A stretch of 64,000 nt of DNA, taken from assembly GCA_963750165.1 (NCBI GenBank), contig CAVVPN010000001.1, forward strand, positions 128,001-192,000. Reading direction: 5' to 3'. This document shows positions 1 through 64,000 of the stretch, in pieces. The stretch is from an uncultured Gemmataceae bacterium. Its GTDB lineage: Bacteria; Planctomycetota; Planctomycetia; Gemmatales; Gemmataceae. The notes under the pieces were generated by a model. The model worked only from the letters and a program-made list of their open reading frames with translations, was not told the origin of the DNA and did not search any database. Position 1 is the stretch's first letter. The number at the start of each line of letters is the position of its first letter. Made by a program: the position numbers and the translations under genes.

Positions 1-144
1 GCCGCCGGCAGCGCCGCTTATTTCCGTGTGCAGGGGCCGAGCGTCGTCATCGAATACGCCCCGCAGCAAGGCGGCACCAACCACATCCACACCATCGTCC
101 GCGAGCTGGGGAATGATTACGGCAAAAAGCTCGTGAAGCGTTGA
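1..144 (+). CDS. 3' end of DUF3500-like protein (partial)
   Basis: Frame 1 reads YFRVQGPSVVIEYAPQQGGTNHIHTIVRELGNDYGKK*, resembling the DUF3500 C-terminal NHIH..R..NDYG motif. Confidence 0.7.
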   Translation, partial: AAGSAAYFRVQGPSVVIEYAPQQGGTNHIHTIVRELGNDYGKKLVKR

Positions 145-152
145 CAGGTCCG

Positions 153-203
153 AGCCCGAGCGCCAGCGCGGGGCCAGGTCTGCCCCTCGCTGGCGCTCGG
201 GCT
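153..203. repeat. REP-like palindrome between convergent genes
   Basis: GAGCCCGAGCGCCAGCG...CGCTGGCGCTCGGGCTC inverted arms. Confidence 0.75.
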
Positions 204-208
204 CCGAA

Positions 209-793
209 TCAGAAGCGGCAGCCCAGGAAGATGCCGGCGACCGGCACCACGCCCCAGCGGTTGCCGTAGCCGGCGCCGGCGCCGAGCTTTATTCCGATGT
301 GTCCGCAGCAGCGGTCGCTGAAGTCGTGCTCCCATTGCACTTCCACGTCCGCCGTGAACAGCTCAATCGTGGTGGGACCGCAACGATACCACCGATCAAA
401 GTCGCGCCGAAGGTTATACAGCAGATAGGCGTCCAGGCCGGGGCTGACGGTGAAGGCGTCGTGCTCGCCGCACAGCGGCTTGAAGCGGTGCCGGAAGCCG
501 CCGCCGGCCATTGGGTAGATGAACTCCACGCCGACCAACCCTTCCACCAGCCAGTCGCGGCCGAGGCCATCGCCCAGACCGTGCTGGGCGCGCACGCCGG
601 TCGGGTAGCCGAGCACCACGTCCACCACCCAGGTCTTGTCAAACGGGTCGGCGGGCGGTGGCGACACGGCGAGCGCGCTCAGGGCAGGAGCGGGGCTGTC
701 GGCGGGCCAGGCCGTCGGGGTCTGCGCTCGCGCCGGACTGACCGCCCTTGCCAGCGCCACCACGATCCCCAGGACCAACAAGGATTGCCGCAT
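209..793 (-). CDS. Exported hypothetical protein, possibly a small beta-barrel
   Basis: ATG at 793 gives a signal peptide (MRQSLLVLGIVVALARAVSPARA), alternating beta-strand pattern, C-terminal Phe. Confidence 0.6.
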   Translation of the reverse strand: MRQSLLVLGIVVALARAVSPARAQTPTAWPADSPAPALSALAVSPPPADPFDKTWVVDVVLGYPTGVRAQHGLGDGLGRDWLVEGLVGVEFIYPMAGGGFRHRFKPLCGEHDAFTVSPGLDAYLLYNLRRDFDRWYRCGPTTIELFTADVEVQWEHDFSDRCCGHIGIKLGAGAGYGNRWGVVPVAGIFLGCRF

Positions 794-1022
794 GGGCCGC
801 TCCGCGCAGCATGTGCCAGGAAACCGGACGGGACCATAGCCGTCGGTGGTGCCGCTGTCAACCAGACCTGACGCTGGGCTTGCGGGCATCCCCGGCGTAC
901 AATGCCCGGCAAGGAAACTGGAGAAGCCCGGGAATTTGACTCGCGTTCCAAGAAGTTGCCGGGTACAACGAATAACTCCATAAAGGCCACGGACCTGATT
1001 GGCACCCACAGAATTTACCAAC

Positions 1023-3164
1023 ATGCCTCCGTCGCTCGGCAGGGTTCTGGGTGGATTGCTGGTGCTGTTGCCGATGCTGCTCCCCTTGCTCGACACGGGG
1101 GCCGCGTCTGCTCCGGCAGCGTCCAGCGTTTCCCCGCAGGACACCCTGACTCGCATTGAATTGCCGGGCGAATCCCCGGAGGCCGCCCGCCGTCTCAAGG
1201 CCGCGGACCAGCTCGCGGCTGAAAAAAAATGGCCCGACGCCCTGGACGAGTATCAACGCCTCCTTGAAGAGGACGGCGACGACCTCACCCCCATCGAAAC
1301 CCCTGCCGAGTTGGCCGCCGGCACCGCCCGATGCGTGCAAACCCGTGTGCTCTGCCACCAGCGCATCGCCCTGCTGCCGGCCGCTGTCCTGCGGTTGTAC
1401 CGCAAACGTGTCGATGGCCAGGCCAAAAAATGGCTGCGTCAGGGCACTGAACAGCACGACCGTCAGGCATTGTGTCGTATCGTGGATGAGCACTTTTGCA
1501 GCAGCGTCGGCGACCGGGCGCTGCTGGCGCTCGGCGACCTGGCATTCGAGCGCGGCAACTTCGACGAGGCCCTGCACTGGTGGCTGCTGTTGACCGCCCC
1601 TCCGAGCGAGGTGGGCCGGCCGGCGGTTGGGCTGCGCTTCCCCGACCCGCAGGTGGACCTGGCGGCCGTGCGGGCGCGGCAAATCCTGGCCTGGCTGTTC
1701 CTGCGGCTGCCGCAGCGCGTCGCGGAGGAGCTGGCCGCCTTCCGCAAACTGCACGCCAAGGCGCAGGGGACCATTGCCGGCAAAACGGGGGCGTATGTCG
1801 ATCTGCTCGGTCAGCTGATCGCCGACGCCCGCAAGGACTTGCTCGCGGCGGAAGCGGACTGGCCGACGTTCGGCGGTTCGGCGACGCGCAACCGTGTGCT
1901 GGTGCGACCGCCGCGACCGCAGCTCTGGCGCAGCGGGCCGACGTGGAGCGTGCCACTGGTCGGCGCCTCGCCGGCGCTGTCGCGGCGGCCGGTGGTCCAC
2001 CCCATCATCGTGGACGACCAGGTGCTGGTTGCCGGTGCCTGTGCCGTGCGTGCCTTCCGTCTCACGGACGGCGCCCCACTGTTCCAGTTCGACCTCAGCA
2101 GCGTGGCCGACCGGATCGGCTTTGAGCCGGCACTGAAAAAGTCCGCGGTCTGCGGCGGCGGCTGCACCCTCAGCGCCAGCGATGACAGCATCTTTGCACG
2201 CCTTGGCGCCCCGCTGCCGTGTCGGGCCGCCCGCGACGCCGCGCCCATGCTCCAGCATCAAAGTTTCCTGATCTGCCTGGACCGCACCCCGCCCATCGGG
2301 CCGGAAAAGCCGCCGCGCGTCCGCTGGCAGGTCAAGGCGGACGGCCTGCCGGGGCTGGTCGGCTTCGAGGGCGCCCCGCTGCCACACGGCGACCGCGTTT
2401 ATGTCGCCCTGAGCGCCCTGGTTGGCCAGCGCACGCGGACGCAACTGCTCTGCCTGCGGGCCGACACCGGCCAGGAAATTTGGCGGCAGGACGTGTGCGT
2501 CACGCCGGAGCCCGAGGAGGACGCGCCGCCGGTGTGCCGGCACCATCTGGTGACGCTGGCGGGGCCGAACGTGGTGTACTGCTCGCACTCCGGGGCGGTG
2601 GTCGCGCTGGACGCCCACAGTGGCAAGCGCGTCTGGTCGCTGCGCTATCCGCCGCGTCCCTCCGCGGAGGGCAGCCCACCGCCGGGCGTGCGCGACCTGG
2701 CGCCGTGCGTCTTCGCCCGGGAGCGCGTGTTCGTTGCGCCGCTCGACACGAATCGGTTACTGTGCCTGGACCCCGGAACAGGCCAGTTGCTCTGGGAGCA
2801 GCGCGGGCTGGAGACGGTGCAGTTGCTGGGCGTCGCCGGGCGGCGGCTGGCGCTGACGACACCGCGCGGCCTGATGGCCCTGGACGTGGACGGCGGCGTT
2901 GCCTGGCAGAAGCCGGACGCCGGGGCGCTGGCGAGCCACGGTCGTGGGCTGCTGGCGGGTTCCTGGGTGTTCTGGCCGACGCGCGCCGCCCAGCTACCGG
3001 TGCGGGCCCTGCACCTGGAGAGCGGCGGCCCGGAGCACGGCGGCGACCTGCTCGAGCCGACGCAGTTGCGGCTGCTGCGGCCGGGCAACCTGGCGTTCGC
3101 TTACGGCGGCCTGGTCGTGGCGGGGTCGGACGACTTGACCGGGTATGTGCCGATCCGCCCATGA
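1023..3164 (+). CDS. PQQ-binding-like beta-propeller repeat protein with N-terminal TPR-like region
   Basis: Signal peptide, DWPTFGGSATRN motif, repeated LxCLDxxTGxxxW blades. Confidence 0.8.
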   Translation: MPPSLGRVLGGLLVLLPMLLPLLDTGAASAPAASSVSPQDTLTRIELPGESPEAARRLKAADQLAAEKKWPDALDEYQRLLEEDGDDLTPIETPAELAAGTARCVQTRVLCHQRIALLPAAVLRLYRKRVDGQAKKWLRQGTEQHDRQALCRIVDEHFCSSVGDRALLALGDLAFERGNFDEALHWWLLLTAPPSEVGRPAVGLRFPDPQVDLAAVRARQILAWLFLRLPQRVAEELAAFRKLHAKAQGTIAGKTGAYVDLLGQLIADARKDLLAAEADWPTFGGSATRNRVLVRPPRPQLWRSGPTWSVPLVGASPALSRRPVVHPIIVDDQVLVAGACAVRAFRLTDGAPLFQFDLSSVADRIGFEPALKKSAVCGGGCTLSASDDSIFARLGAPLPCRAARDAAPMLQHQSFLICLDRTPPIGPEKPPRVRWQVKADGLPGLVGFEGAPLPHGDRVYVALSALVGQRTRTQLLCLRADTGQEIWRQDVCVTPEPEEDAPPVCRHHLVTLAGPNVVYCSHSGAVVALDAHSGKRVWSLRYPPRPSAEGSPPPGVRDLAPCVFARERVFVAPLDTNRLLCLDPGTGQLLWEQRGLETVQLLGVAGRRLALTTPRGLMALDVDGGVAWQKPDAGALASHGRGLLAGSWVFWPTRAAQLPVRALHLESGGPEHGGDLLEPTQLRLLRPGNLAFAYGGLVVAGSDDLTGYVPIRP

Positions 3165-3277
3165 CGGCACCGTTGGTAGCGATTCTGTCATTTGGGTATA
3201 ATTCCAGGGTGACCGACCGCCGCGCAGCCGTTACCATGAAATAGTGTCGCACCTCCACCGCCAGGGAGCCTGAGTCG

Positions 3278-4492
3278 ATGAGCAAAGGGACCGATAAAAC
3301 ACTACCCGTCAAATGCACCAAATGCGGCCTGACCGCGCAGGTGCCCGTCGGCGGCCGCCGGCTGTGCGGCTGCGGCACCTGGTTGTCTGGTGACAAACCA
3401 GCGGACGAGCCCGAACTGGTCGAGCAGATGCCCGAAGCGGGGACGGGCGGCCACTTCCCGCGTATCGAGAGCGATCTGGCCGCCATCGAACGGCTCAACG
3501 ACGGCTACCGCCGCATCAAGCGCGAGATGAACAAGGCCATCGTCGGCCAGCACCGTGTGCTGGAAGAACTGCTCATCGCCATCTTCGCCCGCGGCCACTG
3601 TCTGCTGGTCGGCGTGCCTGGCCTGGCGAAAACGCTCATGATCCGCACCCTGGCGGACTCGCTCAACCTCAACTTCAGCCGCATCCAGTTCACGCCCGAC
3701 CTGATGCCGAGCGACATCACCGGCACCGAGGTGTTGCAGGAGGACAAGGCGACCGGCCAGCGTCTGTTCAAGTTCCTCAACGGCCCGCTGTTCTCCAACG
3801 TCATCCTCGCCGACGAGGTGAACCGCACGCCGCCCAAGACGCAGGCCGCCCTGCTCGAAGCCATGCAGGAACGTCAGGTGACCGTCGGCGGCACCCGCCA
3901 CAAGCTGCCGGACCCGTTCTTCGTGCTGGCGACGCAGAACCCCATTGAACAGGAAGGCACCTATCCGCTGCCCGAGGCGCAGCAGGACCGCTTCATGTTC
4001 AACGTGCTGGTCGATTACCCCGAGGAGGACGAGGAATTCCGCATCGTCGAGATGACGACGGCGATGTACACGCCGATGATCGAGCGCGTGCTGTCGGCCA
4101 ACGACATTCTGGAGATGCAGGACATCGTGCGCAAGGTGCCGGTGGCGCCGTATGTGATCCGCTACGCCATGAAGTTCACACGGCAGACGCGCAAGGAAAA
4201 GGGCGAGGTGCCGAAGTTCATCAAGGACTACGTGACCTGGGGCGCGGGGCCGCGGGCGTCGCAGTTCCTGGTGCTGGGCGCCAAGGCGCGGGCGGTCCTG
4301 CACGGCCGCTATTACGTCTCCTGCGAGGACATCCGCGCGGTGGCGGTGCCCGTGCTGCGGCATCGCATCATCACCAACTTCAACGCCGAGGCCGAGGGCG
4401 TCAAGCCGGAGGACATCATCCAGCGTCTGGCGGACATGATTCCGCGCGACCCCAACGAGGCCCAGCTGGAACGCGGCCGGGCCGCCGTTTAA
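3278..4492 (+). CDS. moxR: MoxR family AAA+ ATPase
   Basis: GVPGLAKT Walker [60 protein letters not shown]. Confidence 0.95.
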
Positions 4493-4636
4493 TTGCAAAT
4501 TGCAGATTGCAAATCGAAAGACGGGTTCGTAGTACCGCCTTTAGGCGGAATCCGGGCGTCTGGTTTCGGCTAAAGCCGGTACTACAAACCGGTCTTTCAA
4601 TCTGCAATCTGCAATCTGCAATCTACAATCTGCAAT
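4493..4636. repeat. Composite palindrome: heptamer-repeat arms enclosing a GTAG-type REP pair
   Basis: (TTGCAAA/TTGCAGA)x3 on the left, (CAATCTG)n on the right; inside GTAGTACCGCCTTTAGGCGGAA...TTCGGCTAAAGCCGGTACTAC. Confidence 0.8.
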
Positions 4637-4650
4637 CCTCAAGGTATCCC

Positions 4651-5565
4651 ATGCCGACCGGCCAGCAACAAGACGACGTGCTGAAATACCTCGACCCGCT
4701 GATCCTGGCCAAGGTGCGCGGCCTGGAGTTGCAGGCCCGGCTGCTCGTGGAGGGCTTCCTCGCGGGCATGCACAAGAGCCCGTACCACGGCTTCTCGGTC
4801 GAGTTCGCCCAGCACCGCGAATACGTCCCCGGCGACGACATCAAGCACATTGACTGGAAGGTCTACGGCCGCACCGGCCGCTTCTACCTCAAGCAGTACG
4901 AGGCAGAAACGAACCTCGTCTGCTGGATTTTGCTGGATGTCAGCGAGTCGATGCGCTACGGCTCCGCGGCGGTGACGAAGTACGACTACGCCTGCATGGC
5001 CGCGGCGGGCCTGGCGTACCTGGTGCTGCAACAGGCGGACAGCGTCGGCTTCATCACCTTCGACAACCAGATCCGCAAGTTCATGAAGCCGTCGAGTCAA
5101 CCGTCCAACCTGAAGGAGATCGTCCGCGTCATGAACCAGGGGGCGGCGCGTGAGAAGTCGCACATGGGCCAGCTGTTTCACGATCTGGCGGAGCGTGTCA
5201 ACCGCCGGGCGCTGATCTTCGTCCTGAGCGACATGTTCGACGAGGTGAACGAGGTGCTGCTGGGTCTGCAACATCTGCGGCACAAGCGGCACGAGGTCAT
5301 CCTCTGGCACACGCTGGACGCGGCAGAGCTAACGTTCCCGTTCCAGGAGCCGACGCTGTTCCGCGGCCTGGAGGCGTACCCCGAACTGCTGACCGACCCG
5401 CGCTCGCTGCGCAAGAGCTATCTTGAACAAATGGAAGCGTTCGTTGAACAGTTGAAGCTCGGTTGTCGCCATCAGAATATCGATTACGTCCAGCTGCGCA
5501 CCGACACGCCGCTCAACGTGGCGCTGTCGAGCTACCTGGCGCATCGGTTGACGCGCTCTAAATAA
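4651..5565 (+). CDS. DUF58 domain protein
   Basis: GMHKSPYHGFSVEFAQHREYVPGDDIKHIDWK, LLDVSESM; follows moxR. Confidence 0.95.
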   Translation: MPTGQQQDDVLKYLDPLILAKVRGLELQARLLVEGFLAGMHKSPYHGFSVEFAQHREYVPGDDIKHIDWKVYGRTGRFYLKQYEAETNLVCWILLDVSESMRYGSAAVTKYDYACMAAAGLAYLVLQQADSVGFITFDNQIRKFMKPSSQPSNLKEIVRVMNQGAAREKSHMGQLFHDLAERVNRRALIFVLSDMFDEVNEVLLGLQHLRHKRHEVILWHTLDAAELTFPFQEPTLFRGLEAYPELLTDPRSLRKSYLEQMEAFVEQLKLGCRHQNIDYVQLRTDTPLNVALSSYLAHRLTRSK

Positions 5566-5581
5566 CCTGGTCTGTTGTCCC

Positions 5582-5701
5582 CCGTTGTGGCCCGGTCTCC
5601 TGACCGGGCCACGGACTGCGACCGAAGGTCTCCCAGGCTTCCACCCGGAGGAGACCTTCGGTCAAAGCCTGTAGCCTGGTCCGGAGACCAGGCCACAACG
5701 G
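5582..5701. repeat. REP/MITE-like palindromic element (GTTGTGGC...GCCACAAC family)
   Basis: CCGTTGTGGCCCGGTCTCC...GGAGACCAGGCCACAACGG termini with internal ACCGAAGGTCTCC/GGAGACCTTCGGT hairpin. Confidence 0.8.
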
Positions 5702-5719
5702 AACCGAGGGATTGAACAT

Positions 5720-8700
5720 ATGGCTGCTTTGTTCGCATTCCTGCCGCTGTGGGGCACGGTCCTGGTGGGCGCCGCCGCCGTGGCGGTCCCCATCCTGATC
5801 CACCTGTTTAACCGCAAGCGCTACCGCGTCGTCGTCTGGGCGGCCATGAAGTTCCTGCTGGCGGCCCAGAAACAGAACACGCGCCGCATGCGCATCGAAC
5901 AGCTGATCCTCCTGGCGGTACGCTGCCTGCTGCTGCTGCTGCTGGTGCTGGCCCTGGCGAGCATCGAGCCCTGGGCGGAGACGGTGTGGGCGGGCCTCTG
6001 GTCTGGCGGCAGCAGCCCCGGCCATCTGCGCACCGGCCGCATCCACAAAGTGCTGGTCATCGACGCCAGCCTGAGCATGGCCGCCAAGCACGAGCAGGGC
6101 AAGAGTTGCTTCGATCTTGCCAGGGAGCAGGCCCTCAAAATCATCGGCGACGCCGGCAGCGGCGACGGCTTCAGCGTCCTGGTCCTGGGCGAACGGCTCG
6201 ACTGGAAAATTCAGGAAGCCTCGCTGGACTGCGACCGTGTCAGCAAGGAAATCAACGGCCTCAAGGTGACGCACGGCAACACCAGCGCCCTGGCGGCGCT
6301 GCAGGCGGTCGCCGACCGGCTGCGCGACACCGATCCGCGCTTCACCGCTCGCGAGGTGTATTTTCTCACCGACCTGCAGCGGGCCACCTGGAACGTGACG
6401 CTGCCCACTGAGGGCCAGGAGGCCCGGGCCGCGAAGGACCAGCACCCGCTCGTCGAGGAACTGCAAAAGGCCGCCAGCACCGTCTTCGTGGATGTGGGCC
6501 GTGACGGACTGCAGAACGTGGCGGTCACCGACCTGACCGTCAGCGACCCCATCCTCACCGCCGGCGCCGAGGTCGCCTTCCAGGCGACGATCAAGAATTT
6601 CGGCAGCGCCGCCCGGAACGGCCTCGGCGTGGAACTGCTGATCGGCCGCGGCAGCACGGCGGCCGGCGGCGGCGGCTTCGACCTCACCCGCCACGATGCG
6701 CCCAAAAAAATCAGCCTGCGTTCGGGCGAGACGGCCACCGTGGTGTTCACGCACCGCTTCACCAGCGCCGGCACCTACGCGGTGCGCGTGCAGGTGGACC
6801 GCGACGACCTGGAGGCCGACGACGCCCGCACTGTGATCGTGACGGTGCGCGAACAGATTCCGCTGCTGCTGGTCAACGGCCAGCCGGCTGACCCCAAGCA
6901 CGGCCATCCCGAGGCCGCCACCGAGGTGCTGCCGTTTGCGCTCGACCCGCCGCCCATCGGCAAGGACGGCGTCAAGGTGCCGGTGCAGTTGACCGAGCTG
7001 TCGGTCGGCGACTTCGCCCGGGAGAACCTCAGCCGCTTCGACTGCATTTTCCTGTGCGACGTGGGCGAGTTGACGCCGAATGACGTGAACCGGCTGGCGG
7101 CGCACCTGCGCCGCGGCGGCGGCCTGGTCGTCACCGCCGGCGACAACGTGGCCGACAACATCGATCTGTATAACAAGCTGCTGTTCAATCAGAAAAAGGG
7201 CCTGCTGCCCGCCCGTCTGGTGGGCGTGCAGGAAGCGCCCGCCGGCAACCATTTTTATCTGGACGCCGACGACTCGCACTTCAAGAAGCCACCGCTGCGG
7301 GCCTTCCTGGACGCGACCGACCGCTTCACGCTGCGGCGAGCGCAGTTCTTCAAGTATCTGCGTGTCACGCCCAGCGCCGGACCGGGCAGCCAGGTGCTGA
7401 TGTTCCGGGCGACCGGCCCGCAGGCCGCCAACCTGCCGGACGCTGATCCCGCCCTGCTGGCGTGGCATCCACCGCTGCCCGTCGAGGACGCGCCCGCCGT
7501 CGCCGGCAAGGGCGGTGCCGCGGCCACACTCTCGGGCCAGTATCGCGGCAAGGTGATCTTCCTCACGACAACGGTGAACCGCGACTGGACCACCTGGCCG
7601 GGCTCCGCCAGCTTCCTGCCGATGATGCAGCAACTGTGGCGGCTGGGCGTCTCCGCCAGGCTGCGCGACCAGGCACTGCCGGTGGGCGCCGCCCTGGAAG
7701 AAGTGGTCGGCTCCGTCGAGGGCCACCTGCGGGCAGTCGCCGCGTTGCCGAAGGAGGAGGCCGCCAAGGCGACGCTGCCGGAGGCGACGCTGTTCCTGCC
7801 TGGCGGCGACACGGTCCAGGTGCCGACGCAGAACGTCGAGGATTTACTGCTGTTCCGCTGGGCCAAAACCGACCAGGCGGGTGTGTACCGTGTCACCGTG
7901 GGCAAGGCCCCGACCGACTACCTGTTTGCGGTCAACCCGCCGCCGACCACGCTCGACACCGGCAGCAGCGAAAGCGACCCGGAACGCCTCGACCGGGAGC
8001 GCCTCAAGGAAATCTTCTCCGGCTGGGACTTCCAGCTGGTCAAGAACCCCGCCGACGCCCGACCGCCGCAGAATACCCAGGGCAGTGAGGCTGTCTGGCC
8101 GGTGCGGCACGGGCCGTGGGTCGCCTTTCGGCTGCTGCTGGCGGTGCTCGGGCTCATGCTGCTGGAGGTGGTGCTGGCGTGCGCCTTCGCCCGCTTCAGC
8201 GTCGTGCCTGGGATCAAGCAAATTCCCAGGCTGCGGCTGCTGTGGCCGGGCGTGACCGCCGTGCTGGCGGTGTTGCTGATCGGCGTCGTCGCCGGCACGC
8301 TGCTGCAGGCGGCGGCCACCAACGATTTTCTGAGCTTTTTGCCGGACGAGACGCGCGGCCTGGTGGAAAGCGTGCTGGGCATCCAGTCGCCCGCCCCTGG
8401 CGAGAGCCGGCTGTGGGAATTGCAGTCCAGCCCCGACAGCGCCATGCCGTCGTGGATGTGGTTCGGCCTCGGCCTGCTGGGCGTGGTCATCGCCGGCGTG
8501 TACGTGCTGGAAGCACGGGCGGTCGGCGTCCCCGTCGGTGGGCTGCTCGGGCTCGCCAACGTGGCCCTGTTCCTGACAGTGCTGGTGACGTTTCTGCCGC
8601 AGTGGGAGCTGCAATTCGTCCGCGAAAGCTGGCCGGACGTGGTGCTCATCATCGACGACTCGCTCAGCATGGGCGAACCGGACTACTACAACGAGACGAT

Positions 8701-11078
8701 CCAGGCCAAGGTGGACGAGTACACCGCCGACATCCGCAAGCAGCTGGAGGAGCAGTTGCCCGGACGCATCCGCAGTACGCGCGAACGGCTGGAGGAGCTG
8801 CGCAAGAACCCGCCAAAGGGCCAGGAGGGTCTGGTGCGCGAGACGGAGCGGCGCCTGGAGTATTACGAGAAACTGCTGCCCAACGTGAAGTCGCCATCCT
8901 GGCGGCCGACGCGGTTGCAGGCTGGCCCAGCACATCCTGACACGCAACGAGCCGGACTGGCTGAACACGCTGTTCAAGCAGCGCAAGCTGAAGGTCCACG
9001 TTTTCCATCTGGACGCGCAGGGCCACCTGACGCGGCTGAAGGATTCCAGGGGCTTCGCCGGCGATTTGATCGACGCGGGCAAGCCGGAGGAGGTGGAGCG
9101 CACCCGGCAGGCCATTGCGGACCTGGTGCCGGCCGGCGAGGACAGCCGGCTGGGCGAGGCGCTGCAGCAGGTGCTCAACCGCTACGCCGGCACGCCGGTC
9201 GCGGGCATCATCTTCTTCACTGACGGCGTCACCACCAAGGGCAACGCCACCATCGCCCGGGCGGCGGATTTCGCCAAGGCCAAGGACGTGCGGCTGTTCT
9301 TCGTCGGCATCGGCGACGATCACGAGGTCCGCGACCTCAAGCTTCACGACCTGCAGGTCGAGGACATCGTCTACGTCAACGACCGCGTCATCTTCGAGGC
9401 GTCGCTGACCGGCCGCGGCTACAAGGACATGACGTTGCCCATCGTCCTGAAGGTCAAGGACAAGGACGGCAAGGAAGTCGAGTTGAAGGACAAGGACGGC
9501 AAGCCGATCCGCGAGAACGTGCAGGTGGACCCGAGCGGCCGGCCGGTGAAGGTGCGGCTGAAGTACCAGCCGACGGAGCCGGGCGAGAAGCTGTTCATCA
9601 TGCAGGCGGAGTTGCCCAAACACGGCCCCGGCGAAAAAGGGCCGAACCCCGCCAACCTGCGCTTGCAGCGCTCCATCTTCGTACAGGAGTCGAAGGTCAT
9701 CAAGGTGCTGCTCATTGAGGGCTCGGCCCGTTACGAATACCGCTTCCTCAAGAGTCTGCTGGAGCGCGAGAACCAGGACAAGAAGCAGAACCGCAGCATT
9801 GAACTCAAGGTGCTGCTGCTCGACGCGGACCAGAATTTCTGGAAGCAGGACAGGAGCGCCATCGCGGACTTCCCGGTGAACAAGCAGGATTTGTATGAGT
9901 ACGACGTGGTGATTCTCGGCGACGCGGACCCGGGCCACCCCAAGCTGGGCGAGGGCCGGCTGCGCGACCTGGCGGCCTTTGTGACGCTGCGCGGCGGCGG
10001 CCTGCTGGCGGTGGCCGGCTCGCAGTACATGCCGCGCGCCTACAAGAAGACGGCGCTGGCGGCGGTGCTGCCGATTGAGATTGGGGTGCCGCCGCCGGAC
10101 CCCGACGAGATCGCTACCGGCTACCAGTTGAAGCTGATTGACCGCCGCCACCCGATCTTCCGCTTCAACCCCGACGAGGGCAAGAACGAGGAGATCTGGA
10201 AGCGGCTCATGCCGATCTACTGGGCGGCACGCGGCTACAAGGCGGACAAGTACGCCAATGTGCTGGCCGTCCACCCCAAGCTCCGCGCCGAGGGTCCGGT
10301 GCCGCGCGGCGTGGACGAGGGCCATCCGCTCATCATCGAGCACTTCCCCGGCCTGGGCCGCTGCATGTTCTTCGGCTTCGACGAAACGTGGCGCTGGCGC
10401 TTCCGCGAGGACGAGCTGCGCTACAACCAATTTTGGATTCAGACGGTGCGATACCTGTCGCGCAGCCGGGTCAGCCGCACGGAGGTGCGCGCCGAACTGC
10501 CGCCGCCCAACCAGCTCAACAAGGCCATCAAGGTCACCGTGCGCTTCCCCGAGAGCCTGAAACTCCAGGGCTCCAAGCCGGGCAGCCGACTGGAGCTGCC
10601 CGAGGAGGTGACCGTCAGTGTGCGGCAGTTGACCGGCGCGGACGGTGGCGGTGTCCCCGTCGATGACATCAAGCTGGCCAGGGCGGGCAAGACTGGCCGC
10701 GTGTACGAGGGGCTGCTGCTGCACCGCACCAAGGGCAAATACCGCCTGACGCTCAGCGACCCGGACGTGAAGCCGTATCAGCCCAACGGCCAGCAGCCGT
10801 TCACCGAAATCGAGGTGGAAGACCCACCGGGCGAGCTGGTCAACCTGCGGCTCAACCGTGAGGAGATGGAGACAGCCGCCAAGCGCACTGGTGGTAAGGT
10901 GTACTCGTCGGCCGACGCCGACGACCTGCTGCGCGAGCTACCGCCGGTGACGCGCGTGGTATCGCGCATCTCGCCGCTGCCGCCGCAGGCGATCTGGAAC
11001 CAGGCCGTGTTCTTCTTCGCCGTGCTCGGTCTGCTGACCGGCCTGTGGATTTTGCGGAAGCGTGAACACCTGTTATAG
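5720..11078 (+). CDS. Large BatA-domain/vWA membrane protein (frameshift near 8920, probably sequencing error)
   Basis: BatA N-terminus PILIHLFNRKRYRVVVWAAMKFL, vWA DASLSM and DDSLSM MIDAS motifs, FFTDG, glutamine-amidotransferase-like segment, C-terminal LWILRKREHLL; ORFs 5720..9223 and 9066..11078 join. Confidence 0.8.
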
Positions 11079-11080
11079 TT

Positions 11081-11262
11081 TGATGGCGGATGGCGGATGG
11101 CGGATTGAAAACCAAATGAACCTTCCCGCCGTCTTGATGTTGCGGTCTTCAGTCCGCAGTCCGGTTCTCTTGTCTGCCGCTTGCGGCTTCGCGCTCAGCA
11201 ACCCATCTGATGTGAGAAGGGTATCAGCGCGCTAGGCCGCCAGCGGCAGACAAGAGAAGCAA
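11081..11262. repeat. (GATGGCG)x3 heptamer run plus GCCGCAAGCGGC-family REP pair
   Basis: TCTGCCGCTTGCGGCTTCGCGCT ... AGCGCGCTAGGCCGCCAGCGGCAGA. Confidence 0.65.
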
Positions 11263-11275
11263 GGCACCAGGAGAG

Positions 11276-14200
11276 ATGACCATGAATCCGCTGCTGGTCC
11301 GGCTGTCGCAACTCCGCAGGCGGCTGCGCCTGGTGACGACGGTGCGCGGCAGCTGCTGGACGCTGGCCGTGCTGATCGGCGCGCTGGCGCTGGCGTGCCT
11401 GCTCGACATTCTGGTGTACCGCGTCCTCGGCCTGGAGTTGCCGGGCCTGATCCGCGGCCTGTTCCTGGCTGCGACGCTGGCCGGCACCGGCCTGGTCGGC
11501 TACCGCTGGCTGTTGCGGCCGCTGTCCGACCGGCTCAACGATCTGTCGCTGGCGCTGCGGGTCGAGGCGGAGTACCCCATCCTCAACGACGCCCTGGCGA
11601 GCACCGTCGAGTTCCTGCAAACCTCCGGCACGCCGGATCGCACCGTGTCGCCGACACTGAAGCGCGAGGCGGTGCAGCGGGCCATGCGCATGATGCAGGG
11701 CTGCGACTTCAACAAGGCGGTCAACACGCGCGGTCTGCGTCTGGCGCTGGGCGCTGCCGGGCTAGCACTGCTGCTGGCGCTGCCACTGCTGCTCTGGTTC
11801 CCGGCCCAGGCCGGCACCGCGTTCGTGCGCGTCATCGACCCCTTCGGCGACGCTTCCTGGGTGGTTCGCGATCCGCAGACAGTCCTGGAGATTCACTACC
11901 CGAAAAAGGTCGCATTCGAGCAGAAGTTCATCATCACCGGCACCGTGCGCGGCAAAATCCCCAACCCACGTGTGGCGACGCTGGAGTTCAGCGGCTACCA
12001 GCGCTCGACGCTGGAGGTCGAACTGGGCAAGGGCGACGATGGCACGGCCACGCTGTACGTGGACCTGCCGATGGCCCATCAGAAGCGCGACTTCCGCTTC
12101 CGCGTCCGCGTCGGCAACGCCACCTTCCCGACAGAGCCGGGGGCGTGGTGCGACGTGACGCTGACCGCGCCGCCGCAGCTGGCGGACCTGGACAGCAAGC
12201 TGTCGCCGCAGATCGAACTGTTCTACCCGCGCTACACCGACCTGCCCTCACCGGAAACGCTGCCGCCGGGCAAGACCGACATCGAGGCCGTGGAGGGCAC
12301 CCTGGTCAAGCTGCGCGGCGCCACCGACCGGCCCATTGCCCGGGTGTACGTCAACTACCAGCCCAGGGCGCCGCGGCCGCGTGAGTTGGTCGGCCTGGCG
12401 CTGCTGGCGGCGAACCGGCCACTGGGCCCGCTGGCGCTGCTGGGCGGTGTCCGGCGAGTGCTGGAGCCCGTCGAGGGCCGCGTCCTGGCTGAGGGCCGCG
12501 AATTCCGCATCGCCTTCACGCCGCCCGTCGAGGGCACCTATCTGCTGACCATCGAGGACGCCGAGAAGCTGAGCAAGACCTATGAGTTCAAGCTCGGCAT
12601 CTACCCCGACCCGGTGCCGCTCGTGAAGCTGAAGCAGCCCGTGGGCGTCCGCACCGTCCTGCCCGATGCCGAGGTGGAGTTGAAGGTTGCCGCCCAGGAC
12701 GAGAAGTTTGCTCTGCGCAGTGTCTTCGTGGAGGTCCGCAAGAAGGACGCGACCCAGCCGCTGCTGGCCGGCGCTCTGCTGGCGCGGTTGCCGCTGTACG
12801 AACACACGGTCCAGGAGGCGGCGCTGGCCCGCGTGCTGAGCGTCTTTGCGGCCCGGCCGGTGCCGTTGCCGCACCTGCGACCGCAGAAGCTGGACCTGAA
12901 ACGGCTGCTGCCGATCAAGGGCCTGGGCAAGGAAGGCGACGTGCTGATCGTGCGCGCCTTCGCCGATGACTTCAACGACCTGGTGGCCTTCCGCGGCCCC
13001 GGCCGGAGCGAGGAATATGCGGAGTTGCGCATCGTCGGCCGCCGCGAACTGTCGGCCCTGCTGGACGAGGCCCAGGCGAAGTTGCACCAGGACCTCGCGG
13101 ACATCCGCGACAAGCAGGACAGGGCGATCAAGCATGTGGCCGCTGCGGAGAAGGAGTGGAAGGCCAAAGGCAAACTCGGCGCCGACAACAAGGAGGGCCT
13201 GGCGGCGGCGGATCGTCTGCAGAAGGACATCAAGAACAAGATCGGTGCGGAGGACGGCAAGGGCCTGCGCGCCGAGGTGGCCAAATTGCAGCAGATGTTG
13301 AAGGAGAACAAGATTCCGAAGTCCGGCGTGGCCGAGCGGCTCAACAAGATCAAAACCGAACTCGACCGCCTGGCGGAAGGCCCGCTGCCGCTGCTCGACG
13401 ACACGCTGTACAAGACCCGGCTGAAGTTGCAGCAGCAGACGGACGCCAAACCGCCGGCCCCGAAGGAGAAGAACGGTCTGGCCGACGCCCAGGGGCACCA
13501 GCAGGAAGTCAAGCGGACGGTGGAGGAGTTGCTGGCCACCCTGGAGAACTGGGCCGGGCTGAACGAGTTCCGGGCCGAGTTGCGGGCCATCTTGCAGGAG
13601 CAGAAGGACATGCTCGCGGAAACCGAAACGATCCTGCGCGACGCCACCAAGGCCGGCGGCCGGGTCACGCCGGAGGGCGAAGTGGACGCCCGCAAGATCG
13701 GCAAGTTGCAGGAACTCCTGTTCAAACGCACCGAGAAGCTGGTGGCGCGGATGGGGAACAACGAGGATCGGGCCACCAAGGATCTCGCCACGGCCCAGTT
13801 GCTGGAGAAGGCGGTCCAGATCGCCGCCGAGAATTACCTGATCACCAACCCCAGCGAGGGTGGTCTGCCGCTCATGGTCAGCGTCTACAAGATTCAGTTG
13901 CTCAACTCCAAGGACAAGGGCGGGCCGCGGTTGTTCCAGGCGACCAAGGAACAGAAGGAAATATGCGACATCCTGGGACTGATGATTGAGGCCCTCGAAG
14001 ACCCGCGCGACGCCCGGCTGGAAGGGCTCATCAAGAACCAGAAGAAGGAAGGGCAGAACCTGGACAAGCTGGCCGAGCGCCTGGAAAAGCTCCAGAAGCG
14101 CATCGACAAGGCCAACCGCATCGCCGACCCGCGCACGGCAGCAGGAACTGAACCGGCTCGCGGCCGAGCAGCAGAAGCTCCAGGACGATGTGCAGAAGAA

Positions 14201-15158
14201 GTCCCGCGAGCTGGCCCGGCTGGAGGCCCCGCGGGCGGCCAAGGAACTGGAGGATGCCGCCAAGGATCTCGCCCAGGGGGCGGAGAAACTCAAGCAGGGC
14301 CAGGTTCCCGAGGATGGCCAGAAGGACGCGCAAAAGAAAATCGAGCAGGCCCGGCAGAAACTCAAGGCCGCCCAGGACAAAGCCGAGGAGGAACTGGCCC
14401 GCGAAATCCAGAGCCGCCTCGCCGACCGCATCCGCGCCCTGAAGGAGCGCCAGGACGCGGCTGTGGCGGAGTCGGCCCGCATCCATCAGGCGCTGCTGCA
14501 AAATGTCCGCTGGTCGCGGGCCCTGCTCACGAGCCTGGAAGACAACCATGCGGCCCAGGGCGGGTTGTCGCAGGAGGTCGCTGCCCTGAAAACCAAGGTG
14601 AAGGGGGCGCTCGTCTTCGCCAGCGTCCTCGACAAGGCGGCCCGCTCGATGGACGCCGCCTGCAAGGTGATGACGGGCCGCGAGAAGAAGATCGCCATGC
14701 TGCTGGGGGGAAATCAAGGTGCACCACCCCTCGACAAGCAGGCCACCGACGCGGAGAATGAAGCGGACCAGCTGACGCAAAAGCACCAGCGCGACGCGAG
14801 TCAACGGCTGGAACGTTTGCTGGAGGCCTTGAAAGAGAGCCTGGCGGCGGCCCAGAATGAGGACAAGGGCGCCGGCGACGGGGGCGGCGGGGGCGACGGC
14901 GGCGGCGATGGGGGCAAGGCGAAGAAGTCCCGGCCCGTGGACGGCATCCCGCCGCTGGCGCAGTTGAAGGTGCTTCGCGCGGAGCAACAGGACGTGAACC
15001 GGCGCACGCAGGACTTCGCGGAGCGCAACCCGGACGTGAACAACCTGCCGCCCGCCCAGCAAGCCGAGCTGGACGAAATCCGACAGGAGCAGGATCGTAT
15101 TTTCGAGTTGTTCCAGAAGATGGCGCGAGCCGTGAGCGGCGAAGGAGCCAACCCATGA
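11276..15158 (+). CDS. Large membrane-anchored coiled-coil protein (DUF4175-like), frameshift near 14135
   Basis: N-terminal TM helices, LALRVEAEYPILNDALASTVEF, PRYT Ig-like region, long heptad coiled coil; ORFs 11276..14761 and 13986..15158 join. Confidence 0.75.
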
Positions 15159-16096
15159 TACGTTTGTTTGCCCTGGTGGCGTTGACCTCGTGCCTGACCG
15201 TGGCCGGGCTGCTGGCCCAGCAGGAGGAGCCCGCGAAAGGCAAGCCCGAGGGCCCCGGTGCGCAACCGGGCAAGAAGGGCGAAGGTCAGGCGGAGAAAAA
15301 GGGCGACAAGCCCGCCGCGGAGGACAAGGAGGATGTCAAGGAGATCGTCAAGCGCATCAACAAGAACATGATCGCCACCTACTCCCGGCTCGACAAGAAG
15401 GACGTGAGCGACCCGACGCGCAAGCTGCAACGCGACATCGTGAGCGACCTGGATAAACTGATTGAGCAGCAGCAGAAGAACGACAAGAACTGCAGCGACG
15501 GCGGCGCCAAGAACCAGAACCAGAACCCGGACAATCCGCAGAAGAAGGACCAGCAGCAGAAGAACGAAAAGGACGATGGCCAGGGCCAGGAGGGCAACCA
15601 GCCCAGGAGTGAGCCGAAGCCCAGCCAGGGTCAGCCGGAGGCCAAGCCCGAGGGCCAGGCCAAGGACGCCGGCCAACCGCAGCAGGGCGAGCCGATGGGC
15701 CAGGGGAAACAGGGCCAGGCCAAGGCGGAGGGCGCTCCGAAGGACCCGGGCATGGGTCAGCCGATGCCCGGCCAGATGAAGGAGGGCCAGGCCAAGAAAG
15801 ACATGAAGCCGGGCGAGGGCCAGCAACTCGCGAAGGCCAAGCCGGACAATCAGCAGAAGAAGGGCAAGGGCAAGGGCAACAACATGAACGACCAGTTGCC
15901 GCCGCCCGACAATAAACTGGTCAAGGACCAGCCGAAAACGGTGAAGGACCTGAAGTATTCACCGTGGGGCGATTATCCGGATCGGGAACGGGCGCTCATG
16001 AATACCTACCTGCAGGATCGCTTCATCCAGGGTTACGAAGATTTGTTGCAGCAGTATTATAACGCCCTGAGCCGGAAGAAGGCGAAGGGGCGGTAA
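15155..16096 (+). CDS. Exported low-complexity (Q/K/G/P) protein with conserved-looking C-terminal helix
   Basis: Signal peptide; C-terminal WGDYPDRER...FIQGYEDLLQQYYNALS; overlaps previous stop (ATGA). Confidence 0.75.
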   Translation: MIRLFALVALTSCLTVAGLLAQQEEPAKGKPEGPGAQPGKKGEGQAEKKGDKPAAEDKEDVKEIVKRINKNMIATYSRLDKKDVSDPTRKLQRDIVSDLDKLIEQQQKNDKNCSDGGAKNQNQNPDNPQKKDQQQKNEKDDGQGQEGNQPRSEPKPSQGQPEAKPEGQAKDAGQPQQGEPMGQGKQGQAKAEGAPKDPGMGQPMPGQMKEGQAKKDMKPGEGQQLAKAKPDNQQKKGKGKGNNMNDQLPPPDNKLVKDQPKTVKDLKYSPWGDYPDRERALMNTYLQDRFIQGYEDLLQQYYNALSRKKAKGR

Positions 16097-16137
16097 TGAG
16101 GATCGCCCCGCAGCCGGGGCGTCAAGGGGGATGCGTC

Positions 16138-17258
16138 ATGTTGACTCGTCGGCAACTTCTCACGCGCGGCAGTGGCGCCCTGGTCAGCCTGGCCAGCGGC
16201 GGTCTGCTGGTACGTGCCTTCCAGCAGGATGTGCCGGCCCCGGACGGCCGCGCCGCCCGCGGCATGATTACCCAGCCCGCCCAGAACGCCATCAATCAGG
16301 GCCTGGCGTACCTGGCGGCCAACCAGGCTGCCGGTGGCGCCTTCGGCACCTACCAGCACCAGGGCAACGTCGCCATCACCAGCCTGTGCGGTCTGGCGAT
16401 GATGGCCGGCGGTCACCAGCCTGGCCGCGGTCGTTACGGCAACGTCGTCACGCGGGCGCTGACCTTCGTGCTCGACCAGGAGCAGCGCGAGCGGCCCGGC
16501 TTCCTGTACAACCGCAACGCGCCGATCCACGGCCCCATGTACGGCCACGGCTTCGGCACCCTGTTTCTGGCCGAGGCGCACGGCATGGTGAACAACCGGG
16601 CGCTGCGCGATCGCCTGCACGGCACGCTGACACGGGCGGTGCGGCTCATTATTGAAACGCAGAACCGCGAGGGCGGTTGGCGCTACCACCCGGCGCCGAA
16701 CGACGCCGACCTGTCGGTGACCATCTGCCAGATCATGGCGCCTGCGCCGCCCGCAACGCCGGCATTTCGGTGCCCAACCAGGTCGTCACGAACTGCATCC
16801 GCTACGTCAACGACTGCCAGGACCTGCACGGCGACGGCGGCTTCCGCTACATGAAGCACGGCGGCCCGACTGGCTTCGCCCGCACCGCCGCTGGCGTCGT
16901 GGCGCTGAACAGCGCCGGCGTCTACAAGGGCCAGGCCGTGCAGAGGGGCCTGGACTATCTGATGCGGAACTGCCGCCCCGGCGGCCGCCCGAACCTGAAC
17001 AACAACGACATGGCGATGCACTACTACTACGGCCACTACTACGCCGTCCAGGCCATGTGGATCGCCGGCGGCCACTACTGGACGCAGTGGTATCCCGCCA
17101 TCCGCGACGAACTGGTCAACCACCCGGATCGCCAGATGCAGAACAACAACACGCAATGCTGCTGGGTGGATCGCCGCATCTGCACGCACTACGCCACGGC
17201 CATGGCGCTGATTATTTTGCAGATCCCCAACAACTACCTGCCCATCTTCCAGCGATGA
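16138..17258 (+). CDS. Prenyltransferase/squalene-oxidase repeat (alpha-barrel) protein with Tat-like signal; frameshift near 16740
   Basis: TRRQLL twin-arginine; QNREGGWRY, CQDLHGDGGFRY repeats; YYYGHYYAVQAMW; C-terminal YLPIFQR. Confidence 0.85.
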
Positions 17259-18630
17259 ACCGACCAGGCCAACGCGGATACTCCTCATGTTGTGGCCTGG
17301 TCTCCCCCAGCACCCCGGAGGAGACCTTCGGTCGCGAAAGTGGCACAGTCGGGAGACCGTGCCACAACCAAGGCCAACGCGAATACGGCCGGCGTCTCCT
17401 ACCCACGGGGGCGCTGGCCTTGTTTGTTTCGCTCGCCGCCGGCCAGCAGCCCGCCGCGCCTCCCCCCAACTTTGCCCTGCACACCGCGGCCGGCCCAAAG
17501 GCAACGGGCCCGCTGCTGCGGCTGACGGCCGACGGGTCGGTGACCGTGGGGCCGGGCAAGGGCAGCGTGTGCCCCGGGGCGGAGCTGGTTTCGCTGCGAC
17601 GAGCCGGCGTGCCGCTGCCGCCGCACCCGACCGGGCCACAGGTGGTTTTCGCCAACGGCGACCGCGTGCTGCTGGACCCGCAAGGGCCGTTCCGCGTCGC
17701 CGACGACCTGCTCCGCTTCCGCCCGCGCCCGCCCTTGACGGCCGGCGACCAGACGTTCCGGCCGCCGCTGGGCGTGGTGACGCTGTTGTGGCTGCGGCCC
17801 CCGAGGGGGACTGAGAACCCCGGGCTGCTGCTGCGCCGGCTGCAATCGCAGAAACGGACGCGCGACCGGGTGCTGCTGGACAACGGTGATTTTCTCGAAG
17901 GCGTCGTCACGGCGCTGGACGGCGCGAACACCTGCCGGGTCCGCGAGACCGCCGGCAAGGTCCGCGAAGTGCCGAGCGCCGCCGTGGCCGTCATCGCCTT
18001 CCGCAGCGACCGGCAGACGCCCGGCCTGCCGAAAACGGCCTTCGCCCAGCTGGTTCTGGCGGACGGCGCGCGGCTCAGCCTGACGGCCGCGACACTGGAC
18101 GAGGCGGCCAGAGTGATCCGCGGCCGGACGCTGTTCGGCGCGGAGGCGACTTTCCCGCTGGCGGACCTCATCGCCCTGGACATGCGCCAGGGCCGGGCGG
18201 TCTACCTCTCCGACCTGGCGGCGGTTGGCTACGAGCACACGCCGTATCTGGGCGTCTCCTGGCCGCTGGTCCGGGACGGCAGCGTCACGGGCGGGCCGCT
18301 GCGCCTGCGCACGGGCACCCACGACAAGGGGCTGGGCATGCACGCCCGCAGTCGCGTCAGTTACCGGCTGGACGGTAAGTATCGCACCTTTGAAGCGCTG
18401 GTCGGGCTGGACGCGGTGACGGGCAAGGGCGGCCGGGCGCGCGTCGCGGTGCTGCTGGACGGCAAGGCGCAGTGCTCGGCTGGAAGAAGGAACTGACCGG
18501 ACGCGACGCCCCGCGGCTGGTGCGGCTCGACGTCCGCCAGGCGCAGACGCTGACGCTGGTCGTGGACTTCGGGTCGCAGGGGGACGTGCAGGCGCACGTC
18601 AACTGGGCGGACGCGCGGCTGATCCGGTGA
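17255..18630 (+). CDS. NPCBM/NEW2 domain-containing protein; frameshift near 18475
   Basis: VYLSDL, KGLGMHARSRVSYRLDGKYRTFEALVGLD, ending ...DVQAHVNWADARLIR*. Confidence 0.8.
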
Positions 18631-18655
18631 CCGGAAGCGCTCGAAGGGCCTGGGC

Positions 18656-19033
18656 ATGGCGGAATTTGACACCGGCTTCAAGATCATGACGCGGGTGTCC
18701 GGCAGCGGCTTGACGCGGCTCGCGGGCATTGTGCAGCAACAACTGGAGCCGATCGGCGACACGCTGCAAACGACGGAGCGCCTGGCCGACCGCGCCTTCC
18801 GCGCCCGCAACGGTAACCGGCGTTTTCTCGTCTACTTCGAGGCGTAGACGCGCTGGGTGGATTCGGCGGTGGGGAGCGTGCTGGCCAAGAGCGCCCTGCT
18901 GTCGGAGCGCGAACGGCTGCCGACGCGCAGTGTGATCTTCGTGTTGCTGCCGCAGAGGTATCGCGAGCAACAGGGCATCTTCTGCCTGGAAGCAGAGGAC
19001 GCCCCTGGGACAGCTTTTGTCGTGAAGTCGTGA
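18656..19033 (+). pseudogene. Truncated Rpn/DUF4351-like (PD-(D/E)XK-type) gene with in-frame TAG
   Basis: MAEFDTGFKI...ERLADRAFRAR...FLVYFEA*TRW...ERERLPTRSVIFVLLP; decays after ~120 codons. Confidence 0.55.
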
Positions 19034-19067
19034 AAAAGCTCTATTGACCGGATGGTCCCTCCCCATT

Positions 19068-20358
19068 ATGAACCCTGCCAACCAGGAAGATTCGCCGACC
19101 ACCCATGACCAGGAAGCTGTCATGAAAGCAGAGGCAGGGCCGCTCATCATCATTGGGGCGGGGCGTTCTGGCAGTTCACTTCTCAACGAGATGCTGGGGG
19201 GCCATCCCGACATCACCATGCTCGGGGAAATGAATTTCAGTGTCCCTGCGTTGTGGCGCTGCGCCTGGGAGGTGTCGGCGGCGGCGCGACGTGCGCGGCC
19301 AGCGGCAGCAGGAGAAGCTGTTCGGAGAACTGCCGCCCCACGCCCCGGAGGAGGAGGTCTTCACCCGGGCCCGTGCAATTGAAGCCGAAGAACGCGGGCG
19401 CATCGCCGAGGTGATCCGCCATACGCTGGGGCAGATTTACTTCCCGGACGGCCCCCCGCGGCGCGTCTGGGGGTTCAAGGAAATCTGGATGACCATCGCC
19501 CGGCAGGAGGACTGGGCCATCTACGACGAGGTCTTCCCCACAGCGATGTACGCCCACCTCATCCGCCACCCGTTCGCCTTCGCGCGCTCGGTCGCCGACT
19601 GGAACCGTGTCCCCTTCAAGATCGAGTTCCTGCGGGAGCAACTCACGGCCTGGGTGGATTATCTGCACGCCAGCCGGGTGCGGATCGGGACCGGGCGGTA
19701 CTGGTTGCTCACTTACGAGGCGCTGGCGGCGGACCCGCGCGGAACTCTGACCCCGCTGCTGGAACTCCTCGGCCTTGCCTGGGACGACGGCTGCCGGGCC
19801 CCACTGGGACATGAGCACGTTCGGTCGCCGCGGCGCTCGCACTGGCCGGCCGGCGCTGCCGGTTTGACAACGGCGGTCCCGGGATTGGGGCGGTTGATGG
19901 CCGAGTTCGGTTACCGGTCGCCTCTTCGGGAAGAAGAAGGATCCGGCGCCCCCGCCGGCCCGGTCGAGGTCGCTTCCCCGATGTCGGGGGGGACCTGGCG
20001 TTTGAACCCGCCGTTCGCCGCCGACGGCCCCCGCGGTTGGGTCGTTCCATTGACCCAGGTCGCGGGTTTGCAGGGCCTGGCCGGGGTGGCGGACGACCTG
20101 GAGCATTTGCGCCGTTCGCCGCTGGCGCTGTTCGAGGCTGGCCGGCCGTTGGGCCCCGCCCACAGCCTGCATCACACCATCCGCGAAGAGGGCCGGGGAC
20201 GCTATTCGCACTGGCGCATCGGCCACGACCTGCTGTTCTCGACCTCGGATAACAGCGACCCGAACCGCAACGGCCGGGCGTATACCATCGCGGCCGACTG
20301 CCTGCGATCAGTGGCGGCCCAGTCCGCGGTCCCCAGCGGGCTTCCAGGGCTGGGTTAG
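19068..20358 (+). CDS. Sulfotransferase with extra C-terminal module; frameshift near 19280
   Basis: IIIGAGRSGSSLLNEMLGGHP PAPS-binding loop, WGFKE, HLIRHP..ARS, TYEALAADP. Confidence 0.8.
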
Positions 20359-20633
20359 AATTCTTCTGCGGCAACCAAAAATAAATGATCCGCCGCCCGG
20401 GCGTCGTCTACCGTGAACCGAAACCCGCGCGGTCGGCCCTGGTCCCACACCGTCAACCCGAACCAGAAGTAGAGATCAGGACGGGCTGGATCGCGGCGAG
20501 ATCGATGACCCGCAGTGTTATTTTCCAGTTCTCGCCGCAGTCCATTTAACAGACCCAGTAACGCCTCGCGCCCCAGGCCGAAGCCATGTATAGCCCGGCT
20601 GATCTCTGGCGGCAGGATAATGGTGGGTGGCAC
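20355..20633 (-). CDS. Small hypothetical protein (possible toxin)
   Basis: GTG start with AAGGAG RBS, 92 aa, immediately downstream of 20638..21171. Confidence 0.55.
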   Translation of the reverse strand: MPPTIILPPEISRAIHGFGLGREALLGLLNGLRRELENNTAGHRSRRDPARPDLYFWFGLTVWDQGRPRGFRFTVDDARAADHLFLVAAEEF

Positions 20634-20637
20634 AGGG

Positions 20638-21171
20638 TCACTCCTTGACTGCGGGTTCTCCACGCTCCAGGCGCGAAACCAACTCGCCAATGGCCTCTCC
20701 TTCGCCGCGGTCCAGGGATGCCTGTGAACTCCAGAGCATTTCCTGATTGGCGGGCGGCGGCTCTCGGTTCAGCCACTGCACCAACTCCCGGGCCTTGACG
20801 GCCACTTCACGGGCAGCGGCCAGTTGCGGCCCCACCTCCGCGGCCGCCGCCGGGACGGCCCAGTCAGGTTGCTTCTGCCGCGTGCGCGCGATCAAGTCGC
20901 CCGTCCGCATCAGCAGTTCGACCAGGTTCAGGGCCAGGAACTCCACGGCCCGAACCCGGGACAGATAATATCCGGTTTCCCAAACACTCCCTTCCCGGGT
21001 ACAGACGCGCCAGGCCCGCTGCAACCCCGAAGTCAACTGCACGGCCCTTACCGTCAGCGTCTCCAGGCTGTGGTTTTTCTCGGACGCCAGCCCATTCTCC
21101 TCCCAGGCATAGGTGCGTTCGAGGAGTTCGAGAGCGGCGCCCACGTCCGCCGGCAGTAGCGAGGTTTCCAT
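20638..21171 (-). CDS. Hypothetical helical protein (possible antitoxin)
   Basis: 177-aa ORF, GAGGG upstream, 4 bp from next gene. Confidence 0.6.
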   Translation of the reverse strand: METSLLPADVGAALELLERTYAWEENGLASEKNHSLETLTVRAVQLTSGLQRAWRVCTREGSVWETGYYLSRVRAVEFLALNLVELLMRTGDLIARTRQKQPDWAVPAAAAEVGPQLAAAREVAVKARELVQWLNREPPPANQEMLWSSQASLDRGEGEAIGELVSRLERGEPAVKE

Positions 21172-21225
21172 CACTGTCCCCTCTGATTTGGAACCATCGG
21201 CCCTTGCCATTGTACCCTGCGGGCC

Positions 21226-23727
21226 TCACCGGCGCAAGCTCTCCAGCAAGCCACCCACCGCCCGCAGCGCCTGCTCCAGCACGTCCGGCGGCGGCACCGG
21301 CAGCTTGAGATACTGCTCCCCCGTCTGCTCGTCGCGCCGGACCAGCGACTGCACCAGCCCGCCCGCCGACTCCGCGCCGCCCGCGGGCTTCGGTTTGCTG
21401 GCGTCGGTCAGTTGCGTCAGCAGCGCCAGCCCCGCCTGCAACAGCCCCGTCCACGGATCGGCCGCCGGCGCCCGGCCGCAGCGCCGCGCTTCGCCGGCTT
21501 GCGACCGTCCGCCGGCCCGGCCGTCTCCCCGGCAGGCGTCCGCACCGCCTCCTCCGCGTCGTCGAGCACGCCTTCCGGGATGGCCGCCGTCGCCGCCTCG
21601 ACCGTCTCCATGAACTTGTTCAACCGGCTGCCGCCCAGGAACACGTCCTTCTCACCGCCGTCCAGCACGCCCGCGAACAGCGACTGCTTGAACTTCAGCA
21701 CGCCCAGCATGCCCTCCTCGATGGTCCCCTGCGCCACGAAATTGACCACGCGCACAGGCTGGCGCTGGCCCAGTCGGTGGACGCGACCGATGCGCTGCTC
21801 GAGCACCGCCGGGTTCCACGGCAAATCCATGTTCAGCACCACCGACGCGAACTGCAAATTCAGCCCCACGCCGCCCGCGTCCGTCGAGAGGAACACCCGG
21901 CAGTCCGGGTCATCGCGGAAGCGGTCGATCAACTCCTTACGCTTGTTGCCGGGCACGCCACCGTGGAACAGCACATGCCCCACGCCCCGCTTCTTGAGCC
22001 GGCGCACCAGCAACTCGTGCATGCGCAGCCACTGGCTGAAGACGACCACCTTGGCCCCCGGCCGCTCGCCGAGCTCTTCCAGCAGCGTCACGGCCTCGTC
22101 CGGCTTGGGGCCTTGGTCCGTCTTGTGATCGACCAGGTACGAACTGTCGCAGGCCATGCGCATCTGCTGCAGGGCCTTCATGAGCCGCTCCTTGTCCGCC
22201 TCGGTCAGAAAGCGGTAACGCCGCCACTTCTCGACGATGCGGGCGACGACCTCCAGGCCCTCGGTGTGGTACTTGCGCTGCCGCTCCGTCATGGGCACGA
22301 AGACGTTGCTGTCGATGCGCTCGGGCAACTGGTCGAGCACCTGATCCTTCTGGCGGCGCAGCAGCACCGGCTCCAGCGTCTGGCCGATGCGGTCCAGGTC
22401 ACGGTAGCCGATGACCTTGCCGTAGTCGTCGCGCACCTGGTGGTCGTGCAGCAGCCGGAAGGTCGGCCCCAGGCGGAAGCGATCCACGAACTGCACGATG
22501 GAGATCAATTCCTCCAGGCGGTTCTCCAGCGGCGTGCCGGTCAGGACGATGGCGTACGGGGCGGCGATGCGCTTGACGCTGCGGGCGACGCGCGTGCTCC
22601 AGTTCTTGATGCGCTGGGCCTCGTCGAGGATGACCAGGTCGGGACTCCAGTCCTCGATCAAATCCAGGTCCACGTGGACGGTGTCATAGTTGGTGACCTT
22701 GAAAAACGTGTCGGTGGCGAAGCCTTTCTCGCGCCGCTTGCGCAGGCCGCCGATGACCTCCACGGAGCGCGGCACAGCGCGGTCGATTTCGCGCTGCCAC
22801 TGATGCTTGAGCGAGGTCGGGCACACGATCAGCACACGACCGACGCCGAACAACCGGGCCATGATCTCCGTGGCGGCGATGGCCTGGAAGGTCTTGCCCA
22901 GGCCCATCTCGTCGCCGAGCAGGCAGCGGCCGGCGCGGGCCGCGAACAGGGCGCCCTCACGCTGGTAGTCGTACAGCGACAGCTTCACCAGGTCCTTGAA
23001 GGCGGCGCTGCGGATGCCGCGCGGGAACGCCTCGGCGACACGGCGGCGGCGCTCCTCGGCGTCGCGCACCTCGGCGACGAAGGCCAGCACGCCCTCGGCG
23101 CAGCGCAGTTCAGGGTCGAGCGGCTCTGACTCCGCCAGGAATTTTTCAAAGCGGGTAAAGGCGTCCGGCAGCAGCGCCCCGCCGGCGTCGAAGTAGTCCG
23201 CCGCCAGGCGGGCCAGCTCGGGCGTGCAGGCAGTGCCGGGCCGAAAGCGCACCTCGCGCTGCGCCGTAGTGCAGGTAGACCTCGCTGTAGGGCGGCTGGA
23301 AGCCGGCGCGCAGGACGGCGACGCCGCCGCGCTTGCGCTCCAGCGTGGCCAGCGTGAACTCGATGTGCTTGCAGGTGCCGAGCGTGTTGGTGGCAAAGTC
23401 GGGACAGGAGCAAAAGTTGTCGCCGGGTCGCGCGCCGCGGATGTGGACGCGGTAAGCGTTACGGCTGATCGGGTTGGTGACCTCGAACTCGGAGAAGATT
23501 TTCTCGGTGCCCAGGTTCTTCAGCGCGAACGGCTGCTCACGGCCGAACTGGCGGCGCAACTCGATCTGCCAGTCCTCCAGCGCCATGCCCTCGGGCTTGT
23601 GCAGCCGCGACAGTTTCGGCTTGCGCTCCTCGTCCCGTCGCTTGCCGTTGCCGGGCCCTGGTTTTTGCTGCTTCAATTTGCCTTTTTTGGTTAACGGGGC
23701 GCTGGTCTTCTTCTGCGAGTCGGGCAT
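21226..23727 (-). CDS. SWIM zinc finger-SNF2 family helicase; frameshifts near 23260 and 21480
   Basis: CSCPDFATNTLGTCKH SWIM, DEMGLGKT, DEAQ, LTGTP, STDAGGVGLNL, QRIGRVHRLGQ. Confidence 0.9.
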
Positions 23728-24086
23728 GGAGGACACTCCGGGAACCGTTGAATGCAAGCCGCCCAATCGTTGCGGCCATTGTAACCGACGATATTGCGTA
23801 ACGGCCAATCATTGAGTCATTTTCGTTCTCCACCGCACGTTACCCGCGGATTGGGGCTGCACTCCCGGCACCACCGGCACCACCGGCACACTCGGCGTCT
23901 GCGCTCCGTTGCGCCGCCCCGGCATCGGCGGCAGTGCCGGCGCGGCGGGGGCAATTCGGGCGGGCCGGGCGCTGTTCAACCCTGAACCGGAAGCCGCTGG
24001 TCGGTCGAAAAAGCGAGAAGACTGTCGCGTGCTAACCCCGGCGCGGGCTTGCCCGAGCCGAACGACCGATCATCAGTGGGGACGCT

Positions 24087-25475
24087 ATGAGGATGCAGCG
24101 CGTGAGTTGGTTGGTCCTGGGTGTCGTGCCGCTGGCCTGCCTGGGATACGTCGCCGCCCAGGAAGTGCCGAACGGCCCGCCCGTCAAGTTCACCGAGCCG
24201 CCCGTCAAGAGCAACCGGCTCGCCGCCCGCCGCACCGCCGTTGTCGAGGTTGTCGAGCGCGTCAAGGCGGCCGTCGTCAACATCCACAGCGAGCGCACCG
24301 TCGCCGGTCCCAGCGCCGAGTTCGGCACCCCCGCCCCCAGCCGCATCAACGGCATGGGCACCGGCATCATCATCGACCCGCGCGGCTACATCGTCACCAA
24401 TCATCACGTTGTCGATGACGTGAACGTGCTGCGTATCAAGCTCAGCGATGGCACGGCCACGCACGCCACCGTTGTCGCCCGCTCGCCGGAGACCGACCTG
24501 GCCCTGCTCAAGATCGACGTGGGCCGGTTGCTGCCGACCATGCCGCTCGGCTGCTCCGGCGACCTGATGCTCGGCGAACCGGTCATCGCCATCGGCAACG
24601 CCTACGGCTACGAACACACCGTTAGCTCCGGCATCATCAGTGCCATCAAGCGCGACGTGACGCTCAACAAGGAACTGTCGTACAAGCAGCTCATCCAGAC
24701 CAACGCCACGATCAACCCAGGCAACTCCGGCGGCCCGCTGCTGAACATCAATGGCGAACTGGTCGGCGTCAACGTCGCCATCCGCGCCGGCGCCCAGGGC
24801 ATCGCCTTCGCCATTCCGGTCGATCAGATGGTCGCCGTCGTCGCCGATCTGCTGAAAAGCCGCCGCCGGCACAGCACGTTCGACGGTATGACCTATCGCG
24901 ACGTGGTGCAGCCGGGGTCGGACGGTCTGGTGCGCAGCGTCATGGTGGAGCGCGTCGAGGCGGGCAGCCCGGCGGACGTGGCGGGGCTGGCGCGCGGCGA
25001 CGTGCTGGTGCAGCTGGGCGGCGTCCGCATCGACTGCGGTTACGACGTGGAGCGGGCGCTGCTCGACCGCGCCGCCGGCGACAAGGTGGTGGTGCTGGCG
25101 CGGCGGCACAACGCCGAGCAGCGCTCCGAACTGGTGCTGGCCGGGCGCGACGCCGGGCGGCCGGGCAGCACGGACCTGATCTGGCGCAAGCTGGGCGTGC
25201 GCTTCGCGACGGTCAGCGGCGAGGCCGTGACGCGGGCCAACCGCCAGCTGCACGGCGGCCTGGAGATCACCGCCCTGAGCGGCGAAGGCGCCGCCGCCCG
25301 CGCCGGGCTGAAGCGCGGCGACATCCTCGTCGGCCTGCACCAGTGGGAAACGCTGACGCCGGATAACGTCGCCTACGTGCTCGGCCATCAGGACCTGGCG
25401 ACGTTCCTGCCGCTGAGCTTCCACATCGTCCGCAGTGGTCAGGTGCGCCGCGGCTGGCTGCAGCAGCTCGACTGA
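24087..25475 (+). CDS. HtrA/DegP-like serine protease with two PDZ domains
   Basis: TNHHV, DLALLK, INPGNSGGPL catalytic triad; GLARGDV and GLKRGDI PDZ motifs. Confidence 0.92.
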   Translation: MRMQRVSWLVLGVVPLACLGYVAAQEVPNGPPVKFTEPPVKSNRLAARRTAVVEVVERVKAAVVNIHSERTVAGPSAEFGTPAPSRINGMGTGIIIDPRGYIVTNHHVVDDVNVLRIKLSDGTATHATVVARSPETDLALLKIDVGRLLPTMPLGCSGDLMLGEPVIAIGNAYGYEHTVSSGIISAIKRDVTLNKELSYKQLIQTNATINPGNSGGPLLNINGELVGVNVAIRAGAQGIAFAIPVDQMVAVVADLLKSRRRHSTFDGMTYRDVVQPGSDGLVRSVMVERVEAGSPADVAGLARGDVLVQLGGVRIDCGYDVERALLDRAAGDKVVVLARRHNAEQRSELVLAGRDAGRPGSTDLIWRKLGVRFATVSGEAVTRANRQLHGGLEITALSGEGAAARAGLKRGDILVGLHQWETLTPDNVAYVLGHQDLATFLPLSFHIVRSGQVRRGWLQQLD

Positions 25476-25672
25476 GCGGCGGCCCTTGCGGGCGCTGCGT
25501 GTTCAAGAACCAGGAAGCCGCGGGTGGGTGCGTTGTTGCAACGCGCTGGCCCGCGGTTCTCCCGTTGAGGGGCGGTGATGCTGCGGGACGCGCCGACACC
25601 GGAACCCAGATCGTGAACCACGCCAGGCAGTGCCAGGGCGCTATCCCGGCACTGCCTGGCGTGGCACAACTG

Positions 25673-26455
25673 CTACCGAGGTACCTGCCGCGGGACGGCC
25701 GGCACGGCCATTACGGGCGGTACCGGCGGTACCGGCAGCGGTACCGCCTGCGGCAGGGTAGGTTCCATGCTATACGTCGTTGCTGTCGGCACCCGCGCCG
25801 CCCTGGGGAAGCGCATCCCCCGCAGGTCACACAATTTCACCTGCAATTCCCCAAACTGAAACGTCTTGACCTTCAGCGCCGTCACGTTGAGCCGGCCCGA
25901 ATACTTCGCGTGCTCGGTGATCACGATGTCGTTCGGCCGCGGCCGCCAGCGCTCCGCCGGCACCGTCTCGCGCAACTTCTTCAGCACGTCGTGGACGCGG
26001 CGCGTCACCTCCGCCTCCTTCTGTCCGGCCGCCTTGAGCACATATGGAATCGCCTGCTCGCCGAGCGCGATCAGCTCGTCCGTGGCGGCCTGGCGACGCT
26101 TGAAGTCCTTGTGGCCCAGGTCGGCCACGGCGGCGCTGGCGCGCCTGGCCACGTCCTCCGGCGCCCGCCACGCCAGCTCGATGTGGTGGATGTCCTTGAC
26201 CGGAATGAGCAGCTTGCCGTGCGGCGTCTCCAGTTCGATGCGCTCGTCCTGCAGATACACCTTCATGAAGCTGTCGTCCACGAAGCTCACCTCCACCGGG
26301 TCGGGCGACTTCTTCTTGCCCGGTTTGCTGTCGCCGCCCTTGGGCGCGTCGCCGCCGGCCAGGGTCGCGGCCGGCGCCAGCGCGGCCAGCGTAACGACGG
26401 CCAGCGCCCGGCTGATCCAGAACATACGTCGTTGGGTAGGGACTGCGTACGACAT
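25673..26455 (-). CDS. Exported hypothetical protein with HEAT-like helical insert
   Basis: Signal peptide; DLGHKDFKRRQAATDELIALGEQA; Pro-rich tail. Confidence 0.65.
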   Translation of the reverse strand: MSYAVPTQRRMFWISRALAVVTLAALAPAATLAGGDAPKGGDSKPGKKKSPDPVEVSFVDDSFMKVYLQDERIELETPHGKLLIPVKDIHHIELAWRAPEDVARRASAAVADLGHKDFKRRQAATDELIALGEQAIPYVLKAAGQKEAEVTRRVHDVLKKLRETVPAERWRPRPNDIVITEHAKYSGRLNVTALKVKTFQFGELQVKLCDLRGMRFPRAARVPTATTYSMEPTLPQAVPLPVPPVPPVMAVPAVPRQVPR

Positions 26456-26545
26456 GATGCCTCCAAGCACGTGTGGGACTTCCTGATCCAAACAACGCCT
26501 GAGTCGGAATAGGTGGAAATATCTTCCGCAGACCCGGCGGTGGCG

Positions 26546-26785
26546 TCAATGGCAGTTCTGGCGTTGCCCTTGATGATCGGGGCCGAGAAACCCCTCGCGC
26601 GCCAGCATGTCCTCGACCAACCGCCGCAGTAACTGGCCGGTGGTCAGGCCGCGGCAGCTGGCCGCCGCGACCAACGCCGCCAGGTGCTCGCTCAGCAACC
26701 ACAGCGTGATCTCCTGCACCACACCGTCAGGGCCCAGATCGCCAGGAACTGCCAGGCGACCGTTCGAAAACGTCTTGGGAGCCAT
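26546..26785 (-). CDS. Small hypothetical protein, ribbon-helix-helix-like
   Basis: EITLWL...AALVAAASCRGLTTGQLLRRLVEDML. Confidence 0.5.
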   Translation of the reverse strand: MAPKTFSNGRLAVPGDLGPDGVVQEITLWLLSEHLAALVAAASCRGLTTGQLLRRLVEDMLAREGFLGPDHQGQRQNCH

Positions 26786-27221
26786 CGTCAACCTCGCTGC
26801 GCTTGGAAACGGGGATGCCGTCCTTGACAGCGTTCAGGTTCTCGTAATGGGGGCCGGTGTAAAACTCCAGCAGCCTCCGTAGCCCGTCCGGGTCCACGGG
26901 CTTCACCAGGTGGCAGTCGCAGCCGGCGTCGCGCGATTGCTGGAAATCGCGGTCCCGCGCGTGGCCGGTGACGGCGATCAGCAGCGCCACCGCCACGCTC
27001 CGCTGCCGGCGTAGACATCGGGCCAGATCGTGGCCGTCCATGCCCGGCATCTCCAGGTCGAGCAGCACGGCGTGCGGCAGAAATTGCTCCGCGACCTCCA
27101 GGGCCGTCAGGCCGTCGTTGGCCACCCGCACGTCGTAGCCCCACAGGCGCAGCAGTTCCTCCATTGACCACGTGGTATCGTGGCAATCGTCCACCACCAG
27201 TACTCGGCATGGTTGAAGCAT
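26727..27221 (-). CDS. Single-domain response regulator
   Basis: VLVVDD, LLDLEMPGMDG, AVTG, HLVKPVD. Confidence 0.85.
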   Translation of the reverse strand: MLQPCRVLVVDDCHDTTWSMEELLRLWGYDVRVANDGLTALEVAEQFLPHAVLLDLEMPGMDGHDLARCLRRQRSVAVALLIAVTGHARDRDFQQSRDAGCDCHLVKPVDPDGLRRLLEFYTGPHYENLNAVKDGIPVSKRSEVDDGSQDVFERSPGSSWRSGP

Positions 27222-27584
27222 GGCGATCACCTTGGGCCCGGCATGGGTCGGTGCTGGGCCGCCGGTTTGGGGAACTTCGCTGGTCAGGGGAAACAGGCGC
27301 CGGACGGTCGGCGTCAGGGTTTCGTTGCCCCTCTACCCCCGGTCGAGAGGGTTGTGAAGTGAGGAGAGCCCCCAGGGCTCGTTGAGTTCGGAGGAGTAGC
27401 CATCCGTCGGGAATGGATGCTTTCTGATAGTGTATCCGGTGGGAGAGCACCTGCAAGGCGCCCCTGGAGCAAAAAACCACTTGGCCGCCGCCGCGCACGG
27501 GAATAGGATCATCCTTAGAAACGCCTTCACTCTTAACAATGCGCTTACGTTGGTTATCTATCCAACCCTGGAAGTTGCGCCTCT

Positions 27585-30257
27585 TTGCACCCAACGGACG
27601 CACACTCCTTTCCCAGCCGCACTGGTGACGCCGTGGCCGACCCGACCCCTTCCCCAACGCCCGAGCCGCTGGCAGCCGCCGCGCCGACCGCCGGGGCGCG
27701 CGCCTCGGGCCTGCCGTTCCCGGTGGTCGGCGTCGGCGCCTCGATGGGCGGCCTGGAGGCGTTCCGCGAGCTGCTCGGCAACCTGCCGGCCGACCCGAAC
27801 CTCGCCCTCCTGTACGTGCAGCACCTCGACCCCACGCAGCCGAGCCTGCTCATCGACATCCTCCGCCGCGCCACGCCGCTGCCGGTGGTTCAGGCGCAGC
27901 AGGACATGGCCGTCGCGGTTAACCAGGTCTACGTCATCCCGCCGCACGCGGACATCGCCCTGGCCGACGGCCACATCCGCCTGCAACCGCGGCCCGCCCG
28001 CCGCGCCCCGCACATGCCCATCGACTACCTGTTCCGCTCCCTGGCCGAGGTGCAGCAGAACCGGGCCATCGGCGTCGTGCTCTCCGGCGGCGGCACCGAC
28101 GGCACCCTGGGACTGATGGCCATCAAGGCCGAGGGCGGCATCACCTTCGCCCAGGACGAGAAGAGCGCCCGCCAGGGCGCCATGCCGCGCTCCGCCATCA
28201 CCGAGGGCTGGGTCGATCACGTCCTCCCGCCCGCGGAGATCGCTGGCCGCCTCGTGCGCCTGGCCCACCACCCCTATGCCACCCTGAGCGAGCCGGTGGC
28301 GTCCCCCGGCGAGCTTGACGGCGTCACCGACCGCATCCTCGGCGTGCTCCGCCAGGCCACCGACACCGACTTCAGCCAGTACAAGCGCACCACCATCAAC
28401 CGCCGCATCCGCCGCCGCATGGCCCTGCGCGGCCTGGACGAGTTCGAGGACTACCTGCGGCTGCTGCAGGCCGACCAGGCCGAGGCCCACCACCTCTACC
28501 AGGACCTGCTCATCCGCGTCACCCGCTTCTTCCGCGACGAGGACGTGTACGACGCCCTCAAGGCCGAGGTGCTGCCGCGGCTGCTCAAGGACCGCTCCGC
28601 CAACACGCCCATCCGCGTCTGGGTGGCGGGCTGCTCCACCGGCGAGGAGGCGTACTCGCTGGCCATCGTCCTGCTCGAACACCTCGGCGACCAGGGCGCC
28701 AACCACGCCATCAAGATCCTCGCCACCGACATCAACGAGGCGGCCCTGGAGAAGGCCCGCGCCGGCGTGTACGTGGACAACATCGAGCTGGACGTGCCGC
28801 CGGAGCGGCTGCAGCGCTTCTTCGCCAAGGTCAACGGCCACTACCAGGTCGGCAAGTCGGTGCGCGACCTGTGCGTTTTCTCGCGGCACAACCTGGCCAC
28901 CGACCCGCCGTTCTCGCGGCTCGACCTGGTCAGCTGCCGCAACGTCCTGATCTACCTCGACGCGGCGCTGCAGCGGCGCATCCTGCCGGTGCTGCACTAC
29001 GCCCTGCAGCCGGGCGGCTTTTTGCTGCTCGGCTCCTCCGAGACGGTCGGGCCGTTCAGCGACTACTTCACGGCGGTGGACGCCAAGCACCGCATCTACG
29101 AGAAGAACGGCGTGCCGGTGACGATGCCGGCCGGCCTCGACTTCGGGCCGTTCGTCGAGTCGCGCGTCTTCAGCGCGCGGCCGCGGCTGGCGGCGGCCGG
29201 CTGGAGCGCCCTGGACGTGCAGAAGGAGGCCGACCGCGTCGTGCTGAACAAGTACGCGCCGGTCGGCGTGGTGGTGGACGAGAGCCTGACGGTGCTGCAG
29301 TTCCGCGGCCGCACCTCGGCGTACCTGGAGCCGGCGCCCGGCATGGCCAGCCTGGACCTGCTCAAGATGCTGCGCGAGGGGTTGATGGGCGAGGTGCGGG
29401 CGGCGCTGGCCCGGGCCAGGGCCGACGGCCAGCCGGTGCGCCGCGAAGGCATCACCCTGCGCGAGAAGGACCGGGTGCGGCTGGTGAACCTGGAGGTGCT
29501 GCCGATCCGGGTGCCGCCGGGCGGCGGCCACTGCTTCGTGGTGCTGTTCCGGGACGCGCCGCCGCCGGCCCCGCCCGCCGCCCCGGCCGACGGCGCCCCG
29601 GGGCCGACCGCCGCCGAGCAGCAGGTCGCCCAGCTGCAGCAGGAGCTGGCCTCGACGCGCGAGTACCTGCAGTCGGTCATCGAGGAGTACGAATCGACCT
29701 GCGAGGAACTGAAGTCGGCCAGCGAGGAAATCCTGTCGAGCAACGAGGAATTGCAGAGCACCAACGAGGAGCTGCAGACGGCCAAGGAGGAGACGCAGTC
29801 GGCCAACGAGGAGCTGGTGACGCTCAACGACGAGCTGAAGCACCGCAACATGGAGCTGGCCCAGGTCAACAACGACCTGATTAACCTGCTGGCGGCGGTG
29901 CAGATCCCGATCATGCTCGTCAGCCGCGAGCTGCGCATCCGCCGCATCACGCCGGTGGCGGAGAAGGTGCTGAACCTGATCCCGACCGACGTGGGCCGGC
30001 CGTTCAGCGACATCAAGACGAACCTGGACGTGCCGGACCTGGTGGAGCGCATCGCCCGGGTGATCGACACGCTGGCGCCGCACGAGAGCGAGGTGCGCGA
30101 CACCGACGGCCGCTGGTACTCGCTGCGCATCCGGCCGTATGTGACGCTGGACAATAAAATTGATGGTGCGTCGGTGATCCTGGTGGACATCGACTCGCTG
30201 CAGCGCAGCCTGGAGAAGCTGCGCAGTGCCTCGGGCGGCGGCGGGGAAGCGCGCTAA
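27585..30257 (+). CDS. CheB methylesterase-CheR methyltransferase-PAS fusion
   Basis: GASMGG/QH/SGGGTDG CheB motifs; VTRFFRD, AGCSTGEEAYS, CRNVLIY CheR motifs; SSNEELQSTNEEL coiled coil; C-terminal PAS. Confidence 0.93.
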   Translation: MHPTDAHSFPSRTGDAVADPTPSPTPEPLAAAAPTAGARASGLPFPVVGVGASMGGLEAFRELLGNLPADPNLALLYVQHLDPTQPSLLIDILRRATPLPVVQAQQDMAVAVNQVYVIPPHADIALADGHIRLQPRPARRAPHMPIDYLFRSLAEVQQNRAIGVVLSGGGTDGTLGLMAIKAEGGITFAQDEKSARQGAMPRSAITEGWVDHVLPPAEIAGRLVRLAHHPYATLSEPVASPGELDGVTDRILGVLRQATDTDFSQYKRTTINRRIRRRMALRGLDEFEDYLRLLQADQAEAHHLYQDLLIRVTRFFRDEDVYDALKAEVLPRLLKDRSANTPIRVWVAGCSTGEEAYSLAIVLLEHLGDQGANHAIKILATDINEAALEKARAGVYVDNIELDVPPERLQRFFAKVNGHYQVGKSVRDLCVFSRHNLATDPPFSRLDLVSCRNVLIYLDAALQRRILPVLHYALQPGGFLLLGSSETVGPFSDYFTAVDAKHRIYEKNGVPVTMPAGLDFGPFVESRVFSARPRLAAAGWSALDVQKEADRVVLNKYAPVGVVVDESLTVLQFRGRTSAYLEPAPGMASLDLLKMLREGLMGEVRAALARARADGQPVRREGITLREKDRVRLVNLEVLPIRVPPGGGHCFVVLFRDAPPPAPPAAPADGAPGPTAAEQQVAQLQQELASTREYLQSVIEEYESTCEELKSASEEILSSNEELQSTNEELQTAKEETQSANEELVTLNDELKHRNMELAQVNNDLINLLAAVQIPIMLVSRELRIRRITPVAEKVLNLIPTDVGRPFSDIKTNLDVPDLVERIARVIDTLAPHESEVRDTDGRWYSLRIRPYVTLDNKIDGASVILVDIDSLQRSLEKLRSASGGGGEAR

Positions 30258-30480
30258 GCCGCAAGCGGCAGACAGACGGGGTGGAGCGCGACCGTCTTCG
30301 GTGCTGCCGCTTGCGGCTAAGTGGTTCGTACCGCCATTAACTGGAGGGTTGCGAGATCGTTCGTAGGACGGCTCTCCAGAGCCGTCCCGGGGTGAGCGGG
30401 ACGGCTCTGGAGAGCCGTCCTACGGTCCCAGGCCGTCACCCCCAACCCTCCAGTTAATTGCGGTACGGACCGCTTAGCGC
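30251..30480. mobile_element. Nested element: 155-bp MITE (30320-30474, TA duplication) inside a REP arm, containing a second REP
   Basis: 32-bp TIRs AGTGGTTCGTACCGCCATTAACTGGAGGGTTG / CAACCCTCCAGTTAATTGCGGTACGGACCGCT (29/32 match), TA on both sides. Confidence 0.75.
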
Positions 30481-30613
30481 TCCGAACCCTCGGGCGGCGT
30501 GGAGGCGCTGTTGAGGGATCGGCGCGCGGCTTGCATGGGCGGAAGGGAAGCAGGCCCATCGGGACAGAGAACAGAGGACGCAATCAGCATGGGACGCGAC
30601 GGGGGGTGCCGCA

Positions 30614-32144
30614 ATGGAAACGTCGCTGAACGGACGCGGCGCAGCCACGGCCGGCCCCGGGCCGGTGATCGACGAGGCCCGGCGGCGCGAGGGTGAGCTG
30701 CTCGACCGCATCAGCCAGCTGGAAGAGGACCAGGCCGCCCTCACGGACCAGCTGCAGCGCTTCCGTGAGCTGTTCGAGTTCGCCCCGGACTGCTATCTGG
30801 TGACGGACGCCGCCGGCGTCATTTTGGAAGCCAACCTGGCGGCCGTGGGGCTGTTCGGCCGGCCGCGCGAATTCCTGATCAACAAACCGATGCCGTTCCT
30901 GCTGGCGGCGGAGGATCGCCAGCAGATCTACCGGCGGCTGGCGCAGGTGCGCTTCGGCCTCGACGCCCCGCAGACCTGGGAGCTGGGTCTGGACACCGAC
31001 CCGGACGAGCCGGTCCACCTCGTCGTCACCATGACGCCGGCCCGGGCCGAGGGGGCCGCCCGGCCCATCCTGCACTGGCTGCTGCGCAACATCACCGCCC
31101 GGAAACGCGCCGAGCAGTCGCTGGCGGTCGAGATGGCCATCGCCGACGGCCTCGTCGAGGCGGCCCAGGCGGCGGTGCTGGTGCTCGACCGCGACGGCCG
31201 CGTCACCCGCGTCAACGCCTTCCTGGAGGCGCTCTCGGGCTACCCGCGGGAGGAACTGCTGGGCCGGCACTGGGGCAGCCTGCTGGCGTTCGACCCGCCC
31301 GCGGCCGGCGCGTTCCCCGCCGGCGCGACGGTGCGGTCGCTGCGGACGCGCGACGGCCGGGTGCGCACCGTCGCCTGGTCGAGCCGGCCGCTGTCCGGCG
31401 CCGGCGCCGGCGCGGCGCTGCTGCTGGGCCACGACATCACCGACCTGGAGGAGAAGCAGCGGCAGGCGCTGCGGCTGGAGCGGCTGGCGGCGATCGGCCA
31501 GACGGCGGCGGGCCTGGCGCACGAGAGCCGCAACGCCCTGCAGCGCAGCCAGGCGAACCTGACGATGCTGCGCTGGCGCCTGGCCGGCCAGCCGGAGCTG
31601 CTGGAGCTGCTGAGGCGGGCGCAGAAGGCCCAGGACGATTTGCTGCGGCTCTACGAGGACGTGCGTGCCTTCGCCGCCCCGGTCATCACCGAGAAGCAGC
31701 ACTGCGACCTGACGGAGGTGTGGCGGGCCGCCTGGGAGGAATCGCTGACGCTGCAGCCGGGCCGCGACGCCGCGCTGGCCGAGGAGGTGGAGGGGGCGCC
31801 GGTGTGCCCGGCCGACCGCTTCCGGCTGACGCAGGTGTTCCGCAACATCTTCGACAATGCCCTGGCCGCGTGTCCCGACCCGGTGCGCGTAACGGTCAGC
31901 CTGCCGGCCGGTGGAGGCGGACGGGTCGGCGGCGCTGGGCGTGGTGGTGCGCGACAACGGCCCGGGGCTGAACGAGGAGCAGCGGCAGCGGCTGTTCGAG
32001 CCGTTCTACACGACGAAGCCGCGCGGCACCGGGCTGGGCATGGCGATCGTCAAACGCATCGTGGAGGCCCACGGCGGCCGCATCGGCGTGGGCGCGGCCC
32101 CCGGCGCGGGGGCGGAAATCCTGATCACGCTTCCCCGGAGTTAA
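30614..32144 (+). CDS. PAS-PAS histidine kinase; frameshift near 31910
   Basis: LAHESRNAL H-box, QVFRNIFDNA N-box, DNGPG and GTGLGMAI in ORF 31911..32144. Confidence 0.88.
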
Positions 32145-32146
32145 CG

Positions 32147-32743
32147 ATGAACCGCATGCTGCGCGTGGTGGTCGCGGACGACGAGCCGGAGATGCGCGAG
32201 TTCCTGCGCGGGGTGCTGGAGCGGCTGGGCCACCAGGTGGTGGCGGCAGGCACCGGCAAGCAGCTGGTGGAGCTGTGCCGGGTCGGCGAGCCGGACCTGG
32301 TGCTGACCGACATCAAGATGCCGGAGCTGGACGGCATCGAGGCGGCGCACCAGTTGAACCAGCTGCGCGAGACGCCGGTGATCTTGATCTCGGGCCACCA
32401 CGACGCCGAGTTGCTACAGCGGGCGCTGGTGGATCATGTGATGGCGTACCTGGTCAAGCCGGTGAACGAGGCGGCGGTGGAGGCGGCGGTGCCGGTGGCG
32501 ATGGCGCGGTTCGCGCAGTACAAGCTGGTGCGCAAGGAGGCGCAGGACCTGCGGCAGGCGCTGGAGGACCGCAAGGTGATCGAGCGGGCCAAGGGGGCGG
32601 TGATGCGGCGGCTGGCGCTCGACGAGCAGGAGGCGTTCCGCCGGCTGCAGCGCATGGCCAGCGACAGCAACCGCAAGCTGGTCGAGGTGGCGCAGACGGT
32701 GCTGGGGGCGGAGGAAGTGTTTAGCCAGATGAGCAAACGCTAG
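32147..32743 (+). CDS. Response regulator with ANTAR RNA-antitermination domain
   Basis: REC (ADDE, DIKMP, KP) plus LEDRKVIERAKGAVM...EQEAFRRLQRMASDSNRKLVEVAQ. Confidence 0.92.
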   Translation: MNRMLRVVVADDEPEMREFLRGVLERLGHQVVAAGTGKQLVELCRVGEPDLVLTDIKMPELDGIEAAHQLNQLRETPVILISGHHDAELLQRALVDHVMAYLVKPVNEAAVEAAVPVAMARFAQYKLVRKEAQDLRQALEDRKVIERAKGAVMRRLALDEQEAFRRLQRMASDSNRKLVEVAQTVLGAEEVFSQMSKR

Positions 32744-32745
32744 AG

Positions 32746-32870
32746 CGGCTTGCGGTTGGGTGTAGCGGAAGTCGCCAGACTTCCGTCCGGTGCTGCTCGG
32801 AAGTCTGGCGACTTCCGCTACACCCATTCGCAATCTGCAATAAGCCGCCAGCGGCAGACAAGAAGCAAGG
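32746..32870. repeat. Nested REP palindromes
   Basis: GGGTGTAGCGGAAGTCGCCAGACTTCCG...CGGAAGTCTGGCGACTTCCGCTACACCC followed by AAGCCGCCAGCGGCAGACAAG. Confidence 0.75.
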
Positions 32871-33013
32871 AGCGCCTCCGAGCCGCGCACGGAGTAAGTG
32901 ACTCGCGGAGTAAGTGACTCGGGCGAAGCGTCTTTGTTTCCGAACGCACTTGGCGGACTGCACCCCGTCCAGCGCTGGAAGACAACCCTTACCGCTCCGA
33001 AGGACAGGACCGC

Positions 33014-33763
33014 ATGGACTGGGACGCCGCCCTGTACGACGACAAGCACGCCTTCGTCTGGCGGCACGGCGCCTCGCTGGTCGAACTGCTGGCGCCGCAA
33101 CCCGGCGAGCGCATCCTGGACCTGGGCTGCGGCACCGGCCACCTGACCGCCGCGCTCGCCGCCGCCGGGGCCGCGGTTGTCGGCCTCGACCACTCCGCCG
33201 ACATGCTCGCCCAGGCCCGCGCCGCCCACCCGCACCTGCATTTCGTCCAGGGCGACGCCCGCGACTTCGCCCTCGACACCCCCTTTGACGCCGTGTTTTC
33301 CAACGCCGCGCTGCACTGGGTCCGTCCCCCGGACGCCGTGGTCCGCTGCGTCCACAACGCCCTGAAACCGGGCGGCCGTTTCGTCGCAGAGTTCGGCGGC
33401 CGCGGCAACGTGCGCGGCATCAGCGCCGCCATGCTCACCGCGGCGAAGCAGCTCGGGGTGCCGGCGCAGCTGCCGTCGTGGTACTTCCCCACCGTCGGTG
33501 AGTACGCGGCGCTGCTGGAGGCATTCGGGCTGGAGGTGCGTTTCGCGACGCTGTTCGACCGGCCGACGCCGCTGGTCGGCCCCGATGGGTTGCGCGATTG
33601 GGTGGCGCAGTTCGGCTGCGTCGCGCTGGAGGCGGTGCCGGCGAAGCGGCGCGCGGACTTCTTGACGGCAGTGGAAGTGGCGGCCCGTGCCGCGCTGTGC
33701 CGCGACGGGGCCTGGGTGGCGGACTACCGCCGGCTGCGCGTCGTGGCGGTGCGGCTGGCGTGA
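33014..33763 (+). CDS. Class I SAM-dependent methyltransferase (Tam-like)
   Basis: ILDLGCGTG, FDAVFSNAALHW, LKPGG, ADYRRLR. Confidence 0.9.
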   Translation: MDWDAALYDDKHAFVWRHGASLVELLAPQPGERILDLGCGTGHLTAALAAAGAAVVGLDHSADMLAQARAAHPHLHFVQGDARDFALDTPFDAVFSNAALHWVRPPDAVVRCVHNALKPGGRFVAEFGGRGNVRGISAAMLTAAKQLGVPAQLPSWYFPTVGEYAALLEAFGLEVRFATLFDRPTPLVGPDGLRDWVAQFGCVALEAVPAKRRADFLTAVEVAARAALCRDGAWVADYRRLRVVAVRLA

Positions 33764-33768
33764 GCGCG

Positions 33769-34134
33769 TCAGATGCCGAGGTTGGACAGCGTGTCCAGCA
33801 ACCGATGGGCCAGGCCCGCGGTGAACGGCGCCTGGGCCTCGACCGCCGCCACTGCTCGCTGCAACCGCTCGCGCACCGCCCCCAGCTGGCCCGGCTCGTG
33901 CTGCTGGTGCAGCGACTCCGCCAGGTGCGCCGTGGCCTCGGTCAGGTGCGACAGCTCGCCCGGCGGCAGCTGGCCAGACTGCAGCGTCTTGCCCAGCTCG
34001 TCCACCAGTTCCGCGAGGTGCTGCCGGGCGCCCGGGTCAATGGTCTGCGACTCGCGCAGCAGCCGGGCGACGCCGTGCAGCCGATCCTGGAGTTCCGCCA
34101 TCGAGGGCGGCTGCGGCGTGGCGTGGTCGGACAT
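33769..34134 (-). CDS. DUF4404-like small helical protein
   Basis: C-terminal AVEAQAPFTAGLAHRLLDTLSNLGI. Confidence 0.65.
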   Translation of the reverse strand: MSDHATPQPPSMAELQDRLHGVARLLRESQTIDPGARQHLAELVDELGKTLQSGQLPPGELSHLTEATAHLAESLHQQHEPGQLGAVRERLQRAVAAVEAQAPFTAGLAHRLLDTLSNLGI

Positions 34135-34451
34135 GGTCGTTCCTCCGCGGGCAAGGGTGGTGCTGGGTTGCAGTGATTCTATCCAAATCATTCACCACGG
34201 AGAACGCGGAGCGCGCGGAGAAGTGATCCACAGATGGCACAGATGAACCCAGATAAAGACAAATCAATTTTCCCTGCTTCCGGGCTTCGACCCGAAAAAA
34301 TCTCCCCACCGATTGCCTCTGGTTTTAAGGTAGAATATGCTCGACTTTTCAGGAGCGGACATACGCCGACAGGGCCCGCGGTCGAGGCGGCCGCCGCCCG
34401 GCGCTTTCCCCAGAAGATTTGGCCGGTTGACTTTCCCTGCCGGAGGCGGTC

Positions 34452-36127
34452 GTGAAATTGACGATCTCCCGAAAAGGCCTGATCCTGGTCAGCATTCCGT
34501 TGCTGTTCCAGCTGCTGTTCATTCTCCTGGTGGCGCGGATGCAGCAGCGCAACGCCGAGGCGCAGCAGTTATCGGCCCACTCCCAGGAGGTCATCGACCA
34601 GGTCCACACCATGCTGGCGGACCTGCTGGCGGCCGAGAGCAGCCTGCACGGCTACCTGCTGACGGGCAAGCGGCACTTCTACCAGGAGTACCGCGGCGCC
34701 GCCGGCGCTGTGCCCGACCAGACACAGCGCCTGGCGGCGCTGGTGGAGGACAACCCCGATCAGCATGCATTGGCGGCGCAGATCCGGGCACAGGCAGCGC
34801 GGCTGCTGAAGTGGTTCGAGGGCTCGGCGGCCCTGGTCCCGGGCATGGGCCCCAAAACCATCAAGGCACGCGTCAACGACCCGGCCGGCCGGGCGCTGCT
34901 GGAGGGGCTGCGGGCAGACACGGCGCGCTTCCTGGCCGCGGAGGAGCGGCTGGAGCACCAGCGGGCCCTGGACCTGGAGGAGACGCGCGGCCAGTTGTAC
35001 GCCGTGCTGCTGGCGGGCGGCCTGGCCCTTTGCCTGAGCGCCGCCGTGCTGGCCGGCATGTTCGCGCAGCATCACCCGCCGTGTCGCCGTCCTGACCGAC
35101 AACGCCCGCCGGCTGGCGCGGGGCGACCAGCTGGCCCCGCGCCTGGGCGCCGGCGACGAGCTGGATGACCTGGACCGCACCTTCCACGAGATGGCCGCGG
35201 CGCTGGCGGCGGCGCAGCAGCGCGAGCGCGAGCACCTCGACACCCTGGAGCGCCGCGTCGCCGAGCGCACCGCCGAATTGACCGAGGTCAACCGTCAGGT
35301 GCTGGAGAAGAACGCCGAGAACGAGATGTTCGTTTACAGCGTCTCGCACGACCTGCGTTCACCGCTGGTCAACCTGCAAGGCTTCAGCAAGGAACTGCTG
35401 CTGACCGCCGAGGATCTGCGTGCCCTGTTCGCCGACGAGGCCACGCCCGAGGCGATCCGGCGCCGCGGTCTGGAGCTGCTCGACGACGGCGTGGCGGAAT
35501 CGACGCACTTCATCCTGTCGGCGGTGCAGCGCCTGGGCCACATTATCGACGCGCTGTTGCGGCTGTCGCGGGCGGGGCGCGTGGACTATCAGTGGCAGTG
35601 GGTGGAGGTCGCCGACCTGGTGGGCCGCACCGTCGAGGCCATGACCAACACCATCGAGCAGCGCGGCGCCGCGGTGGCGATCGGGCCGCTGCCGCTGGCC
35701 TGGGGCGACCCGGGCGTCTGGAGCAGGTCTTCGCCAACCTGCTGGGCAACGCCCTGAACTACCTGGACCCGGCCCGGGCGGGGCGGATCGAGGTGGGCAG
35801 CGAGCCCACGGCGGCGCGGACGCCGGGGCAGCTGGTCTACTTCGTCCGCGACAACGGCCAGGGCATTCCGGAGGCCTACCAGGCCAAGATTTTCCAGGTG
35901 TTTCAGCGGCTGCACACGCACGCGGCGCCCGGCGAGGGCATGGGCCTGGCCATCGTCCGCCGCATTGTGGAGCGGCACCGCGGCGAGTTGTGGGTGGTGT
36001 CGCGCGAGGGGGAAGGCAGCACGTTTTACGTCGCTCTGCCGGGGGCGCCGCCGCCCTCGCTGATGATTAACCGGGAGGCCATCCGCGAGGCCCTGGCCGA
36101 GCGGGCCGCGAAAGGGGCGCGAAATGA
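34452..36127 (+). CDS. CHASE3-HAMP histidine kinase; frameshifts near 35070 and 35715, 3' end uncertain
   Basis: AESSLHGYLLTG CHASE3, YSVSHDLRSPL H-box, QVFANLLGNA, DNGQG, GEGMGLAI. Confidence 0.82.
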
Positions 36128-36573
36128 GCACGGAATCCGTGGTCGTGCTGCTGGCCGAGGACGACGACGGCCACGCCAGCCTGATCCGTCGCAACCTGCA
36201 GCGGGCCGGCTGCGCCAACACCGTGGTCCACGTCAAGGACGGCCAGGCGGCGCTGGACTACATCCACTGCACGGGGGACTACATCGGCCGGATGCCCGAC
36301 GGGCCGTTGCTGCTGTTGCTGGACATCAACATGCCGCGCGTTGACGGCGTCGAGGTGCTGCGGCGGCTCAAGGCGGACCCACGCACTGCCCTGGTGCCGG
36401 TCATCATGGTGACCACGACCGACGACCCGCGCGAGGTGCAGCGCTGCTACGACCTGGGTTGCAGCGTCTACGTCACCAAGCCGGTGGCCTATGACCAGTT
36501 CGTCGAGGCCATCAAGCGCCTCGGCCTGTTTTTGTCCATCGTCCAGGTGCCGCGCGAGGACCAGCGCGTGTAG
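36124..36573 (+). CDS. Response regulator (Rcp1-like)
   Basis: AEDD, LLDINMPRVDG, TTTDD, YVTKP. Confidence 0.9.
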   Translation: MSTESVVVLLAEDDDGHASLIRRNLQRAGCANTVVHVKDGQAALDYIHCTGDYIGRMPDGPLLLLLDINMPRVDGVEVLRRLKADPRTALVPVIMVTTTDDPREVQRCYDLGCSVYVTKPVAYDQFVEAIKRLGLFLSIVQVPREDQRV

Positions 36574-36581
36574 CCGCCTGC

Positions 36582-36637
36582 GTGGGGTAGACATTCCTGT
36601 CTGCCGGTCCCCTGGCAGACAGGAATGTCTGCCCCAC
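36582..36637. repeat. REP palindrome
   Basis: GTGGGGTAGACATTCCTGTCTGCC...GGCAGACAGGAATGTCTGCCCCAC. Confidence 0.8.
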
Positions 36638-36709
36638 GTCCGCCTCGGCCGGGTTATCATGAACGCATACATTCGAGGCGCCGCCGCCTCGGCCTGGGGA
36701 GAGAACGCC

Positions 36710-37825
36710 ATGACACCACCACCATCCGCCCGCAGGCACCGGGTACTACTCGTGGACGACGAGGCCAACATACGCCGCTTCTACCGCATCTTGCTGGAGG
36801 CTGACGGGCTGGTCTGTGAGGAGGTCGGCGACGGCCCGGCGGCACTGGCGGCGCTGGCGGCGCAGCCGTTCGACCTGGTCTTGCTGGATGTGGACCTGCC
36901 GGGACTGAGCGGCGCCGAGGTGTGCCGCCAACTGCGCGAACAGCCGCCGGGGCCCCATCTGAAAATCATCATGTGCTCGGGGCGGGCCGGCGGCGACGAA
37001 CTGGCGCAAATCCTGCTGGCCGGGGCCGACGACTTTTTGACCAAGCCGCCCAGCCTGATCCAGCTACGGGCGCGGGTCAAGGCGGCGCTGCGGCTCAAGG
37101 ACGCCCAGGAGCGCTCCGACCGCGTGGCCGGCCAGCTGCTGGCGGTCAACCGCGAGCTGGAGGAGGGCCTGAACGCCCGCGACAGCGACCTGGTCCACGC
37201 CCGCAACGCGCTGGTGCTGGCTCTGGCCACGCTGGTGACGCACCGCGACAACGAGACGGGGGAGCACCTGAAACGGCTGCAGGACTTCAGCCGGCTGCTG
37301 GCCGAGGCGGCGGCGACGCTGCCGGCCTTCGCGGGGCAAATCACGCCGGACTTCATCGAGATGCTGTCGTGCTGTGCGCCGCTGCACGACATCGGCAAGG
37401 TCGGTCTGCCGGATCACATTCTGCTCAAGCCGGGCAAGCTCAACGACGACGAGCGCGTGCTGATGCAGACGCACACGGTCATCGGCGCCAACACGCTGGA
37501 CGAGGTGGCGCAGCGGCACAACTTCGCGCTGGCGTTCCTGGAGATGGCGGCGGACATCGCCCGCCATCACCACGAGCGCTGGGATGGCACCGGCTACCCC
37601 GACGGCCTGGCGGGCACCGACATCCCACTGGCGGCGCGGGTCGTGGCCATCGCCGACGTGTACGACGCGCTGCGGTCGCGGCGTGTCTACAAACCGGCGC
37701 TGTCACACGCCGCCACGCTGCAGGTGATGCTTGAGAAGTGCCCGGGCCACTTCGACCCGACGCTGCTGCAGGTGTTTCAGCGCTGCGCCGACCGCTTCGA
37801 GGTGATCTTCCGCGAGCTGGAGTAG
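36710..37825 (+). CDS. REC-HD-GYP cyclic-di-GMP phosphodiesterase (RpfG-like)
   Basis: ETGEH, HDIGK, HHERWDGTGYPDGL, ADVYDAL. Confidence 0.93.
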   Translation: MTPPPSARRHRVLLVDDEANIRRFYRILLEADGLVCEEVGDGPAALAALAAQPFDLVLLDVDLPGLSGAEVCRQLREQPPGPHLKIIMCSGRAGGDELAQILLAGADDFLTKPPSLIQLRARVKAALRLKDAQERSDRVAGQLLAVNRELEEGLNARDSDLVHARNALVLALATLVTHRDNETGEHLKRLQDFSRLLAEAAATLPAFAGQITPDFIEMLSCCAPLHDIGKVGLPDHILLKPGKLNDDERVLMQTHTVIGANTLDEVAQRHNFALAFLEMAADIARHHHERWDGTGYPDGLAGTDIPLAARVVAIADVYDALRSRRVYKPALSHAATLQVMLEKCPGHFDPTLLQVFQRCADRFEVIFRELE

Positions 37826-37827
37826 CG

Positions 37828-37914
37828 TTTTTTCTGCCGCTGGCGGCTGGGCGCTCTGCATCCCTTCTGGCGTTAGAAGGATCGCAGAGCGCTCAGCCGC
37901 CAGCGGCAGAAAAA
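37828..37914. repeat. GCCGCCAGCGGC-family long hairpin (REP or terminator)
   Basis: TTTTTCTGCCGCTGGCGGCTG...CAGCCGCCAGCGGCAGAAAAA. Confidence 0.7.
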
Positions 37915-38000
37915 TCTGTATCAATTCGACCGTCTGCCGGTAATCATGGGTAGAGGCCGACCGACGGCGGTCTCGCCCCCAGTGTCAGGCGACCAGCCTC

Positions 38001-40351
38001 ATGTACCACGATCTGCGGCAACTGCACAGGGCCGTCCTCGCGCCGGCCGGAGGCGCCCTGTCGGACGGGCAACTGCTGGGCGCTTCCTCGAACAGCGCGA
38101 CGAGGAAGCGTTCGCGGCTCTGGTGCGCCGCCACGGTCCGATGGTCTGGGGCGTGTGCCGCCGCGTCCTGGGCCACGACCACGACGCCGACGACGCCTTC
38201 CAGGCGACGTTCCTGGTGCTGATTCGCAAGGCCGCGGTCATTCTGCCGCGCGAACTGGTCGCCGCCTGGCTGTACGGGGTGGCGCAACAGACCGCCCGCA
38301 AGGCCCGGCAGACGGTCGCCAAGCGCCGGCAGCGCGAACGGCCGGAGCCGCCCGAGGTGGCGGAGCCGGCGCCGCGGCCGGTGCCCGACTGGCAACCGCT
38401 GCTCGACCAGGAGGTGAGCCGGCTGGCGGAGAAATATCGGTTGCCGCTAATCCTCTGCGACCTGGAGGGCCGGACGCGCAAGGAGGCGGCGCAGCAGCTG
38501 GGCTGGCCGGAGGGCACCGTGGCGGGCCGGCTGGCGCGGGCGCGAGCGCTGCTGGCGCGGCGACTGGCCCGACACGGCGTCGCGCTGCCGGCAGCGGGGC
38601 TGACGGCGGTGCTGGCGCCGGCGGCGGTGATGTCGGCGACAGTCAAGGCCGCCAGCCTGGTGTCAACGGGCCAGGCGGCGGGGGTTTCGGCCAACGTCTT
38701 CGCCCTGACGGAAGGAGTGTTGAGCGCCATGATGCTGACCAAGATCAAGACGGCGGGTGTGCTGCTGACGGTGCTGGGGCTGGCGGCTTTCACCTGCGCC
38801 GTGCTGGTGGCGGGGCAGGCGGGCGAGCCTGTGCAGGGGCCGGAAAAGACTGCGGCTCCCGCATCGAAGCCGCAGGGCAACGCGCCTGCCGATCCGGGGC
38901 CAGGTCCAGGGAAGGTGCAGCCCAAACAGTCGAACACGGTCTATGGGTTGTCGGCCAAAATTGTGGTGAAGTCGAAGCTCCCGCTGGAGACGGACGAACT
39001 CCAGGCGGAACTGGTGCTGGCCAACGAGAGCGAGAAGCCACTGCGGTTGGGAATGTTGTACAACCATTCCGGCACGTACAAGTTCGGCCACGCCATCATC
39101 ACCTTCCGACCCGATGACAAGCAAACGGCGGAGCAAATCGCCAAGCACGTCATCACGCTGAAGCCGGGCGCGAGCGTGGCCCTGCCGATCAAGCTGAGCA
39201 AGTTGAGCAGCCCCAACGGCAAGGTCCGGGTCAGCGCGGCCTACCAGGTCAGCGAAGCATTCGGCAAGGAGCACAAGACCTGGGCCGGTTTCGTCCGGGC
39301 GGTCGTGGACGTCCAGCAAGCGAAGGGCGTACCGGACAAGGGCGGCGACAAGGGGAAGGACAAGGGCAACGCGCCGAAGCAGGTGAAACTGTCGCTGGCG
39401 ACGGAGGTCGAGCAGCGCGACGGCAGGCCGTTTGTCAAGGTGTATCTGGTCAACCCGAGCAACATTGCGCTGGAGGTGGTGGACTGGAACGAGCCGGCGC
39501 TCACCGTGGAAAAGCTGTGTACCGTCAAGGTGGACGGCCAGTCGGCTGAGTTGCTCGGTCGCGGGGCGTTTCTGATGCCGGGCCGCAAGGCGTCGAAAAG
39601 GACGCTGCCCGCCGAGAGTAAAACGCTGCTCGGCGTCGTCGCCTTCGACCCAAAAACGGCCGCCCAGTTCACGGGGTACACGCCGGTGGTGCGGCGGCTG
39701 GTGGCCACGGGCCCGAACACATACACCCTGCTGCCCCTGACGCCGGCCAAGCATTCCGTGGAGATTCAGGTCAACCGGTCGCTGATGACGCAATTCCCTG
39801 CGGAGGTGAGCCCGGCCACGGTGGAGGTGGACCTGCGCGACAAGCCGGTCAAGGTCGAGGCGGAGCCGAAGCCGGAGCAGGACGACAAAAGCAAGAAGCT
39901 GTCACTGGCGGCGGAGGTCGGGGCCTGGAAGGGCAAGCCGTACATCAAGGTGTATCTGGTGAACCCCAGCAACATCACGTTGCAGCTGGCGGGCCGCAAC
40001 CGGCTGCCCGCCCTCAACGTGGCGTGTGCCGTCAAGCTGGACGGCGCCGAGGCCGGCATTTACTCTCCCGAGGTCGTGGTGCTGAGACCGGGCCTGGTCA
40101 AGCAAGCGTTGCCGGCCGAGAGCAAGACGCTGCTGGGCACGTTCGTCTTCAGCCCCCTGAGCGACCAGCAATTCGCCGGGGCGATGGAGCTACGGGTGCG
40201 TGTACCCGCCCCCGGGCCGCCGGGGAGTTACGCCCTGCTGCGCCTGGCGCCGGGCAAGCACACCGTGGAGATTCGCCCCAGTTCCAACCCGACCGTCCAG
40301 TTTCCGGCGGAGGTGCGCCCCGTCACCGTGCAGGTGGACCTGCCGAAGTAA
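38001..40351 (+). CDS. ECF sigma-70 factor with TM helix and long C-terminal extension; frameshift near 38080
   Basis: SDGQLL..F...RDEEAFAALVRRHGPMV, DADDAFQATFLVL, EAAQQLGWPEGTVAGRLARAR. Confidence 0.88.
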
Positions 40352-40523
40352 AAGCGTTCGGAAAGCAGGAACCACGGATCACACGGATAAAACCAGGAGG
40401 GTTCGGAAGCAAAACCACGGAACACACGGAAAACACGGAAAAAGACAAAAGACCCTGTCTTTTTCCGTGTTTTCCGTGTGTTCCGTGGTTTTGCTTCCGA
40501 ACGTTTTAAGCCGCAAGCGGCAG
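40352..40523. repeat. Palindromic CACGGAANA nonamer-repeat element
   Basis: GTTCGGAAGCAAAACCACGGAACACACGGAAAACACGGAAAAAGAC mirrored by GTCTTTTTCCGTGTTTTCCGTGTGTTCCGTGGTTTTGCTTCCGAAC. Confidence 0.8.
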
Positions 40524-40602
40524 AATTCGTTGTTGGCCGGCGCCGCCGCTGTCGGTTCCTGTCTCGGGTGCTCCGCGAAGCGTTCGCCCCGGAGACTGAG
40601 AC

Positions 40603-41562
40603 ATGAAGATCGTGATCCCCGGCGGCAGCGGTCAGGTCGGCACCGTGCTGGCCCGCGCCTTCGCCGCCGACGGCCATGACGTGGTGGTGCTGAGCCGCAA
40701 CCCCACGTCGGCGCCCTGGCGGGTCGTCCGCTGGGACGCCGAGACGCCCGGCCCCTGGACGGCGGAACTCGACGGCGCCGACGTGGTCATCAACCTGGCC
40801 GGCCGCAGCGTCAACTGCCGCTATCACGCCCGCAACCGCCAGGCCATTCTGGAGTCGCGCGTGCGGTCCACGCGTGCCGTCGGCGCGGCCATCGCCGCGG
40901 CAGCGCGGCCGCCGCGAGTGTGGCTGCAGGCGAGCACCGCCACCATCTACGCCCACCGTTACGACATGGCCAACGACGAAACCACGGGCATCCTTGGCGG
41001 CGCGGAGCCGGGTGCTCCGGAAACCTGGCGGTTCAGCATCGCCGTCGCGAAGGCGTGGGAGGAGGCGACCGCGGCGGCCGTGGTGCCGCGGACGCGCAAG
41101 GTGCTGCTGCGCTCGGCGATGACCATGAGCCCGGATCGCGGCGGCGTCTTCGACGTGCTGCTGGGCCTGGTCCGCTGGAGCCTGGGCGGCACGAACGGCG
41201 ACGGCCGGCAGTACGTGTCGTGGATTCACGACCGCGACTTCATCCGCTCCGTGTACTGGTTGCTCGACCACGACCTGGCCGGGCCGGTCAACCTGGCGGC
41301 GCCGCAGCCGCTGCCGAACGCCGAGTTCATGCGGACGCTGCGGGCCGCCTGGGGCCGCCGCATCGGGCTGCCGGCGACGCGCTGGATGCTGGAACTGGGG
41401 GCGCTGGTGCTGCGAACCGAGACCGAGCTGGTGCTGAAAAGTCGGCGCGTGGTGCCGGGCCGGTTGCTGGCGTCGGGGTTTCAGTTCGAGTACCCTGGCT
41501 GGGCGGAGGCAGCGACGGACCTGTGCCGGCGCTGGCGGGAGCTGTGCGCGAAACGGCCGTGA
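40603..41562 (+). CDS. TIGR01777 family NAD-dependent epimerase/oxidoreductase
   Basis: GGSGQVG, VINLAG, SWIH..D, LKSRRVVPGRLLASGFQF. Confidence 0.9.
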   Translation: MKIVIPGGSGQVGTVLARAFAADGHDVVVLSRNPTSAPWRVVRWDAETPGPWTAELDGADVVINLAGRSVNCRYHARNRQAILESRVRSTRAVGAAIAAAARPPRVWLQASTATIYAHRYDMANDETTGILGGAEPGAPETWRFSIAVAKAWEEATAAAVVPRTRKVLLRSAMTMSPDRGGVFDVLLGLVRWSLGGTNGDGRQYVSWIHDRDFIRSVYWLLDHDLAGPVNLAAPQPLPNAEFMRTLRAAWGRRIGLPATRWMLELGALVLRTETELVLKSRRVVPGRLLASGFQFEYPGWAEAATDLCRRWRELCAKRP

Positions 41563-41623
41563 CTTCGGGCCGTGGTTTCAGCTAGAATGCGGCAGTCGCA
41601 CCCCGTTTCTGGGAGGCTTGCCA

Positions 41624-41790
41624 ATGGGCATCACCGTCGAAGCCGTGTACGAGAACGGCACCCTCAAGGCGGAACGCCCCTTGCCGCTTCAGGAGCACGA
41701 AAAAGTACGGGTGACCGTGGATCGCCACCCCAGTCTGGCCGAGCAATGCTACGGAATGTTACCAAGTAGGTTGGCAAAGCAGCAGGGCAA
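41624..41790 (+). pseudogene. AF2212/DUF104-like antitoxin, 3' truncated, no toxin partner
   Basis: MGITVEAVYENGTLKAERPLPLQEHEKVRVTV; ORF then runs into the tRNA. Confidence 0.65.
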
Positions 41791-41829
41791 GGACCCCGGT
41801 TTCGCCGTAAGTCCTTGCTCTGCTTTATA

Positions 41830-41914
41830 TGCCGGAGACAGGACTTGAACCTGCACGACCATTACAGTCACCAGGCCCTCAACCTGGCGCGTCTGCCAAT
41901 TCCGCCACTCCGGC
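41830..41914 (-). tRNA. tRNA-Leu(GAG)
   Basis: Reverse complement GCCGGAGTGGCGGAATTGGCAGACGCGCCAGGTTGAGGGCCTGGTGACTGTAATGGTCGTGCAGGTTCAAGTCCTGTCTCCGGCA; long variable arm, no encoded CCA. Confidence 0.95.
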
Positions 41915-42510
41915 TCGTATAGGTTTCGTGTTGCGTTTGCGTTGATGCCGCTTGAAGTTGCGGCGAATTCAGGAGCCACCTTTCTTGCTCTCGTGTTGGG
42001 GTCGCGTGTGGGTCGGTTGGCCAACAATCGCCAACTTTTCGCCAACCTTCCACACCCCGTTATTCTGGCGGCTCAGGGGCAGTCGTCAAGGGCAGATTCT
42101 CGGCGAGGACGTTCTGCTGAACGAAACTGCCGAACAACTCGCTGGCTTTCGCAGAGTTACGGGTGAGTTTCGACTTCGTCGGGGGCGAGGAGCTTTAACG
42201 GGCCGCCCCATGTCGAGATGGCTGAAGTGATTGGAGTGGGCAGTCGTGTGAGGATGGTACTCATGGGCGCCCACACGTCAAAAAGCACGAAAAACACGCT
42301 GTTTTCCGCACTCGGACGTTGTCATTTTATCAAGGATTCCGTGTAGTTCCAGGGATTCTGTGCAGAATTCTGTGCATGCCGGGCTCCTGGCGTTCGGACG
42401 CGCGGAGCCGGCGGACGAACCGTCCTGCGATTGACCCCCCGTGGCCGGGTCAGGATAATCGGTCTGTTGACGAAGACCGCCAAAGCCGCACGCAAGATGG
42501 GAGGGGTAGC

Positions 42511-42948
42511 GTGTCAACCGACCTTGGACAAAGGACCGAACAGCGACCCGCCTCGCGGGCTGACCTGGCCCGTCAGCTCCTGGCGCGGGTGGACCGGCTC
42601 GCGCCGCGTCTGAGTAACGTGTCGCTGGCCGCCGAGGTTCAACTGCTCAGGCGGGAACTCGCACGCAGCCACCCAGTCCTGTCGGCCCGGCCCGAAGACA
42701 ACAACTTCGTTTCCGTCGTCACCCTGGTCGAGGCGGCTCTGGCGTCCTTAACCTGGAAGGGCTACACGCCGGCGGTACTCGATGCCCTGCGGAAGGCTTT
42801 CTCCGCCGGCCTGCGCGAAGGAGAGTTTACCTTCGAGGAGTACGAGGCCATCCGCCGGCACTTCCAGGCGTCGGGAATCTTTACCGGCCCGACCACCGAC
42901 CTGTCCTCGCCCGACCTGGAAGAGGACGAGGATGGCCCGCAAGCGTAG
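42511..42948 (+). CDS. Hypothetical protein
   Basis: GTG start after GGAGGGG, 145 aa, acidic tail overlapping next start. Confidence 0.55.
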   Translation: MSTDLGQRTEQRPASRADLARQLLARVDRLAPRLSNVSLAAEVQLLRRELARSHPVLSARPEDNNFVSVVTLVEAALASLTWKGYTPAVLDALRKAFSAGLREGEFTFEEYEAIRRHFQASGIFTGPTTDLSSPDLEEDEDGPQA

Positions 42949-43015
42949 CACGGCCAGCCTCCTGCTCGATACGTCGGCTGTTTTCCACCAGCTGCACGGG
43001 CACACCCTTCAGCGA
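42932..43015 (+). pseudogene. 5' remnant of a PIN-like protein
   Basis: MARKRSTASLLLDTSAVF resembles the PIN beta1 hhDTS motif; coding character lost after ~28 codons. Confidence 0.45.
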
Positions 43016-43142
43016 CTGGATTCGTACGAGCGACCTCCTGAACCCCATTCAGGCGGTAGCAGGACTGGAAATCGCAAGAGCAAGGCATTTCACGGCTTAC
43101 AAATCGTACACTTCCCATATTTTATAGGAACTTGGCCCTGCG

Positions 43143-43192
43143 CAAGTCCAAATCGCACATTTTCCACGGAGTTTCCTGCCTTTTCCTGCCCT
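43143..43192 (+). repeat. 50-bp direct repeat, copy 1
   Basis: CAAGTCCAAATCGCACATTTTCCACGGAGTTTCCTGCCTTTTCCTGCCCT, identical to 53228-53277. Confidence 0.9.
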
Positions 43193-43291
43193 GCTATCCG
43201 CCTTCAGCCACCGTGAATCTGCGGAATCTGTTTCTCCTCGATCGACGTGACCGGAGCGCGCTATGGACATCAGCTGCTCTGAAAATCCCCT

Positions 43292-43500
43292 TCAGGCGGG
43301 TGCCGGTTCGAGGGTAACTCGATGTCCCAACTTCTCCAGGCGGTTGACCAGTTGGCGGGTCAGGAGTTCCGGTTCCAGCCGGTCCAGGAAGTCCGCACCC
43401 AGTTCCTCGTAGCTCGTGCCGCGCTTCGGCAGGTGGTAGACGATCATCAGCAACGAGTGCCCCAAGGCCACCAGCCCAGCGCCTTCTTGCGTCCGCGCCA
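43292..43500 (-). pseudogene. C-terminal remnant of IS110-family transposase
   Basis: VALGHSLLMIVYHL...YEELGADFLDR...LVNRLEKLGHRVTL. Confidence 0.75.
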
Positions 43501-44892
43501 TCAGGACCTTGCGGGCACGGCGGCGAAGAGCGCGGCGAGCCCTTCGGCCATCGTCGGGTGAGTCAGGGTCGCATCGCGCAGGGCCACGTAGGGCAGCCCC
43601 GCGGTCATGGCGACCTGGACGATTGTCATGACCGCGCCGGCCTCAAAGCTGAACGCGGTGAAGCCGAGGATACGGTCGCTGTCGGCAGCGACCAGGGCCT
43701 TGAAAAAGCCGCGCGGCTCGGAGAGCGTCCGGGTGCGGAGGATTGCCGTCGCGGACAGTTTCGCCAGCCGGTAGGCGATCCCGCACCCCTTCGCCTCCGA
43801 CTCGTTCAGGCCGACTCTGGCCAGTTCGGGGTCAGTGAACAGGCAGAAGGGAACGAGGCGGCCGGCCGTCGTGCGGTCGATGCCGACGAGGTTGTTGTGG
43901 ACCACGCGGACGTCGTCGTCGGCGACATGCGTGAAGTGGGGGCTGCCGGCGCAGTCTCCCACCGCCCAGACGCCGGGGGCCGTGGTCCGCAGGCGCTCAT
44001 CGACCTTAACGAAACCCCGTTCGTCCCGCTCCACCCCGGCGTACTCCAGGCCGATGCCGTCGGTGTTCGGCGTCCGGCCGCCCGCGACCAGCAGGTCCGA
44101 CCCCTCGATCGTTTCCGCAGTCCCGCCCCGCGTGAGGCGCAGCCTCACGGCGGTGCCGGACTGCCCCTCCACGCGCTCGACGTGCGCGCCCGTGCGGACC
44201 TCAATCCCCTCATCCAGGAAGAGGTCGCGTAGGGCCTCCGAGACGTCGCGATCCTCCCGATGGGCCAGGGTGTCGTTGCGCTCGACGACCGTCACCCGGC
44301 TGCCGAAGCGCCGGAGGGCCTGGGCGAATTCGAGGCCGACGTAGCCGCCACCCAGAACGAGCAGGTGCTCCGGGACTCGGTCCAGTTCGAGCGTCTCGAT
44401 GGGGGTCATCGGCCGGGCCTCGGCCAGACCAGGGATCGGCTCGATCCGCGCCCGGGAACCCGTACTGATCACGACGACATCGCCCCGCAGCCGGCGCGTT
44501 GGGCCGTCGGTGGCCCTCACCTCTATCGTCCTGGGGCCGACGAATCGGCCCTGCCCCATGACCAGTTCCGCGCCGCTCTCCCGATACCTCCGGTGATTCA
44601 GCGCGACCATCCCCTCGACCATCTTCCGCTTTCCTTCGCGGACGGCGGTCATCTCGACCTTCCAGTCTCCGTGGGCGATGCCAAATTCGCAACCCCTGCG
44701 GAAATAGGCGGCGACCTTCGCGCTGTGGATCAAATACTTGCTCGGTAGACAGGCGATGCTAGGGCAGGAGCCCGTGACGTACTGCCGCTCGACGACCGCT
44801 GTGCGTTTGCCCTGCGCGGCCAGCGACCAGGCCAAGAACCTGCCCCTCCCGCTGCCGAGCACCACCAGGTCGTATTCCTCGGGTTGTGACAC
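43501..44892 (-). CDS. Pyridine nucleotide-disulfide oxidoreductase (RclA/MerA-like, no C-terminal Cys pair)
   Basis: GSCPSIACLPSK redox disulfide, GGGYVG, GRTPN, WAVGD, THPTMAE. Confidence 0.9.
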   Translation of the reverse strand: MSQPEEYDLVVLGSGRGRFLAWSLAAQGKRTAVVERQYVTGSCPSIACLPSKYLIHSAKVAAYFRRGCEFGIAHGDWKVEMTAVREGKRKMVEGMVALNHRRYRESGAELVMGQGRFVGPRTIEVRATDGPTRRLRGDVVVISTGSRARIEPIPGLAEARPMTPIETLELDRVPEHLLVLGGGYVGLEFAQALRRFGSRVTVVERNDTLAHREDRDVSEALRDLFLDEGIEVRTGAHVERVEGQSGTAVRLRLTRGGTAETIEGSDLLVAGGRTPNTDGIGLEYAGVERDERGFVKVDERLRTTAPGVWAVGDCAGSPHFTHVADDDVRVVHNNLVGIDRTTAGRLVPFCLFTDPELARVGLNESEAKGCGIAYRLAKLSATAILRTRTLSEPRGFFKALVAADSDRILGFTAFSFEAGAVMTIVQVAMTAGLPYVALRDATLTHPTMAEGLAALFAAVPARS

Positions 44893-44915
44893 GGTTTTCC
44901 CCTTCGCGTTGATGC

Positions 44916-45317
44916 CTATCGGGGATCCACTGCCATGGCGGCGACAATTTCGACTTCGACCAGGAACTCAGGTCGGACGAGTTGGGGGATGACCAGGAGC
45001 ATGGAGGCGGGCCGCGCGTCGCCCAGGAAGCGCGACCGCACCCTGGCGTAGGCCGGGATGTCCTCGGCGCGCGTCAGATACTGGGTGACCTTGACGATGT
45101 CGCCGACGGTCATGCCGACCCGCTCCAGCAAGCTGATGACATGCTGCCAGGAGCGCTCGGCCTGGCCCGCGACGCCACCGGGAAGTTCGCCGGTCGTCGA
45201 AAGGCCGGGAGTTCCGGACATCAACAACCATCGCAGGCCGGGCTTAACCTCGATGGCGTCGCTGTAGGCCCCGATCTGTTTGGCAACGCCAAGGTCATGG
45301 ACGGCGTGCGTCGTCAT
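44916..45317 (-). CDS. RidA/YjgF family protein
   Basis: YSDA, SGT, DIVKVTQYL, RPASML, LVEVEIVA. Confidence 0.9.
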   Translation of the reverse strand: MTTHAVHDLGVAKQIGAYSDAIEVKPGLRWLLMSGTPGLSTTGELPGGVAGQAERSWQHVISLLERVGMTVGDIVKVTQYLTRAEDIPAYARVRSRFLGDARPASMLLVIPQLVRPEFLVEVEIVAAMAVDPR

Positions 45318-45380
45318 GGCACCTCCTCTGAGGGAACTGACACCGGGGCGAATTTGTTCTCCAATCGGCCCTCGATTTCT

Positions 45381-45881
45381 CTACCTTGCCTGGTCTTGCG
45401 GTGGCCCCGCGCGGGCTGTCCCCAGTGCCTCGCCCGCCGTGTACAGGGCGGTTCCCAGCAGGACAACGTCCTTGAGCAAGAACTGCCCCGGTAGGGCCGA
45501 CAATGCCGGGAAGCCACCCAGGCTTGCCTCCCAGCCCGGCGTGGTGATCAGGAAGCTCAGCGTGGTCAGGAACATTCCCGCCGCAAGGAGACTGCCTAGC
45601 GCCGAACCCCTCGGCCACACAGGACGCAGCGCGACCAGCACCCCGAGGGCGATCTCGATCACACCCAGCACCGCGGCGAACTGACCCACGCTCAGGACGC
45701 GGTAAACCCAGGCCAGCGGGGGGCTGTTCGCCACCAGCGGTCGGACGCCTCCGGCCTCGTAGGCCGTGAACTTCATTCCGCCGATCCAGAGTAGCACGAC
45801 CACCAGCCCGTAACGGGAGGCGTGTGTGCCGATCATCTTCAGTCGATCACTCAGCATCAAACTCGGCTCCGGTTGGGGCAA
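45381..45881 (-). CDS. RclC/YkgB (DUF417) inner-membrane protein
   Basis: WIGGMKFTAYEA..PLVANSP, TLSFLITTPG, GQFLLKDVVL. Confidence 0.9.
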   Translation of the reverse strand: MPQPEPSLMLSDRLKMIGTHASRYGLVVVLLWIGGMKFTAYEAGGVRPLVANSPPLAWVYRVLSVGQFAAVLGVIEIALGVLVALRPVWPRGSALGSLLAAGMFLTTLSFLITTPGWEASLGGFPALSALPGQFLLKDVVLLGTALYTAGEALGTARAGPPQDQAR

Positions 45882-45889
45882 GGCAGCCG

Positions 45890-46513
45890 TCAGTCGCCAC
45901 GGGATTTCTGCTTCTCAAGCACCGGGTAGCCGCGGACGTACACCCAGTCGTCTTTCTTGGCCGGCACGTGACACACCCGACAGTCGGTCTTGTAGTCCGT
46001 GGTCACGTTGCGCGCGGGCTCCTTGGCCAGGAACAGGGCCCAGCCCCAGCCGTCGCCCCACAGGTCGTTGCCGGGGAAGCGACCCTTGGCGTCCTTGATC
46101 ATCACGAACCAGAGCTTGATGCCCGTGGCTCGGTGCGCCTGCCCCGTGGTGAGCCGCTCCGAATCGACCCCGGTGACTTCCTTCACCAACACCGCGCCGT
46201 CAGGGAACTTGCCGTCCCGTTGATACGCCCGGACGTCCTCCGGCCGCGCGTAGGTGATGTGCAACTCATCGACTGGTTGGTTCGGTTTCGTGGCCACGGC
46301 GTACGTGCCCACATACTGGAACGTCTTGCGGTAATCGGTCGGCCGCGTAATGCCGCCGTCCTTCGTGACGAAGGGCGAGAAGTCGCCGGCCGCCTGGGCG
46401 GGCCGCTTGTCCGGCAGCGCCGACTGTGACTCGCCGGGCGCGATCGTCGCCGCGACGAGCGCCGTCAAGGCCAGGCAGGCGGCGGCCAGCCGGCAGAGAA
46501 TCCTGGTATTCAT
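45890..46513 (-). CDS. Cytochrome P460 family protein (paralog B)
   Basis: Signal peptide, PTDYR, FPDGAVLVKE, MIKD, GWGW, CRVCH, YPVL. Confidence 0.88.
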   Translation of the reverse strand: MNTRILCRLAAACLALTALVAATIAPGESQSALPDKRPAQAAGDFSPFVTKDGGITRPTDYRKTFQYVGTYAVATKPNQPVDELHITYARPEDVRAYQRDGKFPDGAVLVKEVTGVDSERLTTGQAHRATGIKLWFVMIKDAKGRFPGNDLWGDGWGWALFLAKEPARNVTTDYKTDCRVCHVPAKKDDWVYVRGYPVLEKQKSRGD

Positions 46514-46590
46514 GGGGTGCGTCTCCTGGGTTTGGGGCAGGGGACGCGGGGCGGCCCGGACGAGTCGGCCGCACCGCGCTCCGGGCCACC

Positions 46591-47196
46591 TTATTTCGAG
46601 CGCGGGGCCGCCGCACGCAGGACGGGGTAGTACTGACTGAAGACGAAGTCCTTCGCGGCGTTGGTCTGGTGACAACTGTTGCACGCGAAGGCGGCGTTCT
46701 TCGCCACCTCCTTTTTGAGGGGGAGCTTGTGGCCGAAGCTGAAGTAAGCCCAGTTGCCGGGCTCGTCCTTGAAGCGCTTCGAGTCCTTGATGGACGCCTC
46801 CAGGCCGGTGAAGTCGCCCATGAAGTAACCCTTGCCGCTGGTCGCCTTCTTGGTTCCGACGCTGATGAGATCCTTGACGATGACGGTGCCGTCGCGGAAC
46901 TCGCCGGTCTTTTGGTAGTGGGCGTAGCTTTCGGGGTCGATGTAGACCGCGTGGAACTCGGGGAACGGGGCCTCGCCTCCGTTGAGTTCGTTGGGGGTCA
47001 AAGGCGTGCCGATGTACACCCATTGGCGATAGCCGACCGGCTGTTTGAGCTTCCCGTCAGGGGTGTATTCGACCAGCGCCTTCTTCTGGCCGCCGCCGGA
47101 CTGCGGGGCAGCCCCGGCCAGCACATACGACAGTCCGGCGACCCCGACCAGGATCGCGACGCCCGCGATCACTCGTGACCTGTTCGATCCGAGCAT
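46591..47196 (-). CDS. Cytochrome P460 (paralog A, Nitrosomonas CytL-like)
   Basis: TPNELNGGEAPF, VYIDPESY, TGEFRDGTVIVK, GYFMGDFTGLEASIKDSKRF, EPGNWA, CNSCH, YYPVLRAA. Confidence 0.92.
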   Translation of the reverse strand: MLGSNRSRVIAGVAILVGVAGLSYVLAGAAPQSGGGQKKALVEYTPDGKLKQPVGYRQWVYIGTPLTPNELNGGEAPFPEFHAVYIDPESYAHYQKTGEFRDGTVIVKDLISVGTKKATSGKGYFMGDFTGLEASIKDSKRFKDEPGNWAYFSFGHKLPLKKEVAKNAAFACNSCHQTNAAKDFVFSQYYPVLRAAAPRSK

Positions 47197-47457
47197 GGTG
47201 CTACCTCCTCGCTTTCGGGAAAAGAGATGGTTGTGCCGTCGTCCGGTTGCGTCAGGGGAGGGGCCGCGTGCCCGGACACGAAGTCGCCCCTGCGGAGGTC
47301 CGCGCCCCCGATGGCGTGGACGCGGCTCGACACCGCGCCCGCCTGTGGTCGCGGCCACCCGTTCATGCCCTCTTCGTCTACAATAAAAAGCGTGGAGAAG
47401 GTATCACCTGGCCGCGATCTTGTTGCCCTGGTGTCGCGGCGACGTCGGGGAGTTACC

Positions 47458-48093
47458 ATGCACGACGAACCCACCTCAGCCGTCGTCAAGCGCTACCTGG
47501 ATGAGCTTGCCGACGGTTCGCCCGCCGAGCCAATCATCCGGGCCCTGCTGGCCCGGGCCGTTCACCGGTTGCAGCAGTTGTGCAGTTCGCTGCTCTTCCG
47601 GAGTTACCCGCGGCTGACGCAGCCGCCGCTGAACCTGCAGGCGGACGAGATGCTCGGCGCCTTGGTGGAGCGCCTGCTCAAGGCCCTGCGTGAAGCACGC
47701 CCCGCGACCGTCCGACAATTCCTCGCTTTGGCCTCCCAACACGTGCGCTGGGAGTTGAATGACCTGGCCCGCCGCCTAGATGAACAGCCCGCCGCCGTGG
47801 AACTGCTCGACGGGGGCGTACCGGCGCCGGCCAGTAGCGACTCGGGCCTCACCCCGGTGGCCCGCCGTATGATCGAGGCGATCGACCGCCTGCCGGAGGG
47901 CGAGCGCGAGGCGTTCGACCTGGTGCGCATTCAGGGGATGACGCAGGCTGAGGCCGCCCAGGTCCTCGGCGTCACGGTGTTGACCGTCAAGCGGCGCCTG
48001 AACCGCTGCATGCGCGTGCTGACCGCAACGCTCCGAGACCTCGCGCCGGGCGGCGCGTCTGCCCCGGCCGTGCGTGGAGGGTCTGCATCATGA
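47458..48093 (+). CDS. ECF sigma-70 factor
   Basis: AIDRLPEGEREAFDLVRIQGMTQAEAAQVLGVTVLTVKRRL sigma4; overlaps kinase start (ATGA). Confidence 0.88.
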   Translation: MHDEPTSAVVKRYLDELADGSPAEPIIRALLARAVHRLQQLCSSLLFRSYPRLTQPPLNLQADEMLGALVERLLKALREARPATVRQFLALASQHVRWELNDLARRLDEQPAAVELLDGGVPAPASSDSGLTPVARRMIEAIDRLPEGEREAFDLVRIQGMTQAEAAQVLGVTVLTVKRRLNRCMRVLTATLRDLAPGGASAPAVRGGSAS

Positions 48094-51000
48094 CCGACGA
48101 CCCGCGCGTGCAACAGCTACTCGACGAATTGTTCGATTCCCACGTCACGCCGGAAGAAGTCTGCGGCTCCTGCCCCGAGTTGCTGCCCGAGGTCCGCGAC
48201 CAATGGCGGCAGATGTGTCGCGTCCGGGACGAACTCGACGCGCTGCTCCCGCCGCCCGACGCGGAGTTGGACCCGACGGAGGCACCGCCGGGCGGCGGCG
48301 CCCTGCCCCAGATCCCTGGCTATGAAGTCCAGGAGGTGTTGGGCCACGGCGGAATGGGCATCGTCTACAAAGCCCGACACCTGCACCTCAACCGCGCGGT
48401 CGCCCTGAAGATGCTGCTCGCCGGCGCGGGCCCCCAACCGGAGTACCGGCAACGCTTCTTGCGGGAAGCGGAAGCGGTGGCGTGCTTGCGGCATCCGAAC
48501 ATCGTCCAGGTCCACGACATCGGCAACCAGAACGGCCAACCCTACTTCACGATGGAGTTTGTCGAGGGCGGCAACCTGGCCCAGAAATTGGCGGGCGCGC
48601 CCCAACCTCCCAAACAAGCCGCCGCGCTGCTGGCGACCCTGGCCGAGGCCGTGCAGGCGGCCCACCAGAGCGGTATCGTGCATCGGGATCTGAAGCCGGC
48701 GAACGTCCTCCTTACCGCCGACGGCACGCCCAAGATCAGCGACTTCGGGCTGGCCCGGCGGTTGGACGGCGCGGCCGGCCTCACTCGGACCGGCACCGCG
48801 CTGGGGACGCCGAGCTACATGGCCCCCGAGCAAGCCGAAGCCAGGCCGCTCACGGTGGGGCCTGCCGTCGATATTTATGCTTTGGGGGCCATCCTGTACG
48901 AACTGCTGACCGGCCGACCGCCGTTCCGGGCGGAAACGGCGGTGGAAACCGTCCGTCAGTTGACCTCCCAGGACCCGGTGCCGCCGTCGCGGCTCAACGG
49001 TAAGGTGCCCCGCGACCTGGAGACCGTCTGCCTCAAGTGCCTCCACAAGATCCCCGCCCGCCGCTACGCCAGCGCCCGGGATTTGGCCGACGACCTCCAT
49101 CGCTTCCTGGAGGGCAAGCCAGTCCGCGCCCGTCCGGTCGGGGCCGCCGAGCGCACCGTGAAGTGGGCAAGGCGGCGGCCGGCGGCGGCGGCGCTGCTGA
49201 GCGCGGCGCTGCTGGTCATGATCGGGTCGGCGGCCGAGACCGGCCTTTGGCTGCGACAGCAGGAAGCCGACCGCAATGAGGCGAAGGCTCAACGAGAGGG
49301 GAAGGCGCGTGAGGTTATCGAGAATGCACTGCGGCGAGCGGACGACCTCCGGCGGGAGGAGCGGTGGGCAGAGGCGCTACACGTCTTGACGGAGGCATCG
49401 ACCCAGTTCCCGGAAACCGGCTCGCCGCCGTTAGAGGTCCGGCTCCGGCAGGCGCAGTCGGACCTCCGAATCGCCGCCGACCTTGAGCGCGTTCGGGAGA
49501 ACAGTCCGCTCCAGCCCGACGGCGGAATCGACTACTCGCAGTGGGCGAAGGCATACCAGGAGGCGTTTGATCGGGTGGGGCTCCGGACCGGCGACGACCC
49601 GGAAACGGTCGCGGCTTACATGCGGGCCTCTGCGATCCGCAACCAACTCGTGGCCGCCGCCGACAACCGGGCGGTCGTGGAGTTCATGGTGAACGACGGG
49701 CCGCTGGTGGAGCGACTCTTGCGGATCGCCCGACTGGCCGATCCGGAGCCGCGCTGGCGGGGCCGATTCCGCGACCCGGCCGTCTGGCGCGGCCGGGAGC
49801 GACTCCTTCAGCTCGCCGCCGACGCATTCAACACCTCGCCGCCCCCGCCGGGGCATCAACTGTCGTTGCTCGGACTGTTGCTGATGAGGGCGAAGGCTTT
49901 TAGCCAGAGCGCTGAGTTGCTGGGCGAGGCGTGTCGTCGCCAACCGAACAACTTCTGGCTCAACCGCGAGATGGGCACTGCGCTGTTCAGGCAAGCCCGG
50001 TTCCTGGAGTCGGCCGCCTACCGCCGCGCCGCGTTGGCGTTGCGGCCGGACAACGCCGGGGCCCATGAGGCGCTCGGCATGACCTTGTTCCGCACCGGCC
50101 AGACCGATGCCGCCCTTGCCGCGTACCGCCGTGCTGTTGAGTTGTCCCCCACCGGTCGTTCGTCCCGTACGCGCCTCGTGGGCGCCCTGGCGGAAGCCGG
50201 CTACTGGAAGGAGGCGGAGGCCGAGTGTCGCCGCGCCCTCGAGATCGACCCTGCCAACTACCTCGCGCCCAGCCGTCTGGCCTTGGTTCTTTGGGAACAC
50301 CGACGGCATGAGGACGCGATCGTCCTGTCTCGCAAGGTGATCGAGATCAACCCCGCCGTCGTCGAAGCGTACACTTATCTCGGCTATTCCTTGATGCGGA
50401 TGGGCCGACACGACGACGCCGTGACGGCCTTGCGCAAAGTGACGGAGTTGACCCCGAAGAACGCCAATGTTCGCCAGCAGTTGGCCCATGGACTGGCCGA
50501 GATCGGATGTCCTGAGGAAGCCATCACCCAGCTGCAAAGCGCGAGCGCCCTGATGCCCAACATCTCGTTCTACAGGGAATTGGGCACGCTGCTCCGGGCG
50601 CAGGGCCGGCCGGAGGCGGCGGCCGCTGCCTACCGGAAGGCTGCGAACCTCGACCCTCAAATCGGCGTGGTCTGGGACGAACTGGCGGCGTCGTTGCTCG
50701 ACCTGGGTCGCTTCGCCGAAGCCCGCGCGGCGACGCAACGTTCGCTAGATCTGCCCGCGACAGCAGCGGACCGCCGAGCGCAGCAGCGACAACGGGACCT
50801 CTGCGACGCGCTGCTCTCCGTCGATGCCGACCTCCCTGCAATCCTCGCAGGTAAAGAGCGGCCGAGGAAGGTATCCACCCAGCTGGCTCTGGCAGAGTGG
50901 TGCCTGAAGCACAGGCGCCTGCCGGCCACGGCCGTGGGTTTTTATGACGCGGCCCTCGCGGCGAAACCGTCCCTCATCGACGACCTGGAGGCCGGCCATC

Positions 51001-51956
51001 GGTTTGACGCCGCCTGTGCGGCCGCCGCCGGCAGTGGAGTCGGCAAGGACGTCGCCGAATTTGACGGCCAGCGGCGGGCGGCGCTGCGCCGGCAGGCGCT
51101 CAACTGGTTGACGGCCGAGTACGACGCCTGGGCGGCACGACACCGCGTCGGCAAACGAGGCGACCGGACGGTCGTGGCGACGGCCATGCGCTCCTGGCGG
51201 CAGAACAAGGACCTGGCCGGGGTTCGCGAAGAGCAAGCGTTGGCCAAATTGCCCCTGGAGGAGCGACGATCCTGGCAAACGCTTTGGGCCAACGTGGCGA
51301 CGCTCGCGGCGCGTGACCCGGTCGCCTTGTTCGACCAGGCCCGAGTGCATGTCAGCCGGCGGGAGTGGGGGAAGGCGGCCGAGTGTTACGCCGCGGCGTT
51401 CGATCTGGAGCCTACGGAAAACGGCGAACTCTGGTTCGAGTATGCCGCGGCGCAACTGCTCGCAGGGGACCGGCCGGGCTACCGCCGAACGTGCGCTCAG
51501 ATGCTGGCCCGCTGTCAACCGAAGGGGCCGATGCGTCCCTACCTCGTCGCCCGCGCCTGTACGCTGGCGCCCGATTCGGCCGATGACCCGGAACTGCCGG
51601 GCCGGCTGTCTTCCCGCGAACTGCTGCAAAGTCGGAATGCGTATTGGTCGCTCACCGAACAGGCCGCCCTGGCTTTCCGGGCGGGTCAGTTTCAGGAGGC
51701 CGTGCCGCTGCTGGAAGGCAGCATCACGGCCGACGGGCGGCCCGGCCGGGCGGTGGTGAACTGGTTGTGGCTGGCGCTCGTCTACCACAGGACGGGCAAG
51801 AACGACGAAGCACTGCGGCAGTTGGACAAGGCCGCCGGTTGGTTGGACCAACAGGGCGGTCGGATGCCGCTCGAAACCTCCGCCATGGGAATGCACCGGC
51901 ACAACTGGCTCGAAGCCAACGTACTGCTACAGGAGGCGGAGGGGCTGCTTCGATAG
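48090..51956 (+). CDS. Ser/Thr protein kinase with TM segment and C-terminal TPR array
   Basis: GHGGMG, VALK, HRDLKPAN, DFG, GTPSYMAPE; many TPR repeats. Confidence 0.93.
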   Translation: MTDDPRVQQLLDELFDSHVTPEEVCGSCPELLPEVRDQWRQMCRVRDELDALLPPPDAELDPTEAPPGGGALPQIPGYEVQEVLGHGGMGIVYKARHLHLNRAVALKMLLAGAGPQPEYRQRFLREAEAVACLRHPNIVQVHDIGNQNGQPYFTMEFVEGGNLAQKLAGAPQPPKQAAALLATLAEAVQAAHQSGIVHRDLKPANVLLTADGTPKISDFGLARRLDGAAGLTRTGTALGTPSYMAPEQAEARPLTVGPAVDIYALGAILYELLTGRPPFRAETAVETVRQLTSQDPVPPSRLNGKVPRDLETVCLKCLHKIPARRYASARDLADDLHRFLEGKPVRARPVGAAERTVKWARRRPAAAALLSAALLVMIGSAAETGLWLRQQEADRNEAKAQREGKAREVIENALRRADDLRREERWAEALHVLTEASTQFPETGSPPLEVRLRQAQSDLRIAADLERVRENSPLQPDGGIDYSQWAKAYQEAFDRVGLRTGDDPETVAAYMRASAIRNQLVAAADNRAVVEFMVNDGPLVERLLRIARLADPEPRWRGRFRDPAVWRGRERLLQLAADAFNTSPPPPGHQLSLLGLLLMRAKAFSQSAELLGEACRRQPNNFWLNREMGTALFRQARFLESAAYRRAALALRPDNAGAHEALGMTLFRTGQTDAALAAYRRAVELSPTGRSSRTRLVGALAEAGYWKEAEAECRRALEIDPANYLAPSRLALVLWEHRRHEDAIVLSRKVIEINPAVVEAYTYLGYSLMRMGRHDDAVTALRKVTELTPKNANVRQQLAHGLAEIGCPEEAITQLQSASALMPNISFYRELGTLLRAQGRPEAAAAAYRKAANLDPQIGVVWDELAASLLDLGRFAEARAATQRSLDLPATAADRRAQQRQRDLCDALLSVDADLPAILAGKERPRKVSTQLALAEWCLKHRRLPATAVGFYDAALAAKPSLIDDLEAGHRFDAACAAAAGSGVGKDVAEFDGQRRAALRRQALNWLTAEYDAWAARHRVGKRGDRTVVATAMRSWRQNKDLAGVREEQALAKLPLEERRSWQTLWANVATLAARDPVALFDQARVHVSRREWGKAAECYAAAFDLEPTENGELWFEYAAAQLLAGDRPGYRRTCAQMLARCQPKGPMRPYLVARACTLAPDSADDPELPGRLSSRELLQSRNAYWSLTEQAALAFRAGQFQEAVPLLEGSITADGRPGRAVVNWLWLALVYHRTGKNDEALRQLDKAAGWLDQQGGRMPLETSAMGMHRHNWLEANVLLQEAEGLLR

Positions 51957-51986
51957 TCGCGGCGTTTTCCAAAGTGTCCCGTTTTA

Positions 51987-52853
51987 TCATCCGCCCCGGT
52001 CGCCCGGCGAGAATTTTACCGAGCCGGGGCTGATGAGCGACTGAGTCTCTTTGATCAGCGCGGAGAGTTTCAGGACGGTCAGCGTGAACTCCGTCAGTTG
52101 CTCGCAACCGTCGGGACAGACCCAGACGTAGCAATCCCCGCTCCTCCCGACGTAGCAGGCGTCTCTCGGGACATCCCGGCAGCGACCAACACGGAACCAG
52201 CCGGGCCGGACCCGGGCCAGGTCGCGTTGGATGGACTCGATCTTGCGGCAAACAACCCTTGCCAGTGGGGAGCGGTCACCCGGGGCACATGCCTGCGTAC
52301 AGACGGATTCGTCGTTCGTCGTGACGATACGGGCCTCCAGGTCGCGGGCGTTCTTGCTGGCTCCGCCCTGGAACTCGTAGAACCAGGCAGACTCGTTCCT
52401 GAGATCGGCGTTGGGGGCGAACTGATCCTTCAACTCGTGAGCCAGTTCATCGAGGAAATCGGGCGACGGCATGTCGGGGAAGCCGTGGGCGCGGCGATAG
52501 GCGATGAGGAGGAGCCGCAACTCAGTGGCGTCAATAACAGGCTCCATCCCCCATTGGGCGACGGCGGTCCGCGAGCCGAACAGTTGGGGTTGGGTCGAAG
52601 CCGGGGGGCCGAGGTCTACCAACGCCCCTCCCGAGATCGAATCGGTGAGCTGGGAAGTCCCTTCCTTGAGATGTACGTGCCAGGGGAGGGCCGATGGGTT
52701 GACGGCGGACTGGGCGAGGTTGTTGAGAACCTGCTGGTATTGCAACTCGGGCAGGGTACTCGCCTGGTGGATCGTCCGCTGTCGGAGTCGCGTCGTCGTA
52801 CAGCCGACCGCACACCACAAACAGGCGGCGAGGAGGAGCCAGGTGAGGCGCAT
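51987..52853 (-). CDS. Putative lipoprotein
   Basis: MRLTWLLLAACLWCAVGC lipobox, LQYQQVLNNLA, Cys-rich C-terminus. Confidence 0.7.
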   Translation of the reverse strand: MRLTWLLLAACLWCAVGCTTTRLRQRTIHQASTLPELQYQQVLNNLAQSAVNPSALPWHVHLKEGTSQLTDSISGGALVDLGPPASTQPQLFGSRTAVAQWGMEPVIDATELRLLLIAYRRAHGFPDMPSPDFLDELAHELKDQFAPNADLRNESAWFYEFQGGASKNARDLEARIVTTNDESVCTQACAPGDRSPLARVVCRKIESIQRDLARVRPGWFRVGRCRDVPRDACYVGRSGDCYVWVCPDGCEQLTEFTLTVLKLSALIKETQSLISPGSVKFSPGDRGG

Positions 52854-53227
52854 GGTCACTCTACAACTCCCACTTTTGGGGTAATGTAGTGGTTGTATCG
52901 GCAAACGCTGGTCTAAACATGAAGGAGATGGGTGCGAACACTGCAACGCGAGTCGGTTCGACACGCTGACATCAATTTGGCTCTTGGTGTTGCGTGCTTC
53001 GGTCTTATCGTCCGAAGTAACCAAGGTGATTCGCACAACCCACTCCGGTCCGACACACCGACTGCAATTTGGCTCTTGGCGTTGCGCGCTTCGGGCTGAT
53101 CGACATGCGCGCCCAAGTCGAAGTCTTTAGCGCGCGGAGGACCGGCACGCAGGCGCAAGTCTTGAAGTGGAACGGCAGCCGGTGCCCTTACCTTCAAAGC
53201 CGCGTCTCAGACCGAGCGCGCCTGCCT

Positions 53228-53277
53228 CAAGTCCAAATCGCACATTTTCCACGGAGTTTCCTGCCTTTTCCTGCCCT
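53228..53277 (+). repeat. 50-bp direct repeat, copy 2
   Basis: Identical to 43143-43192; similarity extends to GCCTTCAGCC downstream. Confidence 0.9.
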
Positions 53278-53678
53278 TGTTTCCTGCCTTCAGCCGCCGA
53301 GATGCGGATTTTCCGCATGCCTTCCCCTGCCTTGCTCTCCCGTCGCCGTCGCCTCGCCGTATGGGGTGGTCAGAAAGGCCGCACCGGCAGGACGCCGGTA
53401 CAATCGCGGCCTGGCCACCCCAGAAGGCGGGGCAAAGGCGGCGGTGTGGCATGGCATTTGCGCCATCCTTGAGCCTGAGCTGAGCCGGTGGGGTCGGTCT
53501 GACTTGTGGCCTGCTACGTGCGGGCTATTCGTGTGCCCAGTAGTCTCCCAGCAACTACCCGTCACAGCATAGGCAGAACAGATGTTCATGCCTTCGGGCA
53601 TTGCCGCTTGCTGCTTGCCAGGAGTTGTTTTCGACGCTGGCGAACGAATTTTTCCGCGAACGGCAACAGTCCTGCCTG

Positions 53679-54065
53679 TCAGGCAAACAACTCAAGGAGC
53701 GTGGCGACGACCCGGTCAGCCTCCTTTGGGCTGATCGCCCCCAGTTTCTTCAGCAGGCGCTCCTTGTCGAGGGTGCGGATTTGGTCGAGGGCGACTTGCC
53801 CCGCCCGCTTGTGAAATTGGACATTTACGCGGGAGGGGTATGGACGTGGCACGGTGGTCATGGGCGCGACGATGACGGTGCGCAGGAAGTCGTTCAGCTC
53901 GTCGGGCGACACGATGAGACATGGTCTCGTCTTGCGGATTTCAGCCCCCAATGTAGGATCGAGCGAGACCAGATAGACCTCGAAGCGTTTGGGGGAAACG
54001 GCCGAGATGCCTCGCCTGGCTCGCCGTTCCCTTGCGGCGGCTTTCACTCCGCCTGCCATTGCCAC
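53679..54065 (-). CDS. mazF: PemK/MazF family toxin
   Basis: VSLDPTLGAEIRKTRPCLIVSP, VAPMTT, DQIRTLDKERL. Confidence 0.92.
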   Translation of the reverse strand: MAMAGGVKAAARERRARRGISAVSPKRFEVYLVSLDPTLGAEIRKTRPCLIVSPDELNDFLRTVIVAPMTTVPRPYPSRVNVQFHKRAGQVALDQIRTLDKERLLKKLGAISPKEADRVVATLLELFA

Positions 54066-54298
54066 TCGTCCGCGTCCCAGATGTTAGCAAGGGTGCTGGG
54101 TATCAACGGGGTCTCGTCCTGGCTGGCCTGGGAAAAGGCCCTTGCCCATCCTTCACGGGACCTGCGGGCTGGGGCGATCAGCAGCCCCTCGGGCCGCACT
54201 GTGATTTCGACAGTTCGGGTCAGGCCGGACTGCTCGATGAGGGCCTTGGGGATGCGGACGCCTCGGGAGTTGCCGATAGGGATAAGCTCAGATTTCAT
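54044..54298 (-). CDS. mazE: AbrB/MazE family antitoxin
   Basis: IGNSRGVRIPK, C-terminal WDADEWQW. Confidence 0.9.
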   Translation of the reverse strand: MKSELIPIGNSRGVRIPKALIEQSGLTRTVEITVRPEGLLIAPARRSREGWARAFSQASQDETPLIPSTLANIWDADEWQWQAE

Positions 54299-54323
54299 AC
54301 CGCCAGCTCAAGCTATTTCAGAG

Positions 54324-54362
54324 ATGTAATTACATTATAATTACTTTTACGCGGCTTGTCAA
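54324..54362 (-). promoter_or_regulatory. Consensus sigma70 promoter of mazEF with palindromic operator
   Basis: Minus strand TTGACA (54362-54357), 17 bp, TATAAT (54339-54334); perfect palindrome ATGTAATTACAT at 54324-54335. Confidence 0.85.
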
Positions 54363-54432
54363 AGAAAGGGTGTATCCTTTCCCGAACAGGCACCCGGCGG
54401 CAGGGCCACCGACTATCGCGAACCTGCGGGAT

Positions 54433-55950
54433 CTGAACTGTCGCACGCTTCCATGAACAGACGAACACCGATAGTGTCACGGGGCTGTCGCAGAAAGAGA
54501 GAGGGGTTCCTCCTAAGTTTGTGCATAGGTTCTCAAGCCATGCACTCGCCGGAAGGAGCCCCTCATGTGGCTGATGATAGCTTCTCTCCAGCCCATCGTC
54601 CAAGCCCTCGCCCCGGCCTTCACCCTGCCCTCGTTCCACACCCACTGCCAACTCGTGCTCGGCTGGGTGATGTGCCTGGGCCAGCACCGCCTCTGTCGCG
54701 TCGCCGACACCGCCCAACCCCAAGACTTGCGGGACCATTCCCGGCGCCACGGCCTGGACACCACCTACAACTTCTTTGCGCGCTCCGCCTGGACCGTGAC
54801 CGGGTTGGCCTACCACGTCGCCGTCCTCATCCTGACGCGCCTCCACCTGGGCGGCACCATCACGCTGTTGGTGGACGACACCCTGGCCCACAAGCGCGGC
54901 AAGCACGTCTGGGGCCTCGGCTGGTTCCGCGATGCCGTCGCCTCGACCCGCAAACGCACCGCCACGGCCGCGGGGCACAACTGGGTGGTCGTCGCCGTCG
55001 CCGTCTGCCTGCCCTTCGCGAACGCCCCGATCCTGGCGTTGCCCTTGCTGGCCCGGTTGCACCGGCCCGGCCAGGCGCAGCCGTCCTGCCCACTGCTGGC
55101 GCGCGCCTGCTCGCCGAAGTGCTGGCCTGGTTCCCCGGCCGGCGCTTTACCCTGGTGGCCGACGGCGCTTACGCGGCCCAAGCGCTGCTGGCGGACCTGG
55201 ACGAGCGCGTGACCTTCGTCGGCCGGTTGCGCGGCGACGCGGCCGTGTACGACCCGCGTCTGCCTCAGGCCAAGCCCGGCCGGCGCGGCCGCAAGGCGCA
55301 GAAGGGGCCGCGTCTGCCCAACCCCAAAGCAGCCGCCGCCAAGGCCGACCGTAAGCGCGTGGCCACCGGGGACTGGGTGTGGCAGGCGGTGACGGTGACC
55401 GTCTACGGGGAGCAGCGCGTCCTGCGGGCGTTCGCCTACCGGGCGGTGTGGCCGCGGGTGTTGGGGTTGCGGCCGGTGCAGGTGGTGGTGGTGCGCGACC
55501 CGGACGGGAAGTTGGACGATGCCTACCTGTTCACGACCGACGTGCGTGCGGACGTGGGGTGGGTGATTACGCAGTTCGCCTGGCGCTGGTCCATTGAGGT
55601 ACTGTTCCGGGCGAGCAAACAGGTGCTGGACCTCGAGGCGCCACAACACTACAGTCGGGAAGCGGTGGAGAAGGTGGCGCCGTGGGTGTGGTCGTTGCAG
55701 AGCGTCGTGATGGTGTGGTATCTTACCGCCGGTCGGCAGTTGCCGGAGGCGGAGGAATTGCGCAAGTGATGGGACCCTGGGAGAGTGAATGGTCGTTGCG
55801 TCATATGGTTGCCGTGTTGCGGCGGGCGACTTTGAACGCCCTAATTAAACCCAAGTCGGCCGATGCAACGGAACTCCTGAAACTCATCGAAGCGCTGAAA
55901 AACTGCGTAAATCTCGCGGTTTGAGCACTCGGAAAAGTGCGACTGCCAAG
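54433..55950 (+). mobile_element. IS701-family element; transposase 54565..55924 with frameshifts near 55105 and 55765
   Basis: Imperfect TIRs CTGAACTGTCGCACGCTTCC / GGAAAAGTGCGACTGCCAAG, 4-bp GGAT duplication; LVDDTL, VADGAY, RWSIEVLFR DDE motifs. Confidence 0.85.
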
Positions 55951-55978
55951 GGATGGTCTATGCAGGAAAGAGTACGCC

Positions 55979-56993
55979 CTATCCGTTCCGGACATGGTTG
56001 ATGCGATTTTCAAGGTCTGTCAAGGCCGCAAGTATGTCCTCAAACGGGGTGGGATCGGCGAGATACATGTCCCGCATCGCCTGGTAATCGCCGTGCAGCG
56101 CCAGCAGCCGCCCGGGCGGTGGGAGAAGGCGGAACGTCCCCGGTTTCGCCCGGTCGTAGTTCGCCCACGAACTGCCAAAGAACTGGCTCTTCCATGCCAC
56201 GACCCGATCTCGGAGGTCGTGTTGGTCGATGGCCCCGCTCGCGGTGGGGTGCTTTGCCAGAGCCGCCGTATCCGCATAATGGCGGGAGAACCGGTCGGGC
56301 ATTGGTTTCTCGGCCGGCCGGTGGTATTCCATATGAAGGATCGTAGCCTTCTCCCAGAAACTGCGCTCGACTTCCAGGGCTACGACTTCGCACTGCCAGT
56401 CGGAAAATGCGGCAGGCAGGACATCGGCAACCCACGGCCGTATTGGGTGGCGGCCGACCGGCTGTTGGTCGGTAAGAGAACCGAACTCCAGTTTTACCGA
56501 GCGTTTGAGGTACTCGAATCCCGCCGCCTGCGACGACGGGTAGTGGAACAGGAGCACCGGCGAGTTCGTGTGGGCGTCCGTCAGGAACTCGAACCATCCG
56601 CCATCCCGCTTCCCAAGCACTGCCTCCACGACCGCTTCCAGAGCGGGCGCGATCTGCGTCTTCACCGCTTGCGCAGGCGGTCTCCGCCCTTGTCATCCAC
56701 TTGTTTGCCTGGTTCCGGCTCGTCCCCGCCTCCGGCAGGTTCAGAAACTCAGGCGACAGCGACAGGTCGATGTCTTCTGAGAACCGCTCGATGACGCCGA
56801 ACACCTTCGAGAGCGATGTGCCGCCCTTGAACACCAGGCTGCCGGCGAACTCTGACCCGAACAGCAGACCGAGAATCCAGCACACCCAGAAGTCTTTTTC
56901 CAGGAGCACCGGGGATAAGTTCCGGCGTGTCGCTGCCTGCTCGATGTAAAGGCGGCGCTCGTCGGCAGGTAGTCCAAGGAATCCCAGCCTCAT
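55979..56993 (-). CDS. AbiEii-type nucleotidyltransferase toxin; frameshift near 56670
   Basis: EKDFWV, FKGGTSLSKVFGVIERFSEDID, FWEKATILH, SRHYAD. Confidence 0.9.
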
Positions 56994-57616
56994 GCCTCCT
57001 CCTCGGCGAGTTCGCGAAAGATCGGGTGCATCCAGGCGGGGGCCAGCCGCAAGTCCTTGACGAGTTCGCGGCGCTTGTCGGCGGGGAGCGTCCGCTTCAA
57101 ATGTTCTCGGCGCTCCGAGGTCACGTGCTCCTCGCCCAACTCGCGGAGTGCTTGCATCAGCAGGCCGCTGAGCCGCCCTGCCGCCTCCATGTTCCGCGGG
57201 GTCGTCCGCCGGAGCTGGATCGTCGTCGGGCCGATCTTGACCGTTCGGCTCGGGCCGTCAGTCAGGAAGACTGCTCTCGCCGGCACCTGTTCGGATAGGC
57301 CGAGGATGTTGGCCGCGTAGGCTCCGGCGGGCTGGAGCCGAGTGCGGTCGCGTCCAGCCAGCGCACGGGCCACGACGTCAGCGGGCGGGGAGAGCAGACC
57401 GAGTACCGGGTGCTCTTTCGGGAAGTCGTACACCCCGCGGGCCAAGCGGCGGATCGTGCCTTTTCGGGCGAACCGGTACAGGGCAAGATCGACGGCCTCA
57501 CGGCTGCCGAGGTCCAGGAAGTCTCCTGGAACGAACACAGAGCCACGGCCCCACTTCTGAATGCGGGCAAGTATTCGTGAGTCAATACTTTGTGTCTTTT
57601 TTCTCGCGTTAAGCAT
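56990..57616 (-). CDS. AbiEi-like antitoxin (DUF6088-like)
   Basis: DFLDLGSREAVD, IRRLARGVY, AANILGLSEQVP, PAWM. Confidence 0.85.
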   Translation of the reverse strand: MLNARKKTQSIDSRILARIQKWGRGSVFVPGDFLDLGSREAVDLALYRFARKGTIRRLARGVYDFPKEHPVLGLLSPPADVVARALAGRDRTRLQPAGAYAANILGLSEQVPARAVFLTDGPSRTVKIGPTTIQLRRTTPRNMEAAGRLSGLLMQALRELGEEHVTSERREHLKRTLPADKRRELVKDLRLAPAWMHPIFRELAEEEA

Positions 57617-57645
57617 GTAAGGAATTTTAGCCAGTTTTCCTTACA
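57616..57645. promoter_or_regulatory. Inverted repeat at the abiEi start, probable autoregulatory operator
   Basis: TGTAAGGAA-12bp-TTCCTTACA. Confidence 0.6.
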
Positions 57646-57724
57646 AAATCAAGAGGCATCTGAGCCGAATGCCCGGACACGGCTGTCTCCGCAAGGAAAA
57701 ACCCGGCAACGAGGAGGGGTCCAC

Positions 57725-57754
57725 TTGACAGGAAACCCGGGAATGGTGTAAGCT
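57725..57754 (+). promoter_or_regulatory. Putative sigma70 promoter for the HTH-IrrE operon
   Basis: TTGACA-18bp-TAAGCT, 11 bp before the ATG. Confidence 0.55.
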
Positions 57755-57765
57755 AAACGGCGAAC

Positions 57766-58134
57766 ATGGCGAACACAAGCAAAACCTTGGGTGAAGTCAT
57801 TCGGAACGCACGAGTCGCGACCGGGCGAAGCCTGCGTGAATTTGCCCGCGCGCTGGAGATTACGCCTTCGTACCAGAGCGACATTGAAAACGATCGCCGC
57901 GTCCCTTCCGAAGAGGTACTCAAGAAAATCGCCGGACTGCTCAGCCTGAATTACGAGGAATTGATGGCGCTGGCCGGCCGGTTCGGCGAGGACGCAGAGC
58001 GCTATCTTCGCCGCCACCCGACCGCGGGCGCTCTGTTCCGCAAACTCTCGGAGACGAATGCGCCCGAGGATGTGCTTCGCAAAATGCTTCGGGAAGCCGA
58101 GGAATTCGATCGCAAGAAGGAGGAGGACCAGTGA
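57766..58134 (+). CDS. XRE-family HTH regulator (CapH/ImmR-like)
   Basis: LGEVIRNAR...SLREFARALEITPSYQSDIENDRRVPS. Confidence 0.9.
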   Translation: MANTSKTLGEVIRNARVATGRSLREFARALEITPSYQSDIENDRRVPSEEVLKKIAGLLSLNYEELMALAGRFGEDAERYLRRHPTAGALFRKLSETNAPEDVLRKMLREAEEFDRKKEEDQ

Positions 58135-58859
58135 AGCGATTCCGGGACTCCAAAACGGGAGTTGAGCGGTTGTGGATTGAACCCGACGAGATCGAGGCAC
58201 GAACCGAAGCTGAACTGGTCAAGGCGGGACTGATGCCGGCGGTCGATGCTCCGGTTGTTGATGTGGAGGCGTTCGTTGAACAGCACCTGGGCGCCCAGTT
58301 CGATCAGTACGCTTCGCTCCCCGCAGACGTGCTTGGACAGACCGACTTTCGCGTCGGTGTTCCTCCGCTCGTCATGGTGAATGCCGACCTGACCGGGGCG
58401 GCGCTCGACGATGATGACAGCCCGCTTGGCCTAAAAGGGCGCTGGCGGGCAACGGTTGCCCATGAAGCGTGTCACGTGCTTTTTCATCGCTGCCTTTTCA
58501 ACCTGAGTTCGGAGCAAGGATCGTTATTCGGTGAGGACGGCGATTCCCACGAACCGGTCCAGCGGTTGCAACGCTGCCTGAAGCGTGATGTCGTGTACGG
58601 CCGGAGGGGGGCGGACTGGCGGGAAGTGCAGGCGAACATGGGCATGGCGGCGCTGCTCATGCCGCGGCCACTGTTCGTCGCGGTCTGCCAGCGGGAGTTA
58701 TTGCGGTTGGGTAAGGAACGTGTCTACTCCGAGACGCCGGAGGCTGACGCCGTTGCCGGCCATATCGCCAAGGCATTCAAGGTGTCTCGTCAGGCAGCGA
58801 TGATCCGCCTGAAAACGCTGGACCTGCTGGCCAGTCGTGGTCAGGAGTACCTGCTATGA
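58131..58859 (+). CDS. ImmA/IrrE-family metallopeptidase (CapP-like)
   Basis: RATVAHEACH HExxH, EVQANMGMAALLMP, FKVSRQAAMIRL. Confidence 0.88.
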   Translation: MKRFRDSKTGVERLWIEPDEIEARTEAELVKAGLMPAVDAPVVDVEAFVEQHLGAQFDQYASLPADVLGQTDFRVGVPPLVMVNADLTGAALDDDDSPLGLKGRWRATVAHEACHVLFHRCLFNLSSEQGSLFGEDGDSHEPVQRLQRCLKRDVVYGRRGADWREVQANMGMAALLMPRPLFVAVCQRELLRLGKERVYSETPEADAVAGHIAKAFKVSRQAAMIRLKTLDLLASRGQEYLL

Positions 58860-59089
58860 TCGGTGGCTGTTTTTTTGCACGCAGTGTCCGCATATCGGCG
58901 TACAAGGCGTATGCGGCGAGCGCAGCGAATAGTGCAGGAGGCTTATGGCAGAGGATGAGGCTCGAACTTGCACCAGGGTTGAACGAACCTGCCGGCACAC
59001 TTTCCATGTCGGGATCATGTCCGCGAAGACCAGCGCCAGCGATGGGCCAGCGGGGAAAACCTCACCATCATCACACGAAAGGGTTAGCC

Positions 59090-59557
59090 ATGTCTGAAAA
59101 ACAGCCGGAATCGAAACACGAGGTACGGATTCACATCGACCAGCACAGATACGAGTCGCCCAACCCCACGACCGGCGCGGCGCTGTACGCCCTCGGCAAG
59201 GTCGCAGCGGGGCTCGAACTCTACCGGGAAGTGAGCGGAGATAAAGAGGACCAGCCAGTCGAAAATGGCCCGGAAACCGTCCATCTGCGTGAGGATGAGC
59301 ACTTCCACAGCGGCCCGCCCAAGGCGTACACGATTTTCGTGAACGGGCAAAAGAAAGTGGTCACGACGAAAACCCTGACCTTTGATGCGATCGTCAAACT
59401 CGCCTATCCAACGCCTCCGACCGGCGAGAACATCCTGTACACGGTGTCGTACGAGGACGGTCCGCCCTCCAACCCGCAAGGGTCATTGAAGGAGGGCGGA
59501 ACCGTCAAGGTGAAGAACGGGATGATTTTCAATGTCACAGCAACCGATAAGTCGTAG
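59090..59557 (+). CDS. Multiubiquitin-domain protein (two beta-grasp repeats)
   Basis: IHIDQ...TGAALYALG...EHFHS and IFVNG...LTFDAIVKLA...YTVSY...GSL...VKVKNGMIFNVTATDKS. Confidence 0.75.
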   Translation: MSEKQPESKHEVRIHIDQHRYESPNPTTGAALYALGKVAAGLELYREVSGDKEDQPVENGPETVHLREDEHFHSGPPKAYTIFVNGQKKVVTTKTLTFDAIVKLAYPTPPTGENILYTVSYEDGPPSNPQGSLKEGGTVKVKNGMIFNVTATDKS

Positions 59558-59902
59558 CGCCGACTTGAAAAAGCTGCGCGACGAAGGGTATGACCTGGAA
59601 ATCCGGTCGGGCTTCCTTTTGGTGAAGGACGTTCCATACGTGAATTCGCGCAAGGAGGTCAAGAGCGGGATCCTGGTCATGAAACTGGTTCTCGCGGGCG
59701 ACGAAACATCGCGTCCTGACGATCACGTCGCCCATTTTTCAGGGGAGCACCCCTGCAACGAGGACGGCGCCGAGATCGCGAAAATCAAGAATGCGAGTGG
59801 TGAGCGGTCGCTTGCTGACGGCGTGGTCATTCAGCACAGTTTTTCGGCGAAACCAAAGCCGAAGGATCAGTTCGACGATTACTACGCCAAGGTGACGACC
59901 TA
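59532..59902 (+). pseudogene. 5' part (DUF6791/E2-like) of a probable E2-ThiF fusion, truncated by IS3
   Basis: SADLKKLRDEGY, DVPYVN, PDDHVAHFSGEHPC, FSAKP, DYYAKVTTY, then IS left end. Confidence 0.7.
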
Positions 59903-61150
59903 TGAACCTCCCCACGAATGGTGGACACCCAGTTAAGAGTGTAAACTCTCCTGAGGAGGTCCATCATGGCCAGAACCCGACGTACCTACACCCCGGAGTT
60001 CAAGCTCGAGGCCGTCAAGCTCGTCACTGAGCAGGGCTACTCCGTCGCCGAGGCCGCACGCTCCCTCGGCATCCACGAGACCCTGCTCCGCTCCTGGAAG
60101 CAGGCGCTGGAGGCCAAGGGCGGCCAGGCCTTCCCCGGCCAGGGCAAGCTCTCCCCCTTCGAGGAAGAGAACCGCCGCCTCCGGGCCGAGAACCAGCGGC
60201 TCCTGGCGGAGCGCGACATCCTAAAAAAAGCGACGGCGTTCTTCGCCAGGGAGGCGACATGACCTTCCGCTTCATCGAGGAACACCGCGGCCAGTGGCCC
60301 GTGCGCCTGCTCTGCGAAACCCTGGAGGTCTCGACCGCCGGCTACTACGCCTGGCGCGACCGCCCCGCCAGCGACCGCGCCCGGCGCCGCGACACCCTCC
60401 TCGTGGAAATCCGCGCCATCCACGCCGAGGTCAAGGCCCGCTACGGCAGCCCGCGCATCCACGCCGAGCTGGTCGCCCGGGGCCAGGACTGCTGCGTCAA
60501 CACCGTGGCCCGGCTCATGCACGACCACGACCTCCGGGCCAAGACGGCCCGCAAGTTCCGCTGCACGACCGACTCCAACCACGACCTGCCCGTGGCCGCG
60601 AACCTCCTGGATCGGCAGTTCAACCCCGCCGCGGCCAACGAGGCGTGGGTGGCGGACATCACCTACATCCCGACCCGGGAGGGTTGGCTGTACCTGGCTG
60701 TCGTCGAGGACCTGTACTCGCGGCGGGTGGTGGGCTGGTCGATGGCCGACCACCTGGAGAGCCGGCTGGTCGTCGATGCCCTGGAGCTGGCGGTGCAGCG
60801 CCGGCTGCCGGGGGAGGGGTTGCTGGCCCACTCCGACCGGGGCAGCCAGTACGCCAGCGACCACTACCAACGCCTCCTGGGCAAGCACGGCATCACCTGC
60901 AGCATGAGCCGCCGGGCCGACTGCTGGGACAATGCCCCGATGGAGAGCTTCTTCGCCTCCTTGAAGAAGGAACTGGTGCACGACGCCGACTTCGCCACCC
61001 GGGCGGAGGCGCGGGCGGCGCTCGTCGAGTACATCGAGGTCTTCTACAACAGCCAGCGCCGGCACTCGTCGCTGGGGTACGTGTCCCCGGCCGAGTATGA
61101 ACAGTCCGAATAACCGTTAACCCCGTGTCCACTTTTCGTGGGGAACTCCA
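59903..61150 (+). mobile_element. IS3-family element (orfA 59966..60262, orfB 60259..61113)
   Basis: TIRs TGAACCTCCCCACGAATGGTGGACAC / GTGTCCACTTTTCGTGGGGAACTCCA; A7G slippery site at ~60223; WVADITY, HSDRGSQY, DNAPMESFF. Confidence 0.95.
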
Positions 61151-62872
61151 AAGTCAACAAGTTGCCGTCCCCCGGAGGCTCGAGCGGTTCGGGATCATAC
61201 GTCACCGACCCGGAAACTAACCCGCACTCACAGGTGTGGCAAACTCCGGTCCGGCAAGACCAGCGCACGGGGACATCGCAGGCTTCTGCGAGCTCCAGTA
61301 GGCTCTGGAACTTGGGGTCCCAGGAGACCGTGAGGCCCGCGCGAGCAAAGGAAATCCTTGGCCCCTTGCCGGGCGACCCGGCAGGCGCGTGCGGCGGCCG
61401 GCGCGCCTCCTCCTTCACGCCCGGCGTGATGGGCTTGCCCGAACCGAAAATCTCCGTGTGGACGCGATCACGGGCCACGCCCCAACCGCCGAGGCCGGCG
61501 GTGAAGTCCTCCAGGAAGGTAGCAGGGCCGCACAGATAAAAATCGGATTCGCGGGGTACGCCCAGCTTTTCGAGGGCCGTAACGGTCAGCCGGCCGTCAG
61601 CATCGAAGTCAACGCCCACCCGGTCAGTCGCCTCGGGGCGGCTGTACCGGATATGGCTCCGGGCCTGGGGCAGTTTGGCCAGCAACTCGCGTCCTTCTCG
61701 GGCGAAGGGATGATCCAGACTGTTGCGCGCTGCATAGATCCACCAGATCGGGCGCGGCGAGGCGTGTGCTGCCAGCGCGTGGAGCATGGCCAGCACCGGG
61801 GTCACCCCCACGCCAGCACTCAACAGCACCACAGGACGATCGCCGCGCTGCAGGGTGAACGCGCCGCGGGCGCGCTAACGTCCAGAACGTCGCCTGTCCG
61901 AAGCTGCGTACTCAGGTAAGTGCTGGCGATTCCGTGCGGTTCCTCCTTGATGGTGATGCGATAACGGGCGGCGTCCGGCACACCCGACAGCGAGTAGCTG
62001 CGCAAGACCGGAGGCGCGTCGGCTCGAAGACGGAGTCGCAACACGACGAACTGCCCGGGCAGGGGGACGGTCAGAGGGCGACCGTCCACCGGTTCCAGCA
62101 CCAGCGAGACCACGCTGCGGCTCTCGCGATCCATTCTGGCCACGAGTAGCGGCCGGAATCCCGGAGTGGCCGTGACCATCTGCTCCGGTGAAGCCAGTCC
62201 GGGATTCCCTGTGTGTGGCCCGGACTGTGCCGTCTGCCGGAGTAGAGCTTCAAAAGAACCTTTCCAGCCGGGGCTCAGGGCCGGGATGCGCAGAGCGCAC
62301 TCAATGTCCCCCTTGGCGGGCCCGGGAAGATAGAGCAGCGCGTTGATCGCCGTGACAGTCATGCGCTCCGGGTCCTGTGCCACTCTGATGATTTCGTCGC
62401 CGGTGCCCACCTCGCCCTCTTCGAGCACACGGAAATAGAACCCCGGGCGCTGGTGCGCGACCAACAAGGCCGCCATTCTGGGTTCATCCATGCGTATGCC
62501 GACGCGGTAGCAGGTCACGCGCGGCTGCGTCACCTCGAACAGCGCCCCGCCGATCCGGTACCGGTCGCCGACGCAGACCTCGCTGTCGGCCAGGCCCTCC
62601 ACGGTGAAGTTTTCTCCGAATTGCCCGAAGGTGAAATCACTTCGCTTCAGCTCACGCTCCCAGTACTGATAAGAATCCATCTGGTAGACAAAAACAGCGC
62701 GGTGTTCTCCGCCATGACCATGCAGATCGCCTTGTGCGTCGCCATCGACGTTGAGCCGCTCGACCAGGCGGCGTCCCTGCACTGGAGCCTTCCACACGGA
62801 CGTGTAGACGGTCTTCCCGCGCCACGCGATCTCGTGGGGACGCCCGACGTTGACTGACAACAACCGCGCCAT
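61151..62872 (-). CDS. MOSC-3alpha-FAD/NAD-2Fe-2S oxidoreductase; frameshift near 61870, 3' end cut by IS3
   Basis: GQFGENFT, QPRVTC, RPGFYFRV, RSYSL, AGVGVTP, YLCGP, CRTGVCHTC; ends GNLL at the IS. Confidence 0.88.
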
Positions 62873-62911
62873 ACGCACCCCCTTACTTCTTCCTGACCCC
62901 CTTCCAGCCCG

Positions 62912-63208
62912 TCAGGAACCCGAGGCATCCTGCCCGAGGCGCCTCTCCGCCTCGTGGACGTAGCACCACGTCCACGTAGCCCCGGGCATCACAGTTCGCA
63001 TCACGGGATGGCCCGCCTCGTGGAAGTGTCTTGTCGCGTGCTTGCCGGGCGAGGAGTCGCAGCAGCCGACATGGCCGCACGCCTGGCACTCCCGGAGTTC
63101 GACCCAGCGCGTGCCTTCTTTCAGGCACTCCTCACAGGCGCCAGGCGTTCGCGGCGGCGGGAAGTCGGCCGCGGTCAGGTCTTGCAGGTGTTCACACGGC
63201 TTCGCCAT
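62912..63208 (-). CDS. UBP-type zinc finger protein
   Basis: CEECL...WVELRECQACGHVGCCDSSPGKHATRHF...WTWCY. Confidence 0.88.
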   Translation of the reverse strand: MAKPCEHLQDLTAADFPPPRTPGACEECLKEGTRWVELRECQACGHVGCCDSSPGKHATRHFHEAGHPVMRTVMPGATWTWCYVHEAERRLGQDASGS

Positions 63209-63276
63209 GGCGTTCTCCCTTGGATGTTGGCAGTCAACAGCAGGCACTTTGGTGGTCATGGCGAACGCTCCTCTCA

Positions 63277-64000
63277 TTACCAGCGGCCGAAATGAGCGCC
63301 GCCATCGACGTACAAGATGTGACCCGTCACCGTCGCGGCGTCGGTCAGGAACAGGATCGCGTCCACAATGTCCTTGACCGTCGAGGGCCGACCCATCGGC
63401 GAGAGACTCTCCATCACCTCCTTCGGAGTCCCCCGGTGCATCGGCGTATCGACGACGCCGGGCGCGACGGCGTTGACGCGGATGCCGTCCTTCGCGTACT
63501 CCATGGCCAGGTGCTGCGTGACCGTTTCCAGGCCGCCTTTGGTGATCATCGGCACCGCCGCCGTTACACCCCGGATCGGGTTGCGGGCAAGCGCCGCCGA
63601 GATCGTGACGATGCTCCCGCCGGTCTGCTGCGCCAGCATCTGCTTGACGGCGAGCTGGGTGACGTACAGAAAGCCCTCGAGGTTCGTCGAGACGAGCGAC
63701 CTGAAGTCCTCGCCCGTGTAGTCCGTGAACGGCTTGGTGAAGAAGATGCCGGCGTTATTGACCAGCACCTCGATCGACCCGAAGCGCGACAGCGCCGTCT
63801 CGACGACCCTGGCGGCAGTCGTCGGCTCGCCGATGTCGCCGTCCACCAGGGCGACGCGGTCGGAAGCCGCGACCTCGGTGGATTGCGTCACTTTCCGCGA
63901 AGTAGCAACGACGTTGTTGCCCCGTGCGACGAACGCTTGCACGATTCCCGCGCCGATCCCTTGCGAGGCCCCGGTCACGATGACTGTCTTCCGCGTGTTG
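63277..64000 (-). CDS. SDR family oxidoreductase (5' end at or beyond window edge)
   Basis: TGASQGIG, NNAG, IRVNAVAPG, VDGG. Confidence 0.9.
   Translation of the reverse strand, partial: NTRKTVIVTGASQGIGAGIVQAFVARGNNVVATSRKVTQSTEVAASDRVALVDGDIGEPTTAARVVETALSRFGSIEVLVNNAGIFFTKPFTDYTGEDFRSLVSTNLEGFLYVTQLAVKQMLAQQTGGSIVTISAALARNPIRGVTAAVPMITKGGLETVTQHLAMEYAKDGIRVNAVAPGVVDTPMHRGTPKEVMESLSPMGRPSTVKDIVDAILFLTDAATVTGHILYVDGGAHFGRW

Follow-up and report, generated by a model that had tools for sequence, protein, structure and literature searches.

Hydroxylamine (NH2OH) oxidation by cytochrome P460 requires a lysine and a glutamate (2025 review Table 2; Smith et al.), and in the Nitrosomonas scaffold a protein with aspartate as the base showed no activity (2025 review; Smith et al.). 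The N. europaea enzyme (NeP460) binds NH2OH weakly, with a Kd of 9 mM, so that its natural substrate may differ; indeed, the authors suggest other substrates, and P460 assays use a dye as the oxidant (Smith et al.). What P460s do when they lack the base, or when they occur outside nitrifiers, has been called open (Smith et al.; 2025 review), and a Phe class of P460 has been noted, though not as a partner (Smith et al.). Three further protein families concern us here. The DUF417 protein RcrB needs both of its lysines, Lys43 and Lys128, to quench HOCl. Two active-site lysines (K13 and K16) are a feature of HOSCN reductases (PMC11107202). Arg105 of RidA is needed for deamination and for full chaperone activity, to which it contributes in E. 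coli. We describe here a linked pair of P460s, one predicted to be catalytic and one predicted to be non-catalytic, which we call A and B.

We analyzed a 64,000-nucleotide stretch of DNA (the window) from an uncultured Gemmataceae bacterium, whose genome we refer to as G000. A first-pass annotation had described five co-oriented, closely spaced genes in the order P460-A, P460-B, RclC/DUF417, RidA and flavin disulfide reductase, and this layout is borne out: five intact ORFs follow one another in that order on the minus strand with gaps of 77, 8 (32 from the ATG of DUF417), 63 and 23 nt, and a purine-rich stretch resembling a ribosome-binding site precedes four of the five starts. The block and its surroundings comprise the following features.

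46591..47196, minus strand: P460-A, 201 aa (PF16694, E 3e-30; 2je2, E 8.2e-59)
45890..46513, minus strand: P460-B, 207 aa (PF16694, E 1.6e-24; best PDB match, E 1.4e-10)
45381..45881, minus strand: DUF417 inner-membrane protein, 166 aa from a TTG start, with an ATG at 45857 (PF04224, E 4.4e-32)
44916..45317, minus strand: Rid-family protein, 133 aa (PF01042)
43501..44892, minus strand: class I flavoprotein disulfide reductase, 463 aa (CxxxxC and HxxxxE motifs)
47458..48093, plus strand: ECF sigma factor, divergent (TIGR02937, above cut-off)
48090..51956, plus strand: Ser/Thr kinase with TPR repeats (Pfam domains)
51987..52853, minus strand: lipoprotein-like ORF of 288 aa that travels with the cassette (no Pfam family)
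43143..43199, plus strand: 57-nt direct repeat, left copy (95% identity with the right one)
53228..53284, plus strand: right copy of the repeat, paired with the left

All five are genuine genes that evolve under purifying selection: their products exceed the Pfam cut-offs (PF16694 twice, PF04224, PF01042 and the Pyr_redox families), and dN/dS against orthologues is 0.15–0.33, a range resembling that of other pairs, which rules out a decaying cassette. What suggests that the five are co-transcribed is their spacing; a scan gave no sigma-70 promoter match and no excess of terminators. The 10-kb block lies between the two repeat copies, and related copies of the repeat occur on contigs C3 and C12. 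The ECF sigma factor, a possible regulator of the cassette, has a close homologue at 5 of 14 close loci, and the Ser/Thr kinase, its putative partner, at 3 of 14. Compared by eye, the N-terminus of the 288-aa ORF resembles a family found at L023, L024, L027, L036 and L041.

Both P460s had been taken as hydroxylamine oxidizers, and this stands, as a prediction, for P460-A, which has the full residue set: the capping Phe78, His82, the cross-link site Lys108, the base Glu133 and a haem c motif at 172–176 (CxxCH; C172, C175 and H176). Lys108 lines up with the lysine of the VKEL stretch in NeP460 and in the AL212 enzyme NsP460, and Glu133 with the position changed in AL212 A131E. P460-A scores 105.6 bits against PF16694 (cut-off 27), aligns residue by residue with NeP460 (2je2) as one of its closest sequence relatives, and shows a signal peptide when its translation is read by eye. 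We predict that it is an exported, N. europaea-type periplasmic hydroxylamine oxidase. It would form the Lys-haem cross-link, and it would produce NO/N2O as NeP460 does. Since no HAO was found in G000, the NH2OH that it binds would come from outside; a search of the genome for AMO gave no match, although the control was likewise silent.

The same expectation is not supported for P460-B, which is 34% identical to P460-A. It keeps Lys111 and a CxxCH motif (178–182), but Phe136 occupies the base site in place of a distal carboxylate. Among B-type matches from protein searches, the Lys is present in 183 of 184 and the Phe in 182 of 184; we rechecked on these matches because a scan pattern had included the Phe, which makes its invariance in the 136 locus-derived B genes circular in part. 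The supplementary sequence lists of PMC6457333 and PMC6427953 may also bear on the Phe class. The model of P460-B gives Z scores of 11.0 to 7s5o and 10.3 to both 6amg and 2je2, and we predict an exported, P460-fold monohaem protein acting as a non-catalytic partner. The two P460s, treated as alike in the first-pass annotation, are therefore different kinds, and their pairing is a conserved feature that it missed.

This pairing was counted as A within 4.5 kb of B, at loci with flanks of at least 1.5 kb. P460-A lies beside P460-B at 17 of 17 close loci and 47 of 63 distant loci, in both gene orders, and the record titles of such loci name Planctomycetota, Acidobacteriota, Alphaproteobacteria and others; the loci are related and some come from one genome, so that the counts are not independent. 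Distances among linked A and among linked B proteins correlate (r 0.86, 87 pairs), but this is explained by shared ancestry and we make no use of it. The two genes also occur as natural fusions, in the order B-A (P0149 and P0166), A-B (P0177) and A-B-cytochrome c (P0162). The predicted fold of P0177, made from a 22-row alignment, is uninformative about domain packing (pLDDT 70, pTM 0.62). Electron carriers accompany B in particular: 33 of 41 longer relatives join B to a dihaem cytochrome c and one joins it to a cupredoxin, and in a search with a two-domain query the class I cytochrome c mark was found in 21 of 26 B-only proteins, a proportion inflated by a 216-residue length floor that drops most unfused B proteins, versus 1 of 89 A-only proteins. 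The window's own P460-B has no fused carrier, and the cassette holds no cytochrome c gene. In a literature search that covered mostly open-access papers, neither linked P460 pairs nor P460 together with DUF417 turned up.

The conserved unit at these loci is thus the P460 pair and not the five-gene set. Our preferred reading, held tentatively and at somewhat short of an even chance, is a two-gene P460 module in which A is the hydroxylamine oxidase and B, lacking the catalytic acid, is the likely partner that passes electrons to cytochrome c. Because P460s are dimeric, with a loop of each subunit extending to the haem of the other, A and B may pair in a mixed dimer, and the haem of P460-B would then be the electron exit toward cytochrome c. 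Such a heterodimer would not be obligate, because A is often solo (of 13 other genomes with an A-type gene in a sample of the phylum, 11 show no B within the ~15 kb examined) and B has no nearby A at 16 of 63 distant loci; B is optional in that A also occurs alone.

Those 16 loci also speak for another reading, in which B is an independent homodimer co-expressed with A: like cytochrome c'-beta or the inactive AL212 P460, it would bind NO or some other small ligand, and its task would be to catch the NO made by A. With Phe at the base site the pocket would be hydrophobic, P460 variants that lack the base retain binding of NO and NH2OH (Smith et al.), and the model of B is as near to the c'-beta structure 7s5o as to the P460 6amg by the Z scores above. 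However, a protein that only buffers gas would not require a class I cytochrome c or a cupredoxin domain fused to it, and A and B adjoin, whereas P460 and c'-beta genes are not neighbors in 14 organisms (Adams et al.); we consider this reading unlikely. It is very improbable that B instead helps A to mature by supplying oxidizing equivalents for its Lys-haem cross-link. That cross-link needs peroxide, and all 113 A genes have His at the position of NeP460 Arg44, whose loss blocks spontaneous cross-linking, but the AL212 P460 has His at the same site and is nevertheless cross-linked, and many A genes have no B.

The module could also act on something other than hydroxylamine, for example an N-hydroxy compound freed by a partner hydrolase, in which case N2O would not be its product. 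The millimolar Kd and the other substrates suggested by Smith et al. are consistent with this, as is the presence of Asp at the base site in 49 of the 113 A-type genes, all of which are distant. Neighboring genes point the same way: a gene for a lactonase-like beta-propeller comes after the pair at 36 mostly acidobacterial loci, a gene for a second, only weakly similar propeller does so at 7 loci from planctomycetes, and genes for the urease alpha subunit are nearby at 15 loci. We nonetheless hold this to be distinctly unlikely, as P460-A of the window keeps the Glu and is close to NeP460 (E 8.2e-59), the cassette has no propeller gene and urease was not found in G000.

We then come to the genes downstream of the module with two P460s. 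A conserved five-gene operon against chloramine/hydroxylamine-type stress, as had been suggested, is not seen: all five genes occur at 2 of 14 close loci (L024 and L110), leaving 12 without the full set, and at none of 47 distant loci; the contiguous order of the window does not recur at any of them, and G000 is the only one of 7 family genomes with a close P460-A to have them all. DUF417 is carried by 7 of the 14 close loci, a close reductase by 7 and Rid by 4. The cargo beside the pair varies and includes quinone reductases, alpha/beta hydrolases, MsrA/B, peroxiredoxin, CMD, beta-propellers and urease. DUF417, Rid and the reductase are accordingly variable extras and not fixed parts of an operon. 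Their link to the pair nevertheless exceeds chance, since none of the three is present at any of 11 solo-A loci. The broader idea that P460 is joined to oxidant-stress genes therefore survives in part: related planctomycetes carry such neighbors and the RcrB lysines are kept, but there is no fixed set of five.

The cargo genes themselves do not bear out the names RclC, RidA and RclA, each far under its NCBIfam cut-off (90.9 versus 275 for RclC, 43.6 versus 106.25 for the Rid-family model TIGR00004 and 335 versus 740 for RclA). The DUF417 protein is 39% identical to E. coli RclC, and its K37 and K137 align with K33 and K118 of RcrB, which are Lys43 and Lys128 of the published numbering because the RefSeq start is ten residues shorter. 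Phe38 stands at the RcrB Trp44 site, as in RclC. The Rid-family protein has Ser105 at the position of RidA Arg105 (PAS versus PAR), as read from HMMER alignments to 2b33, 2dyy and 6izh; a MAFFT alignment that shifted the segment was set aside. Judged by this residue, the protein is not a RidA, and RidA chemistry cannot be carried over to it. The reductase has the motifs CPSIAC (CxxxxC) and HPTMAE (HxxxxE), and its best solved relatives are RclA, the closest, and Har (6kgy, E 7.6e-76; 8uub, E 9.3e-69), while its best NCBIfam model is of the PRK06370 type (377 versus a cut-off of 629). Arg16 and Arg18 take the places of RclA Lys13 and Lys16, with a one-residue deletion, as in the orthologues at L024, L034 and L110. 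That these have the GSGRGRF start of the protein in common rules out an assembly error.

A single operon of five genes adapted to each other and directed against stress of the chloramine or hydroxylamine type is, on these data, quite improbable. The two complete loci, the empty solo-A loci, the RcrB lysines of DUF417 and a linked reductase subclade with two basic residues at the Lys13/Lys16 sites of HOSCN reductases are what such an operon would show, but the rarity of the full set, the Rid protein without Arg105, the change of RcrB Trp44 to Phe and the close paralogues of the reductase in other G000 cassettes without P460 argue against it, and chloramine chemistry of P460 is unreported in the literature examined. 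We prefer to see the two-gene P460 module as heading, at this locus, a loose and mobile oxidant-stress cassette. Here the inner-membrane protein DUF417 may quench oxidants where it sits, the reductase may use NADH to reduce a small anionic oxidant or a disulfide, and the Rid protein may have a non-deaminase role; the three would be interchangeable cargo and not one pathway.

A wider proposal, which we regard as rather unlikely, is a widespread, previously undescribed heterodimeric P460 in which one subunit is catalytic and the other, capped by Phe, is the electron exit and is wired to cytochrome c or cupredoxin. With it, non-nitrifiers would oxidize hydroxylamine and feed respiration, acting as a diffuse heterotrophic source of NO/N2O, under the control, in many planctomycetes, of an undescribed Cys/His-bearing Crp-family regulator. 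If true, this would identify the redox partner that P460 enzymes have so far lacked. The linked or fused pair, with B carrying cytochrome c, offers a direct test of the roles of base-less and non-nitrifier P460s, for which the natural fusions P0177 and P0162 are ready constructs. The case for a global N2O source, an idea raised in the first-pass annotation, is weak, because the pair is found in 6 of 252 host-family genomes (in an A-based sample of that family, B is beside A in 6 of 7 genomes) and a B-type gene in 2 of 251 genomes sampled around an acidobacterial locus, and because NH2OH binding is in the millimolar range. Not every P460 gene should be read as an N2O source, nor should genes such as these DUF417, Rid and reductase genes be named RclC, RidA and RclA.

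Among the closest known systems are the Nitrosomonas P460s (NeP460, 2je2/2je3; NsP460 of AL212, 6amg), with which P460-A has in common the CxxCH motif, the cross-link Lys, the distal Glu and the capping Phe, and P460-B the fold, CxxCH and Lys. The fold of P460-B is also like that of cytochrome c'-beta (McCP-beta 6hih, NeCP-beta 7s5o and TtCP-beta 7ead; Z 9.8–11.0), and both lack the distal carboxylate, but cytochrome c'-beta has Phe or Met in place of the cross-link Lys that P460-B keeps. The DUF417 protein shares its domain, above the Pfam cut-off, with E. coli RclC and UPEC RcrB and keeps the two lysines of RcrB, but it lacks the 24-residue loop of RclC and has P460-B, Rid and the ECF/kinase pair as neighbors instead of RclR/RclB or RcrR/RcrA. 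The Rid protein belongs to the fold family of the enamine/imine deaminase RidA and keeps the Tyr and Glu sites, but with Ser for Arg105 it matches the proteins that have no such arginine (Rid4-7 or the Ser-bearing minority of RidA), which are not expected to hydrolyze imines. The reductase resembles E. coli RclA and S. pneumoniae Har in its redox motifs and possibly in the basic residues at the Lys13/Lys16 sites, but it is 34% identical to RclA, as against 47–49% among proven homologues, keeps a stretch of ~19 residues absent in RclA and has Arg for Lys with the one-residue deletion. Unlike the Nitrosomonas P460s, the pair sits in a genome without HAO, and whereas known P460s have been described as homodimers or single-gene products, here a divergent second P460 gene is linked to the first and sometimes fused with it.

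The five co-oriented, closely spaced genes of the first-pass annotation are intact minus-strand open reading frames in the order described (P460-A, P460-B, DUF417, Rid and reductase, from 47196 down to 43501), separated by 77, 8 (or 32), 63 and 23 nt. Pfam placed the first two in cytochrome P460 and the others in DUF417, Rid and class I flavoprotein disulfide reductase, and dN/dS of all five against orthologues was 0.15–0.33 (Nei–Gojobori). The window covers positions 128001–192000 of contig C1 in the host genome, G000 (9.6 Mb, 93% complete). Haem c maturation genes are present in G000; searches of it for HAO-type genes (positive controls 2/2) and for urease gave no match.

P460-A matches Nitrosomonas europaea P460 (2je2) at E 8.2e-59 and keeps Phe78, Lys108, Glu133 and CxxCH; the position of Arg44 in the N. 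europaea enzyme is His82, as in the P460 of Nitrosomonas sp. AL212 (6amg). A cross-link Lys and a precisely placed carboxylate are described as the requirement for an active P460, the AL212 enzyme being inactive with Ala, Gln, Leu or Asp at the carboxylate site (PMC11928373, PMC6457333). Since both features are kept, P460-A is predicted to be active. Phe78, His82 and Lys108 were present in 110/110 A-type matches among the protein-search hits, and Glu at the base in 109/110. The base of 113 A genes from loci among the matches listed was Glu in 60, Asp in 49 (all in distant relatives), Ala in 3 and Gly in 1. Clusters of two A and one B (loci L027, L030, L040 and L126) contain additional A copies whose base site is Ala or Gly; these may represent an inactive state, like that of AL212, that arose next to the pair.

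Other family members were also noted: a third, solitary P460-family gene in G000 (contig C3:3243941–3244357, locus L012), 38% identical to A; 17 proteins (P0167–P0184) that combine a pair of A domains with a third haem domain; a double-A gene flanked by globin genes (L219); and two-domain PF16694 proteins (L197–L201, from genomes G418, G401, G391, G177 and G100), which share only about 22% identity with A or B and come from one family of the phylum, two of whose genomes are rich in HAO-type genes.

P460-B is 34% identical to P460-A and remote from every solved member (best E 1.4e-10); its nearest relatives among the matches listed are Planctomycetota records. The model has the P460 fold (Z 11.0, rmsd 3.1 and 132 aligned to the cytochrome c'-beta 7s5o; Z 10.3 to 6amg and 2je2). 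Lys111 is kept and Phe136 occupies the base site, a combination that recurs among 184 B-type protein-search hits (Lys in 183, Phe in 182) and sets B apart from both the active P460s and the c'-beta proteins. A Phe class of P460 is mentioned in PMC6457333, in a passage giving no role. B might be a separate NO binder, which we consider unlikely.

We fetched 159 loci by similarity to B (at least 79 genome and at least 80 metagenome) and mapped their neighbours. Of these 159 listed loci, 80 had flanks of at least 1.5 kb on either side of B; in this subset, 17/17 close loci (B identity ≥60%) and 47/63 distant ones had A no more than 4.5 kb from B. Among the matches listed, the order was A–B in most planctomycete loci and B–A in acidobacterial loci. 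A host-family sample of 252 genomes not chosen by B contained 10 matching A, 7 of them at ≥57% identity, and B lay within 2 kb of A in 6 of these 7 (one contig was merely 4 kb). Across a phylum sample of 401 genomes, 35 had a PF16694 match at E 1e-10; B was nearby in 2 and not nearby in 11 of 13 other genomes of this sample with an A-type gene. Taken together, the samples not chosen by B and the locus counts, which partly overlap and include kin that are not independent, show that B usually accompanies A and that A does not require B.

Fused proteins point, at the sequence level, to the role B may have. Among 41 longer B relatives, 33 joined B to a dihaem cytochrome c, one each was B–cupredoxin, B–A and A–B–cytochrome c, and the remaining 5 resemble read-through artefacts. 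A search with the B–A fusion as query, from which the best 120 of 1029 were taken, added 118 new proteins: A alone (70), A or A–A joined to an additional haem domain (19), B on its own (5), B with one cytochrome c (21; the length floor of this search inflates the fused share of B), and one each of B–A, A–B and a weak P460 domain with B. A class I cytochrome c mark occurred in 1/89 A-only proteins of the best 120 of 1029. P460s are described as dimers in which a loop of one subunit reaches the other's haem (PMC11928373), so that by analogy a mixed A–B dimer is plausible. In the account we tentatively prefer, external hydroxylamine would be oxidised by P460-A in the periplasm, with P460-B as its partner and electron exit. 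That the pair acts on another substrate is distinctly unlikely, and a role for B as a maturation helper seems most improbable.

The first-pass annotation had read all five genes as a candidate reactive N/Cl detoxification operon with RclC, RidA and RclA-like members. The genes are real, but these labels were overstated. The reductase has CxxxxC and HxxxxE, and its best solved relatives are RclA and Har (structures 6KGY and 8UUB, as identified in PMC11107202); it is 34% identical to RclA, whereas proven homologues share 47–49% (PMC9335216), and it keeps about 19 residues absent from RclA. Its subclade has Arg-Gly-Arg in place of the Lys13-Ala-Gly-Lys16 of HOSCN reductases, which hints at a possible anionic substrate. 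G000 holds two more close paralogues and one frameshifted copy; every one of them lies close to kinase or ECF genes, together with different cargo. The DUF417 protein shares 39% identity with RclC and retains the essential lysines of RcrB but not Trp44 (10.64898/2026.03.12.711259). The Rid protein has Ser at the position of Arg105, a residue that RidA needs for imine hydrolysis (PMC4433059) and that contributes to chaperone activation (PMC9126958).

Nor did the five genes prove to be conserved as a set. Among the 61 of 159 listed loci with 4 kb of flank on both sides, all five occurred in 2/14 close loci (L024 and L110, other genes intervening in both) and 0/47 distant ones. Seven of the close loci carried DUF417, 7 a close reductase and 4 Rid; close ECF sigma and close kinase genes were present in 5 and 3 of them, respectively. 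The distant loci carried DUF417 in 5, Rid in 1 and a close reductase in 0. G000 alone has all five among the 7 host-family genomes with A at ≥57% identity, and DUF417, Rid and reductase were absent from 11/11 phylum-sample A loci without B. From these counts, the three downstream genes are enriched yet optional cargo; an integrated five-gene operon is a very unlikely explanation. Other cargo beside the pair includes quinone reductases, hydrolases, MsrA/B, peroxiredoxins and CMD proteins.

A lactonase-like beta-propeller gene follows the B–A pair in 36 mostly acidobacterial loci among the matches listed (e.g., L063:9225–10592; L073, L075, L083 and L179). Urease operons are often found there too, with the alpha-subunit gene present in 15 loci among the matches listed. 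In L122, urease and nickel-transport genes surround a close A–B pair. A second beta-propeller gene, with weak similarity to its acidobacterial counterpart (E 9e-9), separates A from B in several planctomycetes (L045:6389–7786; L039, L043, L046 and L047).

In 14/35 planctomycete-type loci among the matches listed (e.g., L023:7175, L024:7220, L033:3899 and L046:5550), the 600 nt upstream of A contain a perfect TGTCA-N6-TGACA palindrome, which occurs elsewhere in those loci once in 386,381 nt; its outer halves are common to the CooA consensus (PMC545781). Thirteen loci among the matches listed have a Crp-family gene with C-x5-C-x-H-x-H before its helix-turn-helix, NtcA being the closest solved relative. 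No such box was found before the window's A with up to two mismatches, and tblastn of G000 for the regulator gave no match. A divergent ECF sigma gene and a kinase gene lie upstream of the window's cassette and may control it; kinase-linked ECF groups have been described (PMC7826278).

The cassette block is bracketed by 57-nt direct repeats and has tRNA-Leu, MazEF, a DDE transposase and AbiEii in its vicinity, surroundings that suggest a mobile island:
41830–41914 and 53679–56665: tRNA-Leu, MazEF, DDE_5 transposase and AbiEii gene, flanking the block
43292–43498, minus strand: remnant of 68 codons that immediately follows the reductase stop and has further copies in G000
52954–53102: second 57-nt repeat, present twice at a distance of 92 nt; several contigs hold relatives of it
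Pfam gave no match for the remnant at 43292–43498, which we take to resemble the end of an IS110-type transposase. One relative of the second repeat lies about 0.5 kb before the reductase paralogue on contig C4.

A literature search for a linked P460 pair found no paper, and the pair is a novel P460-family variant worth a biochemical test. According to PMC6427953, P460 genes do not lie next to c'-beta genes in the 14 organisms it treats, so the linkage of A and B sets this pair apart from the known case of two paralogues.
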